This document shows positions 1 through 32,000 of a stretch of 32,000 nucleotides of DNA, in pieces; within the stretch, counting starts at the first letter, position 1; each line of letters begins with the position of its first letter. The stretch spans positions 2,460,001 to 2,492,000 of the forward strand of contig NC_013967.1 of NCBI RefSeq assembly GCF_000025685.1, written 5' to 3'. The notes under the pieces are model-generated. The model was not told the DNA's origin and made no database searches. It saw nothing but the letters and a program-made list of their open reading frames with translations. Origin of the DNA: Haloferax volcanii DS2. Lineage in GTDB: Archaea; Halobacteriota; Halobacteria; Halobacteriales; Haloferacaceae. The position numbers were made by a program, and so were the translations under genes.

Positions 1-284
1 CGCTGTCGACCGCCGTCGGCGTCGACGTGCTCGGCTTCGGCGAGCGGACGCCGCTGTCGCGCGTCATCCTCGACGCCGCCGCGGCGCTCCCGACCGCGGA
101 GGTCATCGGCGTCGGCTGGCTGTTCGTCCTCGTGAAACTCGCCGTCGCCGGCTTCGTGGTCGCCCTCCTCGCCGACTACGTCCGCGAGGACCCGACCGAG
201 GGGTCGCTCCTGTTGGGCCTCGTCGCCGCCGTCGGCCTCGGCCCCGGCGTCCACAACCTCCTGTTGTTCGCCATCGCCGGCTGA
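1..284 (+). CDS. C-terminal fragment of an integral membrane protein (5' end outside the window)
   Basis: The frame is open from the window edge to TGA 282-284. Two hydrophobic helices are present (VIGVGWLFVLVKLAVAGFVVALLA; LLLGLVAAVGLGPGV). Third codon positions are GC-rich. Family not recognised with certainty. Confidence 0.6.
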   Translation, partial: LSTAVGVDVLGFGERTPLSRVILDAAAALPTAEVIGVGWLFVLVKLAVAGFVVALLADYVREDPTEGSLLLGLVAAVGLGPGVHNLLLFAIAG

Positions 285-404
285 GGCCGCGACCCTGTTT
301 GGGCCGCCCGCCTGCCGGCCTCCGCATGCCCGCTGTTGCGCCGCGCTCCGTAGTCGCCCGACCCGGGAGAGTTATCCCACCGGCGACCCGACCTCCGCGG
401 ACGC

Positions 405-1322
405 ATGTCCCGTGTCATCTGCGCCGGCCACGTCAACTGGGACGTCACCCTCCGCGTGGACGCCCTGCCGGAGCCCGACGGCGAGGCGACCGTCGAGTCG
501 CGGGTCGGCGCGGGCGGCGGCAGCGCCGCCAACGTCGCCAGCGGCCTCGTCGGCCTCGACGTGCCCGCCGCGCTCCTGGGGAGCGTCGGCGACGACGAAC
601 ACGGCCACGCCGCCGTCGCCGAACTCGCCTCGAAGGGCGTCGACTGCCGCCACGTCGTCAGCGTCGACGGCGGCCCGACCACGGTCAAGTACATCGTCGT
701 CGACGCCGCGGGCGAGGTGTTCGTCCTCGGCTCGCCCGGCGTCAACGAGGCGTTCGAGGCGACCGACCTCCCGACCGACCCGCTCGCGGCCGCCGACCAC
801 CTCCACCTGACGAGCCAGTCGCCCGAGACGGCCGCGACGCTCGCCAGACGGGCCCACGAGGAGGATACGACGGTCAGCTTCGACCCCGGGCGGCGCGTCG
901 GCGACCGGGGCTACGCCGACGCCCTCCGCGAGGTGGACTTCGTCTTTCTCAACGACCGCGAGGCCGCCACCGCGCTCGGTGAAGCGGCGGTCCAGCGCGG
1001 ACGAGACGCCGCCGCAGACCCCGTCTCAGACGTGGCCGAGGCGCTCGCGCAGACGACGCTCGTTCTCAAACACGGCCCGCGCGGCGCGGAGGTCAGAGAC
1101 GGCGACGACCGACACGTCCACCCGGGCTACCCTATCGACGCGGTTGACACGACCGGCGCGGGCGACGCCTTCGCCTCGGGCTTCATCGCGGCCCGCCTCG
1201 ACGGGGCGACCTACGAGCGGGCGCTGGCGGTCGCCAACGCCTGCGGCGCGCTCACCGCGGCCGAACCGGGCGCGCGGACGCAACTCAGTTGGCGGCGGCT
1301 GGACGACCTCATCGAGGGCTGA
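405..1322 (+). CDS. PfkB/ribokinase-family sugar (phosphate) kinase
   Basis: 305-aa ORF with ATG start. N-terminal 'VICAGHVNWDV' and C-terminal 'DTTGAGDAFASGFIAA' match the PfkB signature carrying the catalytic Asp. Proteome-typical acidic composition. Substrate cannot be read from the sequence. Confidence 0.85.
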   Translation: MSRVICAGHVNWDVTLRVDALPEPDGEATVESRVGAGGGSAANVASGLVGLDVPAALLGSVGDDEHGHAAVAELASKGVDCRHVVSVDGGPTTVKYIVVDAAGEVFVLGSPGVNEAFEATDLPTDPLAAADHLHLTSQSPETAATLARRAHEEDTTVSFDPGRRVGDRGYADALREVDFVFLNDREAATALGEAAVQRGRDAAADPVSDVAEALAQTTLVLKHGPRGAEVRDGDDRHVHPGYPIDAVDTTGAGDAFASGFIAARLDGATYERALAVANACGALTAAEPGARTQLSWRRLDDLIEG

Positions 1323-1360
1323 GCCGCCGCGTCCACGCCGCTCGGCTCCGACCCAACCAG

Positions 1361-1366
1361 TTTTAT
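1361..1366 (+). promoter_or_regulatory. TATA-like element (TTTTAT) for the 1391 gene
   Basis: AT-rich hexamer in GC-rich DNA, centred 27-28 nt upstream of ATG 1391. This is the typical haloarchaeal leaderless spacing. Confidence 0.45.
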
Positions 1367-1390
1367 CCTCACCAGCCATTCGTCGGGACG

Positions 1391-1921
1391 ATGTTCGACC
1401 ACCTCCCGGCCGCCGTCGCCGCCCTCGACGCCGCGTCGAGCCTCGGCGCAGTCGCCGGGCGACTGCTGCTCGGCGCGGTCGTCGGCGTCGCGGCCGCCGT
1501 CGTGATGGCCATCCCGATGTGGCGGCAGGACGACGGCTTCACCCCGGCGTACGTCGCCGCGGCGGTCGTCCGCCGGACGACGCCCGACGAGGTGAGCTTC
1601 GGCGACGCGAACGTCGCCCACCACGCCGCCGGCGCGCTCGCCGGCGTCCTCTACGCGGTCGTCTACCTCGTCACCGACGCCGTCGCGCCGGACCTCGGCG
1701 TCGCCGGCATCGGCATCGACCTCCCCTCGCACCTCGTCGCGACCGCGGTCGTCGTGGCGTTCATCTACGTCGCGTTCGCCCGGTTTATCTTCCCTCGCGC
1801 CGGCCGGCGCATCTACGGGGAGCGCGCGACGGCGGTCCGCGGGCAGTGGCTCCGCTCCTCGCTCGTGTTCGGGGCGACGCTACTGGTCCTCGCGCCGGCG
1901 ATTTTCCCCGGGTTCGCGTGA
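1391..1921 (+). CDS. Hypothetical polytopic membrane protein
   Basis: ORF 1289-1921 trimmed to ATG 1391 (MFDHLPAAV...) using the TATA spacing. About four hydrophobic helices. No recognised family. Confidence 0.65.
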   Translation: MFDHLPAAVAALDAASSLGAVAGRLLLGAVVGVAAAVVMAIPMWRQDDGFTPAYVAAAVVRRTTPDEVSFGDANVAHHAAGALAGVLYAVVYLVTDAVAPDLGVAGIGIDLPSHLVATAVVVAFIYVAFARFIFPRAGRRIYGERATAVRGQWLRSSLVFGATLLVLAPAIFPGFA

Positions 1922-1984
1922 CGGCGGCTCGGTCGGAAGCCCGGCCGACGGACCGCGGTCCGTGCCCCCCGGTCGAACCGCGTC

Positions 1985-1991
1985 GTTTTTG
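1985..1991 (+). promoter_or_regulatory. TATA-like element (GTTTTTG) for udp
   Basis: T-run at 1986-1990, about 28 nt upstream of ATG 2016. Confidence 0.4.
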
Positions 1992-2015
1992 CCCGCGACC
2001 CGAGTGGGTCGGTAC

Positions 2016-2744
2016 ATGGCGAAACAGCCCCACCTCCTCGTCGAAGAAGGCGACGTGAACGACATCGCGCTCATCCCGGGCGACCCCGGGCGCGTCGACC
2101 GCATCGCAAAGCAGTGCGAGAACGTCGAGGAAGTCGCGCAGAACCGCGAGTACAAGGTCGTCAACGCCGAGTACGAGGGCGTCCCGCTCACCATCTCCTC
2201 GACCGGCATCGGCTGTCCCTCGGCCGCCATCGCCATCGAGGAACTCGCCCGCGTCGGCGTGGAGACGTTCATCCGCGTCGGCACTATCGGCGCGCTGCAA
2301 GCGGACATCGAAGTCGGTGATATGATCGTCGCCACGGGCGCGGCCAAGGAGGAAGGTACCTCGAAGCGCTACGAGTCCGAGGTGTACCCGGCCGTCCCCG
2401 ACTACGACGTGCTCACCTCGCTCGTCGACTCGGCCGAAGCCAACGACGAGGACGTCCACGTCGGCCCCATCGTCTCCGACGACGCGTTCTACAACGAGTC
2501 CGACGAGTACGTCGAAGACTGGAACGACGCCGGCCTGCTCGCCATCGAGATGGAGGCCGCGACGGTGTTCTCGCTCGCCCGCCGTCGGGGGCTCCGCGCC
2601 GGCGCTATCTGCACGGTCGACGGCAACCTCGTCGCCGGCACGCAGAAGGGAGCCGACTCGGACGAGGAACTCCCCGAGAAGGCGAAGAACAACGTCGAGC
2701 GCGCCATCTCCATCTCGCTCGACGCCGTTGCCGACCTCGCGTAG
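2016..2744 (+). CDS. udp: Uridine phosphorylase-like nucleoside phosphorylase (PNP/UDP family 1)
   Basis: Motif-by-motif similarity to E. coli Udp as I recall it: 'IPGDPGRVDRIA', 'STGIGCPSAAIAIEEL', 'RVGTIGA', 'IEMEAATVF', 'GLRAGAI'. Start moved from 1962 to ATG 2016 (MAKQPHLL). Confidence 0.85.
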   Translation: MAKQPHLLVEEGDVNDIALIPGDPGRVDRIAKQCENVEEVAQNREYKVVNAEYEGVPLTISSTGIGCPSAAIAIEELARVGVETFIRVGTIGALQADIEVGDMIVATGAAKEEGTSKRYESEVYPAVPDYDVLTSLVDSAEANDEDVHVGPIVSDDAFYNESDEYVEDWNDAGLLAIEMEAATVFSLARRRGLRAGAICTVDGNLVAGTQKGADSDEELPEKAKNNVERAISISLDAVADLA

Positions 2745-2753
2745 ACGACAGCC

Positions 2754-4178
2754 GTGGACCCTCGCCATCTCGCGGCCCGCGCGGTCGCACGCGTCGGCGC
2801 GCTCCGCGACCGGATTCGCCGGGTAGAGCGGCTCGAGATGGTGGCGTTCGGCCGCTGGATAGAGAACACGAACAACCTGCTGCATCTCTCGATTCTCCTC
2901 ATCATCCCCGTGCTCATCGCGGTGGTGACGCTCATCTCCAACTCGGTCAGCACGCTGTCGTTCCTGCTGTTCCCGCCGCTCGCGTCCGGGTCGTACACGC
3001 TGTTTTCCGACCCCGAGGGGCGGTACGCCTCGCCCGTGAAGTTCGTCGTCGCCCTCACGGTCGGCGCGCTCTGCGGCCTCGTCGCGGTCGGCTTCACCGG
3101 CTGGGCGTACGGCCCGACCGGGACCGCGCTCGTCCACCCGTCGGCGGCGGCGCTCGCCATCTTCCTCGCGGGCGCGACGACGTGGGCGTTAGACGTGGAA
3201 GCGCCGTCCGCGTTTTCGACGGCGCTCTTGACGCTCGTCACGGGCAACGTGAACCCCGAGGAGTACGTGGTGAGCATCTTCTTCGCCAGCGTCGTCATCG
3301 CCATCGCCTTTACCGTCTGGCGCGAGCAGTTCTACGAGCGCCGCGCGGAGTACCTCTACGGAACCGTCCGCGGCGACGACCACGTCCTCGTCCCGATGCG
3401 CGGCGAGACGGCGACCCAGACGGCCTTTTTCGCCGCCCGGCTCGCCGCCGCCCACAGCGCCGGGAAAGTCGTCCTCCTCGACGTGCTCCCGGCGACGCCG
3501 GCCGACGAGAGCGACGCGACCCCGGACACCACGGCCGACGGCGAACTCGACGCCGACGCCGACGCGTCGGTCGAGCGCCTCGAATCCTGCGCCCACAACC
3601 TACGGACCCAGTTGGGCGTCCCCGTGGAAATCGCCGTCGCGCGCGGCGACCCGCTGACGGCGACCACCGAGGCCGCGGCGAACACCAACTCCGACCTCGT
3701 GGTGACGCCCTACGAGGAGGACCGCGGCCTGCTTTCGGACTACATCCGCGGCCTGTTCGGCGGCTCGTACGACACCGTGGCGTTCCGCTCGACCGGCGAG
3801 ACCTACCGCTGGCGGCGCGTTCTCGTCCTCGTCGCGCGCCCCGGCGACGCCGCCCACGCGATGATAGACTTCGCGACTCGCCTCGCCGGGAAGACGGGGA
3901 GCGTGAGCGTCACGACGTGCATCTCCTCGGAGGTCGAACGCCGGCCCGCGGAGTCGAAGCTCGCCAATCTGGTCGAGACGGCCGACGGGAACATCGAGAC
4001 GCGGGTCGCCCGCTCGGAGGTGACGGCGTTTATCGCCTCCAATGCCGCCTCCTACGACCTCGTGGTGCTCGGCTCCAGCGGCGACCGCTCGCCCGCCTCG
4101 CGGTTCATCTCGCCGCCGACGTTCGAGCGCATCCGCGAGGTAGACTGCGACGTGGCGGTGTTCGACCGCGGGCACTGA
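2754..4178 (+). CDS. HPP-family membrane domain fused to two universal-stress-protein (UspA)-like domains
   Basis: The N-terminal polytopic part has HPP-like motifs ('FPPLASGSYTLF', 'VHPSAAALA'). The C-terminal half has two Usp-like units ('HVLVPMRGE..', 'RVLVLVARPGD...YDLVVLGSSGDRS'). GTG start at 2754; alternative ATG at 2838. Confidence 0.7.
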   Translation: MDPRHLAARAVARVGALRDRIRRVERLEMVAFGRWIENTNNLLHLSILLIIPVLIAVVTLISNSVSTLSFLLFPPLASGSYTLFSDPEGRYASPVKFVVALTVGALCGLVAVGFTGWAYGPTGTALVHPSAAALAIFLAGATTWALDVEAPSAFSTALLTLVTGNVNPEEYVVSIFFASVVIAIAFTVWREQFYERRAEYLYGTVRGDDHVLVPMRGETATQTAFFAARLAAAHSAGKVVLLDVLPATPADESDATPDTTADGELDADADASVERLESCAHNLRTQLGVPVEIAVARGDPLTATTEAAANTNSDLVVTPYEEDRGLLSDYIRGLFGGSYDTVAFRSTGETYRWRRVLVLVARPGDAAHAMIDFATRLAGKTGSVSVTTCISSEVERRPAESKLANLVETADGNIETRVARSEVTAFIASNAASYDLVVLGSSGDRSPASRFISPPTFERIREVDCDVAVFDRGH

Positions 4179-4252
4179 GCGCCGAGAGAGAGCGACGCGG
4201 AGCAGCCGGCGTCGGAATCGGCTCGCGGTTGCGACCGGCGTCGCCGGGGTCG

Positions 4253-5464
4253 TCAGTTACGGTCGTCCGTTCCGGGGTCGTCTGCCTCGCCCGTTCCGTC
4301 TTCGGCCGGCTCGGTGGGCTGTTCGTCGAGCAGCCGTTCCTCGATGGTTTCGAGGCCGCTCCCGCCGACGGCCGACTCCGCGAGGAAGTGGCCGCCGAGC
4401 GCCGCGGGGCTGATGACGGTGTTGGCCCCGGCGCGGCGCAGTTTCCGCTCGTTTTCCCGCTGGGTCGCCGCCGCGACGATGTGCACGTCGGGGTTGAGCT
4501 GTCGCGCCGTGAGGATGGCCAGCGCGTCTTCGGCGTCGTTGTTCGTGGCGACGACGACCGAGCGGGCGGCGTCGACGCGGGTCCGCTGGAGCGCCTCCTC
4601 GTCGCTCGGGTCGTCGGTGACCACGTCGTAGCCGCGGTCGGTGAGGCGCTTGGCGCGCCCCTCGTCGGGCGTGACGATGACGACGCGGGCGCGGTCGCCG
4701 AGCTCTTCGAGAATCGGTTCGGTCAGTTCCCCGTAGCCGAGGACGAGGACGTGGTTCTCCAGGATGTCGAGTTGTGATTCGGTCATGCGTCCGAGTGCTT
4801 TGGTGAGTCGCGCTTCGATTGCGGGCGTGAGCAGGACACCGAGCGCCACGGCGAACGTCGCCACCGTGATGAGGAGCGCCGAGATGCCGAACAGCCTGGC
4901 GATGGCGGTCTGCGGGTAGATGTCGCCGTAGCCGACCGTGCTACCGGTGACGACGCCGAAATAAAACGCGTCGAACAGCGTGTCGATGCCGTTGAACTGC
5001 TCTCTGAGCGCCCACGCGCCGGCGGTCGTGTAGGTCTGTGCGCCCGCGATGGCGAGCAGCGCCGACAGCTGCGTCGCCGTCAGGTCGAGGTCGCGGTCGA
5101 ACGCCCTGTGATTGAACACCAACAGCGCGAGGCTGATAAGCGAGAGCCCGACGAGCGGGGCCGCCCGCTCGGGCGACTGGATTAGCCCCTGCGCGGCGGT
5201 CACCGGGAGCATCACCGCGGTCGAGTACCACGCGGCGCGGTAGCGGCGGCGGAGCCCGAAGACGCTCGCGAGGAGCAGAAAGCCCGTCAGCGTCCCGGTG
5301 AAGCCGGCGGTGATGCGGACCGCGTCGGGGATGTAGGGTGCCAGCACGCCGCCGGCGACCGGGGAACTGATGTTGAGGATGCCGATGGCGACCGACAGGA
5401 CGGCGGCGACGAACACCGTCCCGATGGTCGCGCGGGCACCGACCCACTCGCGTACCGAAGCCAT
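4253..5464 (-). CDS. Potassium channel with C-terminal TrkA-N (RCK N-lobe) domain
   Basis: TVGYGD selectivity filter encoded at 4922-4939 (minus strand), preceded by about six hydrophobic helices. A Rossmann-type RCK follows ('HVLVLGYGELTEPILEEL...VVATNNDAEDAL'). The ORF-track start 5494 is TTG. I prefer ATG 5464 (MASVREW), 30 nt from CTTTTGG. Confidence 0.85.
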   Translation of the reverse strand: MASVREWVGARATIGTVFVAAVLSVAIGILNISSPVAGGVLAPYIPDAVRITAGFTGTLTGFLLLASVFGLRRRYRAAWYSTAVMLPVTAAQGLIQSPERAAPLVGLSLISLALLVFNHRAFDRDLDLTATQLSALLAIAGAQTYTTAGAWALREQFNGIDTLFDAFYFGVVTGSTVGYGDIYPQTAIARLFGISALLITVATFAVALGVLLTPAIEARLTKALGRMTESQLDILENHVLVLGYGELTEPILEELGDRARVVIVTPDEGRAKRLTDRGYDVVTDDPSDEEALQRTRVDAARSVVVATNNDAEDALAILTARQLNPDVHIVAAATQRENERKLRRAGANTVISPAALGGHFLAESAVGGSGLETIEERLLDEQPTEPAEDGTGEADDPGTDDRN

Positions 5465-5490
5465 GTCTCTCGCAGTTCTGGCGTCCGAGG

Positions 5491-5497
5491 CCAAAAG
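5491..5497 (-). promoter_or_regulatory. TATA-like element (CTTTTGG on minus strand) for the K+ channel gene
   Basis: About 30 nt upstream of ATG 5464, inside the 100-bp divergent intergenic region. Confidence 0.4.
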
Positions 5498-5535
5498 CGG
5501 TCGGGTATCAGCCCGTCACGGGTGCGTCGTCACGT

Positions 5536-5542
5536 CTTTATC
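5536..5542 (+). promoter_or_regulatory. TATA-like element (CTTTATC) for the first TrkA-C gene
   Basis: Centred about 26 nt upstream of ATG 5565. Confidence 0.45.
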
Positions 5543-5564
5543 GCGTCGGTGAGTGTACCGGCGC

Positions 5565-6776
5565 ATGGCTTCACTCCCCGTCGAAGTCGTCTACGGGCTG
5601 TACTTCGGCGTCCTCACGGGCCTCGTCCCGGCCGCCGTCGCGTGGCTCCTCGGCTTCGGCTTCCGCTACGTCACCGGCGTCACCGTGCCGGGCCTCGCCG
5701 TCGTCGTCCTCAGCGTCGCCATCGCGGGCGCGAGCGGCGGCCTCATGGCGCTGGCCGACCCGACGATTACGCAGTCGGAGAGCCAGGTCAGGCTGACGGT
5801 CGCGCTGTTGGTCGTCCTGATGGGGTCGTTGTACGCCCACAACCGCGGCGACGCCTTCGCCAACGATATCCCGCGGAAGATGTCGCTGCGCAAGCTCACC
5901 GAGCGGTCGCTGTCGACCGACGTGGTCGAACTCGTCGGCGGCCGCGGGCAGGTCAGCGTCACCGTCACCGGCGAGGTCGGTGACATCGAGGGTTACCCGC
6001 CGGTTCCGCTCGACATCCGCACCGGCATCCGCAACGGCGAGTGGACGTTCCCCGCCGACATCCCGCTCGTGGAACTCGAATCGCGGTTCGCCGACCGCCT
6101 GCAAAACGAGTTCGACCTCGCAGCCGTCGAGGTCAGACTCGACGAGCGGGCCCGCGCCACCGTCACCGCCGCGGCCCCGGTCGGCGGCCTCTCGAAGCGC
6201 CTCCCGGCGGGTAAGCGCGCGGTGTCGGTGACGGCGCTCGTGCCGACGGGGCTCGCGCAGGGCGACGACGTGGTCGTCGTCACCGACGGCGGCACGGTCT
6301 CGGCGACCGTCGCCGGAGTCGACTCCGTCGCGGAGGTCCCGAGCGAACCCGACGACGATGACGACGACGCGGACGCCCCGAAGGCCGCGCCGCGCGCCCC
6401 CACGGCCGTCGGCGGCGAGGGTCGCGTCACGCTCGCGGTCGACCGGGGGCAGGTCGAACCGCTCCTCACGAGCGACGTGGAGCGGTTCGTCGTCACCTCC
6501 CGCGGCGTCCGTCGGGAGTTCGAACTCGTCTCACTGCTCCGCCGCGCCGGCAAGCGCTTCTCTCGGCTCTCGGTTCGGTCCGAGAGCCCGCTCGACGGCG
6601 TGACACTCGGCGAGGCGGGCGTCCGCGACGCCTACGGCGTGGCCGTCCTCGCGGTCCGGCACGGCGGAAACTGGACGATTGCGCCGCGAGGGGACCAAGC
6701 GGTCTCCGCCGGCGACACGCTCTACGCGGTCGGGTCGAGAACCGACCTGACCGGCTTCGAGGAGGCGGTGGCGTGA
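5565..6776 (+). CDS. Membrane protein with C-terminal TrkA-C (RCK_C) domain, paralogue 1
   Basis: N-terminal TM helices, an acidic linker (DDDDDDAD, ~6351-6374) and a C-terminal 'LDGVTLGEAGVRDAYGVAVLAVRHGGNWTIAPRGDQAVSAGDTLYAVG' TrkA-C pattern. ATG 5565 preferred over GTG 5553 on TATA spacing. Confidence 0.8.
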   Translation: MASLPVEVVYGLYFGVLTGLVPAAVAWLLGFGFRYVTGVTVPGLAVVVLSVAIAGASGGLMALADPTITQSESQVRLTVALLVVLMGSLYAHNRGDAFANDIPRKMSLRKLTERSLSTDVVELVGGRGQVSVTVTGEVGDIEGYPPVPLDIRTGIRNGEWTFPADIPLVELESRFADRLQNEFDLAAVEVRLDERARATVTAAAPVGGLSKRLPAGKRAVSVTALVPTGLAQGDDVVVVTDGGTVSATVAGVDSVAEVPSEPDDDDDDADAPKAAPRAPTAVGGEGRVTLAVDRGQVEPLLTSDVERFVVTSRGVRREFELVSLLRRAGKRFSRLSVRSESPLDGVTLGEAGVRDAYGVAVLAVRHGGNWTIAPRGDQAVSAGDTLYAVGSRTDLTGFEEAVA

Positions 6777-8281
6777 TGTCGGCGCTGCTCTCCGCGTTCG
6801 CTTCGGCCGCCGGCGCGGGCACCGCCGTTTCGGTCGCGCCCGCCGCCGACCTGTTCGCGGCGGTCGGAGGCTCGCCGGCCGCCGCCGGACAGGTGTCGAT
6901 TCCGCCGGCTGACGACTCGCTCGTCTTGCAGGCGCTCCGGCTCGTCGGCCTCGTCGTCGGCGCGTTCGTCGTTTCGGCGGTCGCCTCGCTGCTCTACCGC
7001 TGGTACACCCGCGAGATAATCCCGCGGGCGCTGGCGGTGCTGTTCGGCGGCGCGGTCGTCGCGCTCTACCTGAACACTATCGGCCTGTTCGGCGCGTTCA
7101 CAACCGGCACCGAAACCGAGGTGTTTCAGCTGGACACCGTGGTTTTCAACGTCGCGTCGCTCGCCGGCGGGGCGCTCATCGCCCCGGTCGGCCGGGTCGC
7201 CGGCGACCGACTCGCGACCGACGTGTTCGCCGTCGCGGGCGCGAAGGAACTCGACGCCGACGTGAGCCGACTCGTCCGGACCGTCGGCCGCGTCACGTCG
7301 GTGACGCTCCCCGAGGACATCGCCGACATCGAGGGCTACGACCCGGTCGGGGAGACCGTCAAGACCCAGCTGAGCGGCAAGACGCTGCTGTTCCCCCGAC
7401 GGCTCGGCGAGGCCGAACTCCGCGACCGACTCGCGACGCGCATCAAGGACGACCACGGCGTCGGCCACGTCGACGTGGAGTTCGAAGCCGGCGGGAGCGA
7501 GGTGTCGTACCTCGCGCTCGGCAGTCGCGCGGCCGGCCTCGGGCCGACGCTCGCGCCCGGCACCGTCGCGGTCGCGATTCGCGGCGACCCCGGCTCCGGC
7601 GCGGCCGCCGGCGACCCCGTACAGGTCTGGTCGGTTCCGAAGCCGGACGCGGCCGACGACGACCCGGCAGCCGACGCCATCGCGAGCGCGGCCGACGCGA
7701 CCGAATCGCCCGACGCCGCCGACGTGACCGAGACGGCCGGCGGCGGCCCCGACCCCGGTTCGCTGTCGGACGGCGGCACCGACACCGACGCGCCGGCCGA
7801 ACCGACCCGCGTCGCCTTCGGCGAACTCCGCGGCGTCGCCGACGACGTGGCGACCGTCGCCCTCGACGCGGAGGACGCCGACCGGCTGGCGAGCGGCGAG
7901 ACCTACCGGCTCGTGACGCTCCCCGCGGACCCCCACGTGGACCGCGAGTTCGCGTCGCTCCTGCGGAACGCCGACGAGACGATGGCGGTCACGACCGTCG
8001 CACCCGATGCCGACCTCGACGGACTGACGGTGTCGGACGTGGACACCACGGTCGTCGCCATCCGGTCTTCGAACCGCCCGGTGGACGCGATTCCCGGCCG
8101 GGGACGCGAACTGGCGGCCGGCGACACGCTCTACGTCGTCGGCCGACCGGAGGTGCTCCGGAAGGTCGAACGCCGGGCGACGACCGACACGGGCCGCACC
8201 GACGGCGGCGACGACGACGGAGCCGACACCGGCGGGTCCGACGGCGAGGCCTCGCGGTCGTCCGGGGCGCAATCCTCATGA
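6776..8281 (+). CDS. Membrane protein with C-terminal TrkA-C (RCK_C) domain, paralogue 2
   Basis: Same architecture as the upstream gene (shared 'DIEGY.PV' block). The C-terminus 'LDGLTVSDVDTTVVAIRSSNRPVDAIPGRGRELAAGDTLYVVG' fits TrkA-C. The start overlaps the upstream stop (GTGATG; ATG 6776 or GTG 6773). Confidence 0.8.
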   Translation: MSALLSAFASAAGAGTAVSVAPAADLFAAVGGSPAAAGQVSIPPADDSLVLQALRLVGLVVGAFVVSAVASLLYRWYTREIIPRALAVLFGGAVVALYLNTIGLFGAFTTGTETEVFQLDTVVFNVASLAGGALIAPVGRVAGDRLATDVFAVAGAKELDADVSRLVRTVGRVTSVTLPEDIADIEGYDPVGETVKTQLSGKTLLFPRRLGEAELRDRLATRIKDDHGVGHVDVEFEAGGSEVSYLALGSRAAGLGPTLAPGTVAVAIRGDPGSGAAAGDPVQVWSVPKPDAADDDPAADAIASAADATESPDAADVTETAGGGPDPGSLSDGGTDTDAPAEPTRVAFGELRGVADDVATVALDAEDADRLASGETYRLVTLPADPHVDREFASLLRNADETMAVTTVAPDADLDGLTVSDVDTTVVAIRSSNRPVDAIPGRGRELAAGDTLYVVGRPEVLRKVERRATTDTGRTDGGDDDGADTGGSDGEASRSSGAQSS

Positions 8282-8304
8282 GCGCCGGGCGACGAGACGG
8301 GAGT

Positions 8305-8568
8305 ATGGAGTGGAAGCTGTTCGCCGACCTCGCGGAAGTCGCCGGCTCGCGCACCGTTCGGGTCGACGTCGACGGCGACGCGACCGTCGGCGACGCGCTC
8401 GACGCCCTCGTCGGGGCGCATCCGGCGCTCGAATCGCGGGTGTTCGGTGACGACGGCGAACTGTACGACCACATCAACGTCCTCCGGAACGGCGAGGCGG
8501 CCGCGCTCGGCGAGGCGACCGCCGCCGGCGACGAACTCGCGCTGTTCCCGCCGGTCAGCGGCGGCTAG
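8305..8568 (+). CDS. samp1: Ubiquitin-like small archaeal modifier protein SAMP1 (MoaD/ThiS beta-grasp, C-terminal Gly-Gly)
   Basis: The 87-aa product MEWKLFADLAEVAGSRTV...LALFPPVSGG ends in the diglycine needed for E1-type activation and matches my recollection of Haloferax volcanii SAMP1. An in-frame ATG at 8278 would add 9 residues. Confidence 0.9.
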   Translation: MEWKLFADLAEVAGSRTVRVDVDGDATVGDALDALVGAHPALESRVFGDDGELYDHINVLRNGEAAALGEATAAGDELALFPPVSGG

Positions 8569-8692
8569 CGCGCGGTCGTCCCCCCGACGCGGCGACGGTC
8601 ATCGGTTCTCGAAGCCTGACGGACGACCCGCGAGCGGCCGGTCCGTCAGTACGCGGGACGGGGGACGACGGCACGAGATGGAAGGGTGGGAG

Positions 8693-8743
8693 TAGAACAG
8701 CGGGACGGGAGAGAACTGGGTGAGATAGAACAGCGGGACGGGA
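8693..8743 (+). repeat. Two exact 18-nt direct repeats (TAGAACAGCGGGACGGGA), 33-nt period, in a purine-rich tract
   Basis: Copies at 8693-8710 and 8726-8743. A third partial GCGGGACGGG lies at ~8652-8661. The + strand of 8681-8778 is about 80% purine by my count. Confidence 0.8.
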
Positions 8744-8822
8744 CGCGATAACGCGAGAGAGAACGGAACGGAGAGACGCGTCGCGGTCGGTCGCGAAGCG
8801 GGAAGGCGAGTTTCGGTCCGAG

Positions 8823-9668
8823 TTACTCGCTCGGGCGCGGCAGCGCCGTAAACAGCGTCTCGACGATGGAGAAGGGGTCGTAGACGGACTGGTGACACTG
8901 GCAGTAGACGCCGTCTTCGCCGCCGAACGTGGCGGAGCTGGCCGCCTGCTTGTAGCCGGGGACACAGCAGAAGTGCGTACACTTGTTGAGCCACGCGATG
9001 ACGCCCTGGTCCGTCGAGGCGGCGAGCCACTCGTTGTCCTGTGCGGCCTCCTCGATGCGCGTCGAACGGAGCACCTGAATCGGCATCGTGTCCTCGGTGT
9101 CCTGCGAGCGCCACGTCCCGGTCGCGGGCATTCCGAGACCGGCCTGCCCGATGCCGTTGCCCCACGTCTCGTACTCGTCGAAGTCGTTGACGTTCAGGCG
9201 GTCGCCGGCGCTGTAGGTCTCGGACTGCCAGTCGTAGGCCCCGTTGTCGGAGCGGAAGTAGTTGTCCGACTCGAACGTCGGGTTCAGCCCGTCGTAGGTC
9301 TGGACGCCGCAGTACTGGAACCAGTCCTGCGAGTAGGTGACGCCGGTTCCCTGGTAGTCCTCGGTGATGGCGAGTTCGACTTCCACACCGTTCTGGGTGA
9401 CGGTCTGAACCTCGGGCCAGACGCCTCTGATGTAGCCCTCGTCGTCGATTTCAATCGGAATCTGTGGCATACCGCGCGGTGCGGGACCGCCGGTGTTCTC
9501 GATGGCGTACGCCTGCGTCGGACCGCCACCGGACCCGGTGGACGACGTTGCGCTGTTGACGGCGGCCGCGCCTGTCGTTCCCACGCCCGCGAGCGCCGCT
9601 CCCCCGACGACGCCCTTGACGAACCGACGGCGACCCGAATCGGCGGGGTACTTGTCGCTATCGCTCAT
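8823..9668 (-). CDS. Tat-exported Rieske [2Fe-2S] protein (bc-type cluster motifs)
   Basis: 'CTHFCCVPGY' and 'CQCHQSVYDPF' fit the CxH...CxxH Rieske boxes, with the extra Cys pair typical of bc1/b6f-type proteins. Twin-arginine signal 'SGRRRFVKGVVGGAALAGVG'. Start trimmed to ATG 9668 (MSDSDKY), 27 nt from CTTTTAC. Confidence 0.85.
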   Translation of the reverse strand: MSDSDKYPADSGRRRFVKGVVGGAALAGVGTTGAAAVNSATSSTGSGGGPTQAYAIENTGGPAPRGMPQIPIEIDDEGYIRGVWPEVQTVTQNGVEVELAITEDYQGTGVTYSQDWFQYCGVQTYDGLNPTFESDNYFRSDNGAYDWQSETYSAGDRLNVNDFDEYETWGNGIGQAGLGMPATGTWRSQDTEDTMPIQVLRSTRIEEAAQDNEWLAASTDQGVIAWLNKCTHFCCVPGYKQAASSATFGGEDGVYCQCHQSVYDPFSIVETLFTALPRPSE

Positions 9669-9691
9669 ACATTCACCTTCGACCCAGCCAG

Positions 9692-9698
9692 TAAAAGC
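9692..9698 (-). promoter_or_regulatory. TATA-like element (CTTTTAC on minus strand) for the Rieske gene
   Basis: Centred 27 nt upstream of ATG 9668. Confidence 0.45.
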
Positions 9699-9848
9699 GT
9701 GACGAATCAACCGTGTTAGTGCGCCCGACGAACCGGCCGCCCGCGAGGGGGTGCGGCCGGCCGAGCGACCGAGTGAAAAACTGGACGAACTATTAGAAAC
9801 GTTCGTTGAGGAATCGTCTCCGGGCAAATTTTCGGCGTTACTCGTGGC

Positions 9849-9857
9849 CTTTTAGAA
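9849..9857 (+). promoter_or_regulatory. TATA-like element (CTTTTAGAA) for ppc
   Basis: Centred 28 nt upstream of ATG 9881. Confidence 0.5.
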
Positions 9858-9880
9858 TGTGGTACTCGTATTCGAGTAGG

Positions 9881-12574
9881 ATGCGATTGCACACCAGAGA
9901 CGTGCGGCAAGACGTTCGCGAGCTGGGGGCACTGCTCGGTGACGTGCTCGAAGCGCAGACGTCGACGGCGTCGTTCGAGACGGTCGAAGAGCTTCGACAG
10001 GCGGCCATCTCCTACCGGAAGGGCGAGTCCGGGTCGCGCGAGCGGCTCTACGACGTGGTCGGCGACCTCGAACCGGAGCGCGAGAGCGTCGTCGCCCGCG
10101 CGTTCACGACCTACTTCGAACTCATCAACCTCGCCGAGGAGCGCGAGCGCGTTCGCGTCATCCGCGAGGCGTCCCAGGAGGGGACGCTCGAAGACGGCAT
10201 CCTCGACACGCTCGACGCGCTGGACGACGAGGAGGTCGACGAGGAGCTTCTGGGACGGGTCCTCGAAGACGTGCTCATCGAGCCGACGTTCACGGCCCAC
10301 CCGACCGAGGCCCGCCGGAAGACGGTGAAATCGAAGCTCCGCTCCATCGCCAACCGGCTGGAGACGCTCGACGAGCGCCGTCTCACCGACCTCGAACACG
10401 ACCAGGAGTGGCGGCACGTCGTCGCCGAGGTGACGAGCCTCTGGCAAACCTCGCAGGTCCGCGACCGCCGCCCGGAGCCGACCGACGAGGCCCGAAACGT
10501 CCAGTGGTACCTCGAAAACACGCTGTTCGACGTGGTCGGCGAGGTGTACGAGGAACTCGAAGAGGAGCTCCGCGCCGAGTACCCCGGCCTCGACGTGCCG
10601 AAGCTGTTCGAGTTCCGGTCGTGGGCCGGCTCCGACCGCGACGGCAACCCCTTCGTCACGCCCGAGGTGACCGAAGACACGCTCGAACGCCAGCGAAGCG
10701 TCGCCCTGGAAAAGTACAGCGACTCGCTCAAACGTCTCTCCGGTGTGCTGAGTCAGGACGCGACGCGAATCGACCCCGGCCACGAGCTCGAACGCTCGCT
10801 GAAGGCCGACCGCGAACACCTCCCCGTCGTCGCCGAGGAGGCCGACGAGCGCTACCCCAACGAGCCGTACCGCCAGAAGCTCAAGCTGATGCGCGAGCGG
10901 CTCCGCCGCGCCGAGGACGTCCGCCCGAACGGCTACGCCGACGCGAGCGAACTCATGGCCGATCTCGAGGTCGTCGACGCCAGCCTCCGGCGGACCGGCG
11001 CGGAGCAGGTCGCGGACGTGTACGTCGAGCCCCTGATGCGACAGGTCGACACGTTCGGCTTCACCCTCGCCAGCCTCGACCTCCGCGACCACCAGGAGAA
11101 CCACACCGAGGCCGTCCACGAGGCGCTGGCCCACGAGGGTCTCGACTACTACGGCAGTTCCGAACAGGAGCGCGTCGAACTCCTCACGGACGCGATTCTC
11201 CAGGAGGAGCCGGTCGTCGACCTCGAAGACCCCGGCGACGTGTCCGAGACGGCCGAGCGCGTCCTCCGCCGGTTCCGCAAGCTCGGCGAGTGGCAGCGCG
11301 AGTACGGCGTCGGCGCTATCGACACCTACTGCATCTCGATGACCGAAGAGCCGTCGCACGTCCTCGAAGTGCTGTTCCTCGCCGACCAAGCGGGCGTGGT
11401 CTCCCTGCCCGACCACTGCGGCATCGACGTGGTCCCGCTCCTCGAAACCGAGTCGGCGCTCAACGGCGCGCGCCGAATCATGGGCACGCTGTTCGAGAAC
11501 GAGGCCTACGGGACGGCGCTCGCCGCCCGCAACGACGTCCAGGAGATCATGCTGGGCTACTCCGACTCCAACAAGGAAAACGGCTTCCTCGCGGCCAACT
11601 GGGACCTCTACAAGAACCAGCGCCGCCTCGCGGACATCTGCGACGACTTCGACGTGACGATGCGGCTGTTCCACGGCCGCGGCGGCTCCATCTCCCGCGG
11701 CGGCGGCCCGATGAACGAGGCCATGCTCGCGCTCCCGAACGAGACCGTCACGGGGCAGATTAAGTTCACCGAACAGGGCGAGGCCATCGCCGAGAAGTAC
11801 GCCAACCCGCGCATCGCGGAGCGGAACCTCGAACAGATGCTCAACGCCCAGATTCGCGCCCGCCTGCAAGCGATTCGGACGCCCGAGGAGGAAGTCCCCG
11901 ACCGCTGGGTCGACGCCATGGACACCATGGCGGCCGCCGCGCGCGCGGAGTACCGCGACCTCCTCGAATCCGACGGCTTCGTCTCCTACTTCGAGCAGGC
12001 GACGCCCATCACCGTCATCGAGGAACTCAACCTCGGCTCCCGGCCGGCCTCCCGGTCCGACGAACGGAGCGTCGAGGACCTGCGGGCCATCCCGTGGGTG
12101 TTCTCGTGGACCCAGTCGCGGTGTATCCTCCCCGGCTGGTACTCGCTGGCCGCCGGCGTCAACGCCTTCCTCGAAGACGGCGGTGATATGGACGACCTCC
12201 GCGAGATGTACGACGAGTGGGCGTTCTTCCGCAGCACGTTCGACAACGCCGCGATGGCGCTGGCGCGCACCGACCTCGAAATCGCCACGGAGTACGCGAA
12301 CCTCGCCGACGAGGAGCTCCGCGAGGAGTTCTTCACCCGGCTCACCGAGGAATACGAGGACGCCGCGGACCTCATGCTCGACATCAGCGAGCGCAGCAGC
12401 CTCCTGAAGCGCGAGTGGCTCGAAGAGAGCCTCCGCCGCCGCAACCCCTACGTCGACCCGCTGAACCTGTTGCAGACCCACCTGCTGTCGCAGACCCACC
12501 GGACCGACGAGGAAGAACGGACCCTGCGGCTCACCGTCAAAGGCATCGCCGCCGGGATGAAGAACACGGGATAA
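9881..12574 (+). CDS. ppc: Phosphoenolpyruvate carboxylase (bacterial/plant-type Ppc)
   Basis: Length of about 897 aa and the PEPC signatures 'VLIEPTFTAHPTE', 'FHGRGGSISRGGGP', 'VFSWTQSRCILPGWY' and C-terminal 'GIAAGMKNTG'. Start trimmed from 9806 to ATG 9881 (MRLHTRDV). Confidence 0.95.
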   Translation: MRLHTRDVRQDVRELGALLGDVLEAQTSTASFETVEELRQAAISYRKGESGSRERLYDVVGDLEPERESVVARAFTTYFELINLAEERERVRVIREASQEGTLEDGILDTLDALDDEEVDEELLGRVLEDVLIEPTFTAHPTEARRKTVKSKLRSIANRLETLDERRLTDLEHDQEWRHVVAEVTSLWQTSQVRDRRPEPTDEARNVQWYLENTLFDVVGEVYEELEEELRAEYPGLDVPKLFEFRSWAGSDRDGNPFVTPEVTEDTLERQRSVALEKYSDSLKRLSGVLSQDATRIDPGHELERSLKADREHLPVVAEEADERYPNEPYRQKLKLMRERLRRAEDVRPNGYADASELMADLEVVDASLRRTGAEQVADVYVEPLMRQVDTFGFTLASLDLRDHQENHTEAVHEALAHEGLDYYGSSEQERVELLTDAILQEEPVVDLEDPGDVSETAERVLRRFRKLGEWQREYGVGAIDTYCISMTEEPSHVLEVLFLADQAGVVSLPDHCGIDVVPLLETESALNGARRIMGTLFENEAYGTALAARNDVQEIMLGYSDSNKENGFLAANWDLYKNQRRLADICDDFDVTMRLFHGRGGSISRGGGPMNEAMLALPNETVTGQIKFTEQGEAIAEKYANPRIAERNLEQMLNAQIRARLQAIRTPEEEVPDRWVDAMDTMAAAARAEYRDLLESDGFVSYFEQATPITVIEELNLGSRPASRSDERSVEDLRAIPWVFSWTQSRCILPGWYSLAAGVNAFLEDGGDMDDLREMYDEWAFFRSTFDNAAMALARTDLEIATEYANLADEELREEFFTRLTEEYEDAADLMLDISERSSLLKREWLEESLRRRNPYVDPLNLLQTHLLSQTHRTDEEERTLRLTVKGIAAGMKNTG

Positions 12575-12649
12575 CGCGACCGCGACGCCGACGCCCTCGG
12601 CCACCCGCCGAGGTCGACGCCGTCACCGTCGCCGCGCCGCCGGGACCGA

Positions 12650-12844
12650 CTAGGCCCGACGGAGGTCGTACGGGTTCGAACAGACCGGACAGGTCTGCCG
12701 CGCGACGCGATACTCGCTTTTCAACCGCTGTCTGACGCCGTCGAAGTCGGCGTCGCCCTCGTATCTCGATTCCACTTGCTGTCCGCAGTGTGGGCACACC
12801 ACCACCACCGTTGCCATATTCGACGGTACGGGCGAGTCCATCAT
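12650..12844 (-). CDS. Small zinc-finger protein (two CxxC knuckles: CPHCG / CPVCS)
   Basis: 55-64 aa with C-x2-C ... C-x2-C and an acidic composition. An ATATAT element overlapping ATG 12844 lies about 29 nt upstream of the internal ATG 12817 ([12 protein letters not shown]), so the shorter 55-aa leaderless form is plausible. Confidence 0.7.
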
Positions 12845-12991
12845 ATATGTTCACCCTGTTTGTGTCAGGGTCGCACGGCCCGCTCTATCAGGGATTCGTC
12901 GGTGACGAAGACGACACACAGCGGGCCGTTCGCGGCGAAAAATGAGGGTTCTCAGCGTCACCGGTATCGGTCAGGGTTGAGTCGACTCAGG

Positions 12992-13792
12992 TCAGGCGTG
13001 GTTCCACGGCGCTTCCTCGAAGTCGACGATGCGGTGGGTCGAATCGAGGTCGTCGATGGCGGCCACGTCCTCGTCGTCGAGGTCGAGGTCGAGCGCGGCG
13101 AAGTTGTCGCGGATGTGTTCGGGCGAGGCGGCCTTCGGGATGGGCGTCGCGCCCTTCTCGATGAGCCACGCGAGGGCGACCTGCGCGGGCGAGGCGTCGT
13201 GCTTCCCGGCGATGTCGACGATGACCTCCTCGTCGGCGACCTGATTGCGCGCGATGGGCGAGTAGGCGACCAGCCGGTGGTCGTGTTCCTCGGCGAACGC
13301 GCGGAGTTCGTCCTGCTGGAGCAGCGGATGCATCTCGACCTGGTGGGCGAACACCGGGGCGTCGAGGCTCTCGATAGCCGTTTCGAGTTGGTCGGGTCGG
13401 AAGTTGCTCAGGCCGATGTTGGCGATGAGTCCGTCCTCGTAGAGTTCGTCGAGGGCCGCGAGCGTCTCGTCTTCGTCGTAGCTATCGAGCGGCCAGTGGA
13501 CGTACAACAGGTCGATGGTCTCGACGCCGAGTTTCTCGGCGGACTCCCGTGCGGTCTCCAGTACGTCGTCGTAGCCGAGGTTGTCGGTGTCGAGTTTCGT
13601 CGCCACGAAGATGTCGTCGAGGTCAACGTCCGACTCGGCGAGACCCTCGCCGACGAACTCCTCGTTGTGGTACATCTGGGCCGTGTCGACGTGGCGGTAG
13701 CCAACGTCGAGGGCGGTCTTGACGGCCTCGACGCACTCGTCGCGGTCTTCGAGCTTGTACGTCCCGAAGCCGAGTCGCGGGAAGTCCTTCAT
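12992..13792 (-). CDS. Aldo/keto reductase
   Basis: 'LGFGTYKL', '[14 protein letters not shown]', 'DLLYVHWP', 'IGLSNF' and '[14 protein letters not shown]' are classic AKR blocks. Start trimmed from 14221 to ATG 13792 ([12 protein letters not shown]). Confidence 0.9.
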
Positions 13793-13879
13793 GGGCGAAC
13801 GATTGCGGGCGGGCGAGTCAAATCCTGCGGTTGCGGAAGTCGTGGACACACTTACCACCGGCCCGCCAGTGGTTGGGGT

Positions 13880-14437
13880 ATGCCCTCCGAGAAGGAGAAG
13901 ATGCTCGCGGGCGACTCGTACGACGCGAGCGACCCGGAACTCGTCGCGGAGCGAAAGCGCGCGCGGCGGCTCACGCGCCGGTTCAACGACACCGACGAGA
14001 CCCGAATCGAGCGCCGCGAGGAGCTGATTCGGGAGCTGTTCGGGGCGGTCGGCGAGTCGTTCGAAATCGAGCCGCCGTTCCGCTGCGATTACGGCTACAA
14101 CGTCCGCGTCGGCGAGGAGTTCTTCGCCAACTTCGACTGCGTCTTCCTCGACGTGTGTCCCATCACCATCGGAGACAACTGCCAACTCGGGCCGGGCGTC
14201 CACGTCTACACGGCGACCCACCCGGTCGACGCCGCGGAGCGAATCAAGGGCCCGGAGTCGGGCGAGCCGGTGACAATCGGTGACAACGCGTGGCTCGGCG
14301 GCCGCGCGGTCGTCAACCCCGGCGTCACCATCGGTGACGACGCGGTGGTCGCTTCGGGGGCCGTCGTCACAGATGATGTGCCCGATAGCGTCGTCGTCGG
14401 GGGGAACCCGGCGCGCGTCGTCAAGGAGTTGGACTGA
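13880..14437 (+). CDS. maa: Maltose/galactoside O-acetyltransferase (hexapeptide-repeat)
   Basis: Near-collinear with E. coli Maa as recalled: '[11 protein letters not shown]', 'FRCDYGYN', '[21 protein letters not shown]', '[10 protein letters not shown]', '[13 protein letters not shown]'. Only the 3' third of ORF 12776-14437 is genuine. Confidence 0.9.
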
Positions 14438-14586
14438 CGGGTCAAAGTGGAAAGCCGCGGCTAACCGTCAAGACGACCTCCCCCAGCACCAGACACTCAC
14501 AGCATCTGATAGTTCGTTCCCCGTCCGGCGATTCTGGAGAATTTCGGCGTATGCGGTCGTCTGGCACACGGTGTTGGCTCCGAAAT

Positions 14587-14596
14587 GGTTTTGAAG
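14587..14596 (+). promoter_or_regulatory. TATA-like element (GGTTTTGAAG) for the pyrG operon
   Basis: Centred about 26 nt upstream of ATG 14617. Confidence 0.45.
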
Positions 14597-14616
14597 TACG
14601 CTCGCACACGGTCAGT

Positions 14617-16266
14617 ATGCCGACGGACGAATACGACCCAGAGATGGGGCGCAAGTTCATTTTCGTAACCGGGGGTGTCATGTCCGGCCTCGGGAAGGGT
14701 ATCACGGCCGCGAGCACCGGCCGACTCCTGAAGAACGCCGGGTTCGACGTCACCGCGGTCAAGATTGACCCGTACCTGAACGTCGACGCCGGGACCATGA
14801 ACCCCTACGAACACGGGGAAGTGTACGTGTTGAAAGACGGCGCGGAAGTCGACCTCGACCTCGGGAACTACGAACGGTTCCTGGGTATCGACATGACCGC
14901 CGACCACAACATCACGACGGGCAAGACCTACCAGCACGTCATCCAGAAGGAGCGCGACGGCGACTACCTCGGGAAGACGGTCCAGATTATCCCGCACGTC
15001 ACGGAGGACATCAAGCGCCGCATCCGCGAGGCTGCCGAGGGCACCGACGTGTGTATCGTCGAGGTCGGCGGCACCGTCGGTGACATCGAGTCGATGCCGT
15101 TCCTCGAATCGCTCCGCCAGTTCGCCTCCGAGGAGGAAGACGGCGACGTGCTTTTCACCCACGTCACGCTCGTCCCCTACTCGAAGAACGGCGAGCAGAA
15201 GACGAAGCCCACCCAGCACTCGGTCAAGGAGCTTCGGAGCATCGGCCTCCAGCCGGACATCCTCGTCGGTCGCGCCGACGACAAACTCGAACCGGCGACG
15301 AAGAGCAAAATCGCGCAGTTCTGCGACGTGCCGGACGCCGCGGTGTTCTCCAACCCCGACGTGCCGGACATCTACCACGTCCCGCTGATGGTCGAAGAGG
15401 AGGGCCTCGACGAGTACGTCATGGAGCGCCTCGGCATCGCCGACGAGGCGCTACCGAAGGCAGAGCGCGACAACCGCTGGCGCGAACTCGTCACGGCCGA
15501 CCGAACCGGCTCGGTCGACATCGCGCTCGTCGGCAAGTACGCCCTCGAAGACGCCTACATGTCCATCCACGAGGCGCTCAAGCACGCGGGCATCGAGTGC
15601 GGCGTCGACGTGAACATCCTCTGGGTCGACTCCGACGAGATGCTCGACAAGCACGAAGAGCGCCTGAAGGACGCCGACGGCGTCGTCGTCCCCGGCGGCT
15701 TCGGCTCCCGCGGAACCGGCGGCAAAATCGAGGCCATCCGCTACGCCCGCGAGAACGACGTGCCCTTCCTCGGACTGTGTCTGGGCTTCCAGATGGCCGT
15801 CGTCGAGCAGGCCCGGAACGTCCTCGGCCACGAGGACGCACACTCGGCCGAACTCGACCCCGAGACGCCCTACCCGGTCATCGACCTCCTGCCGGAGCAG
15901 TACGAGGTCGACGAGATGGGCGGCACGATGCGCCTCGGCGCGCACGACACCGACATCGACGCCGGAACGCTCGCGGAGGCGGTGTACGGCGACACCTCCT
16001 GTACGGAGCGCCACCGCCACCGCTACGAAGTGAACCCCGAACTCATCGACGAACTCGAATCCGAGGGGCTTCGCTTCTCCGGCCGCGCCGAAAACCGCAT
16101 GGAGATTCTCGAACTGACCGACCACCCGTTCTTCTTCGGGACGCAGTTCCACCCCGAGTTCCGCTCCCGACCCGACCGCGCGAGCCCGCCGTTCCTCGGC
16201 TTCCTCCGCGCGGTCCTCGGCGAACTCGACGCGCGCGAACTCGGCAACGAAGAGGTGACAGCATAA
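14617..16266 (+). CDS. pyrG: CTP synthase
   Basis: '[17 protein letters not shown]', '[19 protein letters not shown]', 'GGTVGDIES' and the GATase part 'GLCLGFQ', 'RHRHRYEVN'. Start trimmed to ATG 14617. Confidence 0.95.
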
Positions 16267-17183
16267 TGGTAAACGTAGACGAATTCATCGAAGACGCGAC
16301 CGCATCGATTCGCGACCAAATCGGCGACGAGCACGCCATCATCGCCCTCTCGGGCGGCGTGGACTCCTCGGTCGCCGCGACGCTCGCCTACGAGGCCGTC
16401 GGCGAGCAACTCACCCCGGTCTACGTCGACACCGGCCTGATGCGCAAAGGCGAGACCGAGCAGATTGCGGACACCTTCTCCTTCATGGAGAGCCTCCGCG
16501 TCGTCGACGCCCGGGACCGCTTTTTCGACGCCCTCGAAGGCGTCGTCGACCCCGAGGAAAAGCGCAAGGTCATCGGCGAGCAGTTCATCCGCGAGTTCGA
16601 GCGCGAGGCCAAAGAGACCGACGCCCAGTACCTCGTGCAGGGGACCATCTACCCCGACCGCATCGAGTCCGAGGGCAACATCAAGTCCCACCACAACGTC
16701 GGCGGCCTGCCGGACGTGGTGGACTTCGAGGGCATCGTCGAACCCGTCCGCGACCTCTACAAAGACGAGGTCCGCGAGGTCGCCCGCGCGCTCGGCCTCG
16801 AATCCATCATCGCCGAGCGGATGCCGTTCCCGGGGCCGGGGCTGGCGGTCCGCGTCCTCGGCGAAGTCACGCCCGAGAAGGTGCAGGTCGCCCGCGACGC
16901 GTGTCACGTCGTCGAAGACGAGACCGAAAAGCACGACCCGTGGCAGGCGTTCGCCGCCGTCATCGGCAAGGGCACCGGCGTCAAGGGTGACAACCGCGTC
17001 CACGGCTGGATTGTCTCCGTGCGCTCCGTGGAGTCGCGCGACGGCATGACCGCCCGCGCGCAGGAACTGCCATGGGACACCCTCCAGCGCATCCAGTCGC
17101 GCATCACCGGGACGAACGAGAACGTCGCCCGCGTCGTCTACGACGTGACCCACAAACCGCCGGCGACCATCGAGTACGAATGA
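16266..17183 (+). CDS. guaA: GMP synthase, ATP-pyrophosphatase subunit B (archaeal split GuaA)
   Basis: PP-loop '[10 protein letters not shown]', '[10 protein letters not shown]', '[10 protein letters not shown]' and C-terminal 'KPPATIEYE'. No GATase domain. The ATG overlaps the pyrG stop (TAATG). Confidence 0.92.
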
Positions 17184-17500
17184 CGACGGCAGTCGTCGCG
17201 GGGGCGGACCCCGACGGACTCGGTGAAGCGCTCGAAGACGAGGGCGCGACGGTCGTCCGCGTCGCCGGCATCGCCTCCGCCGACTCCCTCAGCGAGGCCG
17301 GCATCGAGGACGCCGACCTGCTCGTGCTCACCGACATGGACGACGCGACGGCCATCGCGGTGGCCAAAGAGCAGAACCCCGACGTGCGCGTCGTGACCTA
17401 CGCCTACGACACCCTTCCGGAGTTCGCCAAGGGACAGGCCGACCTCGCCATCGACCCGAACCTGCTCGCGGTCGACGTGGTCGCCGAAGAACTCGTCTGA
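17180..17500 (+). CDS. Small conserved acidic protein, Rossmann/TrkA-N-like, function unknown
   Basis: 106-aa ORF ([15 protein letters not shown]...) whose ATG overlaps the guaA stop (ATGA). The beta-alpha-beta pattern lacks a clear GxGxxG. GC-rich third positions. Confidence 0.75.
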
Positions 17501-17526
17501 GACGGTCTGGGATTCCTGACCGTCTC
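17499..17526 (+). terminator. Hairpin (9-bp perfect stem GAGACGGTC/GACCGTCTC, 10-nt loop) followed by a T-rich tract
   Basis: The stem begins inside the stop codon of the last operon gene. Downstream is 'ctttctttc', followed by the AT-richest DNA of this region. Archaeal termination is usually T-tract driven, so the role of the hairpin is inferred. Confidence 0.45.
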
Positions 17527-17600
17527 GGTGCGCAGACTTTCTTTCAAGATTCTAGTTGTGCAAATATTGATGCCATCGCGGTCCTTCATGATAATCGCAG

Positions 17601-18359
17601 ATGTCGTCCCTCTCCCGACGAACGATGCTGAAGAGCCTCGGCGCGACCGGCCTCCTGCTCGCAGGCGGCGGGACGACCGCGGCGGCACGCTCCGGTGGCG
17701 TCGCCGCGGGTGATGCGCGGTTCCGAGTCGGCCACTTCTCGCCCGACGCGCCCCCCGTAGACGTGTACGTAAACGGCGACCCCTTCCCCGGCTTGCAGGG
17801 CGTCCCGTTCGGCGCGCTCTCCGACTACTTCACCGTCCCCGCGGGGACGTATCAGGTCGAGGTGACGCCCGCGGGCGACGCCTCGACGGTGGTCATCGAC
17901 GCCGGGGTCACGTTCCGGCGCAACCGCGATTACACCGTCGCGGCGACGGACGTGCTCGACGCTATCACGCCCGTCGTGCTCACGGACACGAACCGCCCGG
18001 CACCGTACGGCAAGGCCAGCGTCCGCGTCGTGCACTTCTCGCCCGACGCGCCCGAGGTCGACATCGTCGTCAAAGACGGCCCGACGCTGTTCTCGGGACT
18101 GGCGTTCGGTGACGTTTCGCAGTACGAGACGGTGCCCGCCGGGACGTACGACCTCCAGGTCGTCCTGTCGTCGAACGGGGCGGTCGTGCTCGACCTCCCC
18201 GGGACGACGCTCCCCGGCGGCCGGACCATCTCGGTGTTCGCCATCGGGTTCGCCACCGGCGGGTCGCCCGGCTTCAGCGTTCTGCCCGTGGTGGACGCCG
18301 TCTCGCCCGCTCGCAAGCCCAAGCCACCGTCCGGCGGCGACGTCTGTCGCGTGGGCTGA
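17601..18359 (+). CDS. Tat-secreted protein with two DUF4397-type repeats
   Basis: Twin-arginine signal 'SRRTMLKSLGATGLLLAGG'. Two internal repeats: 'FRVGHFSPDAPPVDVYVNG...VPAGTYQVEV' and 'VRVVHFSPDAPEVDIVVKDG...VPAGTYDLQV'. Confidence 0.8.
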   Translation: MSSLSRRTMLKSLGATGLLLAGGGTTAAARSGGVAAGDARFRVGHFSPDAPPVDVYVNGDPFPGLQGVPFGALSDYFTVPAGTYQVEVTPAGDASTVVIDAGVTFRRNRDYTVAATDVLDAITPVVLTDTNRPAPYGKASVRVVHFSPDAPEVDIVVKDGPTLFSGLAFGDVSQYETVPAGTYDLQVVLSSNGAVVLDLPGTTLPGGRTISVFAIGFATGGSPGFSVLPVVDAVSPARKPKPPSGGDVCRVG

Positions 18360-18447
18360 GTCGATACCGGTCGCCGCCCGCCGCGAGAGTCGAAACCGGC
18401 CGACAGCGGCGGGTGACTCCGGCCCGCGTTGCCATGGTCGAAACCCC

Positions 18448-18454
18448 CTTTTGG
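18448..18454 (+). promoter_or_regulatory. TATA-like element (CTTTTGG) for the GHMP-family gene
   Basis: Centred 27 nt upstream of ATG 18478. Confidence 0.45.
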
Positions 18455-18477
18455 CGTCCCCGCCGATAGCCGGTGAC

Positions 18478-19440
18478 ATGGTCCGGGTCTCGACCGGCGC
18501 GCGCATCCACTTCGGCTTCCTCAATCTGAGCCTCGCCCGCGACCGCCTCTACGGCGGCGTGGGCGTCGCGCTCGACGAGCCGCGGGTGGTCGTCGCCGCC
18601 GAGCCCGCGTCCGAGGTTCGGTGTCGGCATCCCGCCGCCCGCGAGTACGCCGAGCAGGCGGTCGAACTTCTCGGCGTCGAGGGCGTCGACGTATCGGTCG
18701 AGCGTACCCTGCCGCGACACGCCGGCCTCGGCAGCGGGACGCAGCTCGCGCTCGCGGTGTTGCGGTCGGTCGCGGCCGCCACCGACCGCGAGGCCGACGT
18801 ACGCCGACTCGCCCCCGAGATGGGTCGCGGCGGGCGCTCCGGAGTCGGCGTCGCCACGTTCGAAGCCGGCGGGGCCGTCCTCGACGCGGGCCACCCGACC
18901 GCGCGCTTCACCACCGACAGACCGGAAGACGGCTCGTGGTCGGTGCCGACGGTCGCCGCCCGACACGAGGTGCCCGACCGCTGGCGGTTCCTGCTCGTCG
19001 TCCCCGACGCCGACCCCGGCCGCAACGGCGCGGCCGAGGAGTCGAGCATGCGCTCCGTCGTCGAGCGCGCGGACGCCCAGACCGGCGACCGAATCGCCGG
19101 CATCGTCACCCGGCGGCTCCTCCCGGCGCTCGCCGAGGGGTCCGCCGAGCGCTTCGGCGAGGCCGTCGAGTCCGTCGGCCGGCTCAACGGGACGTGGTAC
19201 GCCGACGAGCAAGGCGGCGTCTACCGGCCGCCGGTCGGCGCGCTCGTCTCGTCGCTGTCGGAGTCGCCCGTCGTCTACGGCGCGGGCCAGTCGTCGTGGG
19301 GGCCGACCGTCTACGGCGTGACCGACGCCGACCACGTCGACGAGGCGGTCGAGGCGGGCCGCGCCGCGCTGTCCGACGCCGACATCGAGGGCACCGTCTC
19401 GGTCGCCCGCGGGCGGAACCGCGGCGCGAGCGTCGAGTGA
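18478..19440 (+). CDS. Beta-ribofuranosylaminobenzene 5'-phosphate (RFAP) synthase-family protein (GHMP-kinase fold)
   Basis: 'RIHFGFLNLS', GHMP motif 'HAGLGSGTQLALAV', 'GRGGRSGVGVATFEAGG', 'GAGQSSWGPTVYG'. Start trimmed from 18109 to ATG 18478. Confidence 0.75.
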   Translation: MVRVSTGARIHFGFLNLSLARDRLYGGVGVALDEPRVVVAAEPASEVRCRHPAAREYAEQAVELLGVEGVDVSVERTLPRHAGLGSGTQLALAVLRSVAAATDREADVRRLAPEMGRGGRSGVGVATFEAGGAVLDAGHPTARFTTDRPEDGSWSVPTVAARHEVPDRWRFLLVVPDADPGRNGAAEESSMRSVVERADAQTGDRIAGIVTRRLLPALAEGSAERFGEAVESVGRLNGTWYADEQGGVYRPPVGALVSSLSESPVVYGAGQSSWGPTVYGVTDADHVDEAVEAGRAALSDADIEGTVSVARGRNRGASVE

Positions 19441-19526
19441 CGGGGCGGCGCGACAGGCGGCAGGGCGGCGGCATCCGGGTCGCGCTCCCCGAAACGCCTA
19501 ACCGACGCGGCCGAGTCGGGTTCGGT

Positions 19527-20363
19527 ATGTCTCAAATCCCCTTCGGCGTCCCCCGCCTCGACAGCATCATCGGCGGCGGCGCACCCCCGGGGAACGTCGT
19601 GCTCCTCGCGGGGGAGTCCGGCGCGGGCGCTCGGGAGTTCCTCTACACGAGCGCGACGATGAACGCCCTCTCGCACACCGACGCAGAGCTGTTCGACCTC
19701 CACTACGGCTCGCTCGCGGACACCGCGACGCCGCCGCCGGAGATTCACTACGTCTCGTTTACCGCCGGCGAGGAGTACCTGCGCCGCGAGATGGGCTACA
19801 CGATGGACGACGAGGTCGTCGAGTCCGCGGTCGAACACATCGAGTTTCACGACCTCTCGCCGGAGTACTTCCAGCTCAGCCCGATTCCGCGCGAGTGGTA
19901 TCTCGGCCAGCCGACGAAGTTAGAGGACCTCGGCCACCGACACAACCGCGAATCCGTGTTGGGCGCGCTGGGGAGCACTCTGAGCGAACACGCCGCCGGC
20001 AACCTCGTCGTCATCGACTCCCTGACCGACCTCGTGGCGGGCCAGTCCGACGAGATGACGTGGTCGGACATCGCCATGGTCATCAAGGGGCTGGAGAAGG
20101 CCTCCTACCAGTGGGGCGGGCTCATCCTCGTGCTCGTGAGCACCGAAGCGCTCTCGAAGACCGAACTCGGCGTCCTCAAGGGCGCGACCGGCGGGACGCT
20201 GCTGTTCGAGTGGGAGTCCGGCGGGTCGAAGCGCGCGCGGACGATGGTCGTCCAAGAGTTCCGCGGCGTGCTCGCCCGACTGGAGAGCGAGAACATCGTG
20301 CAGTTCGAGACCGAAATCAACGAAAGCGGCCTCGACGTGAGCGACGTGCGGAAGATTCGCTGA
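19527..20363 (+). CDS. KaiC/RecA-superfamily single-domain protein with degenerate Walker A
   Basis: 'IPFGVPRLDSIIGGGAPPGNVVLLAGESGAGAREF' is the KaiC/RadA-like entry motif, but GK[ST] is replaced by G-A-R. Walker B-like 'NLVVIDSLTDL' is retained. Start trimmed from 18621 to ATG 19527. Confidence 0.8.
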   Translation: MSQIPFGVPRLDSIIGGGAPPGNVVLLAGESGAGAREFLYTSATMNALSHTDAELFDLHYGSLADTATPPPEIHYVSFTAGEEYLRREMGYTMDDEVVESAVEHIEFHDLSPEYFQLSPIPREWYLGQPTKLEDLGHRHNRESVLGALGSTLSEHAAGNLVVIDSLTDLVAGQSDEMTWSDIAMVIKGLEKASYQWGGLILVLVSTEALSKTELGVLKGATGGTLLFEWESGGSKRARTMVVQEFRGVLARLESENIVQFETEINESGLDVSDVRKIR

Positions 20364-20447
20364 GCGACCCGCCGCGACGGGGACGCGATGAACTGTCGAG
20401 AATTCGGGGATAGTTCTTAAGTCCACAGGGACAAAGAGGGGACGAAG

Positions 20448-21356
20448 ATGCAAGGGGAAGACCGGGCGTCGCTCCCAGACGACCTCCGCACGTGGGTCGA
20501 AGCGCGCGCCGACGAGGAGGGCGTCGACCCGGAGACGGTGCTCGCGCGGGCCCTCGGGACCTACCGGCTCGCCGTGAGCGACGCGGGCGAATCGCTCGAC
20601 GGCGACGCGACGGTCCCCGAACGCCTCGACGGGGTCGAAGGTCGCGTCGAGGCGCTCGAAGGCGAACTGGACGAGAAAATATCCGACGTGCGGACGCGCG
20701 TCGTGCAGGTCAAACGCGAGACCGACGAGAAAGCGCCGCGCGACCACGCGCACCCGGAGTTGGACGCCGAACTCGACCGACTGGCCGACGACGTGCACGC
20801 GACCCGAAACCGCATGGCCGACCTCGACGAGCGGGTCGACGCCGGCTTCGAGAACTTCGAGGAGATTCTCACCTATCTCGACGAGACGACCGCGACGGTC
20901 GACGAGAACCTTCGGACGGTCGCGCGGACGCTGTTGGACCTCCGCGCGAGGGCGGCGGACCTCGAAGCCGCCGAGCGCGAACGGACGGCGCTCTCGGAGC
21001 TCCTCCGGACTGCGAACGCGACCGGAGAGAAGAAAGCCCGGTGCGAAGACTGCGGCGAGACCGTCCACCTGGACCTGCTCTCCGAGCCCCGGTGTCCGTC
21101 GTGTCGGACCCCCTTCCGCGACCTGTCGTCGTCGCCCGGCTTCTTCGGCTCGGCGACGCTCCACACCGGTCGCCCCCCCGCGCTGGAGTCGGCCGATTCG
21201 GCCCGCGCGACCGACGCGGTCGAAGACCTGCTCGACGAGGCGCCCACCGGCGTGGTCGACGACGCGACCGACGGCGACGACGACCGATACGCCTCCCGGG
21301 AGGAGGAGTCGGCTCAGCAGGGTGCCGCGGCGGGGAGCGAACACGGCGACGACTGA
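20448..21356 (+). CDS. Hypothetical protein: RHH-like N-terminus, long coiled coil, CxxC-x13-CxxC zinc ribbon, acidic tail
   Basis: 302-aa acidic ORF. 'ASLPDDLRTWVEARADEEGVDPETVLARAL' has a strand-helix-helix look (inference). Heptad-rich centre. Zinc ribbon encoded at 21040-21102. Confidence 0.7.
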   Translation: MQGEDRASLPDDLRTWVEARADEEGVDPETVLARALGTYRLAVSDAGESLDGDATVPERLDGVEGRVEALEGELDEKISDVRTRVVQVKRETDEKAPRDHAHPELDAELDRLADDVHATRNRMADLDERVDAGFENFEEILTYLDETTATVDENLRTVARTLLDLRARAADLEAAERERTALSELLRTANATGEKKARCEDCGETVHLDLLSEPRCPSCRTPFRDLSSSPGFFGSATLHTGRPPALESADSARATDAVEDLLDEAPTGVVDDATDGDDDRYASREEESAQQGAAAGSEHGDD

Positions 21357-21371
21357 AGACTCACGAGGACG

Positions 21372-21917
21372 ATGACCGACGACAACTCAACAGACGACGC
21401 GGCGGAGGGCGAGCCATCCGTCTCCGGCGACCGCGACGACTCATTCGGACGCGCCGACCCGGGAGACGACAGCGCCGAAGCCGTCCGCGCCCCGGACGGA
21501 AGCCGCGACGGGCGAAGCGACGACGCCGACTCGGCCCCGCTTTCGGACCTCGCCGGACGCGTGGCCGAACGCCGCGCTCGCTCGCGCGTCACCGACCAGC
21601 GCGACGAGACGGACGAACTCTTCGAGTCGGTCGAAATCGGAGAACTCGACCGCGACGACGTGTGGACGTCGCTCGTCGAGGGCGGCGACGACGTGGAGGC
21701 GGAGGGCGTCGGCGTCGGAGCCGAGGCCACCCCGGTCGACGACGGCGAGGGCGTCGCGGACCACGTCGTTCCGAAAAGCGAGTTCTGTCAGCGCTGCGAG
21801 CACTTCGCCGCGCCGCCGGAACTCGCGTGCCACCACGAGGGGACGACTATCGTCGGACTCGAAGACAGCGACCACTTCCGGGTGCGGAACTGCCCGATGG
21901 TCGAGAAAGACGACTGA
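21372..21917 (+). CDS. Hypothetical highly acidic protein with C-terminal Cys/His motif
   Basis: 181 aa, starting 15 nt after the upstream stop with GAGG 8 nt before the ATG. C-terminus 'CQRCEHFAAPPELACHH...NCPMVEKDD' is a possible metal site. No recognised family. Confidence 0.65.
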   Translation: MTDDNSTDDAAEGEPSVSGDRDDSFGRADPGDDSAEAVRAPDGSRDGRSDDADSAPLSDLAGRVAERRARSRVTDQRDETDELFESVEIGELDRDDVWTSLVEGGDDVEAEGVGVGAEATPVDDGEGVADHVVPKSEFCQRCEHFAAPPELACHHEGTTIVGLEDSDHFRVRNCPMVEKDD

Positions 21918-22001
21918 CGGCGGTCGCGCGGCGGGCCAGTTCTGATTCTCCCGACGGCGCGGAGTGACAGCTTCTTTGCCCTCGGTCCGCTACCGGCGGG
22001 T

Positions 22002-22331
22002 ATGCAGTTCTGCGACGAGTGCGGTTCGATGATGGTGAGCCAGAACGGCGCGATGACCTGCACGAACGACGACTGCGGGGGCACCGCCGAGCGCGACGAA
22101 GAACTCGCGGCGGAGTTCGTCTCCACCGAGGCGCAGTCGGGCGACGAACTCATCGAGACCGAAGAGGGCGCTGAGTTCGAGGGCAAGCCGACCGCGAAAG
22201 ACGTTCACTGCGACGACTGCGGCCACACGAAGGCGTGGTACACCATCAAGCAGACCGGGTCGGCCGACGAACCGCCGACGCGATTCTTTAAATGTCAGGA
22301 GTGCGGGTATCGGTGGCGGGAGTACAACTAG
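22002..22331 (+). CDS. tfs: Transcription factor S (TFS; RNA polymerase subunit M-like cleavage factor)
   Basis: N-terminal zinc ribbon 'CDECGSMM...CTNDDCG'. C-terminal ribbon 'CDDCGHTKAWY...TGSADEPPTRFFKCQECGYRW' contains the acidic DE loop typical of TFS/TFIIS domain III. Confidence 0.92.
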   Translation: MQFCDECGSMMVSQNGAMTCTNDDCGGTAERDEELAAEFVSTEAQSGDELIETEEGAEFEGKPTAKDVHCDDCGHTKAWYTIKQTGSADEPPTRFFKCQECGYRWREYN

Positions 22332-22423
22332 ATACGCACTTGAACTGCTGATCTCGGTAGGTTCTGATTTAGAGGATGTCTCGTCTTTTCTGTCTGCTTG
22401 TGAGTCTTGCTAGATATGGATAC

Positions 22424-22433
22424 AATTTAAATT
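22424..22433 (+). promoter_or_regulatory. Palindromic TATA-like element AATTTAAATT inside the island
   Basis: Centred about 28 nt upstream of ATG 22457, the same spacing as the native leaderless genes in this window. Because the island is AT-rich, a chance occurrence is more likely here than elsewhere. Confidence 0.4.
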
Positions 22434-22456
22434 GCTACCGTGATGACACAACACAG

Positions 22457-22594
22457 ATGTCGTTCCATGAGTTCGTTGGAGTCGGGCTTTCAATAATTGC
22501 GGTTATAATCTCGATACATACTAAATATCAGCAACGACAGAAAGATAAACTGAGAAAGTTAGCGAATAAGATGAAAAAGTGCAGGATAGCCTAG
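22457..22594 (+). CDS. 45-aa single-TM peptide, or the N-terminal anchor of the downstream ORF
   Basis: MSFHEFVGVGLSIIAVIISIHTKYQQRQKDKLRKLANKMKKCRIA has one hydrophobic helix followed by a Lys/Arg/Gln-rich stretch. The ORF-track start 22376 lies upstream of the TATA-like element, so I prefer 22457. Confidence 0.5.
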   Translation: MSFHEFVGVGLSIIAVIISIHTKYQQRQKDKLRKLANKMKKCRIA

Positions 22595-23208
22595 AAAACA
22601 TCGAGAGAGAACTGACCAATCCTCGTACACATGAGGATATCGAGTTGCGCCTTATTGAGATTCCAAGAGAGATATTTGCTTGTAAACATGAGCTTGGAAA
22701 AGATAAGATTTCTATATTCACAAAAATAGTAACCGGACATATAAGTGATTCAAATGAAGTATCAGATCCAGAACAGTTGTCAAATAAAATTCGAGAGAAT
22801 GAGCCGTATCTCGTAGAAGTGAAAATTGGAGATCGAGATGAGTTGTACGTTGCTGATCGGTCTTTTATGATTGATGACCCATTTCGAGATGCATCTGGAA
22901 TCCTCGCAGAACTGTCGGATATTGAAGATGAGTTTGGCGCAACAGTTAACGAATTCAACGATTCACTAATTCCAGACTTGAAGTCACAACTGGAATTGGT
23001 CATTCAACGACACTCTGAACAGATTATCCACAATGATGAGTTTTCCATACAAACATCTCAGGATAAATCGACCGAAGAGATAGGAACCGCTGTTTTTGAA
23101 CGTATCTTTCACTATAATAGAATAGACGAGGATTTAGAAGATTTGAGGAAAGTTCGTGAAGAAATAGATAACCTTCGGACGACAATATTACAGACAAGCT
23201 ACTCGTAA
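22579..23208 (+). CDS. Orphan acidic protein (209 aa), no recognised family
   Basis: A 630-nt open frame in ~35% GC DNA, where stops are expected about every 14 codons. D/E-rich, mostly helical-looking. GTG start at 22579; the frame is closed by TAA at 22567-22569. It overlaps the upstream ORF by 16 nt in the -1 frame. Confidence 0.7.
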   Translation: MQDSLENIERELTNPRTHEDIELRLIEIPREIFACKHELGKDKISIFTKIVTGHISDSNEVSDPEQLSNKIRENEPYLVEVKIGDRDELYVADRSFMIDDPFRDASGILAELSDIEDEFGATVNEFNDSLIPDLKSQLELVIQRHSEQIIHNDEFSIQTSQDKSTEEIGTAVFERIFHYNRIDEDLEDLRKVREEIDNLRTTILQTSYS

Positions 23209-23246
23209 AGAGACTTATTAACGCTCCTAACTCTCAAAGAGCCGAA

Positions 23247-24332
23247 TCACCTCTCACCCAACTCCTCGGCCGTCACCGCACCCGGCCCCTCCTCACGCTC
23301 GTCTTCCGAATCGCTCGCGAGCGCGTAGCCGTAGGGGACGAGCAACAGGCTCCCGAACCAGCCGACGACGAGTCCGAGCGTGCCGAAAATCGTCCCGACG
23401 ATGCCGATTGCGACGGCGTCGGCCGCGACGACGACGGCGGCGAGCGCGACGCTCCAGCCGACGAGCGACTTCCACGACCCGCGACGGATGCAGAAGCCGG
23501 CGAACAGGCCGAAGGCGGTCACGACGCCGATGCCGGGGATGAGGACGTAGCGCATGCCGAGCGACCCCGTGTTGGTGAGCGTCGTCCCCAGCCACATGGC
23601 GACGAGCGTGCCGGGGACGACCAGGACGGCGGTTCGGCGGTCCAGCGGGCGGGCGCGGCGTCGAAGCCGGAACGCGCCGAGGAGGCCGAGGCCCGCGACG
23701 GTGTACGCCCAGCCGATGGGGTTGAACAGGAAGCCGCCGATGAGGGCGAGGAAGTTCCCGAGAATCTCGCCTTCATTCGCGGGATAGACGAGATAGTGCG
23801 CGTCGCCGCGCTCGTAGAGCCCCGGCACGACGAAGGTGCTGTTGGTGACGGTGCCGCCGTCGATGGCCTCGCGCACGTCGGCGCTGGCGTTCGCGGCGGG
23901 CGACGACGCCCCGGCGGCGACGGTCTCCCAGTCGGTCGGGTCGAGTTCGATGGTCGCGCGAACCGGGTCGCCCGAGACGTTCAGCGAGAACCGATAGTAC
24001 CGGCCGTCGTAGACCGCGAACGCGGCGTCTTCGTTCACGTCCGAGAGAGTCATGTACGCCTCGGGTTCGATGTCGCCGTCGTACCGGCCGGTGCGGGCGG
24101 CGGTGGCGACCGGCTCGCGGAGCTGCGGCGTCTCGTTCGCCGCCTCATCGAGGTTGACCACGTCGGGGTCGTAGGAGGCGACGCGGCCGGGCGGCGAGTC
24201 GGCGGTCACTTCCTCGGCTTCGTACGTCGATTCGAGCGACGAGGTCGAGGTCGCGACGGCGAACGACTGACTCAGCGCGACGCCGACGAGGAGAAGGGCG
24301 ACGACGGCGGCGAGTCGCTTGCGAGGGACCAT
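23247..24332 (-). CDS. Hypothetical membrane protein (N-terminal signal/anchor, ~180-aa external domain, C-terminal multi-TM bundle)
   Basis: 361-aa ORF with ATG 24332. 'RLAAVVALLLVGVALSQSFA' is the anchor. Five or so hydrophobic helices occupy the last 170 aa, followed by an acidic tail. Confidence 0.75.
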   Translation of the reverse strand: MVPRKRLAAVVALLLVGVALSQSFAVATSTSSLESTYEAEEVTADSPPGRVASYDPDVVNLDEAANETPQLREPVATAARTGRYDGDIEPEAYMTLSDVNEDAAFAVYDGRYYRFSLNVSGDPVRATIELDPTDWETVAAGASSPAANASADVREAIDGGTVTNSTFVVPGLYERGDAHYLVYPANEGEILGNFLALIGGFLFNPIGWAYTVAGLGLLGAFRLRRRARPLDRRTAVLVVPGTLVAMWLGTTLTNTGSLGMRYVLIPGIGVVTAFGLFAGFCIRRGSWKSLVGWSVALAAVVVAADAVAIGIVGTIFGTLGLVVGWFGSLLLVPYGYALASDSEDEREEGPGAVTAEELGER

Positions 24333-24353
24333 AATCCCGGCTTCGGAGTCGAA

Positions 24354-24361
24354 CCAAAAAT
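24354..24361 (-). promoter_or_regulatory. TATA-like element (ATTTTTGG on minus strand) for the 24332 gene
   Basis: Centred about 26 nt upstream of ATG 24332. Confidence 0.45.
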
Positions 24362-24440
24362 GTCGTTCGGTCGAATTTTCGTCGGGCGGTTCGTCGCAGG
24401 TCGCTGACGGCGGCGGCGACCCGGTCGCTCGCTTCGGTTC

Positions 24441-25097
24441 TCACTCGACGCCGAGGTTCGATACGAGGAAGTCAGCGACGGCGGCCGCGACCTTGTCCTC
24501 CTGCCCGACGAAGAAGTGGTCGGCCGCGAACTCGACGACCGGCTGGTGGTACTCCCGGGCGCGCTCGACGACGGGCTTCCAGTCAGCGATGTCGTCGCGG
24601 GTGCCGTAGACGACCTGCACGGGGACGGGGATGCGGTCGAAGGCGGCGACCGCGTCGAGGTCGTCGGCGAGTCGCCCGGCGGGGCCGAGCGCGGAGACGG
24701 CTCCCACGTCAGCACCCTCGGCGGCCGCGAGGAGCGCCATCGCGCCGCCGAACGAGAAGCCGAACAGGCCCACGCGGTCGTAGCGCTCCGCGGCCCACTC
24801 GACCGCCCGAAGGGCGTCGGCGCGCTCGCCGTAGCCCTCGTCCCACGCGCCGTAGTCGAACCGGAGGCAGTCCACGCCGCGGGCGGTGAGCGCGTCGCTG
24901 ACGGCGACGAGGCGGGCGTCGCCGCGGTGACCCTGCTGTTGCGGATGGGGCGGGCAGGCGATGACGACCGCGTCGCGTCCGGCCGCCGCGTCGTCGGTGT
25001 CGTCAGTCTCGTCCGCGTCGTCGATACCGTCGCCGCGGGCGGGGTCGAGGGTCGCTCGCACGTCGCGGCCGCCGGGCACGAGAATCGTCTCGGTCAT
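24441..25097 (-). CDS. Alpha/beta-fold hydrolase
   Basis: Nucleophile elbow 'GLFGFSFGG', then 'YGTRDD' (Asp) and 'ADHFF' (His) in the canonical order. 218 aa. Confidence 0.8.
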   Translation of the reverse strand: MTETILVPGGRDVRATLDPARGDGIDDADETDDTDDAAAGRDAVVIACPPHPQQQGHRGDARLVAVSDALTARGVDCLRFDYGAWDEGYGERADALRAVEWAAERYDRVGLFGFSFGGAMALLAAAEGADVGAVSALGPAGRLADDLDAVAAFDRIPVPVQVVYGTRDDIADWKPVVERAREYHQPVVEFAADHFFVGQEDKVAAAVADFLVSNLGVE

Positions 25098-25119
25098 AGG
25101 GACAGGTTGCGCTGGTGAG

Positions 25120-25127
25120 GTTTTAAG
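25120..25127 (+). promoter_or_regulatory. TATA-like element (GTTTTAAG) for pspA
   Basis: Centred about 28 nt upstream of ATG 25152. Confidence 0.5.
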
Positions 25128-25151
25128 CCGAACGTCGCGTAGTAATGGAGT

Positions 25152-25982
25152 ATGGGAATTCTCTCTCGCACGTCGTACGTCATCCGGTCGAAGGTAAACT
25201 CCCTCCTCAACCGTGCGGAGGACCCGACGGAGACGCTCGACTACTCCTACGAGAAGATGCGCGACGAGCTACAACAGGTCAAACAGGGTATCGCCGACCT
25301 GACCACCCAGAAGAAGCGACTGGAGATACAGAAGCGTCGCCTCGAAGAGAACGTCGAAAAGCACAACGACCAGGCCCGCGAGGCCGTCCAGCAGGACCGC
25401 GAGGACCTCGCCCGCAAGGCGCTCGAAAAGAAGCAGGCCAAGATGAGCCAAATCGAGGAGCTGGAGACGCAAATCGCCAGTTTGCAGGAGACGCAGGACC
25501 AACTCGTCAACAAGAAGGACGAGCTCCAGAGCCGCATCGAGGAGTTCCGCACCAAAAAGGAGACGATGAAGGCCCGCTACGAGGCCGCCGAGGCGTCGAG
25601 CCGCGTCTCCGAGGCGATGACCGGCGTCGGCGACGAGATGGCCGACGTGGGGCGCGCGCTCGAACGCGCCGAGGAGCAGACCGACGAGATGGAGGCCCGC
25701 TCGGCCGCGATGGACGAACTCATGGACTCCGGCGCGTTCGACGACGCGCTGTCGGACAAGGACTCCATCGAGCGCGAACTCGAAGCCGGCCGCACCAGCG
25801 CCGAAGTCGACACCGAACTGGGGACGCTCAAGGCCGAGATGGGCAAATCCTCCGGGTCGTCGTCGAGCAAGAGCGCGAGCGCGAGCGACGCCGACGTGGA
25901 TGTCGAAACCGACGTGGCCGACGAGAAGGTCGAAGCCGAACTCGAAGAGCTGAAGAACGAAGACGACTCCTCGTCCTCCTGA
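25152..25982 (+). CDS. pspA: PspA/IM30/Vipp1-family protein (ESCRT-III superfamily)
   Basis: 'MGILSRTSYVIRSKVNSLLNRAEDPTETLDY..' parallels the bacterial PspA N-terminus ([25 protein letters not shown]). Long heptad helices follow, plus a Ser/Asp-rich C-terminal tail. Confidence 0.9.
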   Translation: MGILSRTSYVIRSKVNSLLNRAEDPTETLDYSYEKMRDELQQVKQGIADLTTQKKRLEIQKRRLEENVEKHNDQAREAVQQDREDLARKALEKKQAKMSQIEELETQIASLQETQDQLVNKKDELQSRIEEFRTKKETMKARYEAAEASSRVSEAMTGVGDEMADVGRALERAEEQTDEMEARSAAMDELMDSGAFDDALSDKDSIERELEAGRTSAEVDTELGTLKAEMGKSSGSSSSKSASASDADVDVETDVADEKVEAELEELKNEDDSSSS

Positions 25983-26085
25983 GCGCGCCCGCCCGAACCG
26001 ACGCCGTGCAGTCCCCCGCGGCCCACCCGCTCCCGCGACTCGCCCGCCAGTACGCACTTGACCCCACCCCGCGATAGCTTCGGTC

Positions 26086-27186
26086 ATGTCGAACACCGGC
26101 GGGCCGTCGGCCGGCGAGCCCGACGACACGATGCGAGAGCGCGGGACGACGAGCCGCGCGAAGCTCCGCGCCCTCCTCGACGCGGACCGCCGCGTCGTCG
26201 CCGCGGCCCCGCTCGTCGTCGTCTTTGGTAGCGTCGTCGTCCTCGGCCAACTGGACTCGACCCCGCTCCGGGTCGCCGTCGAGTCCTCGGACCCAATCGA
26301 GACGCTCGCGCAGGGGCTTCTCACCGCGATTATCACGGGCGTCACGCTCGTCGTCACCATCAATCAGCTCGTGCTCTCGCGGGAACTCGGGCCGCTGGGC
26401 GACCAGCGCGACCGGATGGAGGGGTCGATGCGCTTCCGCGAGGACGTGGCCGACCTGCTGGACGCGCCGGTCGCGCCGCCGGAGCCGTCGGCGTTCCTGC
26501 GCGCGCTGGCCGAGGGCATCGCGTCGCGGGCGCGGGCGGTCGAAGACACGCTCGATGCGGGTGGGAACGGGGACGCCGGCGAGAGCGACGACGCGACCGC
26601 GAGCGACGCCGATAGCGACCCGACGACCCGCGTCCGCGAGTTCGCAAGGGAGGTCGAGTCGAACGCCGAGGCGGTCGCCGGGCGGCTGGAGGGCCGGCAG
26701 TTCGGGACGTTCGCGGTGCTGTCGGCGGCGCTGGACCTCAACTACTCGTGGAAAATCTATCAGGCGGCGCGGCTCCGCCGCGTCCACGACGCCGACCTCT
26801 CGGCGGAGACGAAGACCGCGCTGTCGGAGCTCCGCGACGCGCTCGAACTGTTCGGCCCCGCCCGCGAGCACGTCAAGACGCTCTACTTCCGGTGGGAACT
26901 GGTCGACCTCTCGCGGACGATGTTCTACGCGGCGGTCCCCGCGCTCGTGGCGAGCATCGGCGCGATTCTCTTTCTCGACGACCCGACGACGATTACGGGC
27001 GCGACGCTCGGCGTGTCGAACCTGCTTCTCACCGTGGCGTTCGTGGTGGCCGTCTCGATCGCGCCCTTCGCGGTGCTCGCGTCCGCGGTCCTCCGCATCT
27101 CGACGGTCGCAAAACGGACGCTCTCCATCGGGCCGTTCGTGCTCCGGTCGGAGACCCGCGAAGACGACCTCGACTGGGAGTCCTGA
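26086..27186 (+). CDS. Hypothetical membrane protein (2 TM, ~200-aa soluble domain, 2 TM)
   Basis: 366-aa ORF with GC-rich third positions and an acidic soluble region. Helices 'VVAAAPLVVVFGSVVVLG', 'LLTAIITGVTLVVTI', 'MFYAAVPALVASIGAILFL', 'LLLTVAFVVAVSIAPFAVLA'. Alternative start at ATG 26131. Confidence 0.7.
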   Translation: MSNTGGPSAGEPDDTMRERGTTSRAKLRALLDADRRVVAAAPLVVVFGSVVVLGQLDSTPLRVAVESSDPIETLAQGLLTAIITGVTLVVTINQLVLSRELGPLGDQRDRMEGSMRFREDVADLLDAPVAPPEPSAFLRALAEGIASRARAVEDTLDAGGNGDAGESDDATASDADSDPTTRVREFAREVESNAEAVAGRLEGRQFGTFAVLSAALDLNYSWKIYQAARLRRVHDADLSAETKTALSELRDALELFGPAREHVKTLYFRWELVDLSRTMFYAAVPALVASIGAILFLDDPTTITGATLGVSNLLLTVAFVVAVSIAPFAVLASAVLRISTVAKRTLSIGPFVLRSETREDDLDWES

Positions 27187-27256
27187 CGGGGACCGAGTCC
27201 CGAATCGGCGTCGGTGGGTGTCGCCGCGTTACCGCATCTGCGTCACCGCGCCCGCC

Positions 27257-28294
27257 TTACCGACGCTGCGCGCCGGTTCCCGGTCGGTCGAGCGCGTCGA
27301 GGTCGATTTCGCCGTTCGGCATCGGGACGCCCTCGTAGGGGTCGTCCGCGAGGAGGAGCGAGCCGTCGAGGTCGGCGTAGTCGAGCAGCGGCGCGAGGTG
27401 ACAGCCCGCCGCGATGGCGGCGTTCGACTCTATCATGCAGCCGAGCATGACCTCCAGCCCGTGGGCGCGGGCGGCGTGGATGGCGCGTTTCGCCTCCGTG
27501 AGGCCGCCGCACTTCATCAGCTTGAGGTTCGCGATATCGACGCGGTCGGCGATGCGCGGGATGTCGGCGGCGGTGATGCAGGACTCGTCGGCCGCGATGG
27601 GGAGCGCGCCGCGGTCGTAGACGAACTTCAGGCCCTCGTGGTCCTCGGCGGGGACCGGCTGTTCGACGAACTCGACGCCGTGGTCTGCGAGGAACTCGGT
27701 CATCTCGACGGCCTCGCGGGGCGTCCACGCCTCGTTGGCGTCGACGCGGATGGTCACGCCGGGAGCCTCGTCGCGGACGGCCTCGATGATAGCTCTGTCG
27801 CGGTCGGTGCCGAGTTTGACCTTGAGCACGCCGTAGCCGGCCTCGTAGGCCTCCGCGGTCTTCTCGCGCATCGTGTCGAGGTCGTCGAGACCGACGGTGT
27901 ACGACGAGGTGGGCGTCCGCGAGGGGTCGAGCCCCCAGAGGCGATACAGCGGGACGCCGAGGCGCTTGGCCGCGAGGTCGTGCAGCGCGATGCTCACGGC
28001 GGTCCGCGCGGCCGGGTTGCGGCGGACCGTCTCGGCCATCTCGCGCTCGATGCGGTCGATGGCGTGGGCGTCCCCGACCGCCTCGACCACCGAGAGCAGG
28101 TCGGGAAGCACGGCCTCGACGGTGTCGGCGGTCTCGCCGTAGTGCGACGACGGGGCGGCCGCGCCGACGCCCGTCATGCCGCCTTCGTCCTCGATGCGGA
28201 CGACGACGTTCTCGGCCTCGGTCTGGACGCCGCGGGCGATGCCGAACGGCTCCGCGAGCGACATCGAGACGAGCTCAAACTCGGTCGCGAGCAT
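27257..28294 (-). CDS. Enolase-superfamily (MR/MLE) dipeptide-epimerase-like racemase (DgcA-like)
   Basis: KxK motif 'GVLKVKLG', second catalytic Lys in 'NLKLMKCGG', and a metal-ligand pattern 'RVDANEAW' ... 'FVEQP' ... 'IAADES'. Confidence 0.85.
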   Translation of the reverse strand: MLATEFELVSMSLAEPFGIARGVQTEAENVVVRIEDEGGMTGVGAAAPSSHYGETADTVEAVLPDLLSVVEAVGDAHAIDRIEREMAETVRRNPAARTAVSIALHDLAAKRLGVPLYRLWGLDPSRTPTSSYTVGLDDLDTMREKTAEAYEAGYGVLKVKLGTDRDRAIIEAVRDEAPGVTIRVDANEAWTPREAVEMTEFLADHGVEFVEQPVPAEDHEGLKFVYDRGALPIAADESCITAADIPRIADRVDIANLKLMKCGGLTEAKRAIHAARAHGLEVMLGCMIESNAAIAAGCHLAPLLDYADLDGSLLLADDPYEGVPMPNGEIDLDALDRPGTGAQRR

Positions 28295-29320
28295 CTAGAA
28301 CACCCCGTCGATGAGGTCGGCCGAGCCGAAGCGGACGGGGTCGACCGCGGGGACGCCGAGTTCGTCCGCGAAGGCGTCGACGGCCTCGGCCGCCTCCACG
28401 TCGTCGTCGACGTGGGAGGTGTTGAGCATCCCGGCGACCACGTCGACCTCGTGGACGGGGTCCGCGAGGTTCTCGTACAGCGAGACGTACTCCGAGAGGT
28501 CGGGGAGCGCGAACTCCTCGTAGCCGTGAATCGCCTCGCGGGTGGCCTCGTGACAGAGCACGAGCTTGTCGGCCATCGCGCCGTGGAGGATACCGCAGGT
28601 GACCGCGGAGTACGCGGGGTGGACGATGCTCCCTTGGCCCTCGACGAACAGCACGTCGTGTTCGTCGCCTTTCTCCAGAATCATCTCCTCGACCGCGCCG
28701 GCGGTGAAGTCGCTGACGACGCGGTCGACGGGGTTGCCCCAGCCCGCAATCATGATGCCGGTCTGGCCGGTCGGGATGAAGCCCGCGTCGATACCCCGCT
28801 CGCGGGCGGCCTCGACGAGTTCGAGCGTCGCGGTCATCTTGCCGACCGAACAGTCGGTGCCGACTGTGAGGACGACTTCGGCGTCCACGTCGGCGGATTT
28901 CCCCTGCGCGACGCCGAGGTCGTCGTGGGGCTTACGAACGTCGTTGATGTCGCAGCCGTGTCCGTCGGCGAGGCGGGCGAACTCCTCGTCTTCGGCGAGG
29001 AAGTAGTGGAGGCCGGAGATGAGGTCACAGCCGCGTTCGAGGGCGGTGCGAACGTCGTCGCGCCACGTCTCGTCGAACGCGCCGCCGATGGGCGAGATGC
29101 CGACGAGGAGGGCGTCGGCGTCGGGCGCGTCGGCCATCGAGGCGACGACGGGCACGTCCGGGAGGTCGCGGCGGTGGTCGGCGGCGGTGGTGCCGGGGTT
29201 GTCGCGGTCGAGGACGGCAACCACGTCGTAGTCGGCGTACTTCAGGACGCCCGTGGCGGTCTTCGCGCGGTCGGGGAACTTCTCGTGTGCGAGGACGACG
29301 ACTCGCTGTGGGTCGTTCAT
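28295..29320 (-). CDS. DUF1611-family protein (DgcN-like putative N-acyltransferase)
   Basis: Collinear with DUF1611 proteins as I recall them ('VVLAHEKF..AKTATGVL', 'PTGQTGIMIAGWG', 'FVEGQGS'). Its stop abuts the epimerase start with no gap. ATG 29320 is preferred over GTG 29332 (TATA at -27). Confidence 0.75.
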   Translation of the reverse strand: MNDPQRVVVLAHEKFPDRAKTATGVLKYADYDVVAVLDRDNPGTTAADHRRDLPDVPVVASMADAPDADALLVGISPIGGAFDETWRDDVRTALERGCDLISGLHYFLAEDEEFARLADGHGCDINDVRKPHDDLGVAQGKSADVDAEVVLTVGTDCSVGKMTATLELVEAARERGIDAGFIPTGQTGIMIAGWGNPVDRVVSDFTAGAVEEMILEKGDEHDVLFVEGQGSIVHPAYSAVTCGILHGAMADKLVLCHEATREAIHGYEEFALPDLSEYVSLYENLADPVHEVDVVAGMLNTSHVDDDVEAAEAVDAFADELGVPAVDPVRFGSADLIDGVF

Positions 29321-29341
29321 ACAGGGTGTCACTACGTGCCA

Positions 29342-29350
29342 CCCTAAAAG
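29342..29350 (-). promoter_or_regulatory. TATA-like element (CTTTTAGGG on minus strand) for the DUF1611-epimerase operon
   Basis: Centred 27 nt upstream of ATG 29320. Confidence 0.5.
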
Positions 29351-29446
29351 GGGAGGCGATTCGGCGGCGGCTGCCGGGTCGCGCCGCCGAGTCGTCTGCG
29401 GGTATTCGGGTATTCTCTGGAGAACATCCGCGGCGTCGCCGCCGGC

Positions 29447-30376
29447 TCAGAGCCGGTAGAGCCGCGTGGTCCAGAACTCTCTGGACGCCTCCGTGAGCGC
29501 CGTCTCGGGGTCGCCGCTGGCGTCGACGGTCGCGGTCAGCGCGGCTCGGTCGCGGAACTCACCGAGGACGGTTCGCTCGCCGAGCACGACGAGGTCGGCG
29601 TCGTCGCCGGCTCTCTCGCCCGCGCCGGACCCGCCGCCGAGGAACTCGTCGAGCGCCTCGTGACAGCGGTCGATGTGGTCGTCGATTTGGCCCTCGCGGA
29701 TGCGCTCGAACCGCCCCTGCGAGAACCCGCCTTTCGAGTGGGCGGACTTCACGTCGCTCTCGAAGCCCTCGACGAATTCGAGGTCGCCGTCCTCGTAGCG
29801 GCCGAGGGCGAACAGGTCGCCGCGGACGAGCGCGACGGCGGTGGTCTCGGTCGGGTGGAACCACACCGGGTCGAGGTCGAAGCCGTCGCTCCAGCGGTCG
29901 AAGTCGTCGGGCTGGCGGGGCGGCGAGAGCGCGACGCTCACTACTCCGGCGTCGTCGGTGAGCGCGACGCAGGGCGCGGCCCGGCGGACGAGCGGGGCGC
30001 GGCCGCCGAACGCGGACTCGGCGGCCGAGGGAAGCGAGCGGTCGTCGGAGACGGCGGCGGTGAGCGCGCCCTCCTCGTCGGTCGAAAGCGAGTCGAGGCG
30101 CGACAGCACCTCGCGGAGGCGGTCGCCGCGGAGGTCCTCGGTCCCGCGGAAGTCCAGCGAGTCGTCGTCGCCCGAGAGGCGCTCCACGCGGTCTTCGAGT
30201 TCGGTGATGCGGTCTTCGAGGCGGTTGACCTCCGCCTCGGCTTCCTGTCGCGCGCGGGCCGCCTCCGCTCGCCGCTCGGACTCGCCCTCCAGACGCCCGG
30301 CCAACGCGTCGCGTTCGTCTTCCAACTCGGCGATGCGCGCTTTGAGTTCGGCTCGACCCAACAACTCGTCCAGCAT
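29447..30376 (-). CDS. eRF1-domain protein of the Vms1/ANKZF1-like (VLRF1) type with N-terminal coiled coil
   Basis: 'KSAHSKGGFSQGRFERIREGQIDDHIDRCHEAL' aligns with the eRF1 central domain '[28 protein letters not shown]'. The first ~70 aa are a heptad coiled coil. Confidence 0.7.
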   Translation of the reverse strand: MLDELLGRAELKARIAELEDERDALAGRLEGESERRAEAARARQEAEAEVNRLEDRITELEDRVERLSGDDDSLDFRGTEDLRGDRLREVLSRLDSLSTDEEGALTAAVSDDRSLPSAAESAFGGRAPLVRRAAPCVALTDDAGVVSVALSPPRQPDDFDRWSDGFDLDPVWFHPTETTAVALVRGDLFALGRYEDGDLEFVEGFESDVKSAHSKGGFSQGRFERIREGQIDDHIDRCHEALDEFLGGGSGAGERAGDDADLVVLGERTVLGEFRDRAALTATVDASGDPETALTEASREFWTTRLYRL

Positions 30377-30472
30377 ACACGGACGCGTGCGGGCCGACCA
30401 CTTGAGCGTTCGGACGCGGGGACGGGGCGCGCGGCGGGCGTTCCGCCAGCGCGACGACGGCGGCGGAGCGAC

Positions 30473-30871
30473 TCAGGCCAGCCTGTCGTCGGGTCGGTCG
30501 GGGTCGGAGCCGCCGGGGCCGCCGGGTGCGAGGTCGTCGGGGTCGTAGCCGGCGTATCGGAGCAACTCGGCGGCTCGCGGGGCGTCGGCGAGAAGCACCG
30601 GTCGGTCGTCCGGGAGCGCGTCGGAGTCCACGGCGTCTCGGGGGAGCGCGAGCGTCCCCGAGGGAACGCCGTCGTCGCCGACGACCGGGAAGTGGGCCGT
30701 GTCGAGTTTCATCACGAGCGGGTAATCGACTCGCTCGACGCCGCGGCCGTCCGTGTAGACGCACTCGTTGAGTCGCTCGTGTTCCGTTCGGTGAATCGCC
30801 GCCTCGGCCCCGTCGTACGGTTCGACGTACAACCGACCGAGGAAGTAACTGCTGGAGAAGCGTTCGAACAT
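30473..30871 (-). CDS. Conserved hypothetical cytoplasmic protein
   Basis: 132-aa ORF (MFERFSSSYFLGRLYVEPYDG...) with GC-rich third positions and an acidic composition. I recall similar N-termini among haloarchaeal hypothetical proteins but cannot name a family with confidence. Confidence 0.65.
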   Translation of the reverse strand: MFERFSSSYFLGRLYVEPYDGAEAAIHRTEHERLNECVYTDGRGVERVDYPLVMKLDTAHFPVVGDDGVPSGTLALPRDAVDSDALPDDRPVLLADAPRAAELLRYAGYDPDDLAPGGPGGSDPDRPDDRLA

Positions 30872-31039
30872 CTGTGCGTGTGAATGTCAACCACGAACAG
30901 TGATAAGCCTTGTCGGAACCATTTATATCGATACGCAATTCCACCGCCGAGACTCGGGGACGGCAGTCGGCATCGGCAGACGAGAACGCGGCTCGCGTGG
31001 GAGAGAGCCGGTCGCGAAAACGGGCCGGTTACGGGGGTC

Positions 31040-31360
31040 TTACTCGTCGCCGCGGGTCGCCGCGGTCATCGACCAGACGGCGACGAGGCCGAGCGCGAGC
31101 GCCGGGAGCATCGGCAGGGCCAGCATGGCCGCGAGGTACGGCAGGCCGGCCATCGCCGGCAGCGACGGCACGAGGTACACCGCGCCGGGGATGACGAGGA
31201 AACAGAGCGCGACGACGCCGACGAGCACCCAGCCGCGACTTCCGAAGCCGGTCGCTTCCGGCTCCGAGCCGTCACCGCCGACCGCGACGCCGTCGGGTCG
31301 GTGGACGTAGGTGTCGGACTCGGCGGTCGCGTCCTCCCGAGCCGTGGTGTCAGAGCTCAC
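31040..31360 (-). CDS. Small membrane protein (acidic N-terminus plus two TM helices)
   Basis: GTG start at 31360 overlaps the last codons of the upstream oxidoreductase by 11 nt. Helices 'WVLVGVVALCFLVIPGAVYLV' and 'YLAAMLALPMLPALALGLVAVW'. Strong GC3 bias. Confidence 0.65.
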   Translation of the reverse strand: MSSDTTAREDATAESDTYVHRPDGVAVGGDGSEPEATGFGSRGWVLVGVVALCFLVIPGAVYLVPSLPAMAGLPYLAAMLALPMLPALALGLVAVWSMTAATRGDE

Positions 31361-32000
31361 TATCTGGGATTACGACCACCTTGCCAAAGCCCTGTCGCTC
31401 CTCGATGAGTTCGTGCGCGCGGTCGATTTCGCTCATGGGGAGCGTCTCGCGGATGCGGGGTTCGAAGGTGCCGTCCCAGACGAGGTCGAGCACCTCGTCG
31501 GCCTCGCCGGGCGTCGCCATCGTCGAGCCGATGACCGAAAGCTGGTTCCAGAAGATGTAGTTGAGCCCCGCACCCGGGTCGGGGCCGGTGGTCGCTCCGC
31601 AGGTGACGACGCGGCCGCCCTTGACGAGGCTCTTGAGCGACTGCTTGTAGGTGGCCTCGCCGATGTGGTCGACGACCATGTCGACACCGCGGCCGTCCGT
31701 GAGCGTCTGAATCTCCTTCGAGAAGTCGTCTTCCTCGTAGTTGATGACGTGGTCCGCGCCGCACTCCTCGGCGTACTCCAGTTTCTCGTCGGTGGAGGCG
31801 GTCGCGTACACCTCAGCGCCCGCGTAGTCGGCGATTTGGACGGCCGCGTGGCCGACGCCGCCGGACGCGCCGAGGACGAGCACTTTCTCGCCGGGGCGGA
31901 GTTCGCCGCGGTCGACGAGCATCCGCCATGCGGTCTGGAAGACGAGCGACGCGGAGCCGGCGACCTCCCACGGCACGCCCTCGGGGACGGGCACGAGGTT
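31350..32000 (-). CDS. MDR-superfamily NAD(P)H-dependent (quinone) oxidoreductase, N-terminus outside the window
   Basis: Cofactor-binding 'VLVLGASGGVGHAAVQIA' and C-terminal 'GKVVVIPD'. The frame stays open to the window edge. Confidence 0.85.
   Translation of the reverse strand, partial: NLVPVPEGVPWEVAGSASLVFQTAWRMLVDRGELRPGEKVLVLGASGGVGHAAVQIADYAGAEVYATASTDEKLEYAEECGADHVINYEEDDFSKEIQTLTDGRGVDMVVDHIGEATYKQSLKSLVKGGRVVTCGATTGPDPGAGLNYIFWNQLSVIGSTMATPGEADEVLDLVWDGTFEPRIRETLPMSEIDRAHELIEERQGFGKVVVIPDSEL

Follow-up and report, generated by a model that had tools for sequence, protein, structure and literature searches.

Two convergent genes frame the locus described here, which lies in a 32,000-nt stretch of the Haloferax volcanii DS2 genome (contig NC_013967.1, positions 2,460,001 to 2,492,000; 'the window' in what follows, from whose first letter all coordinates are counted). 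The left anchor is tfs (22002–22331, forward strand), encoding the 109-aa transcription factor S with its Zn_ribbon_TFIIS domain; the syntenic right-hand anchor is the gene for a 361-aa DUF8127 membrane protein (23247–24332, reverse strand). Between them (22332–23246), the GC content is 0.388, as against 0.694 for the remainder of the window: it falls directly past the tfs stop codon and recovers shortly before that of the DUF8127 gene, and nowhere else in the 32 kb does it drop below 0.58, a marginal 300-nt bin excepted. The sharp low-GC island reported in the first-pass annotation of this DNA, with limits coinciding with the two stop codons, is thus borne out along its full length, but the assumption that the whole span is foreign needs correcting. 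Comparison with related genomes in which the site is empty places the inserted AT-rich DNA, about 0.86 kb in all, at approximately 22360–23217. To its left, alignment with both Haloferax gibbonsii ARA6 and the empty sites identifies 22332–22359 as a diverged remnant of the left part of the native gap, including about 10 additional nt immediately 3′ of the tfs stop (here, too, the boundaries are approximate); to its right, 23218–23246 (TTAACGCTCC...GAGCCGAA) aligns with the empty sites as the native remainder of the gap. The tfs stop codon itself is TAG in H. volcanii, TGA in most related Haloferax and TAA in H. denitrificans and L008, and a promoter and terminator scan found only a weak terminator-like hairpin just 3′ of the gene.

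In agreement with the first reading of the sequence, the window contains neither an integrase nor a tRNA, and repeat scans brought up no terminal inverted repeats and no direct repeats flanking the insert. A tblastn search of the window with the integrase of L018 – a tfs-integrated element discussed below – gave no match, and the region 22200–23400 holds neither a second tfs copy nor a flanking repeat. A transposon, insertion sequence or MITE was considered and rejected: the insert ends carry no terminal inverted repeats, and there is no transposase and no recognisable target-site repeat in the window.

Read on the forward strand, the insert begins with a palindromic TATA-like element (AATTTAAATT, 22424–22433), whose TTTAAA core is centred about 28 nt upstream of an ATG at 22457. 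This ATG opens a 45-aa ORF encoding a single helix (22457–22594), which overlaps a run of five A residues (22574–22578) and is followed by the 209-aa ORF annotated as HVO_2633 (22579–23208; taxid 309800), with a GTG start and the C-terminal end TSYS. The palindrome and the one-helix ORF both lie where they had first been placed.

The split gene HVO_2633

In H. volcanii, the main haloarchaeal model organism, HVO_2633 is currently annotated as a 209-aa hypothetical protein. Its 630-nt frame is open as originally described (and stop-free from 22570), and the product is as rich in acidic residues as had been noted (24% D+E, 11% K+R). The chance of roughly 1e-7 initially given for such a frame is correct (1.7e-7) for one fixed frame and start, whereas shuffling the island and reading all six frames yielded at least 212 stop-free codons in 2 of 20,000 trials, that is, p ~1e-4, a value still too low for a chance opening. 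The portion of the literature covered by our search contains no mention of HVO_2633, and the gene is not listed in those supplements of the H. volcanii dRNA-seq, mixed RNA-seq and ArcPP studies that were examined.

The short ORF and the longer one were at first taken for a peptide and a separate protein, but they are two halves of one gene, cut by a 1-bp deletion in the A run. H. gibbonsii ARA6 carries an intact 250-aa orthologue at the identical site, with 100% coverage of the fused query; adding one A at 22574–22578 restores in H. volcanii an ORF of 250 aa that is colinear with its H. gibbonsii counterpart, and the DNA aligned at the break reads AAA-AAG in H. volcanii and AAACGAG in ARA6. 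A single family HMM matches both frames (E 2e-58 for the body and E 1e-12 for the upstream frame) and, together with the ARA6 alignment, defines the 5′ gene fragment: 41 native codons, encoding the transmembrane (TM) helix and the juxtamembrane KYQQRQKDKLRK, followed by four out-of-frame codons and a stop. Because the same frameshift is present in an independent DS2 assembly and the 209-aa form is found on 45 H. volcanii contigs – with no intact H. volcanii allele on record – a sequencing error was rejected as the explanation. A 72-aa ORF from an ATG at 22376 was also considered and rejected: the ARA6 version of this frame terminates within the TATA box.

Measured against the ARA6 allele, ω is 0.18 overall, 0.20 for the TM part (the 5′ fragment) and 0.17 for the body. 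These values, together with the existence of homologues, establish that the gene is coding, and they show purifying selection on it before the frameshift. That neither half shows relaxed constraint relative to ARA6 would also suit a locus that still functions in its split state, either as a two-part system of a 45-aa TM peptide and a soluble 209-aa protein translated from the GTG or through −1 slippage on AAA-AAG. A −1 shift at 22574–22579 gives the exact ancestral reading (...KMKK|VQD, with KMKKVQDSLENIER as the predicted junction peptide), and the GTG overlaps the upstream stop by 16 nt, such that coupling is conceivable. However, G_AAA_AAG is not a canonical X_XXY_YYZ heptamer; family members are single continuous ORFs in every locus examined, and none of the homologues has a slippery site at this position; the 45-aa ORF has been called as a gene in no assembly; and a recent mutation explains the low divergence equally well. 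Retained function of this kind is, in our judgement, quite improbable. The most probable state of the H. volcanii locus is that of a recent pseudogene; otherwise, it would at best yield an untethered product. As a description of the current state of DS2, 'membrane-anchored' does not hold, the anchor being encoded by a separate 45-aa ORF in all 45 contigs; the annotation of HVO_2633 should become that of a frameshifted gene, with its true start at ATG 22457 and an originally membrane-anchored product.

A comparable TATA-like element is found at an equal distance from the ATG in eight haloarchaeal loci (H. volcanii, ARA6, L018, L019, L021, L022, L030 and L032), and the host-compatible promoter proposed in the first-pass annotation is therefore plausible. 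The box probably acts as a promoter, and its spacing from the ATG implies what would be a leaderless or near-leaderless mRNA.

An unnamed archaeal protein family

HVO_2633 had seemed to be an orphan, yet an exhaustive HMMER search collected 75 cluster representatives at E<=1e-3, of which 36 reach E<=1e-10; with members in Haloferax gibbonsii and Methanolobus vulcani among them, ORFan status is ruled out. They belong to an unnamed archaeal family defined in this analysis (representatives P0002–P0093), and a profile search with the family gave an end-to-end match to P0001 at 5.6e-126. The typical length is about 250–290 aa. A short N-terminal segment precedes a single TM helix, after which come a positively charged juxtamembrane stretch and an acidic α/β-plus-helical domain of about 210 aa, which, by the positive-inside rule, is probably cytoplasmic; HVO_2633 as annotated would correspond to this cytoplasmic body. 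The [ST]SY[STA] at the extreme C-terminus is conserved to the point of being nearly invariant. The N-terminal TM helix is present in 79 of the 93 family sequences, most of which end in [ST]SY[STA] (SYS in 41, SYT in 16 and SYA in 10).

The H. volcanii copy bears the marks of the family at both ends. Its C-terminus, ...LQTSYS, fits the common ending, and the basic juxtamembrane motif that follows the TM helix (H/Y-S/T-K-x-Q-Q-R) is represented by MSFHEFVGVGLSIIAVIISIHTKYQQRQK, encoded from 22457 on – in DS2, on an ORF separate from the HVO_2633 body. Lacking a continuous ORF, it is a disrupted member, owing to the 1-bp deletion at 22574–22578.

An AF2 model of the protein was obtained with a pLDDT of 93.2 and a pTM of 0.85. 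A Foldseek search with this model against PDB and BFVD found no match, and a PDB sequence profile search returned coiled-coil noise only. Pfam-A, NCBIfam, PHROGs and PADLOC-DB 2.0 held nothing significant for the island proteins, as the original impression of a protein with no recognisable domain had suggested, and the Pfam threshold was reached by none of the 41 family members. The intact ARA6 allele, in a tractable genus, provides a direct handle on this family of about 75 clusters without annotation or fold match.

Integration at the 3′ end of tfs

The gap between tfs and the DUF8127 gene is empty, at 48–54 bp, in nine Haloferax genomes; these include the H. gibbonsii type strain and two strains (L012 and L013) to which the ARA6 flanks are 99.1% identical. 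The ARA6 insert, of 859 bp, is bounded by an 8-bp direct repeat, CTATTTTA (chance 0.013), no counterpart of which is recognisable in the window, and excising the 859 bp between the repeats leaves a 56-nt sequence that aligns with the empty sites. On this evidence, the initial proposal of foreign DNA downstream of tfs holds, and the comparison shows the island to be a single-gene foreign insertion of about 0.86 kb in the 3′–3′ gap.

The alternative is an old, vertically inherited host gene that was lost in most lineages and whose AT-richness was kept by selection or mutational bias. Position, orientation and gap length (915 bp) are equal in H. volcanii and ARA6, and both copies have a GC content of 0.39 despite a dS of 0.85, without amelioration. 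Yet the 99.1%-identical relatives of ARA6 have an empty site that matches the empty sites of other species and shows no deletion scar, the terminal segment of tfs was exchanged along with the islet, and homologues are found within integrase-bearing elements. Continuous residence in the host lineage is thus disfavoured, and we regard it as very improbable. Against the preferred explanation stands the dS of 0.85 between the H. volcanii and ARA6 alleles, which is 4–5 times that of the flanks (0.15–0.26).

The gap is less harmless a place than had been supposed: integrase elements, repeats and varied cargo mark the tfs 3′ end as a recurrent recombination target, that is, an att site. In H. denitrificans (1578 bp) and L016 (1349 bp), the gap is occupied by unrelated cargo. 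Pieces of an L018-like element are preserved in H. denitrificans, with 82% over 171 nt (E 2e-43) and an integrase C-terminus that is 93% identical. Metagenomes contain tfs-targeting integrase elements flanked by repeats of about 50 bp from the tfs 3′ end. L018 has an integrase (PF00589, above cutoff) and a family member between two tfs 3′ fragments; L024, L026 and L027 have a partial tfs, an integrase and a full tfs, with 50-bp direct repeats; and in L019 a family member abuts the tfs stop. The corresponding segment in the window – the last ~46 coding nt of tfs plus the stop (22283–22331, forward strand) – is the att direct-repeat segment of these elements elsewhere. The alternative cargos (a 334-aa protein in L016, a 309-aa Tat-lipoprotein-like protein in H. 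denitrificans and a 251-aa TM protein in L024) could be assigned to no family, nor are they distant members of the HVO_2633 family. With at least three unrelated cargos and several integrase-bearing elements, the gap between tfs and the DUF8127 gene is a small, well-defined hotspot, useful for collecting archaeal accessory genes and for studying integration at protein-coding 3′ ends.

The H. volcanii insert lies 3′ of tfs, and the end of tfs bears traces of exchange. Twelve synonymous differences between ARA6 and its 99.1%-identical empty-site relatives all fall in the terminal ~46 nt of tfs. For this segment, H. volcanii has the same AT-richer 'A' haplotype as ARA6, where the segment was exchanged together with the islet. 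Haloferax species recombine with one another and exchange islands via flanking homology, as known from mating and recombination studies. Similarly, ARA6 gained the islet together with a donor-type tract in a 99.1%-identical background, but, unlike in general recombination, the tract is very short and asymmetric: it takes in ~46 nt of tfs on the left but no part of the right-hand side, and its left end coincides with the att segment. Site-specific recombination therefore fits better than general recombination.

Of the features of tfs-targeting elements, the H. volcanii insert has neither the integrase nor the ~50-bp repeats. An element-end motif, GATTGCATCG, located ~60–85 nt past the tfs stop and common to L018, L024, L026 and L029, is likewise absent from H. 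volcanii, ARA6 and L019. The family gene is co-directional with tfs in H. volcanii and ARA6 but convergent with it in L018 and L019, and the islet is therefore not a simple truncation of an L018-type element. Element type and cargo are loosely linked, for the family gene is missing from L024, L026 and L027. Several family members are solitary among housekeeping genes.

In the explanation that we prefer, the tfs 3′ end is a recurrent target of haloarchaeal integrative elements with a XerC/D-like tyrosine integrase; these arrive with a copy of the final ~46 nt of tfs and come to lie between ~50-bp tfs repeats. The islet may be what is left of such traffic after reduction, or else a cassette passed on by recombination, in which one optional cargo gene with its own TATA-type promoter would remain; a 1-bp deletion in the A run has parted the membrane anchor (the 45-aa ORF) from the body (HVO_2633). 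Taken jointly, the insertion, the family, the frameshift, the purifying selection preceding it and the att-type hotspot form an account that we consider probable, judging from sequence comparison. It leaves current ideas standing and is a solid lead rather than a surprise.

Integrative genetic elements with XerC/D-like integrases are known in Haloferax from H. gibbonsii LR2-5 (IGE1–3; PMC7921747). The tfs elements resemble these, and proviruses of the pleolipovirus type, in having a tyrosine integrase and, at their ends, direct repeats that arise from a duplicated 3′ portion of the target gene, in a GC content below that of the host and in being strain-variable; the L018 integrase is 27–35% identical to integrases of Harhisp1, SNJ2, HHPV4, Halfgib1 and haloarchaeal plasmids. 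They differ in their target, which is the 3′ end of the protein-coding tfs rather than a tRNA, and in being only ~4–6 kb long, and the window retains one cargo gene only and nothing else of an element.

Possible roles of the intact protein

In seven independent, GC-richer contexts, the family gene forms a sharp AT-rich single-gene islet. Members are found beside integrases, within an element integrated at tfs, in an ORF array of viral or plasmid type and on contigs of uniformly low GC, all of which fits the origin from a mobile element that was first proposed. Prophage morons are autonomous extra genes of temperate phages, with their own promoter and a deviant base composition. Like a moron, the islet is a single gene of deviant composition with its own conserved promoter element, optional among related elements, located near an att site and encoding a membrane protein; unlike a moron, it is archaeal and has no prophage around it in H. 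volcanii. The intact protein may tentatively be seen as a membrane-acting, 'moron'-like accessory in conflicts among mobile elements, viruses and hosts, through exclusion or defence. The context (integrases, BREX and SIR2) weakly favours a role in such conflicts.

The first-pass annotation guessed at an abortive-infection, exclusion or toxin-type function. In this vein it is possible, though we would not call it likely, that the intact form works as a single-gene membrane effector against viruses or superinfection (abortive-infection-like). The moron-like behaviour of the gene, which has its own promoter and which integrative elements may or may not carry, speaks for this, as does a patchy, strain-variable distribution in which most members are on contigs of ~1 kb; DS2, moreover, tolerates its loss by frameshift. 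One member lies 594 nt upstream of a complete BREX locus (on two contigs), and another adjoins a SIR2 defence-type gene and an integrase; defence neighbours are, however, confined to 2 of the 11 contexts. No PADLOC model is significant, the single 2TM-effector line for P0002 (the ARA6 allele) being sub-threshold (E 0.003) and without a scoring stretch; the Pfam matches to SLATT and SieB are likewise sub-threshold (E 7e-4 to 7e-3), come from one member each and reflect only the TM-plus-helix region. SieB (PF14163) and SLATT_4/5 (PF18186/PF18160), known from mobile elements and conflict systems, do likewise begin with a membrane segment that leads into a helical region, but the HVO_2633 family, with one TM helix rather than two, is not a member of either. 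The lack of a fold match in PDB and BFVD also argues against an effector of this kind, as does the absence of a homologue from the known haloviruses and plasmids: a tblastn search with the intact protein hit none of 50,697 phage and 72,556 plasmid records, even with the cutoff at E<=1, and IMG/VR yielded nothing either, whether scanned with the protein or with the L018 integrase. An exclusion effector is compatible with the structural account of the insertion and the frameshift given above.

A more far-reaching proposal – that the whole family consists of hitherto unrecognised single-gene, membrane-anchored effectors that exclude viruses or mobile elements, with a fold not yet seen, carried in self-contained AT-rich promoter-plus-gene cassettes, and that the tfs 3′ end would represent a new archaeal att class, the repeated use of which would have produced a two-haplotype mosaic in the final ~46 nt of this essential-type transcription factor gene across Haloferax – strikes us as rather unlikely.

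The protein could, instead, serve the mobile element itself, for instance by tethering replication, partition or transfer to the membrane. In L034, a family member comes right behind an HTH regulator in a tight, co-directional ORF array of viral or plasmid type and overlaps the next ORF, an arrangement that resembles element backbone rather than a moron, and in L018 the gene follows a 326-aa ORF that is conserved in L024. Such a service is, however, unlikely in view of the closely related tfs-targeting elements L024, L026 and L027, which do without the gene, and of its persistence alone, without element genes and under purifying selection, in H. volcanii/ARA6, Methanolobus and L032.

The AT-rich insert between tfs and the DUF8127 gene

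The AT-rich island of Haloferax volcanii DS2 at window positions 22332–23246 is real and foreign, and its gene is a disrupted member of an unnamed protein family lying at a recurrent integration site. This is an already known kind of feature – the remnant of an integrative element with a cargo gene; within the literature and databases searched, the att target at tfs and the protein family appear to be undescribed. GC content is 0.388 over the island versus 0.694 in the rest of the 32-kb window, where nothing comparably low occurs, and the change falls, as first described, at stop codons: that of tfs (22331) for the drop and that of the convergent DUF8127 gene (23247) for the rise. The 209-aa ORF HVO_2633 (22579–23208; ADE02341.1 / D4GUJ0_HALVD) has GC contents of 0.53/0.29/0.34 by codon position, versus 0.56/0.46/0.87 in tfs, and its product is indeed acidic (D+E = 24%). 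The TATA-like element is likewise present (AATTTAAATT at 22424–22433, its core ~28 nt 5' of the ATG at 22457), and, as had been noted from the outset, the window holds no integrase, tRNA or flanking repeat. The very low chance probability assigned to the open frame holds for a fixed frame (1.7e-7), but a six-frame shuffle raises it to p ~1e-4 (2/20,000).

The foreign origin proposed in the first-pass annotation is borne out by comparison across genomes, anchored on the DUF8127 gene and on the TFS protein (100% conserved). The site is empty, with a gap of 48–54 bp, in nine genomes or assemblies, among them H. massiliensis, H. chudinovii, the type strain of H. gibbonsii and several assemblies of Haloferax sp. 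H. gibbonsii ARA6 has the same order as H. volcanii (tfs, gene, convergent DUF8127 gene) and a gap also of 915 bp (GC 0.39), yet its flanks are 99.1% identical to those of two empty-site strains (L012 and L013). Its 859-bp insert is bounded by two copies of CTATTTTA (chance 0.013); without the insert, 56 nt of gap are left, and these can be aligned to the empty sites. Homology places the window's inserted DNA at ~22360–23217, and the right-hand junction is very sharp, only a few nucleotides from the DUF8127 stop. Between the two alleles dS is 0.85, compared with 0.15–0.26 in the flanks, and GC amelioration is seen in neither copy.

The 116-bp gap in H. marisrubri (L007), which runs from the DUF8127 stop (~5086) to the tfs stop (~5203), holds a ~29-bp direct duplication of the tfs 3' end plus GAGACTGAC, around a 36-bp spacer; this looks like an attL/attR scar left after an integrated element was lost. 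The tfs stop itself is TAG in H. volcanii versus TGA in most other Haloferax copies examined, and TAA in H. denitrificans and L008, a further comparison locus. The ~10 nt after it in the window (22332–22341, ATACGCACTT) are without counterpart in ARA6 or the empty sites.

A single frameshifted gene and its protein family

The 45-aa peptide and the 209-aa protein, originally described as separate, belong to one frameshifted gene. An A5 run marks the overlap between HVO_2633 and the 45-aa ORF (in the frame of 22457), and one added A yields a 250-aa ORF. Used as a query against 5.8 billion proteins, this fused sequence retrieved, besides HVO_2633, a single match: a 250-aa H. gibbonsii protein, 73% identical and covering 100% of the query, transmembrane (TM) helix included. 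At the frameshift point the alignment reads AAACGAG in ARA6, which carries this intact orthologue, versus AAA-AAG in H. volcanii, and the family HMM matches both H. volcanii frames (2e-58 and 1e-12). A second, independent assembly of DS2 has the same frameshift. Records of the 209-aa form come from 45 contigs; among the records checked, an intact H. volcanii allele and the 45-aa ORF were both missing. Omega between the two alleles (Nei–Gojobori) is 0.18, with 0.20 for the TM part and 0.17 for the body, which shows that purifying selection acted along the entire gene and points to a recent frameshift. A 72-aa ORF from the ATG at 22376 was rejected as a candidate: it is unconserved, and ARA6 stops this frame inside the TATA box.

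Nor is the protein an orphan, as it had been called, since profile searching, run exhaustively on 1.84 billion representatives, returned 75 proteins at E<=1e-3 (36 of them at <=1e-10), most being 250–290 aa long with an end-to-end match; Methanolobus vulcani has one member. At the N-terminus the alignment has a TM helix with Y/H-S/T-x-x-K-Q-R at its end; a helical linker and a variable alpha/beta middle follow, and the conserved C-terminal module (EFD..LL, YDGIEEDLE) has LQTSYS as its last residues. The helix is found in 79 of 93 sequences, the remainder being fragments; most of the 93 end in SYS, SYT or SYA, and about half are strongly acidic. By the positive-inside rule, two to five residues would lie outside, followed by the single TM helix and a cytoplasmic acidic domain. 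AlphaFold2 with a 41-sequence alignment gave a confident model (pLDDT 93.2, pTM 0.85), for which Foldseek found no match in PDB or BFVD; a PDB profile search returned nothing real, and no family member reached a Pfam threshold. The contigs of members P0007–P0033 are mostly only ~1–1.5 kb, barely exceeding gene length, as would be expected from assemblies breaking at an insert that varies between strains and is of odd composition.

The 3' end of tfs as an attachment site

A 5.8-kb metagenomic contig, L018, carries a family member (P0078, 41% identity) and a tyrosine integrase (PF00589, 31.2 bits, cutoff 27.1, with a SAM-like N-domain) that is 27–35% identical to pleolipovirus and plasmid integrases, with TFS C-terminal coding fragments at both contig ends. 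Scanning metagenomes with this integrase yielded seven loci. Three (L024, L026 and L027) have the order partial tfs copy, integrase, cargo, full tfs, and are flanked by 50-bp imperfect direct repeats, made up of the final ~46 nt of tfs with its stop and one further base; L029 is a decayed remnant. In another metagenomic haloarchaeon (L019), a family member (P0003, 46%) lies 72 nt from the tfs stop. The L024 element, on a 203-kb contig, has an AT-rich slot (11245–12000, GC 0.38–0.46) directly after the integrase, occupied by a 251-aa ORF of another kind, which has a TM helix at its N-terminus and is negative with the family HMM.

Within Haloferax (L001, L003–L016), the last ~46 nt of tfs (window 22283–22331) occur as two synonymous haplotypes: third positions are GC-rich in 'G', and 'A' uses TTT/AAA/TGT/GAA/TAT codons. 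Upstream of this segment tfs is nearly invariant. Between ARA6 and the relatives 99.1% identical to it, 12 third-codon positions differ, all of them within this segment; the remaining ~1450 nt show 8 differences, and the opposite flank shows none over its first 157 nt. The H. volcanii tfs end is of the ARA6 type. The variation reads as a mosaic restricted to the att segment, the footprint that would be expected if elements bringing their own tfs-end copy had recombined there.

The islet is not, however, a truncated L018, because the window holds neither integrase nor repeat, the H. volcanii and ARA6 islets lack the element-end motif GATTGCATCG, and the family gene is co-directional with tfs in these two but convergent with it in L018 and L019. 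We read it instead as a remnant or transferred cassette of tfs-targeting element traffic.

Unrelated inserts occupy the same gap in H. denitrificans (1578 bp; L006 5087–6664, GC 0.48) and L016 (GCA_003382985.1; 1349 bp, 3831–5179, AT-rich, GC 0.43). The former contains two pieces of L018 DNA and the C-terminus of the L018 integrase (93% amino-acid identity). Its 309-aa ORF (5548–6477) has a twin-arginine signal and a lipobox-like LAGC, without a family match; the L016 insert encodes a 334-aa soluble acidic ORF (4032–5036) in the same direction as tfs, without a match in Pfam, PADLOC or PHROG.

Genomic contexts, a possible role and a neighbouring ORF

Eleven independent contexts of the family gene were examined. 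Besides the tfs gap (H. volcanii and ARA6), the tfs-integrated element L018 and the tfs-adjacent locus L019, these comprise low-GC contigs with small ORFs (L021, L022); solitary AT-rich islets amid housekeeping genes (Methanolobus L017, L020, L032); a position 594 nt upstream of a BREX locus (L030/L031; PADLOC BrxA 9e-169, BrxC E=0, BrxB 5e-120); one with an integrase fragment (phrog_216, 1.6e-26) and a defence-type SIR2 gene (4e-22) as neighbours (L033); and one after an HTH gene within a virus- or plasmid-like small-ORF array (L034). The gene is strongly AT-rich wherever it occurs; in every GC-richer context the AT-rich stretch is the gene and its promoter alone, and in eight haloarchaeal loci the TATA-like element lies at a constant distance from the ATG. 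We read this as a putative cargo gene that is optional and self-expressed, much as a prophage moron is. The leading, though tentative, proposal from these neighbourhoods is that it would act at the membrane when elements, viruses and the host are in conflict; that it serves the mobile element itself seems a less likely and rather doubtful alternative.

On the two haloarchaeal metagenome contigs, the BREX genes (L030 8207–17146, L031 3118–12057) comprise BrxA, BrxC, BrxB and a second BrxC-like gene, directly 3' of the family member. In the window, upstream of DUF8135 and tfs, an acidic 302-aa ORF (20448–21356), syntenic in all Haloferax loci seen and without a precomputed Pfam match, bears a zinc-ribbon-like CxxC...CxxC motif at its C-terminus; the high GC gives rise to numerous long spurious ORFs that overlap this one on either strand.
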